NCBI GenBank assembly: GCA_051294905.1
Contig: CM119372.1
Coordinates: forward strand, 29,204,001 to 29,268,000
Reading direction: 5' to 3'
From: Botryllus schlosseri
Taxonomy: Eukaryota
DNA: 64,000 nt
The notes below the pieces were generated by a model. It searched no databases, had not been told where the DNA came from, and saw nothing but the letters and a program-made list of their open reading frames with translations. Both the position numbers and the translations under genes were made by a program. Each line of letters opens with the position of its first letter. Positions within the stretch are counted from its first letter, which is position 1. Below, one piece after another: positions 1-64,000 of this stretch.

Positions 1-2119
1 TGTGATATCTTGACACCGGGTAATATGCGAAAGTGTTTCAATTCTCACCGCAGATTCTGATGATAAAGTATTGTACCGGTTATTGTTCAACAAAGGAAAT
101 TGGTGTTTCATCTTTAGTCTTGGTTAGTGGAGACAATCACATTTGTAAAATATTTCCTGATATCCACAATACGCTGCGTGGTTTTTACGAACACGGCTTA
201 ATCTTCCCAATCAAAACATTTCAGACATGTTAATCTAGTTTCACAAATCGATATGCTAATAACAATGTTTCTGAAAAGTTTGTTGGTATCGTAATAACCT
301 TCAACACGACCCTGGTCTAATTATGTCATAATTTAATAATCAAGTCATGATCGACTATTACAAAATCTCATATGTCAAAATCAATGTGTCAATTCATATG
401 TTTACATCGTGAAAATTTTCAATATAACGCCTGCGTTCGATTGTAAGAAATGAATTCTCAACTACGTTGGTCAGACATTCAAATCTCGTATACTCAAATG
501 TAATATGTTAATCTCAAACCGCACACCGAGTAGTATTTACTTTGGTTTATAAAATATACCGAGTAGTAATTACTTTATCTTACAGAATAGTAACGACTTT
601 TACAGTTGAACAAAAAAGACGATTTGGCGGTATATGACTACAACCGAACTTGCTATGGATTTTAGATTGTAGCGATTGTACTCGCGTAATCTTGTCTTCT
701 TTCTGTACGAATACTGTCTAGTTGGTTGGCCAAGTTACAAACGGATCTACTTGACAAGGTTTTCATGATTGATTCTTTTGAGTATGGTAAGATGTTAAAA
801 TTTCGAGGCGTAATACTATTTCCATTAACTCAATTGTGACAAAAAAATACCCAGATAACTTGTTCAAGGCTTCTATTGTTTCAAATTAACATGTGAATAA
901 TCAGTTATTGTGACAAGTTGAAATATCGTACCGAAGTTGCGAGTGGGAACAGTACGCGATTGTGTACACTCTAAATTTAGAAGTGTTGCTCAACCCGGAA
1001 AATTGAACACGACTTGTGATCCAAAATTGAACACTTAGAAGTGTTGCGAACTGTTTAAATTTAAAGTGTTTACCTAAACAAGTGTTCAGTCTCAAAGCGG
1101 CTGGTTGACCTGTCACCGGAACGCAGGGCTCAAAATGAAATCTGATTTTATTGCTTCATTAATAAATGACACTTATAACACCCAACCTGGGTGAATATTG
1201 AATAAATACGTGCAAACATTCAAATTTCCAATAGCTTCTGTGACAGGGTTTTATAAATTCAAATCAGCAATTGAAACCGTTTCCAGAATAGTCCATCAAA
1301 TCACCAACATCACAAATGATTCAGAGCAAACTCACTACAAATATCATGCAACTCACTCAATCATGGGAATGAAAACGATGCACTGGGATAGTGATAGCAA
1401 AATATCATTTAGTGGCTTAGCTTTTCGTGACAGGGACATGGAATCAAATTCATTGGCTACGTCCATTAGCAGAAAAACACGAACAACGCAAATCATTACA
1501 ACTTACGGAAAACGTATCAAATTATGGCTTGTAAATTGCAAAGTTTATTATTACCAAACAAAACAAATGTATCAGTACCACTACCGCTACCAAGAAAACC
1601 AACCACAAGTATTTCTCAATTCTTAATGAAAATGGGCCCGCTAACCAGGCAACAAAAATATTCTAGTGCTTGCATTACAAGTATTTATATCAGGGTAATG
1701 CCAATCACTTTTAGTTTAAACGACAGGAATGGTTTCTTCGATTCAATACAAATTTTCCAGATTTACAGAAAAGATTTTTGTTGTCCTTTCCCAGAGTGTG
1801 CTGCAAAAAAATGAAATCTGGAAGTCATTACGGCAGTGGTTCCCAGCCCCCCCCTTTATGATAGCAAAAAATATCACACACCACTTATCGTCATATCTTA
1901 AAATAAAAAACAACCAGAATGCTAGAAATCCCAACGGATGGATAGTTTGAAGGCATGGAAGTTAATGGCTGCTAAGGAGAGAATAGTTCAATATGAAATT
2001 CTGGATATACAAAGAGAAATAGCTAGGAGATAGAGGTAAATCGCACCGCGTGAAAAAAAAATCAGTTGACTGCAGTATCGCGCGCCCCTTCAAATGCTTT
2101 CACGCCCCCAGTTCGAGAG

Positions 2120-3520
2120 CTCCTCCTTTAGGATATGATAACTCCAATGATTGGCAGCTCAAAATGTCAACAATCTTTCTGAATGCTCCATCTTCGCCGA
2201 AGCATTTTTATATTCTTGCGATCAGCTGCAACCAAGGCTTGATGGATCTTTGCTTCGAGGCGTGCCATGGCGGGTTCGTCTTTTTACTGGTCGACTCCGA
2301 GTGGTGCTCCTTGAAAATATGATGAAATACCGAAGTTTTGAATATGCCAAGGAAAATTCTAATTTTTATGCAGAAATAAATAAAAATATTTCAGATAGGT
2401 AGGTTACAGAAGCACGAAAAAGGCGCTCGGCTACATGTGAAATCCTATCACTGAAAGTAAGACTAAAATTAGCAAAACGATTAATAAAAATATCTTTAAT
2501 CAGGACTGTATTTTTTTGTATTCCACCATTTTGACATTTACATTAACATGGCAGGCATTGCCAGGCGACAGTGAAAATGCAGAAATGTAACTTTGAATGA
2601 AATTCATAGCAAAACGTTGCAGGTCTTTCTAAACTTGTATGGCCCATAAAACAGAAAGATTACCTTTTTCAATGATAAGACATGCCCTCGGAACTTGAAC
2701 ATATATTCGTTTGTCACTCTATTTGGCATGAAGATGAAGACAGTTGACTTCATCAACCTCATTTTGCTGAAAATAAATTGATTGCAAACAAGATCAGACA
2801 ATAAATATAGCAAAATAAATTGTATTGATGGGGTTAGAATCGCTGTTTCTATGGGTTCAGATGTTCATTATGATAATAGACATAGGATTTACATATAACT
2901 TTTAATCTAAGATTATATAGCTGCTTTGAATTTAGACGAGAAATATATCAGACTAAGGACACTTCGATCGTCTTTAGTGCAAAATCTTTGTTACATCTTA
3001 TCGAAGGTGTTGAGAAATTTTCCTTCATTGCAGGAATTGTAACTGTTGTCAATCATTTAAAATCCTTCCTTCCTGACTAAATTTAATTAATGCAAATTGG
3101 AAATTATCCTAATTTGATGTTCACCTAGTGCGTTATAGTTCAGTAAGCAATAGCTCAAATACGAGTTACACGAGCTGATTACGTTCAACTACACCTCTGT
3201 TCAATGTATACAGATTAAGCCTTTTTCAGCTCATATCAGCTCTTCTAGATAGTTTGTGAGAAAAGTTTGACTGCAAAAAACCAGCACAAATGGTGATATA
3301 TAAAATTAATAAATAGGCTTACATAATCATACGTTTCCATGGGTTCTTGAGACAAACGTATGTATCGCATAAGATGACTGCACCGGGAAAAAAAATCCGT
3401 TACGAGTGAGTCCTCACGTCACTGTCAACATTGTCTGATAGCGCAGGCACAGTAGAACAAGAGGGCTCTTTTCAAGAAGTTGACATCAGTTGGACGAATT
3501 TGAGGACCAATCCAAGACTA
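2120..3520 (-). pseudogene. Unidentified multi-exon gene relic, copy 1 (continues at 10125-10510 beyond the CACTA insertion)
   Basis: Several minus-strand blocks are bounded by AG/GTAAG-type sites (for example ~2767-2664, ~3518-3323 and ~2310-2130). Most are conserved in the paralog at 10520-11550. The reading frames contain stops or frameshifts, and I do not recognise the family. Confidence 0.35.
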
Positions 3521-4433
3521 CACTGTAAATTTTTTACCGTTGGTGACGACACCAAAAAGAACGCGTTTTGTGTAAAAAAACTAAACACCTGAAAAGATGT
3601 TTCGCGTTTTGGTTTGGCGTTGTCAAATACTGTGTTGTGCCATATACCCGGTGTCAAAAGATGTGTTGTCTCATATAGGAGTTTTCTACACCGTGCATGA
3701 ACCCCAATAATCAGGCCTAAATCACCCTCTGTAGCTGTTAAATTGATTACTAAACAATCTGGCGTGCACGACCTCTCCCCGCAGTGATTAAAATGAATTA
3801 CTAAATGTTCTGGCATACTAGGCACACACCCCGCCGCTTGTAACGCAGCATAAAAATCATTCCATAGTTTGCAATGAAACCGTCATATTAAAAATCAACG
3901 ACAGTAATAAGCATTAAGCAATGCTAAATGCAAGTTCTGCACAAAATCAGCGACAGTAATAAGCCTTAAGCAATGCTAAATGCAAGTTATGCACAATGAA
4001 AGAGTACTGTTGCTAGTACAAATAAAGAATTGTGGCACAGCATGAAATAATTAGATTGAAGCCATTTTAGAGCATGCGGTAACTAAGCATAAAGAACTGC
4101 CGCATATGACTTAATAACCCCGAACTTAACCCGACCCTCAAATTAACCATTACATATAATCAAACTGACCCTTATCTACCCCTAAATGTAACGATTATAC
4201 CCAGCATAGGGCAGAATTCAACCCATATGCTAAAGTGTCAAAGGATATCACGGGACATGCTTATATCTCCACTGATCTACTGGAATGATGTATTACATTA
4301 GCGAAATACTGCAAAATAAAAGAAGACAGTGTGACAAGATAAAAGTTCAGTATGAACTACTGTAAAAATCTTGGACAGTACTAACCAACCAAAGAAAGGG
4401 GCTTATTATGCCCTTACTGCATGTGTTCACACT

Positions 4434-5519
4434 TCACATGTGTTCAAATTTCCCAAAGAAATTACTCAATTTTTCGGAGATATATTGGGTGTTTCTGTCG
4501 CCAACAACAAGCCTCTTAACAAATGCCAGGATTTGAAATTCCTTGGGGCATGACACATCCCAGGCATAATAACATGCCATCATATCAATTAAAACATCTA
4601 AAACCGTCGCGTCTTTATCACCGCAAGGAATCGATTCCCCCACAGCTAGAATCCAGCCTTGAATCGAACCATCCTGATGTCTTGAGACGACTAAATGTGA
4701 AGTATCATGCTTCTGACTCTTGGTCTCTATGTCGAGGGCCTGAAACACAGACACATGTTCAAGTGTACACCTACATGCGAATTTTGGAAATCGCTTGAAA
4801 AAAATCTGAAATCATCAGGTAAGGACATCCATGAAATAGACCCATTAATAGGTTTCTTTCTATTCCGTTATGCTTTCCCATCCTATACAGCAGGGGTTCT
4901 CAACCTGGGGGGGCGCGAAGAAGCGGTCACCTGAAATTTTTTTTCGCGCCACGCACGATTGACCTACAATGCACGCGTGTTTCTCTACGTATAGGCCCAA
5001 TATTATATATATTTATTCTCTCATCAACCTTCATAATCGTCCATACCACCAAACAATCTGTTGGGGTTGCTAGCATCCCAGTTGGATTTTGTGATATGAT
5101 GATAAGGGGGGCGCGAAATTTGTCACTATCAAATAGGGGGGCGTGTCTAAAAAAAGGTTGAGAACCACTGCTATACAGTAATGTTTTCTCATCATATATT
5201 AATGGAAGTAGCAATTCGGTATTCATTATGCACCTGTGGAACCACCAGCGCAGATAACCCCCTCTTTTGTCGGCAGTTAATTTAGGCATCCGAAAGTTAC
5301 GACTGTAATTCCAGCAGTTTGGTCAGCTCATCCCTGTCACCTCCACTGGACTGATGAAATTGAATGATATAACGGTCACTACTAATGCTGAATCAAGATG
5401 AATTTTAGGTTCCACTTTACCTGAAAAATCTTATCCAATATATTCAATATTTGTTGATTATTGCTTCTCATGTCGTCAATGATTGTTGGCGCAATTATGC
5501 TCTTGAAATCTTCTCTGAC
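4434..5519 (-). pseudogene. Spliced SAMD3-like (CACTA-associated accessory ORF) pseudogene, copy A, 3' exons
   Basis: Exon 5519-5421 encodes VREDFKSIIAPTIIDDM...; the following exons have in-frame stops. Terminal ORF 4754-4434 contains DVLIDMMACYYAWDVSCPKEFQILAFVKRLVVGD, matching the YY-x-F/W-x-x-x-YP-x(n)-F-I-Q pattern I recall for SAMD3-like C-termini. A MITE interrupts it at 4891-5170. Confidence 0.6.
4891..5170. mobile_element. hAT (Buster/Charlie-type) MITE
   Basis: TIR CAGGGGTTCTCAACC...GGTTGAGAACCACTG with a perfect 8-bp TSD CTATACAG. Related copies lie at ~1834-2120 and 34521-34840. Confidence 0.9.
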
Positions 5520-6554
5520 CTGAGACAAAAAGTAATACCGACACGAAACACTGATAGAGGTGGCTGATAAAATAAGAGGGCCTTTTTGCTATTCACGTCA
5601 ATGCTATTCACGTCAGCATTTTGATTATCTATGTAGCCTACGGCCGCATTCCAGTGCATAGTTGCAAGGAACTAACTAGGTGCCAAATACCCCTGTTAAA
5701 ATGTCCATGGTCTATTTTCAGTGGGCTATGGACTAATCTCTCTATTCATGTCATCTTACTCAACGCACCCGAATCGCCAGGGTTCTAATGACTCGATTCA
5801 GGATTTTCTGATGACTCGAGTCATTTTCTCAAAACACGGAAATGACTCGACTCAAATCAATCTATGTATATCGACTCAACTTGGACTCGAGTCATTGCGC
5901 ATGACTCGTACCAAGCCATATGACTCGAGACTCAGGCGGCCAAGACCAACATTTCATTGTAATTTCGAAGAATAGTAAAGTGACCACACTATTGATATTT
6001 CGTCTATTGGTACTGGTACTTGAAAATGTGACCAGAAACTGCTAAAGTGAGGAAAATTGGTATAACATGAATGCAATCATTCGATGTCACCAACCAGAGT
6101 TGAAAAAAGTGGATTCAACAAGAATGCTGAAGAGTACCAAGCTATCCAGTCACACTCTCATGCCCACGGATCTACTGGACTGAAATATATAAACGAAATA
6201 TTGCAAAAGAAAGCAAAACAGTGTCCCAAGATAAAAGTAGAGTATGAACTACTTGCACAGCAATAACCAAGTCAAATTAGTGGGCCTATCAGGACCTTAC
6301 AGTATGTGCTCAAAATTGTTGTTGAAGAAATTATTCAATTTTTCACTGACAATAAATTAAACCCGTATGTGTCATGCACTATCAAGTCGCATGCTATGTC
6401 CAGTGTCGACGAAGCTAATGGGATGTGTATACTAACGAAATACTGCAAAATAAACAAGACCGTGAGCCGAGATACAAGCAAAGGATGAGGTACTGTTTAA
6501 CAACTTGCACAATGATAACCACAAGTCAAAGAAAGAGGCCTATTATGCCCTTAC

Positions 6555-8923
6555 AATACATGTTCAAATTTCCTAAAAAAATTATTAAACTTTTTAGAGA
6601 TATATTGGGTGTTTTTATCGCCGACAACAACCCTCTGAATAAATGCCAGGAATTGAAATTCCTTCGGGTATGACACATCCCAGGCATAATAACATGCCAT
6701 CATATCGAATAGAATATCGAACACCATTGCACCGCCGTTACCTCACGGGACGGATTTCCCAACAGCTATGATCCAGCCTTGAATTGACCCATCCTGATGT
6801 CTTGCGACAACTAGATGCGGGGATAATGCTTTTGACTCTTGGTCTCTATGTCGTGAGCCTGAAACACAAGACATACTGGTGAAGCATGTGCTTACATACG
6901 AATTTTAGTAATCGCTTCGAGAAAATTCAAAGTCAAGTTAGGATATCCATGAAATACATCTATTTACAGGTTAGCCTTTCCTACCTAAACATATTCCAAT
7001 TACATATTAATGGAAGAAGCAATTATGTATTTGTTATGTACCTGTTGGACTGGCAAAGCAGTCAAACCGATTTTTGTCGGCAGTTAATTCTGGCGTCTGC
7101 GAGTTCCGATTTGTAGTTACAGCAGCTTGGAGAGTTCATCCTTGTCACCTTTCAGTGGACTGATGAAATGGAATGATAAAATAGTTATTACTAATGCCAA
7201 AGCACACTCAATATGCACGTCCAAATTTACCTGGAATATTACATCCAATAACTATCATATTTTGATAACAGCTTTTCGTGTCTTCAATGGTTGTTGGCGC
7301 GATTATGTTCTTGAACTGTTCTCTGATCTGAGGTGAACAGTAAAATCTTCACAAAACACTCATAGAAATGGCTGATAACATTAGGCCAGGACCGGCCATC
7401 ATTTTTTGTTATTCACGACCTCGTTTCGATTTCCTATGTAGCCCACGGCTGCATTTTAGTGCATAGTTATAATGAACTATCTTGACACCAAATACCCACG
7501 TTGAACTTTCCATGGTATATTTACAGTGAGTTATGGACTAACCATGTCGTCATGACGTCTTACTCGACAGACTGAAATTGCTAGTAGTCGTGAAGTTATG
7601 AATAACTATAGTGGAATTAATGTTGTAGTTTCCCATATTACTACCAAATATGTAAGCAGATATGGGGGGCCGTATCTATGGCTGCCACAATCTTTTACGC
7701 AACAAATGTTGAGGCCTAGAAAAATGTTACACTGAGAATGTTAGGAATATTTTGTGCTCACATAAAAGCAGGGTTGTAATGACTCGAGTCACGATTCTCT
7801 GATGACGCGACTTGACCCGAGTCATTTTCTCAAAATACGGAAATGACTCGACTCGAGTCAATCTGTATATTGACTCGACTTGGAGTCGGGTCATTGCGCA
7901 CAACTCGAACCAAGTCAAATGATTCGAGACTCGGGCCTACACTTCATTGTACTTTCGAGGAATGATAAGTAACCACACTATTGGGATTACGTATATTGGT
8001 ATCAGTATTATAAATGTGACCAGAACCTGCTAAAAGTGAGGATAATCAGTTTATTATAAATGCGAACCATTCGATATCGCCAAGCAGAGCTATAAAAAGT
8101 GGATTAACAAGACTTTAACTGCAAACTTAGCAGTCAATACAATGACTTGGACTCGGACTCGAGTCATATTACCATGGCTCGGACTCTATCATCTGCTCGC
8201 TGACTTCGACTTGACTCAATGGTGAATTGAAAATGACTCGACTTGACTCAGGTCAATCTATAAAAGTGAGATTGACTTGTGACTCGGAGCCTTGTGACTT
8301 GGTTACAACCCTGCATAAAAGACTAAAATCCATGAATGAGTTTGCAATTGTTCTAGTTTTAATCTTATTCAAGGTTTTCCGGAAAAAGCTACAGAAGAAC
8401 TGTATAGTGCGGACCAAGGCAATCTTGCTGAACAAACATTTTCTATTCCCATCCTTATGAGATTGAACTCTGATCTGATATGAACTCAACTTGATTGAAT
8501 GTCCGGTTTTCAAAAATTCAGTAAATCTATTTATAATCTAATTTAAAAAATACCTTTAGCCACAATTGGAATATAATTTGGGAAAATGCAGCATAACCGT
8601 ATTTCTAATTTGTCTAATTCAGGAAAAATGTGCAGCTAGACTTGTAATCTAATTTGAAAAAGCTGAACATTTTCTTGTTGTCCAAGTCTGCCTTGCCTTA
8701 CCGTCTACCACACGAGTACGATGAACTATAAAGTGATTTTAAAATGGTTCCATGATGTAATACCCACACTCACCAGTTTGATATCAGTCAAGGAAGGAAA
8801 CCGATCAAGTATTCCCGACAGAGGATTGTCTTTTTGCATTATCTTAGAACGTCGATGTCCGATTGTCCGTACAGGTGGCGATTCTTGTGGCACTTCAGCA
8901 AGTGTTTTTAAAGCTTATTCTGG
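6555..8923 (-). pseudogene. Spliced SAMD3-like pseudogene, copy B
   Basis: Exon 8923-8774 (donor G|GTGAGT) encodes ...RTIGHRRSKIMQKDNPLSGILDRFPSLTDIKL, resembling the T..RR..I.....IL.R(W/F)P.L pattern, with one stop. It splices in phase 0 to an IREQFKNII exon (~7326-7231). The terminal part has MMACYYAWDVSYPKEFQFLAFIQR and a frameshift. Sequence ~6410-7570 is a diverged tandem paralog of ~4270-5770. Confidence 0.6.
7769..8313. mobile_element. hAT MITE, CAGGGTTGTAA family rich in GACTCGAGTC
   Basis: TIR CAGGGTTGTAA...TTACAACCCTG with a perfect TSD CATAAAAG. Further copies: ~5778-6120 (truncated), 17844-18427, 27893-28464, 37446-38023, 40686-41263, ~45600-45782, ~58085-58600 and ~24505-24605. 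Confidence 0.92.
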
Positions 8924-10519
8924 CTATCAAAAAATTAGCACAGCCAACAGGATTGTAGACGGGACATTATTTGATGAACTTATTATCGACGAAGCATTAT
9001 TTCTGCATTAATAGCATATATCTGTCAAATTAATATTCATGATTACATTTGGTAAAACCTTTCAACCCCACCCAAGATGCACTGAATAATAAAGCAGTGT
9101 GGAAAGGTTTCACACGGCCAATCAGGAGAGATATCAAAGCACATGAATAAATCGAATCAACTACATTGTTGATTCATTGAATCCAAGAAAGTACATGAAT
9201 ACATCATCACTGCCAACTATACATCATGAGGTACACACTACACAGGTTAAGGCGAAGCAACAATTATGAGGATTAAATAATTAATATTTTGCGCAACAAT
9301 TTGCACAAAACATGTTCATAGGGAACACTGATTCGTGGTGATCAAGTGAGCTCGTATCAATGTTTATAATGGATCAAACCACGAATAACATAGAATTTAC
9401 AAGTGGATATAAACTCTTCTAGCAGAGAGAGTTATCAGAGCATAGGAATAAAATCATCACTGTCGACTGAATTATCATGTAGACTACACAGACTTTACAG
9501 AAATAGATTCTCCATAGGATATGTTGTTTGCCAATTAACACTTCGTGTACACGGCATGTTCAGGGGGAACACGAATAGGTGATGGTCATGTAAAAACCAT
9601 TCAACGTCTATTAGTTGGCCAGGCCCTGAAAACGACATCAACCACCTATACCACATCTCCTTCGAGCCTTCAGTGCTTCATAATTAAGCAAGCAAATGGT
9701 GTAATGCCTGACCAGGACCATGTTGTAAATTTCCTCAAACTTTCAAAATGTCACTACACCAGCCTAACTAAGCCCTGATTGCACTAATATTGTAGCATAC
9801 CATGATGTAACATACTAAGGAAGGCGAATACTTTAGCTTTTACCTTTCAATTTATCGATATGGTGAGATGCGATACCGGTAATGGCTAAGAAAGTCCTCA
9901 AATCGACGCACACCGCACAGCCGCATACTCAACCTGTCATGACGTCGTATCGCAAAAGAACCACATGGCTGTGTGCGACAGGTGATGACGTTGTCAGTAT
10001 TGAGAAAAAGTGAACGCGAAAAAAGGGAAGACATCAAATTTCTCTCGATCGCGGCGTTGTTTACACCATTGGCCGTTGCCACCAACGGAAAATAGGGCGG
10101 TTGTGTTGTCTCGAATTTACAGTGTATTGAATAGAAAATATTTGTTTCAAAAATTTGCAATAAAACTGAACTAACTATTCGGTATTCACGCCGATATCAT
10201 ATACAATTGTGCGTGACAGAAGTGTGCCTTTCATAGAATAATTAAATAATGGAATGGAAAGTTGCACGTGACGCTACCACCAATTTTACTCTGGCACAGG
10301 TAGCATACTTCCTGGATTATTAATCTTTTTAGTGAATTTTACCCGCAAACATTAAGGAAAATCTTTATCACGAAGGTAACCGAGTGCAGAAGAATCGAAT
10401 TCAATATCTAAGGATATATACTAATTTACTTACGAAACACTGCGATGCTTACCAGTATTTAAACACCAAATGCATTTCGAAAAGGTGCCAATTGCAATAC
10501 ATACTACCTGCACATTAGG

Positions 10520-11550
10520 GCATTTTTCATATTCTTTCCATCAGCCGCAACCCAGGCTTGATGAGTCCCTGATTCGTGGCGTGCCATGGCGCGGCTCCAT
10601 CTTTTTACTGGTCAATCCAAATGCTGCTCCTAGAAAATACGATAAATACCAAAGGAAAATTGTAAATTTTATGCAGAAGTAAATATAAATATTTCACACA
10701 GATAGGTTACAGAAGCGCAGGAGAGGTGATCAGTCCCCCAGGTTGAGAACCACTGACCTAGCCCATTATAGTTCGGTAAGCAATAGTTGAAGTACACGTT
10801 ACACGAGCTCATTACGTTCAACTACATCTCTGTACAGTGTACACAGATGAAGCCTTTTTCAGCTCATATCGAATAGTCCGTAGGCTACTCTGCGAGATAG
10901 TTTGTGAGAAAAGTAGGACTGCAAAAACCAGCAAATTACATAATCAATGGTGATATATAAAATGAATAAATAGGCTTACATAATCACATGTATCCATGGG
11001 TTCTTGAGACAAAGGTCTGTATCGCATAAGATGACTGTGCCGGCACAAAACCCGTTACGAACGACTCCTCGCGTCACTGTCAACATTGCCTGATACCGCA
11101 GGCACGGTAGACCCAGGGGGCTCTTTTCAAGGAGTCGACATCAGTTGGACGAATTTCAGGATCAATCCAAGACTATTGAAAAGAAAATATTTGTTTCAAA
11201 AATTCGCAATACAAATGAAATACCGTACTCAGTAATCACACATATATCATACTGGATACAGTTGTTGTTTTCTGCAATAAGTTGTGCGTGACAAAAGGGT
11301 GTATTTCATAGAATAATTAAGTAATGGAATGGAAAGTTGCTCATGACGTTACCACCATTTTTACTCTGGCACAGATAGTATACTTCCTGGATTGTTAACA
11401 ATTTTAGTGAAATAACCGAATGCAACAGAATCAAATTCATTATCTAAGGATATACCAGTTGACTTACGAAACACCGTGATGCTTACCAGTATTCCATACA
11501 GCAAATGCATTTCAAAAAGGTGCCAATTTCAATAGGCCTACATAGTACAT
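10520..11550. repeat. Diverged tandem paralog of 2200-2420 + 3130-3520 + 10125-10510
   Basis: Direct similarity is visible block by block (for example ggcgtgccatggc, gttacacgagct..ttacgttcaactaca, gacatcagttggacgaattt). It lacks the CACTA element. Confidence 0.85.
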
Positions 11551-11692
11551 ACTAGCTGCAAAATAGAGTTTAGTTCAGTTACCGTATCATAATAAACTCA
11601 GGAAAGTCAAATTTGGGGATTGAGCAAAACAAATACTACCCCTTGTGATCCAAGGTTTATTGAAAAGATTGTTTGTTTGGCTATGCCATTAT

Positions 11693-12544
11693 CAGGGCGA
11701 TTTTTTGGACCTAAAATAGGAAGATTTTGACAGAATGATACAAATTCACACATATTTTGACGATAAAAAACTTAATTTTGACCCCCATGTACTTAAATTA
11801 GGTGTTTCTCACATAATGTTAGAATTGTACTACCGCATCGGTACTTATCTTTATTTCTGGCTGGAGCTGTCTGTTTTTCTGAGGTAGTTTGAACTGAAAA
11901 AAGATCTTTTGGCATGAAAACTGACAAATTTTCACATGAAAAAAACTTATTTTATCGAAATCTCGACCCATGAAGAATTCCAGTATTAGTTACATCTCGT
12001 ATTATGGTAGAAATAATTAAAACTTTTTGTAGTACAACAAAAGATACTTTCCTACATTTTCGGCTAGAAAATGTCTGTCTTTACTAAGTAGCTTGACAAG
12101 AATGGAGAAAGAACGTTCACCAGCAGCAGTTGTTGGCTGGCAACACTGAAGTTGTGCGTACACTACAGATGACACACCGTGTTGCTTCATTATGACAAAG
12201 TTGTCTACATCGTAATTTTTCATCATACGGTGTCTAATAGAAGAACCAATGCCCACGCATTCTTGCTTCAGTTAGGATACTGCAGTAGGCTACGTTGAGC
12301 ATTTGTTTCATTTCACAGTTTATAATTCACAATGAGCAGACGATGGTCCGTCTACAACAGTAGGACTATAAAGTAGGCTACAAGATGCTACAAGTTCACC
12401 GACAGTGCAATCAACTATGATACAAACGAAATGCAAGTTGCCAAAATTTTTTTGACTTTTTAAACAATTTTGGCAATATTTGACCTAACGGTACAATTTT
12501 GACAAAATTTTGACCTATTTTGACATGTCAAAAAAATCGCCTTA
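11693..12544 (-). mobile_element. Internally deleted hAT-like element with a transposase C-terminal fragment
   Basis: Inverted ends AGGGCGATTTTTT / AAAAAATCGCCTT. ORF 12256-12017 contains QPTTAAGERSFSILVKLLSKDRHF, resembling the hAT dimerisation-domain P(T/S)SxxxERSFS motif. No clear TSD. Confidence 0.6.
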
Positions 12545-13329
12545 GTTAACACCTTACCGCTTGGAATAAACAGTACAGTGTAAAATATGTTGCAGTTGAA
12601 AAACCATCAAACCGTTGCATGACTGTCATACCGGTATTCAATTGCTGACATTGCAGTACTTGTCCACAATGCATCACAATATCGCCTTAATAGGGATATT
12701 TCAGTGTGGATAGAGAGAACATTACTTTATCTATATATCAAAAAAGTTAGTTCGATAGCAGTTTCCCATCAGTACCGTAGTACTGGACCTGGTCGCAGCC
12801 TGGTATATAATCAGATTCGAAGCTCGATCAACCAGCAATAAGAGCAGACGAATCATATACTACAAAACTTCCAAAGAACATCCATATATGAATAAGGGAT
12901 ATCAGTAGCCTACTAAAACAAACGACCCTACTGCAATGTCAAAACGAGCTCATTTTATGACTATTCTCACATTACATATAATCAATAATGTTTACCGCAT
13001 TTCCATATCTTACAATACATGGATGTTACGATCCTTTACGCCATCAGGTAGCAGAAACAGCTTCAATATATCCATTCCGACAAGTCTTTTGGTGTACCTT
13101 ACTCTCTGCCTGAAGCCTGACGAACCACCAATTCAAATTCCAAACTTAAATCGAGCGCGCTCTACCGTAACGAAGGTGGTGACCCCTCTGCGTCACAGGG
13201 AAATATGTATATTTTACGGAAATAATACCCTCAAACTTAGTGGTTTGGTCAATTGAATAATATTATTTTACATATCCCATGATTTTATGTGATGCCCAAA
13301 CGTACCGATACTTTATGAATGCGAAATTG

Positions 13330-14990
13330 ATGATAAATTACCAAGCATAAATTTTATTGAAAGTAAGCCGCAGTGACGAAGTGTTACATATAAACGGAGA
13401 AATACGCAGAAGCGTTGCGACGATAATGGCCCAATGCGTTTATATGCCCAAAAAGTGTGTCTGTACGCAGAATAAAGTGTTATGAAGTGTTCAATACGAC
13501 CTTGGGGATTTAGAGTGTAAGTGTGAAGACAGCGAGATGGTGATCGTGTGAATAAATTAATCTGAAACGCAGTGGAGTGAAAGTTTACCCAGCCTGTCTG
13601 GCAATCCTACTTCAAATCGCGATATGACAAAGTAGGTTGAAATATTCCGATTCAACTCATCGCATTGCAACTCGATCGTGTTATTGCAAGCGGTTGTCAA
13701 GCTGGAAATGTTTACAACAATGGGCGATATTTCATTGATTGATTCTATTGTGTGTAGTAACACATTAAAATATCGCGATAGTAATTACTGAAACTCTCTT
13801 TGACAAACGTAAAGACAGGTCGCGAATAGAGTTGTAATGTTTCATTACTTGTTTCAAATCAATGTGCGTATAATCTCGAAATGTGACTGGGTGAAAGTTG
13901 GTAGTCATGTTTGTCAAACATATTTCAATTCACACAATGTCAAGTCCAAATATTTCATTCTGGATTATTTGGATTTACCTTTAGTACATCTCGCGAATGG
14001 ATTCCGACGCCGTACTATAACATTCTTAATAATACGGGTTCGAGGATTTTCATGATAGAGTTGACAAGTGATAAGATGTGTGTTTTTGTTAAGGGTTTGA
14101 TTTCAAGTTGATAAAGACAATAACTGTATAATGCGCGTACTTGTGATTCTTGATTCTTGTAGAGTTATAGTTGGTATTGATTCTATAGACGTGAAAACAG
14201 CAGCGCGGAATGCGCGAATAATCCGATGCGGCCGAATGTTAGCGTCAGTAATATTCAGGTTACGTTTGATTCGATAGATCGTGTTAAAAGGATTTCTCAA
14301 AGGATTTGAGTTGTGTCGAATCAACACATTCAAATACGAATCAACTTGATTTGTGTATAGTGAGTTTCATTTCAAGTTGACAAATTGACACATTGATTGA
14401 ATATTCTCATGATTTGTATCACGCAACTAAAGTCAACCACTCTTCCGAAGTGTCAAAACATATAGCGATCGCGTGCAAGTGCCAAATTGTTGGTTTTCGA
14501 ATCACAGTCTGCGCCGGTTTTGTTATTCATTACTTATTACTTGATAGTAAAATCCATCGACATATTAAACTGTAGCGATTGGGATGTAAGTAATGGCAAG
14601 ACGTGAAAAATGGCTATGTCTTAGGTGTTATCTTGTGGGCGATCGTAGGATTTTACAAATATTTCACACCTTTTTTTGAAGTGTTAGTATGTGAACGCGG
14701 CTATTGTTGGTATTTGAATCACCGTCTACGCCGGCTCTGCGGTAAACTAATTACTAAAGTAACACCATGCGACTGATTCCTAGATTTAGCAAACTATATC
14801 GAACTGACTGGATTAGTGTAATAATCGATACGATAGTAGCACAAAACAGCTGCACGGGCAACAATTCAGCGCGCGGGTCATTCGAAATATAGGTCGCACG
14901 CGCTGCGTAATCCTCTTGCACAACAAGCCACGTTTCCGCCTGCGCGGTTATTGTTGGTGACTCGTACATATTCAACAGCACGCGAGAGAT
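13330..14990 (-). mobile_element. Heavily decayed non-LTR retrotransposon ORF2 (CR1/L2-like endonuclease and RT N-terminus)
   Basis: Colinear relic motifs on the minus strand: AQAETWL (the EEP 'ETWL' motif), then QTVIRKPT and a DH-like segment, then LQCDELNRNISTYFVISRFEVGLPDRLGK, which resembles the RT-proximal 'ELxxPLxxIFNxSLxxGxxPxxWK' motif. Many stops. Confidence 0.45.
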
Positions 14991-15314
14991 GTCTATACCA
15001 ACAACGTTAGCATGCGACCGATCCCTATCTCCGTAACGCTATCATGCCACCGAGAGGGACCGAAACACCACTTCATCACCCTATAACTAGAACGTTAGCA
15101 TGTCGCCGCCCGCGGTCTATACCCGAAAGTACGAATCATCGACGCGTCCATAAGAATATCGATATATCATTCTCGTACTCACCGTATACGTTGGGATTAA
15201 CTCGAATCCGTCATACATAATAATTTTGAATATACACATTAACTAAGAGTCAATCACGTGACTATTTACTTGATACATATTCAACACCGTACGAGAGATG
15301 CCTATACCCGAAAG

Positions 15315-15607
15315 GGCGATTCACGACCGCGCCGATAAGAACACATGGCGAGTCACCACAGATCCCGTAAGAATACATGACAGGCGAATCACCGCCACCG
15401 CCTATAGCAAAAAAGGCGAGTCACGACCACGAGTTTTCACGGCGAATCACGACCGCGGCCTATATCTGAAAAGGCGAATCACGACCGCACCCATAAGAAC
15501 ACATGGCGCATCACCGCCGAGAGGGGGGTCTACAAAGGCGCATCACCACCACGAGTTTCCAGGCGCGTCACCGCCGCACCCATAAGAACCCCAGGCAAAT
15601 CACGAGA
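15315..15607. repeat. GC-rich variant-unit minisatellite (~10 units of about 25-36 bp)
   Basis: Core GGCG(A/C)(A/G)TCAC(G/C)(A/G)CC recurs with a few alternating tails (ataagaacacat, cgagtttt/cca, cta..aaa). Confidence 0.8.
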
Positions 15608-15623
15608 GATCTATACTACTACT

Positions 15624-16886
15624 GACTGACGCGGGAGCACGCCCGCTACACTTTGCGATCCCCCAAAGCATTGTATGACGAAAATACGGTAAATTATTCT
15701 ACTGGTAATAGAGTATTTATTTTGTTATTACGTCTACTTGCATATCATCAACAAATGTTTGTTGAGCGATGACTACACGAAAAAGAGTATGAGCAGGAAA
15801 ACAGAACTTTTAAAACAAAAAGGGAAGAAGAGTTTGCATTCAGTGATAATATTGTAGGTAAGCCAATGTGGCTCATCTATCAAGATTCGCTCAATAAATA
15901 CAAATCTAGTAACTTGAGCTGTGACTCTTGTAAGAATCTGCATCCAAGGTGCATGGCCACCGATTTATGAGCTGACGTGTTTTCGAAGCTGAGAAAGATA
16001 ACTCGCTTTTGGACCCGATTAGTACGGCAAAGGACAAGATATTACTGGATGAACTCGATATATACTGGATATACTTGATACTGGATATACTGGATAGCTG
16101 GATATACGACGTAACAATTCAGGAACTATCCGATGAACAATGGCGACGGCCTTGGAGAAGTACAACGCTGACGATACCGACGCAAAAAGAAATTATACGC
16201 AGGTATCATAAGCAACAGTAACGGAAAGAGCAGAGAATACAACAGTACAGAAAATAACACAATCAGGAAACACCGATGTTCAACCATACCAGACCAAATA
16301 CCTTCTATATAAAGAGAAATGAGGGCATTCAGGTCGGTACAATAATTGAAGAATTGCAACACAACAGCATCACAAGTGAATACTACAAACACATTATGGC
16401 AGGCTTATATGAGCTGAGGAAAGGAACATGGATTATGAATTTGATCACAGAAACCAATGGAAAGAACTTGAGGGATGAATTGTACCACCAGATGAAAAAA
16501 GACACTTATGAAGCAAAATTCCGCAATATAACTTTTGAACTCCCAAGACGTCCAACGACACACCTCATTGTTAAAGGAATACCATACGAATCTGAAGAGG
16601 AGGATATAGCCGATCAATTGACTGAATATGGTCTCGGGACGGCTATCAACCAGACCAGAGTCTTAAGAAGGAACACGAACTGGTACAATGAGTTCACTAA
16701 CATCTGGGTGGAAGAATTCGGAAAGAAAACATGCCCTACCATATAAAAGTTGATGGGTATTGATGCCTTATCAGAACAGCTAAAGACGCTTATCAGAAGC
16801 AATGTTACAACTGCAATCTGACGGGGCATATATTGTAAGGGAATGCCTGAGTGAAAAAATGGTAGCAGGATGTGCAAATAACTAGG
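15624..16886 (+). repeat. 1.26-kb composite dispersed repeat, copy 1 (hAT fragment plus LINE 5' end)
   Basis: Near-identical to 49645-50907 at a constant offset of 34021. Confidence 0.95.
15770..15917 (+). mobile_element. hAT (GTF2IRD2/EPM2AIP1-like, Buster group) transposase N-terminal fragment
   Basis: Encodes EYEQENRTFKTKREEEFAFSDNIVGKPMWLIYQDSLNKYKSSNL. The same sequence lies inverted at ~20070-20245, where it continues CLICQDSLNKYKSSNLKHETKH. Confidence 0.7.
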
Positions 16887-17200
16887 TCATCGTGCAGAAG
16901 AATGCTGGTCCAAACTTCGACGAAACAAATTCGGGCATATGAGCGAACCTGAAAATGCTGAAATAGCCAACAATGAAACAGTAAATACGGTTGAACCGAA
17001 AGCAACCCGGAATGACGACATGAAGAGGAATGAAACAAGGCAGACGAGCCAGGCAATTATCAAAACATACTCCTCAACTGACGCCGCATTCGAAAATGCA
17101 GACACAACACAAGATGAAACCGAGCCAGTGCAAGCCGTGTTTGAAAGCTACAATATTGCCAAAAAAACACTGACGGCTCAAAAGCCAGCATAGGGATAGC
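15918..17200 (+). mobile_element. 5' part of an L1/Tx1-clade LINE: 5'UTR and disrupted ORF1 (RRM-like domain plus CCHC knuckles)
   Basis: ORF 16276-16746 contains THLIVKGIPYESEEEDIADQLTEYG. Out-of-frame CYNCNLTGHI..EC and a second C..C...GH.AEEC knuckle follow at ~16803-16906. A second copy includes ORF 50297-50767. Confidence 0.7.
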
Positions 17201-18809
17201 TATGTATAGCACTTTCCGGGACAAGTGTCTCTCCAACCAAAAAAAAAACTGTGCAAAAGACAGTATACCATAACATGACACTTTATGTCACTAAATCCGG
17301 AAATTCGCTTGTATCAGCAGTTACTTTCGTACTTTTTAGGTTCATTTGCATAAAAAAATCCATGAAAATCAAGTGCGTGTAGTATGAGCTACTGAATAGG
17401 CATTTTTTAATGTGCTCTCCCGAATAAGTATCATCTTTTTTAATGGAAGTTGCATTTTTGTAATAGTGATTGCTGTATTTTGTGTACTTTCAACTCCTAC
17501 ACTCGAATATAATTGCAGTTACTCACCGTAGTGACATTATCCACTTAATTTTGTATTTTCATGCTGATTTTGAATGGGCTGAGTTTCATGAAACCAATAT
17601 CTTCCGATAATCCAAGGTAATATATAGTGGTTAATATCGTGTCTGTGTTCTCAGCCACGACAGGGAGTGCCTAAATAAGTGAGGGCAGAGAAGTTAGGAT
17701 GCCGGGAGGCTCTTTTAACCATCCGTTTTACGTTCTGAAGCATTGTTAATAAAAACGGTTTTTATAGGTTTTATTTGCATACCCGATTTACCTCGCGTTT
17801 AGACGCGTCGACACAAAAACGGACTTTCTACTATCCTGCTTGGCAGGTTTGTAATGACTCGAGTCATGACTCGACTCGAGTCACGATTTTCTGATGACTC
17901 GACTTGACTCGAGTCATTTTCTCAAAATACGGATATGACTCGATTCGACTCGAGTCAATATGTGTATTGACTCGAATTGGACTCGAGTCATTGCGACTAA
18001 CTCGAACCAAGTCATATGACTCGAGACTCAGACGGCCAAAACCGATATTTATTGTAATTCTAAAGAATAGTAGAGTAACCGCCTTATTGGGATTTCGTCT
18101 ATTGGTACTGGCAGTTGAAAATGGGACCAGAAATTATTAAAAGTGAGGGGAATTAGTATTTTATAAATGCGAACCATTCGATATCACCAAACGGAGTTAT
18201 AACAGTTGGTTTAACAAGACTTTAATTGGAAACTGAGCAGTCAACACAATGACTTGGACTAGGACTCGAGTCATTATCCCATGACTCGGACTAGAACCTC
18301 TGCTCAATGACTTGGACTCGGATTTGACTCGGTGGCGAATAGAAAATGACTCGACTTGACTCGAGTCAAAACTATAAAAGTGAGATTGACTTGTGACTCG
18401 CAGCCTTGTAACTTGGTTTCAACCCTGCTTCAATAGAAACCAAATAAAAACGAATTTGTTTACATCTCTGGTCTTTTCTGTGTTTGCTGGGTTTCAACAC
18501 GCTACAACAGATACTATATATATATACCTAAGCTATTTAGTACCCGAGTACTTGTCATCAGTATACTGCCAGATACTTATAGCGAGCGGGTTTCGATGCT
18601 GAGGTACTTGTATAATGTACATTTTGGAGAGATCAATTAAAGCTATGATGTCGGTGAAATCCAATAAATTGAGGTAGAAGTAGCTATTCCGACAAAAGCT
18701 TAGTATTCTAGGTCTATTTCTGTTCAATACTGAAACTGTGATGAAGTTGAAGCAGTCCAATATCATAAACACTTGAGTATTAGGTACATGTATACAAAAA
18801 CCTACTTGA

Positions 18810-19280
18810 GTACTCTAAAGAATCTGATGTAAAAGTGTTCGGCAGTTTGTAAAATTGGTATATACTCTACAAAATCCATAGTGTATAGTCTTCAGTACAT
18901 CAGAAAAAAGTAGTTTTCTATCTACTTTACAAAATTCATTGTAAAAGTGTTCAGCGCTTCAATAAAATCAGTATTTATTTTACAAAATCCATAGTGTAAA
19001 AGTCTTTAATGAACTGGAAAAGTATAGTTTTCTTTTTACTTCATAAAATCCGATGTAAAAGTGTTTGGCGGTTTGTATAATTATTAGTCTATGCTGTATA
19101 AAATCCATAGTGTAAATTCTGTAGTACACCGGAAAAGAGTAGTTTTCTATCTAATTTAGGAAATTCGACGTCAAAGTGTTTGATGCTTTAACAAAATTAG
19201 TTTTCATTTTACAAAATCCATAGTTTAGTATTTAATAGATTGGAAAAAGTAGTTTTCTATGTACTCTACAGAATCTGAGT
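18810..19280. repeat. Tandem repeat, ~114-bp period, about 4 copies
   Basis: aaaatccatagt recurs at about 18871, 18984, 19100 and 19213, with an internal ~57-bp sub-repeat (agttttcta..ac..aaaat). Confidence 0.8.
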
Positions 19281-19488
19281 ATTTGTCGCAATTGTACTAC
19301 CACATACTTTTACCCAGAGGGCTTAGATAACGAGGTAGTTACAAAATGTACATTTTGAAAAACTCAAGCAAAGCTGCGACATCTGAAAAATGTTTTAAAT
19401 TAGGGTAGAAGTACCTATTTCCGAGTAAGTTTCAGGAAGTCTCGATACGCTATATTTGAGTTTATAAAATATTAATCCCCGTAAAACG

Positions 19489-19571
19489 CACTGGGTGTGG
19501 GGTTCGTACCCACGCGGACACTCGCCCGTTGGAACTTAAGTCCAACGCCTTAACTTCCCGGCCAACTCAGT
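19489..19571 (-). tRNA. tRNA-Leu(UAA), degenerate, probably a pseudogene
   Basis: Minus strand ACTGAGTTGGCCGGGAAGTTAAGGCGTTGGACTTAAGTTCCAACGGGCGAGTGTCCGCGTGGGTACGAACCCCACACCCAGTG. It has a TTGGA/TCCAA anticodon stem around CTTAAGT, a long variable arm and TTTT just downstream. Defects: T-loop GTACG instead of GTTCG, altered D-loop GG, an A-C mismatch in the acceptor stem and a G discriminator. Confidence 0.8.
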
Positions 19572-19645
19572 TCCATCATGAAAGTCTAATATTTCATATC
19601 CTCTTACACCATATGACTCAACATCATCTCGACTCTGAGATGAAT

Positions 19646-19832
19646 AAATATAGCGTATCGGGACTTCGTGAATTTTTCGACCAGTTTCCCTTTTCTTTAC
19701 AAGATTCAGTCAAGGAGTTTAGTAGAAGTGTAAGAGAAGTAGTAGTTTTGTAGAAGTTTTGTAGTAGTAAGAGAAGTAGATAGAAAAGGAAAACTAGTCA
19801 AAAAATTCACGAAGTCCCGATACGCTTTATTT
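19646..19832. mobile_element. Small foldback MITE with ~50-bp imperfect inverted arms
   Basis: aaatatagcgtatcgggacttcgtgaattttt... pairs with ...aaaaattcacgaagtcccgatacgctttattt. A third arm copy is at ~19436-19462. Confidence 0.75.
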
Positions 19833-19899
19833 GAGTTTAAAAAAAAAATCGAATGAAGTTTATTATTGTGTGAAGATATGGTACGTCCCCCACCTGGGC

Positions 19900-20245
19900 T
19901 GCAAAGTGTTTGAAATCAGACTGATATGACGTCAAATCAGTGTAGAGCGGTTCCTTCAATTGCTGCTGAACATTTATGGAAGATTTCAGCCCGATAACCT
20001 TATCACTCCGTAAACCTGTCTTTCTTGAGTAACCCGTGGCAAAGATTTGGTGTTTGGTTTCGTGTTTCAAGTTACTAGATTTGTATTTATTGAGCGAATC
20101 TTGACAGATAAGGCACATTATTGGCTTACCTACAATATTATCACTGAAGGTACACTCTTCTTCCCCTTCTGTTTTAAAAGTTCTGTTTTCCTGCTCATAC
20201 TCTTTTTCTTGTAATTATCGCTCAACAAACATTTGTTGATGATAT
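19900..20245 (-). mobile_element. hAT transposase N-terminal zinc-finger fragment (GTF2IRD2-like)
   Basis: ORF 20118-19837 begins MCLICQDSLNKYKSSNLKHETKH, matching the CLIC...K..NL.RH..TKH signature. Confidence 0.7.
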
Positions 20246-20361
20246 ACATTGTATTTATCGACCCACAAAACCAACTATTTCACTCACAACATATCCCAAA
20301 CATCCTAACCTCCCATCCCATCCCACCTATACCTATCCCAATCTTCTTTGAGGAATGACCA

Positions 20362-20601
20362 CTACCGAAAGTGATTTTCTGGTATAGCGACTGAGATATT
20401 GATCGCGTTGAATATGACAAAGTGATCGCTTCCTAGTAAATGGTCTGTGACCGTGGTTTCTATTTCAAGTGCGATATCTTTTGATGCAATGGATAGGTCT
20501 AACAGAGATGTGGCACCGAAATACGACGCGATGTTGATGCGAGTTCCTGCCGTGACGTTGGTAATGACCAAATCATTGCTGTCGATCACTTCTTACGAGA
20601 T
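20362..20601 (-). mobile_element. Non-LTR retrotransposon apurinic-type (EEP) endonuclease fragment, split by the LTR element
   Basis: ORF 20589-20362 contains TR..., SLLDLSIAS and LGSDHFVI, the canonical C-terminal endonuclease motifs. The upstream VNCHS ('FNAHS'-like) segment lies beyond the insertion at ~24441-24495. Confidence 0.8.
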
Positions 20602-21202
20602 TGTATCGTTCCGCTCCCTGATGATGTTGATTACTGCACTGATCATTAATCATGCTGTTATTTGTTTCTGTTTGCGAACCGATGTTGTGCCCGTCGGCTT
20701 TTAGTCGCCTTTTAGTCACCGTCGGAGGTGCATTTTAGCAAAGTGACTCGAGTCAAGTCAAGTCATACGAAAAAGGTGACTCGAGTCTGACTCGAGTCAA
20801 GTCATGACTCGAGTCATCCCAACACTGGTAATCACTACCGTGTCACGCTGGTAGAGTCCTTGAATCCGTAGTTGAATCGTTGACTTTGTCTATTATATCC
20901 TAGAGCTTTTACCAACCAGGGGGGCCCTTGTAGCGTTCTGCTCCCTGATGATGTTGATTGCACTGCACTGATCATTAATCAGGCTGCTATTTGTTTCTGT
21001 TTGCGAACCTATGTTGTGCCAGTCGGCTTTTAGTCGCCTTTTAGTGACCGTCGGAGGTGCAGTCGCTCTTTAGTCTCCGTCGGACGAACATGGTCGTATT
21101 TTAGTTGCTTTTAATAAAAGATTCACGCTAACGTGTCAACGTTATCTATACTGAGCCGCGGACCAAGAAGAACGCGCGCCCACGACAGAGCACGCTATAT
21201 TT

Positions 21203-21220
21203 TGGTGACCCCGACGTGAT
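21203..21220 (+). promoter_or_regulatory. Primer-binding site complementary to the 3' end of tRNA-Trp
   Basis: TGGTGACCCCGACGTGAT, 3 nt after the LTR end, is the reverse complement of the metazoan tRNA-Trp 3' end ATCACGTCGGGGTCA-CCA. Confidence 0.9.
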
Positions 21221-23111
21221 TCTAGCAATGCAGCGCGGTAGACTGGGCTACTGTAATGCCACAAGATTGACCAGGATCAACGATGGAAAGCCATGAACTC
21301 ACGATATGCGAAAACGAGATATGCACTGGCTACATAGCTACATAGGAATCGTTAGTTTGTTTTCATGAATGAGGGATTTCAACGACATAGAATTCGGACC
21401 TTTCCACACGTACTTGCTTTGGTACGACGCTTCGACCCGAAGCCACTCAATATCTGCGTCCGTTTACCGCTGACAGTTCGTCCATTCTAGACCCCAGAAC
21501 AACTCTAATCTGCATGCTGAAGACTTCGCCAAGTACAACTTCTTTCATCGATTGCAGACTTGCATGTTTGCAGCACGACGACGACATGACCGAGCCTTAG
21601 CACAGCGACCACATAGAAAGGCAGCTATAACTGCTGTCTCACTGCGCATTCCAAATGTAGAACGACAGATGAGCCGAACGAATCTCCTACACAACCGACG
21701 GAACCATTATTCATGATGGGACCATGAACCGAACCGAATCGAATCACCTCGACATCGACAGAAACGGCGGGAAATGAGCTTAAACGCAGATCCCCCCTTC
21801 ACTTAATCTTGTCGAGCGACGACTTGCCCAAGGCATATTCCGAATGAAAACGCTCTTCGTCTAGTATGTGGCAGACGCTTTCGACGTTCTGTTCTACATT
21901 ACCCGCTCACGCATTCGAGAATCTACTAGGCTTCTCATGGGCCTAAACGACACGACTTGCGAAATATTTAGTACAACGGAGCTAATTCGTCCAGCGATGT
22001 CAACGTGCTATGCCAATAACGTTCGAAGTTCAATCGAAATGCCGAGATTCCGGTAACCCATTGCTAGTGTACTTGTCGAACAATTCCGCTCCGTTATGTT
22101 GATAAACGTTCTGCTAGCAATAGCTGCATATTCATTTATTTGTTCCATGTTCATTGACCGTTTTTCAGTTTACTCTAATCAATTCTTATCGTTGTCTTGC
22201 GCAATCAGCCGCGACTAGACGGTTACATATCCCAAAACTGTTGTAAGGTTGATCATCACGCGATATGATAGTACTAAAACTTCGACTTATGTTAGCGAAT
22301 TATGAATTTATTTACGACCAAAAAGCTTTCGCAACCCATACCTACTTGCGTACCATACAGGCTTAGACAACGCTTGTAGTCGCGCAATTCTAAAAATATC
22401 TCGCTCAACCGTTACTCGATCAACTATACTTTTTCGCCATCGAAGGTCTGTAATGTGCATGGCACTTGAATGTGTTGCCTCGCCATTTAGTGAATCCCTC
22501 TTCTAGTTTATTCACTATTGACTCCGATGGTATCGGGTAGTTAGTAAATCCAAACGCCCTTTCTCTGGGTTGCGCAGATTCCAGATAACTTAAATTCGAA
22601 TTCAAAATCACACTTCGAATTAAAAATCACACGTCCCAAACGATTATACAATTACGCACACGTGTTTTTGAAATGATAATCACACCGTACATCACTCGAT
22701 CCAGTTTATTTTGTCCACATCAAGTTTTGATCCGCACTGAAATGTTTTTCACAATTCGAACGAATAACTGTCCGCATGACGCCTCAACCGATTGACTTTG
22801 TTAATATGCCAGTGGCCGTATTATTCGCACCCTACGATTTTGTGTTATCAGCAGTATTTGAAATGTATATTTAGTGTGATACTCGTTCACTTTTCCGTCA
22901 TCACTTATGTTAGTTTCGCCGCAGGCTTATTCACCTCTTTGTATGTCATATAAAGCGTCTACCTACCGGACCTTTCACATTGGTAATTGCATATTTATCG
23001 CTAAACGAATAATTGTGTCGTTTACAGCTTGCCACCACACCCACCGCGCTTTCGTTAGTCGTTAGAACATTAGAATTGAACTCGCATTCGAATCTTAGTC
23101 TGTGTAATCAC

Positions 23112-24065
23112 CAGTGTTGGGATCAAGTCACTACCTTCGAGTCACGAGTCATTTCGAGTCATTGCACATTTTGACTCGAGTCAAGTCAAGTCAATCCATT
23201 TTCGAAGGTAACTCGAGTCAAGTCAAGTCACTCGATTTTTGGAGGTGACTCGAGTCAAGTCGAGTCAAGTCAAGTCAAGTCACGAGTCAAGTCAGAATTC
23301 AAGTCAAGTTGCCTTTTCGAGGCATCATGAGGCATGATTACGTCACTGCATTTTGCCAGCTGTCTGAAATACAGATTGAGTGGTCATTGATTTTGGAGCA
23401 ATGAACGAATATAGAGTTAAATATACATGCAAGGAGGCGCTGTTTCGCTCACATACGTAGAACTGCTAAACTACGCAAGTAATTGCATAGCCTCAGTTTA
23501 CATAGTTACCAGAGAATAGAGAAACGAATTGATAATGGGCAATACATCAACCATTTATAAATTGATATGATACAATTCGACCCTGCGCCAATGATTGAGG
23601 ACTATAAACTATATTCGAATTCAATTTCAAGAAAACAAAGAGGTTTGGTTAAGGTAAGAATAGAGATATACATTTTGCTATTAAATTACTATACTATACT
23701 AGTTTACGACAACGTAAGCTTCGATCACTTCGTTTGAGCTCGATTTATTTGTGAGAGAACAATGGAGGCTCAGTAAAACGCACGATCATTGAATGATTGG
23801 TCGCTCTCACGGGTTACACCAGCGTTTCGCGTACAATCCGACCATGTGCAAGATACAATGATTTTTAATGACACCGATTACTTTATGACTTGAAATTGAC
23901 TCGTGAATTTTGCTCCGAGTCACGAGTCAATCCACATATCCGATACACCGAGTCAAGTCAAGTCAAGTCATTTTAGCAAAGTGACTCGAGTCAAGTCAAG
24001 TCATACGAAAAAGGTGACTCGAGTCTGACTCGAGTCAAGTCATGACTCGAGTCATCCCAACACTG
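23112..24065. mobile_element. hAT MITE, CAGTGTTGGGAT family with (GAGTC/AAGTC)n subterminal arrays
   Basis: TIR CAGTGTTGGGAT...ATCCCAACACTG with a perfect TSD GTAATCAC. Its right end is duplicated at ~20731-20827. Confidence 0.93.
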
Positions 24066-25457
24066 GTAATCACTACCGTGTCACGCTGGTAGAGTCCTTG
24101 AATCCGTAGTTGAATCGTTGACTTTGTCTATTATATCCTAGAGCTTTTACCAACCAGGGGGGCCCTTGTAGCGTTCTGCTCCCTGATGATGTTGATTGCA
24201 CTGCACTGATCATTAATCAGGCTGCTATTTGTTTCTGTTTGCGAACCTATGTTGTGCCAGTCGGCTTTTAGTCGCCTTTTAGTGACCGTCGGAGGTGCAG
24301 TCGCTCTTTAGTCTCCGTCGGACGAACATGGTCGTATTTTAGTTGCTTTTAATAAAAGACTCGCGCTAACGTGTCAACGTTATCTATACTGAGCCGCGGA
24401 CCAAGAAGAACGCGCGCCCACGGCAGAGCACGCTATAAGATCACGATGAGGCGTCCTCTCTCGACGGCGCACATCGCACGAATGGCAATTGACATGACTT
24501 GCTGGTCGAGTCATGCGTAGTGACTCGACTACAAGTCGAGTCAATACAAACATTGCCTCAATTCGTGTCGAATCATGGTCCAGATGTATGACAATGACTG
24601 GAGTCAAATTATGGGAAAAGACGTATCTATGATGTCGTCGTCAGAGAACAACATTGTCACAGAGTGAAATTAAAAGGTTTTGGTCGAAACAACATCAAAT
24701 TAGCTTTAATTTGATGTGTAACTGGGATTGTTATCTTTGTGGTTGCTAAAAGGCACGTACTTTTCAAATTTTCCATACTGTTGTGACGCCATCATAAGTG
24801 ATACTCGAATTATCAAGTCGACTCGAAGCCGAATACTCGAGCCAGAACAGAACTACACATACGGACTCGATTTTGGCCAGCCTTACTACCGGCATCCGAT
24901 TGTTTCTGCCTTTCTAGCCATTCTCTCTTTGTGCTCCCATTGCGCATTAAGCTTCGAATGTGTTGGTAATGCGATAAAAACCAATTACCTTCTATGATGC
25001 ATTCAGCAATCAACCTTTATCAATGACCCGATATTTTAGCTGCGGCTTACATTAATAGGCCAGATGCTTAGAGGAATTGCTATCATCTATCAACAATCTG
25101 TTGGCTATAGAATTGCACGTTTTACCACAGTGAATTGCTTGGCTTCCATCCCAAACTGAACATGCGATCATAACATATTACCCATAACTCGGACATACGA
25201 TATCGCTGAATGACATATCATTGCCCGTTTGTATATCACATTTATTTCGGTATGCCAGAACTCATAAATAATGAAACCAAAGTATCACATTCACCATTCG
25301 AATAACATTACAACAAATACTATGCATTTTCTGAGGACGACGTCTACTGTAAAATATGGAGAGGTCTAGTAAAGACGAAATACGACATCGGAGTATATAG
25401 TAGTAACATTCAAACTTTGTAATTTCTAGCTGTATCCCATTGCAGCCTTCGACTTTT

Positions 25458-26489
25458 CTAGCCTGACCATCCCTCTGAAACAAAAAGTATAAAGATGTCA
25501 GCTATCATTCCACATATAACGAATAATACATATTTCGATTGCGGATATGCGCTCATACATTTCCAATAAATAGAAACTGCTTTTGGTCCACGATCAAATA
25601 TGTGAAATCACCCGTTCGATTCGAGAGTAAATTATCAGAATTCGAATATTTTTGAACGGCTTTTGCTTTCCAGTGCGCTCACTGATTAGATAAGGATGTA
25701 ACATGTATATAAATTCGAATTCAAATTTAATTTTTTCGTATTACAGGGATTCACTGATTAACTTGTCAGGTTGTCTAAAAAAACGGTATGCACCAAATTT
25801 TGCTCAATTCCAACCAGAGCCAATTGAAATTTTTATATGTAATAAAAATAATGAAGAATATTTTCTTCAAATTTTATTGTGAATCCCATGAAATTATTGA
25901 GTCGCCGAAAATAACGATGCTTAACAATTTTTGCTCAGAGTGCAGTTGAGAGTATTGGGTTTGCAAAAGTGGCATTAAATGAGGGGTAATCCCAGAGTTA
26001 TTGATAAGAAACTCATAAACTTCGCATCTACGGGTTGTAATTGCGTCAAATTTATTTTGTATTGTTTTTGTAGACAATTTAACAATTTTATGGGGAATCC
26101 ACAGTAAAATTTGAATTTTTTTCAAATTTGTTCAGTATATTAAACAATTCAATTGGCTCCACGGCGGCTTCTGCTGGCTGGAATGGGCCCAAATTTGCTG
26201 TGCGACCTTTTCTAGGCAGCTTAACAATTTAATCAGTGAATCCCCGGAATATTAGAAAAAAGTTTTTGTGAACAACCCTACTGTCTAGCGATCAATGCGT
26301 ATACTGAGCCGTAATGACTATACTCAACTCACTGAACAACACTGCCATTGAGGGTGGCCAGAACTCATCAACTAGTGCTTCACTCTCGTCGCTGTCCCGT
26401 TCCAGTAGTTTGCTGCCGTGTTCAGTTCTCTTCCCCACTGCCACGGCAAATATCATAGCCCAAAACACAATGGTAAGCAATAATTTCAT
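25458..26489 (-). CDS. Small secreted prepropeptide, 57 aa, 2 coding exons (putative amidated bioactive peptide precursor)
   Basis: Exon 26497-26333 has acceptor TTGCTTGTTATAACGCAG, ATG at 26489 and consensus donor CA|GTGAGT (phase 1). It joins the exon starting at 25474 (acceptor TACTTTTTGTTTCAG), with stop TAG at 25460-25458. Product: MKLLLTIVFWAMIFAVAVG-KRTEHGSKLLERDSDESEALVDE-FWPPSMAVLFKGWSG*. Minus-strand AATAAA at 25246-25241. Confidence 0.75.
25744..26246. mobile_element. MITE in the prepropeptide intron (Tc1/mariner-like ends)
   Basis: TA|CAGGGATTCACTGATTAA at the left end pairs with TTAATCAGTGAATCCCCG at the right, and the inverted similarity extends inward. The right TSD is unclear. 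Confidence 0.65.
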
Positions 26490-27230
26490 TATTCCTCCTG
26501 CGTTATAACAAGCAAATCTGCCCTTCAACAATGAAAGGTCTTGTAACTGCCGTATAAACATCTTGCATTAGCACATTAATGTTATGTAGGCACACCCCTC
26601 GTTGCCGAGATATTAGCAGAGCCGGTGAATACAGAAATACCTTTACTATTTAAAAGTATACTCTAGCGTGATTTTTCTACTGGCCCTGATTACTCAAAGC
26701 GGTCATATTTTTAGGATTTCCATAGTTCAGAGTTGATTAGGCAAAATTCCTTACTTTTCAGATCTATTAAGTAGTAGATATTTTTCGCATGTTTCAAACA
26801 CGTTTATCAGTGAAATTGTTATAACAACTGGGCGCAGTAGTCCCTGCAGCACGAATACAAATATGTAAAATCGACAATGATTGTAGACGATAATTGCACG
26901 TGGCTTGTAATTTAACTTGTTAGTATGTGATATTACCGTTATTTGGCAATTAAGTCAATTTACTAGAATTACGAACTCACCAACTCACTGCGCGGTCCAT
27001 TTAAAAGCCCGGAGTTGCAGTGACTTTAAAAGCAGTGCGCGACCGCGCAGCTTAGAGGGAACAGTGCTTGTCAGTATGTGATATTGCAGTCATTTGGCGG
27101 TTAAGTCAATTTACAAGAATTTATTCGCAAAATTAGTAACAGTCACCTGTCACACTACAACATACCAGGCTACTATAGCTACACGAATTAGCTACCAATT
27201 ATTTGCAGCCGGTGAACATGTGAAACTTAC

Positions 27231-27390
27231 TGTCACTTAGATATCATTCATCATTAGATATCACTTAGCGGGTACATTGTAAGGAATTGGCTGAATCTAG
27301 AAACAATTTTAGTAGATTAATTAGTACGGTATAGGATACACCATAAATGACTGACCGACGCGGCTGATGCAATAACTCCATATATAGATA
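27231..27390 (-). promoter_or_regulatory. Candidate core promoter and non-coding upstream exon of the prepropeptide gene
   Basis: On the minus strand, TATATAT starts at 27386, about 34 nt upstream of an Inr-like TCAGT (27354-27350). A consensus donor CA|GTAAGT is at 27230. An acceptor-like CTAAT...TTGTTTCTAG at ~27298 could instead define an internal or trans-spliced exon. Short upstream ATGs weaken the model. Confidence 0.35.
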
Positions 27391-27861
27391 TATAGATATA
27401 TAGCCTATGATGTGTATCTTTGTATAGTAACGAAGTAAAGCATATCACTCTATCTCTAGTCTCTGACCTAGGGGTGGGAACATACGGCTCGCGGGCCGAA
27501 CCGGCCCACGACGGAGTTTTGAGCGACCCGCAGACAGTTTCTGGTCGTACATGATAATGTAACCCGCTGGTCATGTACAGTCTTCACCAAGAGTTTCAAC
27601 GTCCGACATACAGCTAGAGGTCAAATAACCTTCTGACAACTTTGATCGACCGCAGATATCTCATTGACTTCACTAGCTATTGCAATTCATTAATAAATGC
27701 TGAGCATAAAGTTTACATTAAATACGATACATTCCTCGTATAGGTAGACAAATACGTAATTATTCTAGCGATTCAGGACTCCTGCCCGCCAGGTAAGCCT
27801 ACTTCACTTTACCATATTTGACCCACCGACTACTCAAGCTGCCCACCCCTCCTCCAACAGG

Positions 27862-28953
27862 TAGGGCTTGGCACGATGTTTTGAGTACTAGACAGGGTTG
27901 TAACCAAGTCACAAGGCTCCGAGTCACAAATCAATCTCACTTTCATAGTTTTGACTCGAGTCAAGTCGAGTCATTTTCAATCACCACCGAGTCAAGTCTG
28001 AGTCCGTCCAAGTCATCAAACAGAGGTTCGAGTCCGAGTCATGGTATTATGACTCGAGTCCGAGTCCAAGTCATTGTGTTGACTGCTCAGTGTCCAGTTC
28101 CAAGTCTTGTTAAACTCACTTTTATAACTCTGTTTGGTGTCATAAAATGATTCGCGTTTTTAATACACAAATTTTTCTCACTTTTAACAGTTTCTGGTCG
28201 CATTTTGAAGTACCAGTACCAATAGACGAAATCCCAATAGGGTGGTTACTTTACTATTCTTCGAAATTACAATGAAATGTCGGTATTGGCAGTCTGAGTC
28301 TCGAGTCACATGACTTGGTTCGAGTCATGCGCAATGACTCGAGTCCAAGTCGAGTCAATACACAGATTGACTCGAGTCGAGTCGAGTCATTTTCGTATTT
28401 TGAAAAAATGACTGGAGTCAAGTCGAGTCATCAGAAAATTGTGACTCGAGTCATTACAACCCTGGTACTCGAATCTGAATCGAGTAATAATTCTAATGAT
28501 TCGAGTCGAGTAGAAAAAGACGATTTTCTCGAGTACTGAAATTTTCACTTCCCGCTACTGAAAGTTAATTTACTAACGACGATTAAAGTTTTGATACTAT
28601 TTTCCATTGATGAAACCTTAAAAACTTGATTGGCCGCGTCTCACTATACGAGATATAGTATAAAGCTACGAACGTTACTGGAAATAACACATTTCCGAAG
28701 TCATGCTCATCCCACAAGATTTTCAAGAAGTGCAATGAAATCGGTATGGTCGAAAAAATACCAAAGTATCTGTAACGTGATAGATAACAGGCATTATGTT
28801 ATTTCTGGTGGCATTAGCGTTACATATTTGAACTTTGACATATTACATTCAGTGGTGACGTCATCATGAGTGATACTCGACTCGACTCGAAGCGTAATAC
28901 GTGATTCAGAATCGAATCACTCAGGTAGGCCTACTCGATTTTGCCCAGCCTTA
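27862..28953. mobile_element. TAGGGCTGGGC-family hAT MITE carrying a nested CAGGGTTGTAA MITE (27893-28464)
   Basis: The ends match the intact copy at 48694-49197. The nested element is flanked by GTACTAGA/GTACTCGA (7/8 TSD). Confidence 0.8.
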
Positions 28954-31203
28954 CTAAGAGGTTGGCCAACCCTGATTTTATACTTCTACAATAGCACAAA
29001 AAGTAGCGCATGCAGTAACGGCTGTTGAGTATTATACATCAGTCAGAAGGTAAAGTTTGTAAAATCCAGCGACCGACTGTTGACTATTTCACGTCGAATC
29101 CAGGCGGCGAGAGAGCAACTGTCGACTGATTTCCTCTATCTGACACGCTTAATACGAGTGAGCGTTATATATAGACGGTTACGGAAATGGTTCCGCACTA
29201 GTTCGTGTATTGCCACAAACGCTCTCGTGATTGCACAGCATAACAGTGACTTTAAAGGAGCACTGTGCTCTAAAGATGATGTAGTCTCAAATTGAAGCGC
29301 AGATAATAAAAACAATGGCCTCGGCTATTTTCTTCAGAAAGCCATCGTAATGGAGCTGCAAATAAATGAGTTTTGCAAAAGACCAACTGACGCGGCTGCG
29401 AGTCATCGTTTCTTAACCCGTCGCGAAATTTCTGGGGCGATATCTTCACCGTCGCACTTACTCGACGCAACCTCCATACTGTAGCTCAATTTCTTTATGT
29501 AGTATGCGGTAAACATATGCTGCGACATTCAGTTTGATTCCACATGAAACATGATACAACAGCGCGAAATCTCAATGCTACTTGCAACCTATGCATAATC
29601 ACCGTGTTGTCGAGGCTCTGTTGTAGCGACAATACCCATACAGCGACAATACCCATTGGCCAAGAACGTTCGGTGTCTGTGCATGACTTCATTCGGATAA
29701 TTCCCTGCTGAGGCCTGTTTCTAATATTTATGGTGAATTTTAACGTGTCCTTGAGAATGTTCAATGTTCAATCGTGGCTAGTGTCAGATCATAGGGCATT
29801 ACCACAACACAGCACAGTACAGTACCTGTAGCGTACAACTGAGCCTCGACCAGTATGGTGTTTATACAAATACATACTTAGCATAACATAGCCCGACTTC
29901 GAAGCCCATGCGTTTTGGAAGGTTTCAATTGCTAATCATCACAGAAAGTGAAACGTAAATGACTTATTTCCGACCACGAGTGTGATTTTAGATTGGCATG
30001 TGGCCGCACGTCCCCAGGTTGACCACCCATGACTGCGCTCCAAAAATGATGTTGTCTCAAATTGCAGCACACATCGAAAAAAAAACAATTTTGGCCGCAG
30101 TCATTTTTTCAAAATGCCACTCATTTAAAAAAAATACAAAACTATGGGTGCCATGGCCACTGTCGTCCTCTGGCTAATAAATTCAGCACAAGAAATTACG
30201 TACGCACTTACCGTTTTGTCAACATTGCACCAAGTTCAGGATGTTTTTGTCTTGCTTGGGTAGCTGTTCATTAAAAAATAAAGCAAGTTCACTTGCGTTC
30301 GCTTGGACTTGAATCGATGACGTTGGAATGGTTTGTCACTATCTGAAAATGTTGACTTGAAACCATGGCTGTGGAGTCGGTAAATTTCACCACCCACTCC
30401 AACTCCGACTCCTGAGTCTCTAAACCGACCGACTCTGACTCAGACTCCAACCCCAACTCCAACAGTATTACCAATTTACTTCGAAAATTATATGCCACAG
30501 TGACGGTTATATGACTATCATATAGCCATTAAACATATGCAAACAGATGATTAACGATGGCATGCAAAATTGTTTCATTGTGGCACAGCTCGAATTATTC
30601 ACTTTGCATGAAAGATTGCCGTTATAAAAATCCTTCCTTTTTTCACATTTTATCAGTTTTTATAACATGGACTCTCTAATAACCTAATATGTATGAATTA
30701 TTCAAACACGACATTTATCCGATCCTGTATTATTAAAATGTAGATAAGACAATCGAAGTTTTGCTCTTGTTTATAAGTCAGCAACTAATACAGAGATGCA
30801 TCTTACTAATTTTCTCATTACACACTGTACTGAGTACAAACACACACATAGATTGGTCATAAGCGAAGTATAGGAAGTAGTGAAATAGCGTATGTCTAGT
30901 CCACATGCACTTGCTCAAGTATTCAAGGACTATTAGGACTTGCAGTCTTTCCTAATCATTTGTTCGGACCAAGCAGCTATGCTACACTACAAATATTTTT
31001 TCATTTTGTCTAGTGAGAAGGAGCGTTTGGTTATATTTATATCAATTTTACAACCAGACGATATAATTGCTCTGTCACAATATCATGATAATATTCCAAA
31101 ACTTGCATCAATTTGTGATAGCATCTCGAAGATGCATATTGCTTCTTTCTTACTCTATGCAACTGAATTGTAATTTGAAAATAATGTCCAATTCTATCTT
31201 TGT

Positions 31204-33786
31204 CAGGGGTGGCCAACCTTTTCGGTCAAATGACCACGTGGAGTTTTACGAACCATTGCGCGGGCAACTTGAATGTTGATAACATTTATTTAGTCGTCCG
31301 ATAGAAATGAACCGAATTCGGTAACATTGAAAACAAGACTTGTATGAATACTCTTTAACACTAGAACGATCAAGTGGCTTTTTTGACGCATTTTCATTTT
31401 TGAAGAGCTGGTATTCAGTCAAATCCTACGCTGTTCGGCTGAAACTTCTTGACTTTTATTTATTTTATGTAGGCCACCTTACCCATGATTTTCATCACTC
31501 ATCTAGTACAAATAAAAAAGTTATACACAGAACTACCTAAAACTACCGAGTGGCTTTTTTGACGCATTACACTTTTTCTACCTTCAGGCATCGCAGTTTC
31601 ATATTCTTGAAAGTGGTTATGTATCTGATAAACGCAGAAAAGCCGTTTGTAACAACAGAACTTTGTTAATATCGACTCGGTCTAACTGTGTTAGCAACAA
31701 CATCCCTTGTAATAGAAGGCCCTGGATCTTCCTCGTTCTAAAGTCACCAAAGCTCTGTAATATTACATTTCTGAAGCTCAGCGTGTTACAGGACATGAAA
31801 TTTGAAATGTACCATTAGACCAAGCCGACATCTGTATTGTCCATACTAATATACTAGGGTTGTACAAGGGCAAAGGGTCTTTGATCCGGTCTACGAGATG
31901 GATCTTCGGGGGGAGAGTGAGCTGAATCTAGTGAATTGAATGCATATGAGGACTGAGGGCATGGGTGCATTATGTTTAGTCAGGCCCTCTCGAAGAACAG
32001 ATTTATGGAAGTCATGATCTTTCCATTGACATAAGGAGTAAAAAAAGGTGTGGATTCGATAAAGATAATATGGTTTCCGTTCATTACAGGGTCGAAATGC
32101 CAGCAAATAATTGGGGTAAAATGTCAGATGGTGGAAGCTGCTGCTACCAAGTATCTGTACAAGGGCGTCTCATATTTAGGCAAGGATAGGACAGGACACC
32201 TTTTCCATAATCTATAAATTTGCCAAGCATAGTAATGTGAAGAGTCTGATGTAATCCATCTCGAAACAATGTTACATGAATGTGGCTGTATACGTTTGGA
32301 GAAGCAAACGAAGTCCCAGTTGACACTATTGTCAAAAGTTGCCTGAAGCTACCCAGGACCAGAAGGAACACAGGCAGCTTCATGTAGCCACATTTTTCAA
32401 AGCTATCATCTTGTTGATAAGCGTAACGGAGAGATGCCAGTGTAGAGATCGAATTTGTACACATATATATTGAGTTCACTGCAACCTGAGGTAACTGTTT
32501 CCTTCAGAAACAACACAAACAAGAAACCAGTGACGGTTAAATGTTATAACGAAACAAAACCAGGGGGATATTATTGGTCAGGTTGCAAGGCAGTATTCTA
32601 TGAGGGTACCAACAAGTCGACGACGGTCCGTGCATGTTTTCTTAGAATGTGAATGATCGTCTACTTGCCAAAATGCCGATACTCTAAAAATATGCAAATC
32701 GAGGATTAGTTGCAAAATTGAATTATGCAAATCTTATCTGATAAGCTTTATGATATGTCAGCAATAACCATCAATGATGATGTGGCTAAAGCGGATCTGG
32801 AACCTACTCTAAATTTATAAATGAACGTGCTCAAATACCAAATGCGCACCAGAGCAACACTTATATGTTACACCAAAAAACGGCGATTTGTTTTATAAGT
32901 GTTGACCTAAGGTGTATGTAAAATATTGCAAGTAGCTGTGAGCGCAATAAACAATGGTTTCTGATACCGTTTGTTGAGATTTGTGCTGATTTTTAGCTCT
33001 GGTAAATGCATTTAATCGAAGAAGATTTAACATGCGTCAAAAAAGCCACATGGTAGTTCTAGGTAGTTCGAAGTTCCGGTAGTTCTAGTGTTAAAATTGA
33101 TAACAGTTATGGCATGAAACTCCGTTGCAACTGTACAGTGTGCAGTCATGCCCTGGTCGCGCAAAGAAGGAAATTTTTTCAAAGGTATTGAATGAATTCA
33201 ATAAATATTCGATCAATTCGATCAACTTGCATATATCGGGGATCGCCTCTGTATAGCAATGGGCTCATTTGGCAAGGACATGATTATTTGGCATTTCGAC
33301 GGTTTGGGTGAACAATCCTCTGTCATTTAGTGCAAATGTTTCTACGCCGTCGATCTCGCTTCGAGCGCACAAGCAAAGTCGCGTGTTGGACGACACGTTA
33401 TCTCCTAGTTGCGAGTATAGTTGGACTCTATTCTATAAATTACGCGTATTTAAAATTTCTAGGAGCGTTTCCAATACTAAATGCAAGAAATGTGACCATA
33501 AATCATGCGAAGTGTTAAGAAAAACTTCAAGCCAAATAAATCTGCTACGAAATATTCAACTTTATGGTCATATACGAAGATCTGAGACAAATGTGGCTGG
33601 CCCCTAGTTACGCCAATGCGTCGAAACTGATGTCTCAGTCATCATCAAATTTCGCAGTCCGACTAATCAAATTTGGGCTTGCAATTTTACCTGATGTTAT
33701 ATCCAATTTCAAAAATTACCTCGCAGACCACACAAAACCTTTTCGCGGGCCACATTTGGCCTGCGGGCACAATTTGGCCGTCCCTG
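31204..33786. mobile_element. hAT MITE (CAGGGGTGGCCAA family); middle layer of the nest
   Basis: TIR CAGGGGTGGCCAA / TTGGCCGTCCCTG, flanked by ATCTTTGT/ATCTGTAT (6/8). Related sequence lies at ~35760-36093 and ~60459-63995. Confidence 0.7.
31359..33090 (+). mobile_element. Decayed piggyBac transposon (PGBD-like transposase relic)
   Basis: TTAA|CACTAGAAC...GTTCTAGTG|TTAA, with internal inverted repeats GTGGCTTTTT(T)GACGCAT. Frame-broken motifs LS..NRFMEVM, ATKYLYKGVSYLGKD and KKPVTVKCYNETKPGG resemble the PGBD 'YN..KGGVD' region. Confidence 0.88.
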
Positions 33787-35030
33787 ATCTGTATCTTTAC
33801 TAATAACAGTGATTGATGGTACATAAGAATCCTATTATAGTTAATATTAGTAATTTAAAAGTACATTTGTGAGCGATTGTTTTCATGATAAAGAAGTTGG
33901 AGTGGGAGTCGGAGTCGAAGTCAGGGTCATTTTCACGACTCCGACTCCAACTCCATCAACCGAAAATTAGCCAAACTCTCACTCCGACTCCACCGACTCC
34001 GACTCCGACTCCACAGCCCTGCTTGAAACGGTTGAAAGTAAGATAAATGCTTTCACCAGAGGCCGCTTATATGACTAATTTGTTGAGAAGCCGTCGCGAG
34101 CCCAACAAATTGTCTCGCGAACTGCGCTTTCAGCACATCTGCATTATTTTAAAAATAGGGGAATTTGTATGTAAAGGTGAGATTTCAAATAGCAGTTGAA
34201 CATACTGCCAGCAAAAACAGCTAATAGGAACATACATTCGTAAACAACTAGTTGTCTACTTTACAGTTCGAAAAACAATAATTTGGCAGGTACCTTAAAA
34301 ACGTAAAGCAAAATTCACCCCTGACAATTACATCATTTCCCAGAAGGGGAAATTCCCCCTGGCTGGGAATCACTGGCCTAGTCAGTTTCAGATTGTTCAA
34401 TGTCCCCAAAATTTAATTACTTCGTCAGGTCAGAATTGCATTATGACCACACACGTGCGACCTCATCGTCCGTTTACCATATGTTCCCCACGAACTATAG
34501 GAAAATCCATCGGTCCAGGGCAGTGATTCTCAAACTTTTTTTGACACTCCCCCCTTTATGATACTGAAAGATTTCGCGCGCCCCTTATCGTCATATTGAA
34601 AAATGCAAACAGAATGCTGGCAATTTTAACGAATAGTTCGATGGCATGGAAGATTATGAGTGTTGATGAGAGAATTACGAAATATAAAATTCGGACTGTA
34701 CACAGATCAATAATTATGAAATGGAGGCAAATCGCGTGGAGCGCCAAAAATATTTCTGGTTGACCGCATCTTCGCGCCCCCCATTCATATGCTTTCACGC
34801 GCCCCAAGGAGGGGAGGTCATCCCAGTTTAAGAACCACTGGTCCAGAAGTTCTCAAAGCATTTCAGAGAGTGACCCATATTCTGAGTTTTCATTACCAAC
34901 TCGCGGTTCAAGCTTATCACTTCAAAATTACCGCGATTTTGTTGCTGATGATACAACATTTTATAAGAATTTGTGAACTGGAGACGATGTAGACAACCGT
35001 TCGTTGTACGATAAGCGGGTATGCGAAACA

Positions 35031-38000
35031 TGATTCATTTAAAATATTATTCAATTCAGCGAGGTTGATGTCACTGAATCTTTTATTGCGTAACTGTTTT
35101 GTATTTTGCGCTATGCGTTTGCGTTTACCTAAACCACGTATTTCCTTAGCAGGAAACTCAAACTCACGGATCCTCGGATAGTTGAAATTGACAATTGATT
35201 TTTTTTAAAAGCAAGCACATAACAACGATCACGCACTTAGCATGCATGCGAGATGTTGGAGGATATAGATCAGAGGTTCTCAACTTTTTTGTCTTCGCGG
35301 ACCCCTTTCAGACCGTCACGGCCCCCGCGGACCCCCACGAAGTTTTAGTTCAAATTTACCTCAATTATCGTGCAATCGCGTCATCTGTCTTATACAAATG
35401 ATAACTGTCGGCTTAGTGATAAACGGCAACGAAATGACTTTTCTTGGAAATAAGATCATACTATTCATGTAGAAATTTGGTTGACTTCTATTATTTCAAA
35501 CCGAATTCTGCAACTGCTTTTCCTGAAATACGTGGTAGTGTTTTGAAAATACCCACCGAAAGTGCCGAAAACCCATTTCCACAAATATAGGTGTCGACGA
35601 ATGTAATGAGACCGCGTAACGCTTCCGACGGCACATTTGGGTATGATCGCAACAAATATGGCACCAAAATTGACGAGCAGGTATTTTTACTGAAAATACT
35701 TATGTCAAGCCTGGTCATTTCTATCTGACCATAAAGTAGAATCTTCCGCGTATTCAACGAAATCTGCGATATTGAAAAGTCAAAGTGCCGGATAATCGTT
35801 GATCTTGCCTAATGAGCCCCGCGGTATGCAGAGGCGAACCACAATTTTTGCAAGTAACATTATTGTTGACCGAATCCATTCATTAACATTGAAAATTTTT
35901 CGCGCTGTTCGTGTCTAGGTCATCGATGTACACTGAGTCATCATGCCAATTGTTATTGATTTTGATACATATTATTATACGTATCGTTTTCACCATTACC
36001 CAATCGGGTAAAGGTCATCAACATTCAAGTGGCCCACGAATAATGGTTCGTAAATCTCATAAAGCCCTTTAGCCGAAAAGTTTGTCCACCCCTGACTAGC
36101 AGTTTATCTTGAAGTTATTGTGGAAGAATCGTTGCGTAGCCTTATATCACAGGAGAACATGGATTTTTGTTAACATTTCGAAGTCACCATGATTGACCAT
36201 ACTCGTCCAACTTTTTTCCCCACAATCCCCAACAAAACATCTCTAAACAGCAAAATGTTTGTATCAGTAGGCTATTGCCAGCAATTTAGCAATTAGTACG
36301 AATCTGCACAGTAGGATATTTCATCTCAGATGGCCATTCTGTTGATGTGAGCTCTGGAGTTTTACTAGTAATGAAGCGAAACTGCCTCGTGATTTTCCGA
36401 ATTGAAAGAAATACGAATTAGGTTATCAACTATTTCGAGGCTTCGCAGACCCCCTGAAAATGCTTCGCGGACCCCCAGGGGTCCTTGGACCCCCGGTTGA
36501 GAACCGTTGATATAGATCATTGCTCTTCAACCTATTTTGTCGTGGTACACCATTTTAACGTTTACTCAAAACTCAAAACGGCCGCAAAATTATGATTTTA
36601 CGCCTACATGTGACCGTACGTCCGCAAGTTGACCACCCGTGGCTTAAAGGGGCCCTACGCTCTAAAAATGTCTCAAATTAAAGCACAAATCGAAAAAAAA
36701 AATTGATCGCAGTCATTTTTTCAGACCGCTACTCATTTAAAAAAAAAAAAAAAACTGGGGTGCCATGACCCCTGTCGTCCTCTGGCTAATAAATTCAGCA
36801 CATGAAATCAGTTGGGCACTTGCCGTTTTGTCAACATTGCACCAAGTTTAGCATGCTTTTTTTCTCGAATGGCTAGCGGCTCATTGAAAATAATGCAAGT
36901 TCACTTGCGTTCGTTTTGACTTGAATCGATGAAGTTGGAATGGCTTGTCACGATCCGAAAAAATGTTGTCTTGAAACGGTTGAAAGTAAGATAAATGCTT
37001 CCACCAGAGGCCTCGTAGTGATCAATTCGGTACGACGTTTGCCGCTTATAGGAGAAATTTGTTGAGAGGCCGTCGCGGGCCTAACAGATTGTCTCGCGAA
37101 CTGCACTTTCAGCACATCTGCATTAGTATAAGAATAGAGGGAATTTTTGTGTGAAGGTGAGATTTCAAATGGCAATTGAACATACTTCCAGCAAAAAAAA
37201 CAGCCAAAAGGAACCTGAATTCGTAAACAACTGGTTGCCTACTTGACAGTTCGAAAAAGAATAATTTGATAAATCCGTTCAAATTATAAAGCGAAATCCC
37301 CCCCTGAAAATTAAATCATTTCCCGGAATGGGGAATTCCCCCTGGCTGGGAATCACTGGCCTAGTCAGTTTCGTTTTGTTTAATGTCCCTAAAATTCAAT
37401 TACTTCGTCACGTCGGAATCGCATCATTACAACACACATGCAACCCAGGGTTGTAATGACTCGACTCGAGTCAGAATCGAATAGCGATTTTTTTAGTGAC
37501 TCGACTCGAAAATGAAAAATGACTCGACTTGACTCGAGTCATTTTCCTAAAAATGAAAAATAACTCGACTCGACTCGAGTCAATTTGTGTATTGACTCGA
37601 CTTGTACTCGAGTCATTGCGTATGACTCGGACCGAGTCATTGCACATAACTCGGATGAAGTCATGTGACTCGAGATTGGGTCTACCAAGTCAAATATATC
37701 ATTTCGAAGAATAGTAGAGTTACACTATTATTAATTCGTCTATCAGTACTGATACTTGAAAATTCTACCAGAAACTGCTAAAAGTTAGCAAAATTAGTAT
37801 ATTTTGAATGCGAAGCATTCGATATCGCCGAACAGACTTGTCAAAGGTTGATTTCACATGACATTAATTCGGAACTGAACAGTCAACGCGAAACTTTACT
37901 TCATGACTTTGACTCGGACTTGACTCGGTGGTGAATTCAACATGACTTGACTTGACTAGAGTCTAAACTATAAAAGTGAGATCGACTTGTGACTCGGAAC

Positions 38001-41000
38001 CTTGTGACTTAGTTACAACCATGGTGTGACCTGTCGTCCATTTACCATTTGTTCACCACATAATATAAGAGAACGTATTGGTCCAGGGATTCTCAAAGCA
38101 TTTCAGAGCGCGACCCTTATTCTGAGTTTTCATTAACATCTCGCGGTACAAGCTCATCACTTCAAAAGAACCGCCATTTTATTATTAACGATATAGCATT
38201 TCATAAGCATTTGTGAACTAGAGAAGATGCAGACAACCATTCGTTGTACGATGAGCGGGTATGCGAAACGTGATTCATTTAAAAAATTATTCAATTCAGC
38301 GAGGTTGATGTCACTGAATCTTTTATTGCATAACTGTTTTGTATTTTTCGCTATGCGTTTGCGTACACCTAAACCACGTATTTCCTTAGCAGGAAACTCA
38401 AACTCACGGATCCTCGGATAGTTGAAATTGACAATTGATTTTTTTTTAAAGCAAGCACATAACAACGATCACGCACTTAGCATGCATGCGAGATGTTGGA
38501 GGATATCGTTCAGTGGTTCCCAACCTTTTCGTCTTCGCGGACCCCTTTCAGACCGTCACGGCCCCCGCGGACCCCCACGAAGTTTTAGTTCAAATTTACC
38601 TCAATTATCGTGCAATCACGTCATCTGTCTTATACAAATGATAACTGTCGGCTTAGTGATAAACGGCAACGAAATGACTTTTCTTGGAAATAAGATCATA
38701 CTATTCATGTAGAAATTTGGTTGACTTCTATTATTTCAAACCGAATTCTGCAACTGCTTTTCCTGAAATACGTGGTAGTGTTTTGAAAATACCCACCGAA
38801 TGTGCCGAAAAGCCATTTCCACAAATATAGGTGTCGACGAATGTAATGAGACCGCGTAACGCTTCCGACGGCACATTTGGGTATGATCGCAACAAATATG
38901 GCACCAAAATTGACAAGCAGGTATTTTTACTGAAAATAATTATGTCAAGCCTGGTCATTTCTATCTGACCATAAAGTAGAATCTTCCGCGTATTCGACGA
39001 AATCTGCGATATTGAAAAGTCAAAGTGCCGGATAATCGTTGATCTTGCCAAATGAGCCCAGCGGTATGCAGAGGCGAACCACAATTTTTGCAAGTAACAT
39101 TATTGTTGACCGAATCCATTCATTACCATTGAAAATTTTTCGCGCTGTTCGTGTCTAGGTCATCGATGTACACTGAGTCATCATGCCAATTGTTATTGAT
39201 TTTGATACATATTATTATACGTATCGTTTTCACCATTACCCAATCGGGTAAAGGTCATCAACATTCAAGTGGCCCACGAATAATGGTTCGTAAATCTCAT
39301 AAAGCCCTTTAGCTGAAAAGTTTGTCCACCCCTGACTAGCAGTTTATCTTGAAGTTATTATGGAAGAATCGTTGCGTAGCCTTATATCACAGGAGAACAT
39401 GGATTTTTGTTAACATTTCGAAGTCACTATGATTGACCATACTCGTCCAACTTTTTTCCCCACAATCCCCAACAAAACATCTCTAAACAGCAAAATGTTT
39501 GTATCAGTAGGCTATTGCCAGCAATTTAGCAATTAGTACGAATCTGCACAGTAGGATATTTCATCTCAGATGGCCATTCTGTTGATGTGAGCTCTGGAGT
39601 TTTACTAGTAATGAAGCGAAACTGCCTCGTGATTTTCCGAATTGAAAGAAATACGAATTAGGTTATCAACTATTTCGAGGCTTCGCGGACCCCCTGAAAA
39701 TGCTTCGCGGACCCCCAGGGGTCCTTGGACCCCCGGTTGAGAACCGTTGATATAGATCATTGCTCTTCAACCTATTTTGTCGTGGTACACCATTTTAACG
39801 TTTACTCAAAACTCAAAACGGCCGCAAAATTATGATTTTACGCCTACATGTGACCGTACGTCCGCAAGTTGACCACCCGTGGCTTAAAGGGGCCCTGCGC
39901 TCTAAAAATGTCGTAAATTAAAGCACAAATCGAAAAAAAAAATTTGATCGCAGTCATTTTTTCAGACCGCTACTCATTTAAGAAAAACACAAAACCTTGT
40001 GTGCCATGACCCCTGTCGTCCTCTGGCTAATAAATTCAGCACATGAAATCAGTTGGGCACTTGCCGTTTCGTCAACATTGCACCAAGTTTAGCATGTTTT
40101 TTTTCTCAATGGCTAGCGGCTCATTGAAAATAATGCAAGTTCACTTGCGTTCGTTTTGACTTGAATCGATGAAGTTGGAATGGCTTGTCACGATCCGAAA
40201 AAATGTTGTCTTGAAACGGTTGAAAGTAAGATAAATGCTTCCACCAGAGGCCTCGTAGTGATCAATTCGGTACGACGTTTGCCGCTTATAGGAGAAATTT
40301 GTTGAGAGGCCGTCGCGGGCCTAACAGATTGTCTCGCGAACTGCACTTTCAGCACATCTGCATTAGTATAAGAATAGGGGGAATTTTTGTGTGAAGGTGA
40401 GATTTCAAATGGCAATTGAACATACTTCGAGCAAAAAAAACAGCCAAAAGGAACCTGAATTCGTAAACAACTGGTTGCCTACTTGACAGTTCGAAAAAGA
40501 ATAATTTGATAAATCCGTTCAAATTATAAAGCAAAATTCCCCCCTGAAAATTAAATCATTTCCCGGAATGGGGAATTTCCCCTGGCTGGGAATCACCGGC
40601 CTAGTCAGTTTCGTTTTGTTTAATGTCCCTAAAATTCAATTACTTCGTCACGTCGGAATCGCATCATTACAACACACATGCAACCCAGGGTTGTAATGAC
40701 TCGAGTCGAGTCAGAATCGAATAGCGATTTTTTTAGTGACTCGACTCGAAAATGAAAAATGACTCGACTTGACACGAGTCATTTTCCTAAAAATGAAAAA
40801 TGACTCGACTCGACTCGAGTCAATTTGTGTATTGACTCGACTTGTACTCGAGTCATTGCGTATGACTCGGACCGAGTCATTGCACATAACTCGGATGAAG
40901 TCATGTGACTCGAGATTGGGTCTACCAAGTCAAATATATCATTTCGAAGAATAGTAGAGTTACACTATTATTAATTCGTCTATCAGTACTGATACTTGAA

Positions 41001-41590
41001 AATTCTACCAGAAACTGCTAAAAGTTAGCAAAATTAGTATATTTTGAATGCGAAGCATTCGATATCGCCGAACAGACTTGTCAAAGGTTGATTTCACATG
41101 ACATTAATTCGGAACTGAACAGTCAACGCGAAACTTTACTTCATGACTTTGACTCGGACTTGACTCGGTGGTGAATTCAAAATGACTTGACTTGACTAGA
41201 GTCTAAACTATAAAAGTGAGATCGACTTGTGACTCGGAACCTTGTGACTTAGTTACAACCATGGTGCGACCTGTCGTCCATTTACCATATGTTCACCACA
41301 TAATATAAGAGAACGTATTGGTCCAGGGATTCTCAAAGCATTTCAGAGCGCGACCCTTATTCTGAGTTTTCATTAACATCTCGCGGTACAAGCTCATCAC
41401 TTCAAAAGAACCGCCATTTTATTATTAACGATATAGCATTTCATAAGCATTTGTGAACTAGAGAAGATGCAGACAACCATTCGTTGTACGATGAGCGGGT
41501 ATGCGAAACGTGATTCATTTAAAAAATTATTCAATTCAGCGAGGTTGATGTCACTGAATCTTTTATTGCATAACTGTTTTGTATTTTGCT
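35031..41590. repeat. Recent tandem duplication, 3240-bp period
   Basis: 35031-38350 and 38271-41590 are near-identical; duplicated ORFs recur at +3240 (36948/40188, 37529/40769, 38227/41467). An older, more diverged copy of part of the unit spans ~30020-30363 plus 34022-35030. Confidence 0.97.
35271..36509 (-). mobile_element. Buster/Charlie-type hAT derivative with a transposase C-terminal relic (duplicated at ~38510-39749)
   Basis: TIR CAGAGGTTCTCAAC...GTTGAGAACCGTTG with TSD ATATAGAT. The minus strand encodes YPNVPSEALRGLITFVDTYICGNGFSAL, resembling the hAT dimerisation motif YP....AL..L.PF.TTYLCE.GFS. Confidence 0.85.
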
Positions 41591-42093
41591 CCATGCGTAC
41601 ACCGAAACCACGAACTTCCTTTGCCGAAATCACAAACTCACGGATCTTCGGATATTTGAAATTGGCGATTGATTTTTTTTAAAGCAAGCACATGACAACG
41701 ATCACGCACTTAGCATGCATGTATGAAAACGCATCTCTGAAGTTTCGTGACAACGAAACCAGAAGCGCTGGGCACGATTTGGCGGGTTAGACTGTGCAGC
41801 GAAATTTTTCTTCCACGTTTCATTCATTCAGGCCTTATGAGAGCTCATATATTACTAAATAATGTATACGACTTTATCTATATTGTACATTTCATGTGTA
41901 GCCTACTCATGACGCACATTGTAGAATCGATATTCATAACAAAGCGTTAAGAGATATGCAGATGACGCAACTCTTTGTCAAGGGTTGTGTTATGATTTCA
42001 TTGGGTCTATTGGCTACATATAATGCATCCGATTCGACACACATCACATTTTATTTCTCCATCCATTGACTGCGTAACTCACACAGTCTTGTA

Positions 42094-42198
42094 ATGTTGA
42101 CCGTCTTTGCCTTCGCGTTGATGGCCGTGTGCTCAGCCCACGGTTATGAAGATGGGAGCTGCCAACTTCCACTGCAAGAGGACATTGACTGGATTCGG
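42094..42198 (+). CDS. Lipocalin coding exon 1 (signal peptide, first Cys, QEDIDWIR)
   Basis: ATG at 42094, 35 codons, donor CGG|GTGAGC (phase 0). Confidence 0.85.
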
Positions 42199-45100
42199 GT
42201 GAGCAAGCATTTACGGCGTTGCTGCATGTGAAGTTCGTATAGATGAGGTATTGAATTTGTCATATAAAACACCGTGTCCACTGTTCAGATTGCTGTAGCC
42301 GAACACAGACCAAACGCTGATTTGGTCTGATGGACTCTAGCAGTGTTGGGATCAAGTCACTACCTTCGAGTCACGAGTCAATTCGAGTCATTGCACGTTT
42401 TGACTCGAGTCAAGTCAAGTCAGTCGATTTTCGAAGGTGACTCGATTCAAGTCAAGTCACTCGATTTTTGAAGTTGACTCGAGTCAAGTCGAGTCAAGTC
42501 AAGTCAAGTCACGAGTCAAGTCACAATTCAAGTCAAGTTGCCTTTTCGAAGTATGAGGCGTGATTACATCATTGAATTTTGCTAGATGTCTGAAATACAT
42601 ATTGAGTGGTCATTGATTCTGAACCGATAGAACTAATATAGAGTAAAATATACACGCAAGAAGGCACTGTATATCACTCACATATTCGTAGAACTACGTG
42701 AGTGCATAGCCTCAGTTTATAGTTACCAGCCAAAATAGAGAATAGAGAAACGAATTGATAAGATACAATACGTGCCCCTTTACAAATTAATATGATATGA
42801 TTCGAACCTACGCCAATGGTTGAGGTCGTTGAGGACTATATAAGCTATATTCGGATTGCATTATATTAAAACAAGAGGTTTGGTTAAGGTAAGAACAGAG
42901 AACAGAAATAGGCATTTTGCTATTTAATTACTTTACTACTAGTTTATGACAACGTAAGCTGTAGGCTTCGATCACTTCGTTTGCGGTCAATTTATTAGTG
43001 AGAGAACAATGGAGGCCTAGAAAAACGCACGGTTTGTTTGTTTGTTTTGGGGTATTCATGGTGTTTGTCGACTACTATGGTCATTTACACCAGGCCGATA
43101 TTCTTCTTATTTTTCCGTAACTGCCGACTTATAGCACGGCCCACCTCTAGGCTTTTGTAAGACACCGCTGACGCGGATGAGGTGGCGAGGAGGAGCCTAG
43201 GTAAACCTCCAACACTTAGGTATCGGAATTCGGAAGTCGACCTCGGTCGGACTCGAACCCGCACCCATTGGTGTTGCAGCCGCGGATTATACCACTGCGC
43301 TATCTCGCCACAAAAAAAACCACGGTCGTTGAATGATTGGTCGCTCTCACGCGTTACACCAGCGTTTCGCGAACATCCGAACAAATGGAAGATACAGTGA
43401 TATTTATCGATACCGATTACTTGATGACTTGAAATTGACTCGGGAATTTTGCTCCGAGTCACGAGTCAATCCACATTTCTGATACGCCGAGTCAAGTCAA
43501 GTCAAGTCATTTTAGCAAAGTGACTCGAGTCAAGTCAAGTCATACGAAAAAGGTGACTCGAGTCTGACTCGAGTCAAGTCATGACTCGAGTCATCCCAAC
43601 ACTGGACTCTAGTCCATCTATAGCTCAAGTCCTGGGAGGACCGTATAGGCATTGTCATTGACATATCCATAACAGTCGCACACAGCTTGAAGCCCGCTGC
43701 ACACTGAGCTCGCGACCCGATAAAACGAGAGAATCGCGCCTGTCTGCGACGGTGCCATTCAGACCGGAGTCGCCGGCAACTCGCAACATGCCGTCTGCGA
43801 CAGGGCTGCGCAACTCCGCGACAAAGTTGAAAATTTTCAACTTTGTCGTGAGTTGCGAGCGACTTGTCAGCAGTTACTGATCGTTAGCTCTATGTCACCG
43901 CAATAGTTTGTCCGGGTACTGCGTGTTTTGATTTGTATGAATGTTTCCTCATTGAATTTAGACTGGTTTGAGGCCATTTTAGAACTTGAAGCCGTTTTAG
44001 AACTTGAAGCTTAACTGCAATAACGCATTCTACTGTAAGCAGTACCGGTAATTAACTAAGACAAACCAGTACCGGCAGTATTGATACCACGAAAGTCTCA
44101 GTCATTGTATGTCTACAGGTGGAATTATCATGCCTTGTCTGATTCATTTTAACCTGTACAAGTACAATGTACATGTACATTGGTAGGAAACTGGGCTAAG
44201 CAGTTACTTTTATTCGAGGTATGTCATGGGTTCACTGATGTATATTTCAGATACCAGTGCATCTCGGTGCACGACGTGTGAAAATCTTATTGTTGACTAG
44301 GTAAGGTAGCGGCAGTGTAATTCTTGGTGTTAAATTTCGTCTATTCTCCTCTTTATCAGACTCCGGTACGAAATGTAGTGGCGATTCATAAAGTCAGAAA
44401 TGGACTATGCATCATTATGGAGAATGAGATCCCTAGAGCTAAAACTAGAGAATCAACCAGACCCACGGATAAATTTCAATGCTTGATACCTGAGGATGAA
44501 TCGAAGATTGAAAAGGAAAGAATCCCAGAGTTATATTTGAATATTGTTAAGACTTAATTCATTTACAATAAAATTATAACGCATTTGAATGTTGTTCTCT
44601 ATCATATGGAGAAATTGGTGTATGAGTGCTTGACAGTTGATGCAGTCACTGAGGCGATGGACTACAAAAAGGCTTGGTGTGTGTAGCATAATAGGCTAGA
44701 ACTCCAGAAATTTGGATCAGCGACCGGCAATAGCGCCTATAACTGAGTCACGCAGACTCTGCGTTTTCAACATTGAAATGTGATATTGGTTCGTTAATGG
44801 AAAAGTGTGTGCATATAAGACGTCCACTTATTCATTGACAAAACCATGTACCCATCGAAATACTCCTTTTGCGATCTATCAGGAGCTGTGCAATGTGTAT
44901 CCATTTCGAGCTTTCGGACAGAACGCGCAAGAGCTGTAGTCGCCGCTTGTGGGCACTGCCGGGACCAGTGTGCATTGCGTCGCGACTTACGACTCGCAAC
45001 TCATAACGCGCAACTCGCGATGTTGCGTCGCGAGGTCAGTGTGCAGCGGGCTTGATCGAGTAAATACATAAATGCATTCAATCCACTATCATTACTATGC

Positions 45101-48005
45101 CTATTAGGGTGGCTTCTCCCTAACCGACGCTTGAAAGTCTGGGTTTCGTCGAGTGGGTGGTATAGCTATTCATGACTCATATGCTGCAGCAACGTAAGAT
45201 CTGGTTCAGGGTGTCAGAGGCCGTTTTTTGCGGTGGTCAGTAACAACTCTCAATGCAAACTGCAGCTGCTCAACGTACTTTCTTAGAGAGCCAGGAAAAT
45301 CTTTAACTATGACAACGAAACGTTAAGCGTGGTAGGCCTATACATTCAGTGACAGTCAATGTGCTGATAATGCTTTTTGCGGAAATGGAACTAGACGGCT
45401 CCTTTCTATGAGCTTCCGGATATTAAATAAAAACGTATAACAGATGGAAGTTTTTAAAAATGAGTCTTGATTTCTTTGTCGTAAAGTCGATTAAAGTCTT
45501 CTCTTGAATGTGTTTTAATTCAATGATTGCACGATAAATGATTATACTCTTTCCCTTCCTATAACAGCATCGTAATGTCATCTCAAAATAAATTATTGAT
45601 CAGCTAATGATTCGAGTCCGACTCAAGTCACGATTTTCTGATGACTCGAGTCATTTTCTCAAAATACGGAAATGACTCGACTCGAGTCGATCTGTGTATT
45701 GACTCGACCTGGACTCGAATCAAAACGATAAAAGTGAGATCGACTTGTGACTCGGAGCCTTGTGACTTGGTTACAGCCCTGGCTAATACTCACACAATGG
45801 ACCTAGACTTCCAAGCGTTTGCAAAGTGCAACTATTGATATCACGTGACTATGTGTGTTCTATAACTTAAACGGATGGAAATTTCGATCTATTGAGCCAC
45901 ATCTAGACGGTAACAATATCACCACCCCACTGCCAATATTTTTACACCCATTTACTTATTTATTGTTTCATTACAAGGTGCCAACAAGTTGGAACTTGGT
46001 AGTTACGGATGATCCTCCCCCCCACGAAAACGCGTTCGAGTGCGTCACTATGGACATAACCGAGAAGCGCGAAGGCCCTGTCTTTAAAATGTCAGGAACC
46101 AATAGGTGAGACAACTTGTCACATTCTACAGTGAGTGAAGTATTCGGACCTGCCATTTCCCCTCCGGCCAGGACATACCAGAACACATCAAGTTTAGGCC
46201 AACATGCGCTGTCAAAAGGACCTGGGCTTCAAATATCCCCCCGACAAACCATGAGCAAAATGAATACCGCATGTTGGCTGAAAAGATTCGATCTTGATAA
46301 CGTTTTGTCTCCAATATGTGCTATGTCGAAGAAAGTTTTTCGTTATCGTCTTAATATAGAACACCTCGGAGAAAATGATGTGTATCGATAAAAATACAAT
46401 TCCCGAAGAATCTCAATTTCCCTATATTAAGAAGCGTCTTGAGCGATACAGCAAAGCGGTTCTCGAACCTCTTACACCGTGACCCAAATCTGAGTTTTAT
46501 TTCGTCGCGCGACCGAAGCTGCACGCATCTACATGAATGCATTTTCAATGTCATTATGTTACGTATTTACTGGCATGTATGAAATTTAGAAGGCACAGAC
46601 CACCACCACCAGTTGTACGCAATGCAATTCTATAAAACATGCGTGACACTCGTGATTTCAAATAGGGGTGCAATATTTTCCTTTGTGGCCACATTTGTAC
46701 TGCGGGGCTCAGATTGCAAGGACGTGACTATTCTGTGACGATCATTTCGCAGACAGGACATATCAGCAACGGTCATTTTGGGCCAAGGTTTTATCACATT
46801 CATCCAGCGTTTTTCGCGCCGCATTTTGACCGCAGCAGAATGTAAGCCAAAAATTTATACCTACATGGACCACGGCGCGGGTGGAAAGAGCGGCATAAAA
46901 TACCGTTGCACGCCCCTAGTTTAAAGCAGCCCAACGGTCTCCGGTGGTGTTAAACGATATTAGGAAAGTTCTGTTCTTTCAAAATTGCGAAAAAGTTAAT
47001 TCATTTATGTGAATTATGGGTACTGTATAATTCAAAAATATCAGTGCGGCAGTTACGGCCGCCCTCTCCCCCTCCCTCTACCCAGCCCGAGTTATATCCG
47101 CGCAAGTTGGACATTTCCAGAGAAACCAATGTCAGACAAATCTTATCATGACATCAAACCAAGTTGTGTAATACAATGGTCGGCACATTTTCATGACCAC
47201 TCCAACGACTTTTCTGTGCGAACGTGTATACGTACAAGCCAAGCACAGTATCTCGCGCGAACAGCGAATAAATTTTGTTGTTGCAATAAAGTTAGCAATC
47301 GCTTTTGGCGGTCGCGACCCAAAGCTATTCCCTTCGCGACCCCTGTTTAGGTCGCGACCCATACTTTAGGAATTCTGGATATAGCACATGCATCAGTTTT
47401 TTTCGTAAAAATTTCAGCTTACTCAACTGTTAGATATAATAAATCGTTTCAGTAACGGCGATGAGGCCGCGATTATCATTCGAAGCTGGGAAAATGTCGG
47501 AGGAAACTACGAATTGTTAATGTACCCAGGTATTCATACATGACGCACATAGTATGTCTGGTACGTATTTGGTAATAGCGATTGGAACACTATTCCAGAT
47601 CATGTATCGGACGAGACGATTACTGAAATAAATAACGGTCACAAAGCAGGCGAAAACCAAAGTAAATACAGGAAATATCTATTATATATATAGCTGTTAA
47701 ACATTTCATATATGTTACAGGACTTCCTATTCTCGCGGCATCATTTATTACCGACTACGAAACTTACTTCATGCTATTGGCTTGCGGAAATAACGGTATG
47801 TAAATGGAGCTAGTGAGTCATTTGTATAGAATGGGTTTTTCACGAGCAGCACAAAATTTTGTCAGGTGTCAAAGACATCTGGGTATTTGCTCGACAACGC
47901 GATATTTCGGTCGACGACACACTCTCGTACGTGAACGAACTCCGCCTGCACGACGCGTGGAGATCGCTAAAACTCAGACAACCAGTCTGCGCTGCTGCAA
48001 AATAA
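42094..48005 (+). CDS. Secreted lipocalin (apolipoprotein D-like), 5 coding exons, 174 aa
   Basis: Exons 42094-42198, 45978-46105, 47453-47529, 47721-47795 and 47866-48005; all introns are GT..AG with phases 0,2,1,1, as is typical of lipocalins. Spliced protein: MLTVFAFALMAVCSAHGYEDGSCQLPLQEDIDWIR/VPTSWNLVVTDDPPPHENAFECVTMDITEKREGPVFKMSGTN/SNGDEAAIIIRSWENVGGNYELLMYP/GLPILAASFITDYETYFMLLACGNN/GVKDIWVFARQRDISVDDTLSYVNELRLHDAWRSLKLRQPVCAAAK*. It has a signal peptide, SCR1-like QEDIDWIR-VPTSW, SCR2 TDYETY, SCR3 IWVFAR and 4 mature Cys. AATAAA lies near 48180. An acceptor-like CAG ends at 42086, so an upstream exon may add UTR or a few residues. Confidence 0.9.
42341..43604. mobile_element. hAT MITE (CAGTGTTGGGAT family) in lipocalin intron 1, containing a SINE
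   Basis: Same TIRs as 23112-24065, with a perfect TSD GACTCTAG. Confidence 0.93.
43033..43309 (-). mobile_element. tRNA-derived SINE (tRNA-Cys-like head) with a (CAAA)n tail
   Basis: Minus-strand head GGCGAGATAGCGCAGTGGTATAATCCGCGGCTGCAACACCAATGGGTGCGGGTTCGAGTCCGACC has A box TAGCGCAGTGG, B box GGTTCGAGTCC and a GCA loop. It has a 3' CAAA repeat and flanks AAAAAC(G)CACGG. It is absent from the paralogous MITE at ~23775-23790. Confidence 0.88.
43691..45052. mobile_element. PIF/Harbinger-like non-autonomous element in lipocalin intron 1
   Basis: Perfect 17-bp TIR AGCCCGCTGCACACTGA / TCAGTGTGCAGCGGGCT, a 3-bp TSD TGA and GC-rich (TCGCGA/GCGAC) subterminal motifs. Confidence 0.8.
45978..46105 (+). 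CDS. Lipocalin coding exon 2 (VPTSW...ECVTMDI)
   Basis: Polypyrimidine tract and AAG acceptor, donor AG|GTGAGA; 128 nt, phase 0 to 2. Confidence 0.88.
47453..47529 (+). CDS. Lipocalin coding exon 3
   Basis: TTTCAG acceptor, CAG|GTATTC donor; 77 nt, phase 2 to 1, keeps the frame open between exons 2 and 4. Confidence 0.8.
47721..47795 (+). CDS. Lipocalin coding exon 4 (TDYETY motif)
   Basis: TTACAG acceptor, G|GTATGT donor; 75 nt; encodes ITDYETYFMLLAC. Confidence 0.92.
47866..48005 (+). CDS. Lipocalin coding exon 5 (IWVFAR motif, C-terminal helix, last Cys, stop)
   Basis: TTTTGTCAG acceptor after a 70-nt intron; open frame to TAA at 48003-48005. Confidence 0.9.
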
Positions 48006-48693
48006 GGTCCAGAGACCAGTTGAAATGAGTTACATTGTATTCTGTGTAGTATACGATCAGTGCCATCAGTGTACTTTGGCAAGTGACAATTGAAAATGAA
48101 TTTTCGTGGCCATTTTCTGTGTCGTTGGCCTTTGGCCTCGTATTCTGCTTCATTATAATCCGAATGTATGGTATATATAAATAAATGGTAATTAAAAGAG
48201 AATACTTGTAGTCACGAATCTGCACATAGGCTATCCATGTGTTTATCGGCAAAAGAAGTCAGCAGGGGTGTCAGCTTTACGGTGGCCGGTTTGGGTCCGC
48301 CGATTTTTCTGTAGCCGGCCGCTCATTATCTTATGACGGCCTCGAAGATGTAGTGGTCTCACAGTCACATGGCTGATCACTGGAAAATGACAAGCTATAT
48401 GAATTCATCATGGTCGGCCACCAACTCATTGCCTGTTCGACGTTTTCACACAATTCGTCGGGTCTGATTTGGGAATTTCAATTCGTCCTGAAGTACATAT
48501 TCTATAATTGTACTATTTCGGCCATCCTCGCTTTTAGTAGCCAACTTACACAGATGCTGCAAGCTCTTCAAATTAAATTACCAATTAGTTTTGTCAAGTA
48601 GATCACCGAGGCTTTAGGTATTGCAACTGGTATAAACATGATAAGCAATAGTCAGAGTTCGAGCAAGTTATTAATTAGGTCGTTGCTTGCTAA

Positions 48694-49197
48694 TAGGGCT
48701 GGGCAAAATGATTCGAGTACTCGAATCTGAATCGAGAATTAATTCTAATGATTCGAGTCGAGTAGTAAAATACGTTTTATTCGAGTACTGAAATTATACG
48801 GCCTTCGTCACTGAAAGTTAATTTATCATGCAGAATTGAAGTTACGATCTTATTTTCCGCTTTGGTAGCCTTGAAACATTGATTGGCCGTATCGCAGCGT
48901 GCAAAACGAAGTAAAAAGCTAAGAACGTTACTGGAAATAAGGCATGTCCGAAGTCATGATCATCCCATAACATTGTCACCAAGTGCAATGATATCGGTAT
49001 GGTCGAAAAATACCTAAGTATCTTTAATATGATGGATAACAGGCATTATATTATTTGTGGTGGCATAAAAGAAACTTTGTCATATTACATTCTGTTATGA
49101 CATCATAATGAGTGATACTCGAATACTCGACTCGACTCGAAGCATAATACGTGATTCAGAATCGAATCACTCAAGTACTCGAATTTGCCCAGCCCTA
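48694..49197. mobile_element. hAT MITE, TAGGGCTGGGCAAA family
   Basis: TIR TAGGGCTGGGCAAA...TTTGCCCAGCCCTA with TSD CTTGCTAA/CTTGCTAT. A right-end fragment lies at ~24680-24885. Confidence 0.88.
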
Positions 49198-49644
49198 CTT
49201 GCTATTAAGCCCACATGTTGTTAAGATCGAAAACCTCGTATAATATCACTCCAAGCGCTAGGGCTTTAACTCGTGCGAACAAGTATTTCGGATTTTATGA
49301 GTGAAACAACCTTGCTGATGCTTATGTTATATTAACGTAGGGGAGTGTAGCAGTCGATGCAATAACTTGTTGCACGACACGCTGGTATAGTGTTCGATTG
49401 GAGTCGACGCAACGATTCCTGTTGAACGCACTAGCCGATTGACTGATGATCGCTCTGCGTTCTCTCGCAATCCTGATCACACACGCAGATCCAAGGAGCT
49501 TTCTTTAATAACACAGCAAAGCCAAATAGAAGTAAGTAGTGGCCAGAGACTTGTAGATTTACCAGGATCAAATCATACTGCAATACATAACAAATATATA
49601 AAGAACGAAGTTAAATCAATCTCATTGTCTATTTACGTCTCTGC

Positions 49645-50907
49645 GACTGACGCGGGAGCACGCCCGCTACACTTTGCGATCCCCCAAAGCATTGTATGAC
49701 GAAAATACGGTAAATTATTCTACTGGTAATAGAGTATTTATTTTATTATTACGTCTACTTGCATATCATCAACAAATGTTTGTTGAGCGATAACTACACG
49801 AAAAAGAGTATGAGCAGGAAAACAGAACTTTTAAAACAAAAAGGGAAGGAGAGTTTGCATTCAGTGATAATATTGTAGGTAAGCCAATGTGGCTCATCTA
49901 TCAAGATTCGCTCAATAAATACAAATCTAGTAACTTGAGCTGTGACTCTTGTAAGAATCTGCATCCAAGGTGCATGGCCACCGATTTATGAGCTGACGTG
50001 TTTTCGACGCTGAGAAAGATAACTCGCTTTTGGACCCGTTTAGTACGGCAAAGGACAAGATATTACTGGATGGACTCGATATATACTGGATATACTTGAT
50101 ACTGGATATACTGGATAGCTGGATATACGACGTAACAATTCAGGAACTATCCGATGAACAATGGCGACGGCCTTGGAGAAGTACAACGCTGACGATACCG
50201 ATGCAAAAAGAAATTATACGCAGGTATCATAAGCAACAGTAACGGAAAGAGCAGAGAATACAACAGTACAGAAAATAAAACAATCAGGAAACACCGATGT
50301 TCAACCATACCAGACCAAATACCTTCTATATAAAGAGAAATGAAGGCATTCAGGTCGGTACAATAATTGAAGAATTACAACACAACAGCATCACAAGTGA
50401 ATACTACAAACACAGCATTGCAGGCTTATATGAGCTGAGGAAAGGAACATGGATTATGAATTCGATCACAGAAACCAATGGAACGAACTTGAGGGATGAA
50501 TTGTACCACCAGATGAAACAAAACACTTATGAAGCAAAATTCCGCAATATAACTTTTGAACTCCCAAGACGTCCAACGACACACCTCATTGTTAAAGGAA
50601 TACCATACGAATCTAAAGAGGAGGATATAGCCGATCAATTGATTGAATATGGTTTCGTGACGGCTATCAACCAGACCAGAGTCTTAAGAAGAAACACGAA
50701 CTGGTACAATGAGTTCACTAACATCTGGGTGGAAGAATTCAGAAAGAAAACATGCCCTACCGTATAAAAGTTGATGGGTATTGATGCCTTATCAGAACAG
50801 CTGAAGAGGCTTATCAGAGGGAATGTTACAACTGCGATCTGACGGGGCATATATTGTAAGGGAATGCATGAGTGAAAAAATGGTAGCAGGATGTGCAAAT
50901 AACTAGG
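49645..50907 (+). repeat. 1.26-kb composite dispersed repeat, copy 2
   Basis: Near-identical to 15624-16886; it ends inside the second zinc knuckle of ORF1. Confidence 0.95.
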
Positions 50908-52904
50908 ACGTCAATACATATGTATAACGCAATAAACGTGAATCTGGAACGCGCTGCATCAAACCTTTTTCAACTGAGTACCCTTACGAATTATTTGCAT
51001 GTATATGGCATACCCCTTAGAAATAATGATGTGTACAGTGTGCGCAATTGAAAGACAAGTAGCCTACTCTTTCTCGCATCATTCCACTGCGATAGATGAG
51101 CTGGACGCTACTTCAGGAGTAAATCTGTTTTTGAAGTGGAGGCGAAGCGAAAAAGACTCCCCACACATTTGTCGACACAGTTGGAGCTCCATAAACTATA
51201 GCCTGCTCAGTTCTCATCGCAGGCTACATGAGCAATACACTGAAGAATGCAATAGCGCTAATCATGTATCCTTCATCAAAAGCAGATGAAATTGGTTCTC
51301 ATAAAAATTTATTTGAGATCTACAGTAGGCTAGGCTGCGTAGTTACTCTCATCAGAGTGGCAGTAAAGAAACAGAAATTCACTACGGATGATGAACATGG
51401 GGCGAGTAACGTTAGACGTCAATGTAAACATATGCTGTATTGAACCTTAATAAACGCTGCATTTGTTGGTCTTAATCTTAAGTCTCGATTGTCGCATATT
51501 TCCTAAAGTCGCCGTTCTTGAACATAATCCAGTGCTTGAAAAAGGACGTCGCTCATGTCAGCCCGGTTTGAGAACCCCTGTTATAGTGTATAGTAGACGT
51601 GGGACTGGATTAGGATTTGAAAAAGAAAATTAGAAAAATATAAATTTAACCGTGTTGGATTAGCGTCTAATTGGGATATGCCATTCTGGCTGAGCTGGAT
51701 TACGATTCTACATGCCCTAACTCATTTGTTGAGTTTTCCTGGGAGTTTTCAGGAAAGTCGACTGTATACCAAATGTATATTAAACATCAAGCATTTAGGT
51801 AATAAATTGATAATTGAATTTTAAAATGGCAAATTTCATTTAGTTAGTTTCTAGACATATATGTAGACGTGGTATAAAGATTTCTGCTTCATGTGAATTT
51901 AGTAATTTTGCTAAACTGAATTTTCATTTCGATTACGACATGGAATTGGGAATACATAGAATTTCCCTCCTTTCTAACTGAATAGGTTTACAGATATGGA
52001 CTTCGATTTGGCATGATAAAATATAAATTCATTATTTTGATTTTGAATTTGAAGCTAGCATGTACACGAAATTTAATTTTAACATATTAACCCTTAGGAG
52101 GTGGGGCCATATTTTGCAGAATTGACCTTCACTTTTCAAATTCTCACAGTGACCCCACCAAGACTTGAATCTGGGCATTTCCAGTTTAAAAGTGGGCAGA
52201 GTATAGCCCTCTACCGATTCCACCCTTGATCGACACCCCATGACATGTCTAAGGTTTTATAATAAGTTTAAATAAACAAACTTTTACCCAAAAAAATCTC
52301 TCTCTCTTTCAATTTTCAAGGCTGACCCTCAGGTTGGCGTCAGAGAAAGAAATATGATGTTTCAGTGCGTATAGCCACTGTTGCCTGGTTTCAAACAAGC
52401 CGTCAACCAAGGTTGTAAATCGCGCGGTTCGTCAGATATCGAAAAATGGAAAATACATAAAAAATGTGCAAATGGGCGTGGTCAGTGAGTGGTCATCAAG
52501 GTCAAGTTCATGATCAAGACTCAATCGGCCCCTACCGTCCGGTTTATGGCATAAAACAACGCGATATGCTTTCTTTTGTCATGTCCAACCATTTGCAGGC
52601 ATAGTAAACTTGTTTATGACTCATATACCGTCTGAATTTGCACTTGAACTTGACCTAGATCTTGAAAATCACTGAAGCATGACCAAAATTAACAAATCCC
52701 CCCAGAAAACTCTCCAGAACACGTTTTGAAATTTGAAACGGTGAAAATTTACACAGAATACCGTACATGTCGACTTCTGATGTTCTGGCAGATTTTCCGT
52801 CAATATTTCCCACTCGGAAAATATCTGGAAATTTTAGGTGATGACCATATTTTCATTTATTTTTTATTTATTTTCTATTTTTACAATTGAACAGTATATT
52901 GATA

Positions 52905-53040
52905 TTGAAATGAACCCGAATATTTTCGGCAGACACTCGTCAGGGGTAATCGTCAGCAACTAGTAGAGAATGGGAAAGAACGTTGTATATCAACAATCGT
53001 ATCACAAAATATGACGTCACCTGCATGAAATTTCGTGAAT
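52905..53040 (+). repeat. Unclassified dispersed repeat containing a CTGAC-n4-GTCAG hairpin
   Basis: Similar blocks lie at ~55405-55525 (+) and ~59775-59905 (-). Confidence 0.7.
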
Positions 53041-54444
53041 GAGAGAGCGTTCAATGTACTATTTTTAGGTGGTACACTCTGTTGACAGACTTTTGGTTGG
53101 TGTATTTTGATAAAAGTCGACTCCAAGCCACACAAATGGAATTGTGAATGGCCTCGCCCAACGATTCGAAATCGGTCGTCTCGATAATTATTCGCGCACA
53201 TCGCATTATCTAACACAGGGGTCACCAACACGCGGCCCGCGAGGTCATATTTTGCGGCACGCGACCTGATTTGGAGAAATTTCGGTGTAACGCTTACTGA
53301 AGCATTTTGAAATGCTGAAATTGATTTCAGTTTGAACATATTGTAGTTTGTGTTCAAAGTAAGCCATTCTACTATTACCAATATCACTATTCCTCGCTAT
53401 CTGATACGGTTTCGGCATGGTAATATCATTCCATGGAGGAAGAATTTGCTGATATGAATGGGCATATTGCCTTGACGTGCAGTGGCCTACCATTGCCGAG
53501 ACTGAAAAACGATTTCAGGCTCTCCAAAAGACCACGTTTTACGAGGAGATAGTTTTCCAGCTAGTAGCGCTACCGTGTCTAGCTAACCCCAATATCGATA
53601 CTTTAATCCAGGGGTGGCTAATCTCCGGCATTAGAAGGAAAAGTATGCGGCCGTCAACACTTAATTCAATTAGGATGTGTTGGCGGCCGTCAATATGCAA
53701 ATTGAACTTAAGAATGGACTCCCTAATTAATGAGAGGTTTGAGCGATTCTTGAATTTCTTTGCGCTACGCGCCAGTCAATCCGTGGATTGATCAATATAG
53801 CAATTAGAAAGTAAACAGCTTTTTGCCAAAAAGTACGGTTTTCGGTAGTAATTATCAGTTTTTCGAAAACGTGAGTGACATTACGTATATGTGCATATAG
53901 CATAAAGACTTGGAATTATCCTGTTGTTAGCGACACGATTCCGTGATATTCGGTCTCTGTCCTGAAAGTTTCTTTGACGGGTGGATATAGTTTTTCATAA
54001 TATATTGAAAATTGAAGCCACTCATGATTAGGTAGTGAAGGCTGTGGGAAAGAAGTAACAGCAAACCGTTTGAGTTGTTATGATAAGCAGCATTGTGATC
54101 TGGGAATTTGTCGGGAATTTTGGTACGTATTGAAGGGGCTATAGGTACGGTTTCCATATTTTGAAATTCGGAAAGGGGGACACTTTTCACAGGCTTCAAA
54201 AGTTACTGAAGTGGAAGAGAAAACGGGTGATTTTTAGACTTATACAGCTAATTTCATTAAGTTGCATGAAAAAGATCATTTTGTCCGACTGCGATTTGAC
54301 TAAAATAAAAGGTGATTTTTCGATTTCGACTCCCGAAATACCCGACTCTCGTTAACTAGGCCGACAATTTGCGTTATTCGTGGTCTTCTTGGGTATTATA
54401 AGCTAAAACAAGAGGACACATTGACCAAAAGCAGGACGATAGGG

Positions 54445-55221
54445 CAGTGGTGTCAAACTCAACTTGCGTCGCGGGCCGGATTCAAACCTTATTATTGCCA
54501 TACGCAATAGTATATTACATTTTATTAGGGGTAATGAGCGTTCTATTCTTTCTACATCTCATGAGTAAACAATGGAATCGTCAGCAATATGTTGATTGAC
54601 TGGTTACCCGCTAAAACAGTGGCTCTAATGATGATATAATTTGGCATATTTCTATGCTCCCTGACTCGAATACTGGCGTCAATTCTGTGTATGCATTTTG
54701 AGGAATGCAACAAATCTAACTGTAAACATCATTATTATAAATCGCGATATGGGTTTCTCTCGAGGCCGTGGATCTTTTGAGTCAGAAGGGATGTAGCAGT
54801 GCGACCGCAGATATTTGAATATATTTCTGTGCATCCATAACATTCGCCTGTGACCTGTATATAACGGCTTCGCATTATCCATTTCACTTTTATGAAATCA
54901 ATTTTTTTCCCATAATACACTGAAATCGGTTGCCTTCTCGGAAATGGGTGTAAATGTTAGCTACTTGTTCCTAATGGTGACTATAGAGTGAAACCACAAC
55001 ACAGCTGTCCATTAGTTATATTGTGGTATATGAACATACTCTACAACTGATGTCTTGGTGGATTATTTAATGGAAGTATTTACTAAAAATACCGACATTT
55101 GTTAGAGATGTGCTGGATAATACACACATTTTTCAATCTATGCTCAGAATTGCTTCGCGTGCCGGATAGAATCGTCTGGCTGGCCGTATGCTTCCCGCTG
55201 GCCGTATGTTTGACACCCCTG
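54445..55221. mobile_element. Buster-type hAT MITE (CAG(G/T)GGTGTCAAAC family)
   Basis: TIR CAGTGGTGTCAAAC / GTTTGACACCCCTG, with internal similarity to 56693-57478. Confidence 0.8.
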
Positions 55222-56692
55222 ACGTAGGGTAACCCTCTATCACAGCTCGCTCTCCTATTGCAACAGCGATCAGTCATATTTCTTGGTCAAATTTTCCATT
55301 TCTCCTCGTTGTCAATTAAATACCTATTTATACACTTCCAGAGACTGTTGGAGGTACAGAACTTCGGCATACTTTTTAATAATAAATTCATATTTTATCA
55401 AATTCCAATATTTTCGGCTGACACTCATTAGGGGTAGTCGTTAACAACTAGTATGGAATTTAAAAGAAATTTGTATTTCAACGGTCGTTTCACCAAATAT
55501 GACGTCACAACCATGAACATTCGAATAACTCAGGAGAACAGATGGCTTAAGCATAATATACTACTTTTAAAATGTAAACGAACCTCTTTTGTCATAACCT
55601 AGGTTTTTGGATTTTGATAGAAGTCGACACTTAGTTTATGACAACAGAAATATCGCGATATAGGGTGGGGTGTGATATTTCAACTTTAACCATAAAAGGG
55701 CTATTTCAACAATTATATTCCATAAAATGGGCTTTACCTCACTTCCAGGGAATAAAAAATTGAACATAGTCTCCAACAGCCCGTATTTCCTACCTCTGAA
55801 CAACTAAGGGTGGAGCTGATCTCGGTAGCTGCGTTTATATAGGCATTCATTTATTTGTTGAAACAATTCTATCTCCGTTATCTTTAGCTTCGTCACAGGC
55901 TGGGGTTTACACTAGCGTATATCATATGGTGGTTCCCGTAGTTATCAGAATATGTTGATAATAAAGGAAGCTATGATGTTATATAATTTCACGACTGAGC
56001 CTACATCTAATAAAATACTCGACGCTTTTGCACCTGTGGTTCGCAACCGGGGTACCGCAGCACCCTGTATTCCATTTAGAAGGCTCAAGGGCAGTCATGT
56101 ACAACAAAAGATTTTCAGCTCTTCCACATTAGATTATAATTATAATCACAGCTCTAAACATGTTTTCAAACTTACATTAGAATTAGAAATATAGCTACAC
56201 AGTCTTTTGAAAGTGAGATTACAATTATAATAATAATTACAATCTTTTAAATACTATACTACCGTAAAAACTACTTAATTCGCAAGAGCTTTATCGACAA
56301 GCTCGAAGTATGGGCGAAGATATTTTACGAGTTGGTAGGGATGGTGTGAACCTCTGAAAGGTTCAGGTTCGTGTGAACGCGAACCTTTTTGAAAGGTTCT
56401 GTGTGAACGCGAACGTGAACCTCATGACGTCACGTGACGTCATATTTGCTAATTCCAGCCCTACATTTCGGTGAAGTGATAGTCTAGTTGTACACGATAC
56501 CTAGCGACGAATCGGGCCACATAATGCCACAATCCTGAAGTACATATTGACATTTTAAACGTCGCCAAATGTATCAACTGGGGCAATCAAATGATCTAAT
56601 AATCCCATAAAATCACTATCTTCCGTCGCTTTGCTAACAATTTCGACGAGTACCTGTAAGGGAATATTAGCTTACGACTTAACGGTCTAGGC

Positions 56693-57478
56693 CAGGGGTG
56701 TCAAACTCAAATTGCCTCGCGGGCCGGATTCAAACCATCTTATTGCTCGTGGGCCGGATCATTCAAATGATTGAAATTCCGGACCCCTTTTTTCTCGAAT
56801 ACTCAATTATTAGGCCTACACAATAAGATATTACATAATAATGGATCATAGGGTTCTACTCATAAAACAGCTTTTATTAGCGAACAATGGAATTAGCAAA
56901 ATTAAGATTATGGCTGGTTAAATATGGCAATATAAACTGCTAAAAAAGTAGCTTTTAAGGACGATATACCGCATCTGTATGCGTTTCATGAGGAATACGA
57001 GGGATATATTGAAGCTGGTTCATTACTATTACATCGCGATTCGGGATTCTCCGTATGCAGAGGTTCTGTTAAGACATGAGCGAAATTGGGAGTGCGTCCA
57101 CAGATATTTGAATTATATTTTTGTGTAACAAATATATTCTCCATGTAACCTGCATATACCGGTTTGTCACTATGGCGGTTTTACTTCTGTGAATAACTAC
57201 TTTTTGGTCCATTTTCCCGTAAAACTTGGGAATTAGTGTGAATATTTGCCTTCTCGGAATTGAACGTAAATGAAGGCTCTTCCTTGCTGATGGTGACTTA
57301 AAGTGAAACCACAACACCACTGCCGGATGGTTATGGGACCTAAAAACAATTTAATATACTCGACATTTGCTATCTTTAGGGATTATTTGATGATAAATCT
57401 CAACATTTGTAAGAAATGTTCTGAATAATACAGCCATTTTTCAAAATAGCTTCGCGGGTCGTATGTTTGACACCCCTG
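56693..57478. mobile_element. Buster-type hAT MITE
   Basis: TIR CAGGGGTGTCAAAC...GTTTGACACCCCTG with a perfect TSD GTCTAGGC. It is nested in a TAGGGATG-ended element with GTGAAC/GGTTC arrays (~56336-58088). Confidence 0.92.
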
Positions 57479-58796
57479 GTCTAGGCCAGACCGGACAATC
57501 TATTCGGCGTCTGAGTATATTGTTATGTTGATATTGAGCAGAGTGGTTTCTATAGGTCTACTTTCTATACCGATATTACCCCATCAACAAGTTATTCATC
57601 AGTAGGCCTAGCCAACATCCCAATCACACGGATTTGGTGTTTATGATACAATAAACAAATGAAGTCAAGTTAGATTATTTTTGCATCAGACAACGATATC
57701 AATTTCATTGATTGGTTGAATAAGAGTTCGCTGATTGCATGTAGTGTATTTCGCTCTTATAATGTTGTGTGATTGCGGGTCAAGCTTAAAGCAGAGAGTC
57801 GCTAAATATTCACAAACCGAAAGTTGGATATTTCAAGCAAACTTTTGTAACAAAGCAAATCGAATTTTTGAGATTGTCAAGGTCGTGTAGTGTTGATTTT
57901 TTTATGATGCCAGAGCCATTGGATAGAGTGGCCCGCAGTTGAAATGCAATAAATTTCAACCTAAGATGTTATAATGAAGTGTAATATATGAAAAAGGTTC
58001 ACAGTGCAGAACCTACCAAGGTTCGTTTGTGAACGAGAACCTCTAAATTTCGTAGGTTCACACACAGAACGCGAACGTAAACCTCACGACTCGACTCGAC
58101 TCGAGTCGTGATTTTCTGTTGACTCGACTTGACTCGAGCTATGTTCGCGAAATACGGAAATGACTCGACTTGGACTCGGGTCATTGCGCATGACTCGGAC
58201 CAAGTCATATAACTCGAGATTCAGACCGACATTTCATTTTAATATCTAAGAATAGAAAAGCAACCACACTATTGGGATTTCGTCTATTAGTATACTGGTA
58301 CTTGTAATGCGACCAGAAACTGGTAGAAGTGAGGAAAATTAGTATAATATAAATGCAAACCATTGGATATCGCCAAACGGAGTTACAAAAAATGGGTTTA
58401 ACGAGACTTTAGCTGGAAACTGAGCAGTCAGCGCAATGACTTGGACTCGGACACGAGCCGCAATACCATGACTCGGACTCGAACCGCTGCTCGCTGACTT
58501 GGACTTGACTCAGTGGTCAATTGAAAATGCCTCTAGTTGACTCGTGTAAAACTATGAAAGTGAAAAATACTTGTTACTCGGAGCCTTGTGATTAGATTAC
58601 AACACTCGTAAAATAACACGGAGATTGACTTTCTGAACATTATAATACGACAAAGATTTTTTATCTCGCCCATACGGCGAGAATATGAAATGACGGTTAA
58701 AATAGCCTCATGGGTTATCTTCAAAACCATAGCCAATTTGAAAAAAGGCCGTAATAGGAATCATTGCCCTTGAAAACCTCCAAACCCACTCTTACC

Positions 58797-60455
58797 TAGG
58801 GTTACCATACGTCCTCTTTTAAGAGGATTTGTCCTCTTTTTGACTTTTTAGCAAGTGACCTCGGAGGACGCCCTTTTGTCCTCTTTTTTGAGATTTTGTC
58901 CTCTTTTTTGAGGATTTTGAAAATATTTATAGCAAAATCCGACTGAGATGCCGTAAATTAGCACCGAAGTGACGCTCCGGCGGGTATTTAGGGAGATGAG
59001 CAGAAAGATGACCATTTTTTTTATAGTCAACTGTGATCGGCGACACTCATTCCACTGTTTAATAATAATATCGCGATCTCAATTTTTGGAAAAACGAGTT
59101 CGCACGTTACGGACTTGCGCGCACCGCGCAGACGATGTCTAGTTCTTGAATGTGGAGCGTTTTTCGCAGCTGAATATGCGAATACCTCATCTCGAGGATT
59201 TTAGTTCTGTTACGCGAAAGTCTATATTAAGCGAATCGGTCCTTATCCCGTGTAATACCTCATCCAACAGAATACGAGACCAATCAGGATACAGGGAATT
59301 TTGTATTATATAAAATTCGATACATTTTTCTGAGGCTACTTGAACATCTACAAATTTTCAATCACAAACAATAATTACAATCTTTTATCATTAGCGATGT
59401 CTTCGTTGATTGGAAGTGTTTCTGCGGCTAATTCACTCGGTATTTATTTCGGCGAGATCCGTATAGGCCTCTAATACCGCGACATCCCCCAAAACCCAAA
59501 GATCCCGAATCACCTGGCAGTCCATGCGATGCTTGAATTCGAATTCGGTGCGTTCATTACCATTGACAGATACCTTCAAAATAGAAATTGCGAAATTATT
59601 TGAAGATAGTGATGCTCTGTCATCCTCAATGCGTATGGGGTTAATATTCATTTATGAAGCTGGCTACTTTTACTTTTTCCGGACTTGCTCCAGTGGTCAA
59701 TTGGTCATGTCATCTTTCACTGATACGGGGGATGCATTGATAAATTCTCTGAAATAGGATAAATTAATGAACAACTTCGTACTATATGTGATACGATTGT
59801 TGATATACGATGTTCTTTTCCATTCTATACCAGTTGCTGACGAGTACCCCTGACGAGTGTCAGCCGAAAATATTCGGGTTCATTTCAATATGAATATACT
59901 ATTCAATTCATACTATATAAATTCGAAATGTTCAGTTGTACTACAGACGTTGTAAAAGTAGATAATTCTACCAACTTGAGTAATTAATGAAAGTATAGAT
60001 GAACCGCTTTGTGTATTCCAAAAAGAATAAGTGCGACTAACATAGGGTTACGATGCTTTGGGAATCTGAAAAGAGGACACCTTTTAAAAACTTTCAGACT
60101 TACAATACCGAAGTAAAATTCGTAAAAATTAGTATATTTATTCCGAGTTTGCAGTTGATTGACTAAAAGAAAGGTCATCTTTCCGACTCGACTTCCTATG
60201 GGATTTTCCGTTGATTGACTAAAAAAGGTCGTCTTTTTGGCTGAACTCCTGAAAGACCCACCGGACCGTTACTTGAGTACTGATTTCCTATTTCTCAGTC
60301 CAATTTTCACATAGATTTACCCAAAATGTTTAAAAAAAGAGGACAAGTTCAAAAAAAAAATTGGCCATCTCGGTATCCTCTGAGGACACGTTCAAAAAAG
60401 TATCAAAATAGGACAAATCCTCTTTTAAGAGGAAGTATGATTATTGGTAACCCTA
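58797..60455. mobile_element. hAT-like (Blackjack-type ends) non-autonomous element
   Basis: TIR TAGGGTTACCA...TGGTAACCCTA with subterminal GTCCTC/GAGGAC arrays. The TSD is not preserved. Confidence 0.7.
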
Positions 60456-61719
60456 GACTAGGGGCGGCCAACCCGTGGCCGGTGAAAAGGTTTTGAGTGG
60501 CCAGCGGGGTAATTCCTGAAATTAGTTACATTATAAAAAATAAATTACCAAGACCACAAAACCAGAACTTTATTAGCCTGGCCGAAATTTGGGATTTTGA
60601 TGACTAAAATATCAGCTCTGACGCATTCGCGTAGACAGGGGATGGCCATATTTTTCGTAGATCGTCGTATATGATCATAAAGTACATCATTTCGCATATT
60701 AGCCGAAATATTCGATATTTACGAGTCGAAACGCCGAATAATCCTGTCCTTGACAAATGAGCCATGCAACATGCAGAGGTGACCCGCAATATATGCAGGT
60801 AACATTATTATTGACCGAATTCCTCCATTAATTTTGAAATATTTTCTCGCTGGGCGCCACGATGCCGTCGCTATACACCAAGTCTTCATGTAGGCGTAAT
60901 AATTTTTATTGATTTTGATGCGTAATATTATAAGTATATGGATTTCACCGTAACCTAATCCGGTTCTCTCCTATCGGAAGACTAAATAAAGTTATCAAAA
61001 TTCAAGTAAACCGCATACACTGTTAAAAATATTCTATGCCAAATTACTGGTCTGGTCCTGGCAGCAGTTTTACGACTCTGAGACCGGTAAATTTCAAAAA
61101 TATTTTCCCGTAAATAATATTGACCGTAATTTATTTTTACAAAGACTGAGTGTTAAAATTTTTACGGAAAATTCCCGTTACCTGACGTAACGGAAAACGG
61201 CTGTAATACCAAGTTACTGGTCTGGTCCAGTGCAGCAGTTTTACGCTGATGAGACCAGTAAATTCGAAATAACTCTCCCCGTAACATGATTTTACATATG
61301 CTGACCGTAGGAAGTTTTACGGAAAACTTCCGTAACCAAAGGTAACAGAAATCTGCTGTAACATCAATATACTCGTCTGGTCCCTTGCAGCAGTTTTACG
61401 TTCCTGAGACCAGTACATTTGAATCAGGTTTATTTGTTGCGGGAACACGTAAAAAAAAGTAAGTGTGGATAATGACGAAAATCCAGTCTTTCTTGTGAAG
61501 ATCATCAGTCAGCAACTGCCTGAATGAAGAGGGCTTCATCAAAACTTCAGCAGCAGTTGAAGGATTGTACTTTGGGCCATGCTCTTTTGTAGGTTCTTCT
61601 ATAATCTGAACAAAGATTATGCAGTCATCAACACAGTTACAATTTGGAAATTTTGAGACGCTATAGTATGACATACTGCGACTTTTCATATTCTTGTCAA
61701 TTTATCGAATGGCCTAGGA

Positions 61720-62589
61720 TAGCGGTGTCGAACATAAGGCCCGCGGGCCGCCTGCGAAGCAATTCTGAGTGGTTTGAAAAAAACCTGTATTACCCAGCAC
61801 ATTTTCTAACAGATGTTGAGATATTATTGTAAGAAATACTTCCCGCAAGGCCACAAATGTCAAGATCATAGGCCGTAATATAATTATCCGACAGTGGTGT
61901 TATGGTTTTACTCCGGTCATCATCACGAACAAGTTGGTGATACTGACATCCAATTCCCAGAACTACGAAAAGTGCACACTGAGTTCATATTTTTATGAAG
62001 AAATGAGCCAAAAAGTAGTTATTCGTGAAGTGAAAAAGAAACTGTTACATGCAGGTCGCATGGAGAATATAATAGTAACAAAAACTACAATTCAAATATA
62101 TTTGGTCGCACTGCTGTATCACTTCTACTCAAAGGCCCCAGATAGACAGAGAAACCCGAATGACGATTATTAATGAGCCAAATTCTAACGTCTGCGTTTA
62201 CAATTAAATCACTTGTGTTCCTCAAAGCGCATGCGATGAGTTAACGGCAGATTACGAATAAAACAAAGGGAGCATACAAATATATCAGCTTATTCCGTCG
62301 TTAGAGTCAGTTAGCGGTTGAATTCAAACGATCAATCTTTGAATTTTTGCCAAAATTCCGTTGTTTGCGAGTAAAGGTGCTGCTAGAATATATCCATTTG
62401 ATATATGATCGTGAATGTTATGTAATATACCAAAATGTATACAGGATTGATAATAAACTATGCAAGCGAAAAGTAAGGGCGGGCGTTTTGATGTACCGTA
62501 ACATTTTGAAATGATTTGACTGATCCGGCCCGCGAGCGGTTTGAAAGTTTGAATTCGGCCAGCGACGCAAGTTGAGTTTGATACCCCTG
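61720..62589. mobile_element. Buster-type hAT MITE nested in the CACTA element
   Basis: Perfect TSD GCCTAGGA; it is an inverted copy of the 56693-57478 family. Confidence 0.88.
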
Positions 62590-63169
62590 GCCTAGGACTT
62601 CGTACCTGAATCATCTTTTCCAGCGTGATTGCAAACTTTTCTGGCAATATTCCTTTGCATCGCACGTCTAATGCATTTCGCGCGGCACCGTGCTAGAAGC
62701 GACATGATCCCTTTCTATCACATAAGCATTCGACGTCATGATTCATAATGCCATAACGCTTCCATTTTCGTGTAGTTAAATGTCAGAAAATGTAAGATAT
62801 TCTTATAAGCCATAGATTCTGTTCACCATTAAACTGTAACGAAAATACACAGGTCTTCAGAAACAGCTAGGATACTGCTATACCTACAATATCTGCTATC
62901 AACACCTGCAATATTCTCAAGCTAAAGTTAAGCTGTGGCTTCGAAACCCTCAATATCTTACAGCAACACATCTTGTTATTATCCAATACGAAAACATCGC
63001 GTCGATACAATATCTATCTGGAACATTCAGCCGCACGTGCTCAGGCTCAGATATGTCTGAAGTCTGACGCCGCTATGTCTCGAATATGTATGACGTCACA
63101 ATGTACTGTTCGCTCGAGCAGCTACGAATTCATGATCAAACAATTCATATGGCCATTCGCAGGAAAAAG

Positions 63170-63420
63170 GTAATGGACGTATACTCCTCTCGTCGCAATG
63201 ACAAAGGAGCATGGCGGCTATACACCAGCTCCAGTGTTTCGATATCTAGTTTGCATCAAAGAATGTACATTCTTTGGTTTGCATCATACATGCGTCAAGG
63301 AGTCTACAATGGTGGCAGAACTGGTCCAACAGATAATTACACAAAAGATCATACCTGCAGCAAAACTACATAACATACCAAATTCGCTTGGCATGCTACT
63401 ATTGCTAGACCTTGATGTCT
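63170..63420 (+). pseudogene. Possible P-element/THAP9-like transposase C-terminal relic
   Basis: GGYTPAPVFRYLVCIKECTF...LVQQIITQKIIPAAKLH loosely fits GG(L)..P(S)..V......E..F and L...I......RLH. Motif resemblance only. Confidence 0.3.
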
Positions 63421-64000
63421 GCTAGACCTTGATGTCTCAAAGGATACTATTTATAAAACGATATAAACGATGGTATCTGCAATGCCCAAATGTTCGGATA
63501 CCATTCACCGATTAGCATTCAGCACGGCCATCGATGTCGTAATTTGCTTGATGATTGAAACATGATGTAATGACGAAAATCACATATATTTGTCCATAAG
63601 ACCGTAAGCGTGTAAAATGATCGAATTGTAAGTGCAATAGCAATGTTGTAACTAATGATTATCCAGTAAATCGCTTTTACGAATGCAAAAGTAAATTCAG
63701 AATACTGATTATCCAGTAAATTGCTTTTACAAATCCAAAAGTAAATATGAAATACTGGTTATCCCGTAAATTGCTTCTACGAATTTAATCTGTAATTTTT
63801 TTACCCTCTAAAAACAAGTAAATTTACTTTCGACGTGCCCGTATATTAATTTAACGAGCATTTACCGTTAATATAACTGACGGGACAAATTTACCGGTAT
63901 AATTTGGGTAAATCTACGAATATTTCTAAGAGTGTAATGGGTTCGTAAATCTCATGTGGCCCTTTGGCCGAAAAGGTTCGTCAATGGTCACCCCTTCCCC

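What the first reader, a model, noticed from the sequence alone, without database searches (positions are those of the whole stretch)
25241..26497. Hidden two-exon gene for an unassigned 57-aa prepropeptide ending in a Gly amidation donor
Seen in the sequence: a consensus acceptor before the ATG, a perfect GTGAGT donor, a strong acceptor 858 nt downstream, a stop right after Gly, and AATAAA about 210 nt later. The ORF track misses the true C-terminus. Splicing gives MKLLLTIVFWAMIFAVAVG (signal) + KRTEHGSKLLERDSDESEALVDE (dibasic start, acidic spacer) + FWPPSMAVLFKGWS-G*. Established knowledge: signal / acidic pro / hydrophobic core / terminal Gly is the architecture of PAM-amidated animal peptides. 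Ascidian clavanin-type and frog temporin precursors share these elements, and some cnidarian neuropeptides are released after acidic residues. Inference: the mature product is about FWPPSMAVLFKGWS-NH2. It is Cys-free, has two Trp and a Pro-Pro, and has no basic cleavage site directly before it, which implies non-canonical processing. Its Trp, Lys and Pro could be modified, as Trp bromination and Lys hydroxylation are known in ascidian styelins. I cannot place it in a known family, so it may be a new defence or signalling peptide, or an animal RiPP-like precursor.
Basis: partly seen in the sequence, partly recalled or inferred. Interest (0 to 1): 0.85.

Follow-up and report, generated by a model that had tools for sequence, protein, structure and literature searches.

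The report
Spliced orphan secreted-peptide gene in tunicate
This is a real, transcribed two-exon gene for a 57-residue secreted peptide precursor, one of about nine copies of an undescribed sea-squirt gene family with a fixed leader and a fast-changing peptide end; what the peptide does is still unknown.

Summary
On the minus strand the ATG is at 26489. A GTGAGT donor follows 26333, the acceptor lies before 25474, and the intron is 858 nt. TAG follows Gly at 25460-25458, and AATAAA is at 25246-25241.

Transcript-like contigs from two studies carry exactly the 26333^25474 junction with no mismatches. The 57-aa product is therefore real at RNA level.

The "acceptor before the ATG" is not used. 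The contigs run straight through it, and it is absent in the paralogs.

The host is a tunicate with spliced-leader trans-splicing.

The gene belongs to a family of about 9 loci. The family shares a near-invariant signal peptide, a pro-region with KLLER and LVD[DE] motifs, and a hypervariable Pro/Phe/Trp/Cys-rich C-terminal core. That core diverges faster than the intron.

Most intact paralogs stop at the donor, for example ...PFPPCFPFC*. The window copy lost the Cys pair and that stop, so it reads into exon 2 (+KGWSG).

There is no Pfam or named homologue. The only outside hit is one unnamed 65-aa protein.

Amidation and the exact mature peptide remain inference.

The parts
26549..26740 (-). 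Conserved upstream (promoter) region, with an AT-rich ATTAATG at 26580-26574, about 30 nt before the 5' end of the longest transcript contig
   Evidence: Aligns with paralog loci L002-L004 at 68-85% identity to the window (alignment). X1 contig 5' end at 26548. The promoter role is inferred.
26490..26548 (-). 5'UTR or outron. It holds no ATG. The in-frame upstream ATG at 26561 lies outside the transcript.
   Evidence: X1 contig reaches 26548 and X2 reaches 26525, both collinear with the genome. No ATG in 26548-26490.
26518..26520 (-). Family-conserved CAG acceptor, where paralog transcripts carry the spliced leader. Its use by the window copy is not shown.
   Evidence: Loose ends 'behind' 26519/26520/26521: X19 has 191/25/24 reads and X23 has 748/204/416 reads. 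They carry the leader ...ATTGGAGTATTTGGTTGTATTA(AG). CAG is conserved in L002-L004.
26498..26500 (-). Present in the sequence but not used.
   Evidence: The contigs run through it. The AG is absent at this place in L002, L003 and L004.
26433..26489 (-). Codons 1-19: signal peptide MKLLLTIVFWAMIFAVAVG
   Evidence: Mean Kyte-Doolittle hydropathy is 2.77 over residues 3-18, with Ala at -3 and Gly at -1. 89-93% nt identity to L002-L004. M1, K2, L5, I7, F9, W10, A15 and G19 are invariant in 8 members. No SignalP was run.
26364..26432 (-). Codons 20-42: acidic pro-region KRTEHGSKLLERDSDESEALVDE, with the family motifs KLLER and LVD[DE]
   Evidence: 4 K/R against 8 D/E. Family alignment A1. 75-80% nt identity to L002-L004.
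26333..26363 (-). Exon-1 part of the hypervariable core (FWPPSMAVLF plus the first base of the Lys codon)
   Evidence: Only 30-58% nt identity to L002-L004, with many gaps, against 80-90% for the intron segments.
25475..26332 (-). 858-nt GT..AG intron
   Evidence: Joint 25474|26333 'skips 858, CT..AC' in one contig each of X1 and X2, with 0 other letters.
25731..26259 (.). MITE-like dispersed repeat inside the intron (52-nt inverted arms, 79% complementary)
   Evidence: Inverted repeat 25731-25782 / 26208-26259. 2866 first-look candidates in the genome, 40 scored, 96 matches. Present at the same place in L002-L004.
25458..25474 (-). Exon-2 coding part: completes Lys, then Gly-Trp-Ser-Gly and TAG (25460-25458)
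   Evidence: This segment is 59-71% identical to the paralogs, while the paralogs are 85-95% identical to each other here.
25224..25457 (-). 3'UTR with AATAAA at 25246-25241. The transcript contigs end 17 nt after it (X1, 25224) or before it (X2, 25254).
   Evidence: 82-85% identity to paralog 3'UTRs.

Best explanation
This is a small expressed gene of a tunicate.

**Shown**
- A transcript of about 470 nt runs from about 26548 to about 25224, with one 858-nt GT..AG intron removed at 26333^25474.
- Its first ATG opens a 57-codon frame.
- The gene is one of about nine paralogous loci. They share a promoter-proximal region, a trans-splice acceptor, a near-invariant signal peptide and a pro-region with [KR][KR]-SEHxxKLLER and LVD[DE] motifs.
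- They also share a short C-terminal core (about 9-20 residues, rich in Pro/Phe/Trp, with 0, 2 or 4 Cys). This core differs completely between copies and has diverged faster than the adjacent intron.
- In most intact paralogs the frame stops at or next to the donor, so the intron lies in the 3'UTR.
- The window copy lacks both Cys and that stop, and it has a CAG acceptor of its own. Its frame therefore crosses the intron and picks up Lys-Gly-Trp-Ser-Gly.

**Inferred**
- The precursor enters the ER and loses its signal after Gly19.
- The acidic pro-region is removed at or near the LVDE|F boundary. This would be a non-basic site recognised through the conserved motif.
- The terminal Gly may be converted to an amide. 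That would give a roughly 14-residue hydrophobic, weakly cationic secreted peptide (monoisotopic 1650.84 as amide).
- A conserved leader with a hypervariable core, together with the very high expression of a sister copy, fits a secreted effector (defence or signalling) under diversifying selection.
For: **Junction and transcript ends**
- X1 contig, 469 nt, depth 32.8. X2 contig, 414 nt, depth 47. Neither has any other differing letters. The two runs come from two studies.
- No retrocopy explains the contigs. The only 100% match to exon 1 in the 495.5-Mb assembly is the window itself, and the next best is 86%.
- Translation of the spliced CDS.

**Family**
- One search gave 7 DNA matches including self.
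- One search gave 10 protein matches: 9 at E <= 0.0165 including self, and 1 doubtful at E = 1.5.
- re-found 6 and 7 of the same loci. One search added only a further doubtful match (L042, E = 0.6).
- Alignment A1 has 9 invariant columns, 8 of them in the signal peptide.

**Region-wise identity of the window copy to L002-L004**
- Signal 89-93%.
- Pro-region 75-80%.
- Core 30-58%, with gaps.
- Intron segments 80-90%.
- 3'UTR 82-85%.

**Expression of a sister copy**
- 4223 of 9.98 million records of X23 and 885 of 12.9 million of X19 lay on the conserved parts.
- Their loose ends read as the L003 sequence and as the spliced leader.

**Host**
- The leader has 190 genomic matches against 0 for the control.
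- Three of the 8 copies inspected are followed by GTAAGC.
- The leader is identical to the 'Chordata 1' spliced-leader consensus in Table 1 of PMC3795323 (passage read).

**Signal-peptide features:**
Against: - No peptide-level data exist. Cleavage sites and amidation are untested.
- C-terminal Gly is not shared by the paralogs.
- The window copy's core and tail look remodelled. It lost both Cys and the ancestral stop, and its exon-2 start is only 59-71% identical to the paralogs, which are 85-95% identical to each other there. This pattern also fits decay.
- pN/pS in the pro-region is 0.70 and 1.71 against two paralogs, on 2-5 synonymous differences. Purifying selection on that part is therefore not shown.
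- In the two raw RNA-seq runs, 0 reads (X19) and 1 read (X23) were 99% or more alike. All but one of the laid reads were only partly on the stretch. The window copy itself was therefore not detected there, though only 6% and 13% of those runs were read.
- X1 and X2 are labelled 'RNA?' by guess. Their RNA nature is inferred from the spliced contigs and from their small size (15-16 million letters).
- There is no basic cleavage site before the proposed core.
Confidence: 0.75

Rival explanations
1. The gene is a transcribed but decaying paralogue. It is a copy of a Cys-loop peptide gene that lost its two Cys and its stop codon. The 57-aa frame would then be an accident of where the next stop falls after splicing, and any product would have no function.
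For: - L002/L018 and L003/L017 end ...C*|GTGAGT. The window copy has neither the Cys nor the TAG.
- After splicing only 5 more codons are read, so an open frame is weak evidence.
- One close paralog (L004/L020) already has a broken frame: a 1-nt gap and a stop after 38 codons.
- The window copy was not seen in X19 or X23.
Against: - The signal peptide is intact and 89-93% identical at nt level to the paralogs, which is at or above the 80-90% of the intron segments.
- pN/pS in the signal is 0.18 and 0.55, though on tiny counts.
- Promoter, donor, acceptor and poly(A) signal are intact, and the transcript is assembled at depth 33-47 in two studies.
- Other members without Cys exist (L019, L022, and P0002 from another species), so a linear core is a family variant rather than a defect.
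Confidence: 0.2
2. The gene is functional, but the active product is not the 14-mer. Two alternatives are possible:
- Cleavage at the conserved Arg31 (KLLER|) would give a 25-residue acidic peptide.
- The conserved piece SEHxxKLLE, flanked by [KR][KR] and R, would be the bioactive part, and the variable tail would be a spacer.
For: - KLLER and the preceding basic pair are the most conserved non-signal residues.
- Basic residues are the canonical convertase sites, and none precedes the proposed core.
- In L022 the core follows directly after LRDR, with no acidic spacer.
Against: - LVD[DE] is conserved immediately before the variable part in the window copy, L017 and L019, and appears as LADD in L018. 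It is also present in P0002.
- Hypervariability concentrated in the last 9-20 residues, faster than the intron, is the pattern of a selected mature region, not of a spacer.
Confidence: 0.15
3. The whole feature is a chance ORF and chance splice signals in non-coding or repeat DNA.
For: - The middle of the intron is a high-copy MITE-like repeat.
- The window is otherwise poor in recognisable genes: 0 of 10 long ORFs have a Pfam match.
Against: - Spliced contigs with the exact junction occur in two studies.
- A multi-locus family shares a conserved signal peptide.
- A related 65-aa protein comes from another organism.
Confidence: 0.02

Closest known systems
Cone-snail conotoxin / contryphan-type precursors (architecture recalled from memory, not fetched here)
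   Same: - Short precursor with one mature peptide at the extreme C-terminus.
- Signal peptide most conserved, pro-region intermediate, mature region hypervariable.
- Sister copies encode single-disulfide-sized Pro/aromatic-rich loops (C-x3-C in L018, C-x6-C in L017).
- A terminal Gly as amide donor occurs in both.
   Different: - No sequence similarity was found: the profile search gave 1 unnamed hit only.
- The host is a chordate and no venom apparatus is implied.
- The Cys framework is not conserved within the family, and the window copy has no Cys.
- The resemblance is of evolutionary mode, not of descent.
Frog-skin temporin-type and ascidian clavanin-type amidated peptide precursors
   Same: Signal, acidic pro-piece, a hydrophobic C-terminal peptide and a Gly amide donor.
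   Different: - Those precursors have a basic (KR) site directly before the mature peptide. Here the core follows LVDE.
- The mature peptides there are amphipathic and cationic. This core carries a single Lys (pI 8.75).
- No homology was detected.
Botryllin / styelins (ascidian haemocyte antimicrobial peptides; PMC9966394, passages read)
   Same: Tunicate secreted pre-propeptides made by haemocytes and cleaved to a short mature peptide. Post-translational modification of residues is discussed for them.
   Different: - Botryllin is a 158-aa pre-propeptide with a 23-residue signal and a 37-residue mature peptide of net charge +11.
- This precursor is 57 aa with a core of about 14 residues carrying a single Lys (pI 8.75).
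Species-specific neuropeptides of the ascidian Ciona (search listing and abstracts only: PMC6475428, PMC8936170)
   Same: Lineage-restricted short secreted peptides in a tunicate, without homologues elsewhere.
   Different: - I could not compare sequences or precursor layouts. A term search of PMC8936170 for six processing words (amidat, Ci-LF, YFV, dibasic, monobasic, processing) found none of them.
- The sister copy here is expressed at a level unusual for a neuropeptide in bulk RNA. That is an inference.
Tunichromes, plicatamide, halocyamines, morulin Pm (small modified aromatic peptides of tunicate blood cells; PMC3039461, passages read)
   Same: Very short peptides rich in aromatic residues, Gly and Pro, from tunicates. 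[quoted passage not shown]
   Different: - None of the listed structures matches any core of this family. Those structures are Dopa/Topa, His or Leu based, whereas these cores are Phe/Trp/Pro/Cys based.
- No modification enzyme or product is linked to this gene.
- This is a lead only.

Membership tests
Amidated secretory peptide precursors (PAM substrates; generic class) | N-terminal signal peptide | tested here: met
   The n-region is MK. There is a 16-residue uncharged h-region with mean hydropathy 2.77, and Ala at -3 and Gly at -1. The signal is near-invariant in 8 family members. This was judged by inspection. No SignalP was available.
Amidated secretory peptide precursors (PAM substrates; generic class) | Gly directly C-terminal to the peptide, exposed at the precursor end or before basic residues | tested here: met
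   The spliced CDS ends ...Trp-Ser-Gly-TAG. The junction is confirmed in transcript contigs.
Amidated secretory peptide precursors (PAM substrates; generic class) | Mono- or dibasic convertase site immediately N-terminal of the mature peptide | tested here: not met
   The core is preceded by L-V-D-E. The nearest basic residue upstream is Arg31, 11 residues away.
Amidated secretory peptide precursors (PAM substrates; generic class) | Amidating enzyme (PHM + PAL) encoded by the organism | tested here: inconclusive
   PF03712 (Cu2_monoox_C, shared by PHM and dopamine beta-hydroxylase) gives 21 matches, including a full-length set at C12:9.499 Mb. The NHL search was swamped by 150 listed matches, none next to those loci.
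Amidated secretory peptide precursors (PAM substrates; generic class) | C-terminal amide observed on the peptide | not testable with these tools
   This needs mass spectrometry. The expected monoisotopic mass is 1650.838 for the amide and 1651.822 for the free acid.
Styelin / clavanin / botryllin ascidian antimicrobial peptide precursors | Cationic, helix-forming mature peptide of about 23-37 residues within a longer precursor, with sequence similarity to styelins | tested here: not met
   Botryllin has a 158-aa precursor and a 37-aa mature peptide of charge +11 (PMC9966394 passages). Here the precursor is 57 aa and the core about 14 aa, with pI 8.75. The profile search of 1.84 billion proteins returned only one unnamed 65-aa protein. 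Styelin and clavanin sequences were not compared directly.
Conserved-leader / hypervariable-core peptide families (conotoxin-like mode of evolution) | Gradient of conservation: signal > pro-region > mature peptide, with the mature part at the C-terminus | tested here: met
   Across all six pairs of the four loci the signal is 89-95% identical, the pro-region 75-91% and the core 30-70% with many gaps. The intron is 78-95%.
Conserved-leader / hypervariable-core peptide families (conotoxin-like mode of evolution) | Conserved cysteine framework in the mature peptide | tested here: not met
   The window copy has 0 Cys. L018 has C-x3-C, L017 has C-x6-C and L021 has 4 Cys. L019, L022 and P0002 have none.
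The new tunicate family itself (MKxLLTIVFWAM... prepropeptides) | Shared signal peptide, KLLER and LVD[DE] motifs, conserved CAG trans-splice acceptor about 30 nt before the ATG, and an intron directly after the core | tested here: met
   The window copy has all of these.
The new tunicate family itself (MKxLLTIVFWAM... prepropeptides) | Stop codon at or overlapping the exon-1 donor (intron in the 3'UTR) | tested here: not met
   This feature is present in L017, L018 and L021, and possibly L022. It is absent in the window copy and in L019 (...WWSNRG|GTAATA). Both read past the donor.

The most novel reading that the evidence does not exclude
The family may be an animal RiPP-like system. In this reading the conserved leader, with its KLLER and LVD[DE] motifs, would be a recognition sequence for tailoring and cleaving enzymes. 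The hypervariable Phe/Trp/Pro/Gly/Cys cores would be the ribosomal precursors of small, heavily modified aromatic blood-cell peptides of tunicates, the chemical class of halocyamines, plicatamide, morulin and tunichromes. The biosynthetic origin of that class is described as unknown in PMC3039461. The window copy would then yield a modified, amidated Trp-containing peptide.
Probability: 0.07. Interest if true: 0.85.

Novelty: new variant of a known kind. Interest (0 to 1): 0.5.

Why it matters
Short secreted-peptide genes are routinely missed by gene finders. Here a 57-codon gene is shown to be real, and it leads to a whole family.

A chordate family with a frozen signal peptide and a core that changes faster than its own intron suggests diversifying selection of the kind known from venom and skin peptides. 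That makes the cores candidates for new bioactive peptides, whether antimicrobial, signalling or allorecognition-related.

The family also shows how a coding end can be rebuilt. Loss of a stop at a 3'UTR intron, together with an acceptor that differs from the paralogs', recruits former 3'UTR sequence as a new C-terminus.

If the cores turn out to be modified, the family would give a genetic handle on the unexplained origin of small aromatic tunicate peptides.

Tried and rejected
- A profile search of the own genome was not accepted. I used two further single-member protein searches instead.

**Sequencing runs**
- No RNA holder is listed on record.
- X1 and X2 are guessed RNA. I laid them and rely on what the lay shows.
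- Raw runs X19 and X23 did not show the window copy (0 and 1 reads at 99% or more). Their reads come from paralogs.
- The alternative acceptor 2 nt downstream is seen in no contig. Contigs drop rare variants, so minor use is not excluded.
- Other joints are attributed to paralog or MITE cross-mapping and are not part of this gene. They have short sides of 22-33 letters or non-canonical ends: 25255>25377, 25817>26222, 25937>26047, 27001>27045, and the opposite-strand joint 25367/26458.

**Database and literature searches with no useful result**
- Word-indexed protein search with alignment A1: 27 candidates, none at E <= 0.01.
- Pfam on 8 family members: 0 families.
- ESM Atlas: best score 0.75, a bacterial hypothetical protein, meaningless.
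- Earlier findings of this scan: nothing, by place or by sequence.
- Paper search for a 10-residue piece of the signal peptide: 0 papers.
- Search for the PAL part of the amidating enzyme through NHL repeats: swamped and inconclusive.
- A term search of PMC8936170 for six processing words found none of them.

**Species**
- I used 'Botryllus' as a literature search term on a guess. No call establishes the species. Only 'tunicate' is supported.

**Selection test**
- pN/pS was computed but rests on 1-5 synonymous changes per segment. I do not use it as proof of selection.
Full report
**1. Observation**

- The ATG is at 26489-26487, in the context GGAATAATGA.
- An open frame runs to ...GTG TTG TTC A, followed by GTGAGT. 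The last exon base is 26333.
- A pyrimidine-rich tract ends in tttcag before 25474.
- After the junction come the codons A|AG GGA TGG TCA GGC TAG, with the stop at 25460-25458.
- AATAAA lies at 25246-25241, 212 nt after the stop.
- The intron (25475-26332) is exactly 858 nt.

**2. RNA evidence**

The run search listed 24 runs. Sixteen hold part of the stretch, and none of those is on record as RNA. Five runs (X1-X5) hold 0.23-0.31 of the sampled words, which is about the exon share of the 1311-nt query.

I laid X1 and X2 (Logan contigs from two studies) and two raw RNA-seq runs of 2026 (X19, X23) on window 24200-27800. X1 and X2 each contain one contig that skips exactly 25475-26332. The skipped ends are CT..AC on the + strand, which is GT..AG on the gene strand. 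Neither contig has any other differing letters.
- X1: 469 nt, depth 32.8, covering 26548-26333 and 25474-25224.
- X2: 414 nt, depth 47, covering 26525-26333 and 25474-25254.

The assembly holds no intron-less copy. The only 100% match to exon 1 is the window itself, and the next best is 86%. The contigs must therefore come from spliced RNA.

They show three further things:
- There is no internal exon.
- The 3' end lies 17 nt after AATAAA.
- There is no splice at the cag|G just before the ATG, because both contigs are collinear with the genome across it.

The in-frame upstream ATG at 26561 lies outside the transcript, and there is no ATG between 26548 and 26490. 26489 is therefore the first ATG of the transcript.

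**3. Host and 5' end**

The raw reads of X19 and X23 were all 90-99% alike, and all but one of them (885 of 885 in X19, 4222 of 4223 in X23) lay only partly on the stretch. They cover only 26434-26519 and 25367-25399. Their loose ends read as the sequence of paralog L003.

Beyond 26519-26521 they carry a foreign 5' sequence ending ...ATTGGAGTATTTGGTTGTATTA(AG).
- That sequence has 190 matches in the genome (92 forward, 98 reverse), against 0 for the reversed control.
- In 3 of 8 copies inspected it is followed by GTAAGC, as in spliced-leader RNA genes. In most of the others it is followed by unrelated sequence, as in retrocopies of trans-spliced mRNAs.
- It equals the 'Chordata 1' spliced-leader consensus in Table 1 of PMC3795323 (passage read).

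The organism is therefore a tunicate that trans-splices. The species was not determined. The family's real acceptor before the ATG is the conserved CAG at 26520-26518. Whether the window copy also uses it is not shown, because its contigs extend upstream of it.

**4. A gene family**

DNA and protein searches of the 495.5-Mb assembly found the relatives.
- Three loci (L002 on C1, L003 on C2, L004 on C3) align with the window copy over 1.37-1.67 kb at about 75-76% identity. The alignment covers the upstream region, exon 1, the intron, exon 2 and the 3'UTR.
- Five more distant loci share only the 5' part.
- In all there are 9 loci at E <= 0.0165 including the window, plus two doubtful ones (E = 1.5 and 0.6).
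- Searches with two other members re-found the same loci. They added only one further doubtful locus, L042.

Eight members align with invariant M1, K2, L5, I7, F9, W10, A15 and G19, plus one Pro in the core. After the signal come [KR][KR]-SEHxxKLLER and, in five members, an acidic spacer ending LVD[DE] or LADD.

The part behind that motif is different in every copy:
- ...PPNCATMFYVC* (L017)
- ...PFPPCFPFC* (L018)
- ...VCFFFCPSSCEICVF* (L021)
- ...APPTTLPPFWNGGW* (L022)
- ...GTSAFGPSWWSNRG, then the donor (L019)
- FWPPSMAVLF, then the donor, in the window copy

L004/L020 has a 1-nt gap and a premature stop.

**5. Pattern of divergence**

In the four-locus alignment I measured identity by region over all six pairs of loci. 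The window-versus-paralog subranges are narrower and are given in the evidence fields.

| Region | Identity |
|---|---|
| Signal-coding part | 89-95% |
| Pro-region | 75-91% |
| Core | 30-70%, with many gaps |
| Intron, first 75 nt | 85-95% |
| Intron, remainder | 78-88% |
| 3'UTR | 82-92% |

The core thus changes faster than presumably neutral neighbouring sequence, and the signal changes more slowly. This gradient is the hallmark of families whose mature peptide is under diversifying selection. That interpretation is inference.

pN/pS values agree in direction. They are 0.18-1.03 for the signal and 0.70-2.29 for the pro-region. They rest on only 1-5 synonymous differences per segment, so I do not lean on them.

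**6. How the window copy differs**

In L017 and L018 the frame ends with TGT TAG directly before GTGAGT. In L021 it ends with TAA one base before GTAAGT. The intron is therefore a 3'UTR intron in those copies.

The window copy reads TTC A|GTGAGT at the homologous place, with no Cys and no stop.

Its exon-2 start (tttCAG|AGGG---ATGG) also differs from the paralogs' tttCTGAAGGAAAATAA. It is only 59-71% identical to them there, while they are 85-95% identical to each other.

The tail Lys-Gly-Trp-Ser-Gly is thus translated from what is 3'UTR in the sister genes. L019 also runs past its donor, so reading into exon 2 is not unique to the window copy.

This remodelling can be read in two ways: as the birth of a new linear, possibly amidated peptide, or as decay. 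I rate decay at about 0.2, for these reasons:
- The signal, promoter, splice and poly(A) signals are intact.
- The transcript is abundant in two studies.
- Cys-free members exist elsewhere, including in another species.

**7. Relatives outside this genome**

- The word-indexed search with the family alignment scored nothing: 27 candidates, none at E <= 0.01.
- Pfam found nothing in 8 of 8 members.
- The Atlas gave only a meaningless 0.75 hit.
- The exhaustive profile search of 1.84 billion representatives gave one protein, P0002. It is 65 aa, at E = 8.7e-7, from a Logan assembly, unnamed, in a cluster of 1.
- P0002 has the same signal and an LVDD motif. Its best match in this genome is L019 at 56% identity, so it comes from another organism.

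The family is therefore wider than one species, but it is not described in anything I could search. A paper search for a signal-peptide string found 0 papers. Supplements were not examined.

**8. Mechanism**

*Shown:* transcription, the splice, the reading frame, family membership and the conservation gradient.

*Inferred from sequence:*
- ER targeting and signal cleavage after Ala-Val-Gly19 (h-region hydropathy 2.77, small residues at -3 and -1).
- An acidic pro-piece (8 D/E against 4 K/R).
- Release of the core near LVDE|F, because that is where family conservation stops.

*Inferred from established knowledge of peptide amidation:* a C-terminal Gly can be converted to an amide.

The genome encodes PHM/DBH-type domains (21 PF03712 matches). 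I could not single out a bifunctional amidating enzyme. There is no basic site before the core, so a non-canonical protease would be needed. Cleavage at the conserved Arg31 is a real alternative.

The sister copy L003 accounts for about 420 laid reads per million records in X23 and about 70 in X19. That suggests an abundant secretory cell type rather than a few neurons. This is inference.

**9. Comparison with known systems**

- **Conotoxin/contryphan-type and frog-skin-type precursors.** The family evolves like these (recalled, not fetched), but it shows no homology to them and lacks a fixed Cys framework.
- **Botryllin/styelin.** It is not a member. That precursor is 158 aa, with a 37-residue mature peptide of charge +11 (PMC9966394, passages).
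- **Small modified aromatic peptides of tunicate blood cells.** A review of these says both ribosomal and non-ribosomal routes are conceivable and the sites of synthesis are unknown (PMC3039461, passages). The Phe/Trp/Pro/Gly-rich cores make a link imaginable, but none of the listed structures matches a core. I keep this as the low-probability novel case.

**10. Verdict**

It is wrong about the acceptor before the ATG. It is untested on amidation, the mature form and function.
- This is a new family of a known kind of gene. I rate interest at 0.5.

Noticed in passing
window 26518-26521; genome loci L008-L015: The organism trans-splices a leader ending ...ATTGGAGTATTTGGTTGTATTAAG. It has 190 genomic matches against 0 for the control. 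Some copies are followed by GTAAGC (spliced-leader RNA genes: L011, L012, L013). Others run straight into unrelated sequence, as in retrocopies of trans-spliced mRNAs. The leader is identical to the 'Chordata 1' spliced-leader consensus in PMC3795323.
   Followed up: partly
window 25731-26259: The middle of the intron is a roughly 530-nt MITE-like element with 52-nt inverted arms and an inner 22-nt inverted pair. It gave 2866 first-look candidates in the genome. It sits at the same place in the introns of L002-L004, so it was inserted before those genes duplicated.
   Followed up: partly
L011 (G000:C2:1.07 Mb), just upstream of its spliced-leader copy, compared with window about 25790-25825: By eye, the sequence directly before one spliced-leader RNA gene (ctggttggaattgaaccaaatttggtg) resembles part of the intronic MITE-like element (ctctggttggaattgagcaaaatttggtg). 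The repeat and spliced-leader genes may be associated.
   Followed up: no
window 16258-16746 (+) and 50279-50767 (+): Two nearly identical 162-codon open frames lie 34 kb apart on the same strand. This looks like a dispersed or duplicated element. Neither has a Pfam match.
   Followed up: partly
G000:C2:36.83-37.00 Mb (outside the window): Eight of the 21 PF03712 (Cu2_monoox_C; PHM/DBH-type) matches in the genome lie within about 170 kb on the same chromosome as the window. This suggests a local expansion of copper monooxygenase genes.
   Followed up: no
G000:C8, many places (outside the window): NHL repeats are strongly expanded: 312 first-look candidates and 150 listed matches, a large share of them on C8.
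   Followed up: no
L003/L017 (G000:C2:39.58 Mb): The sister gene encoding ...LVDEPPNCATMFYVC* is highly expressed and carries the spliced leader in two raw RNA-seq runs. The window copy is not detected in those runs. Expression of family members therefore differs between samples or animals.
   Followed up: partly
G000:C1:36.18-36.41 Mb (L018, L024, L023): Three family members lie within 230 kb on C1, forming a loose cluster. The other members are scattered over C1, C2, C3, C7 and C8.
   Followed up: no
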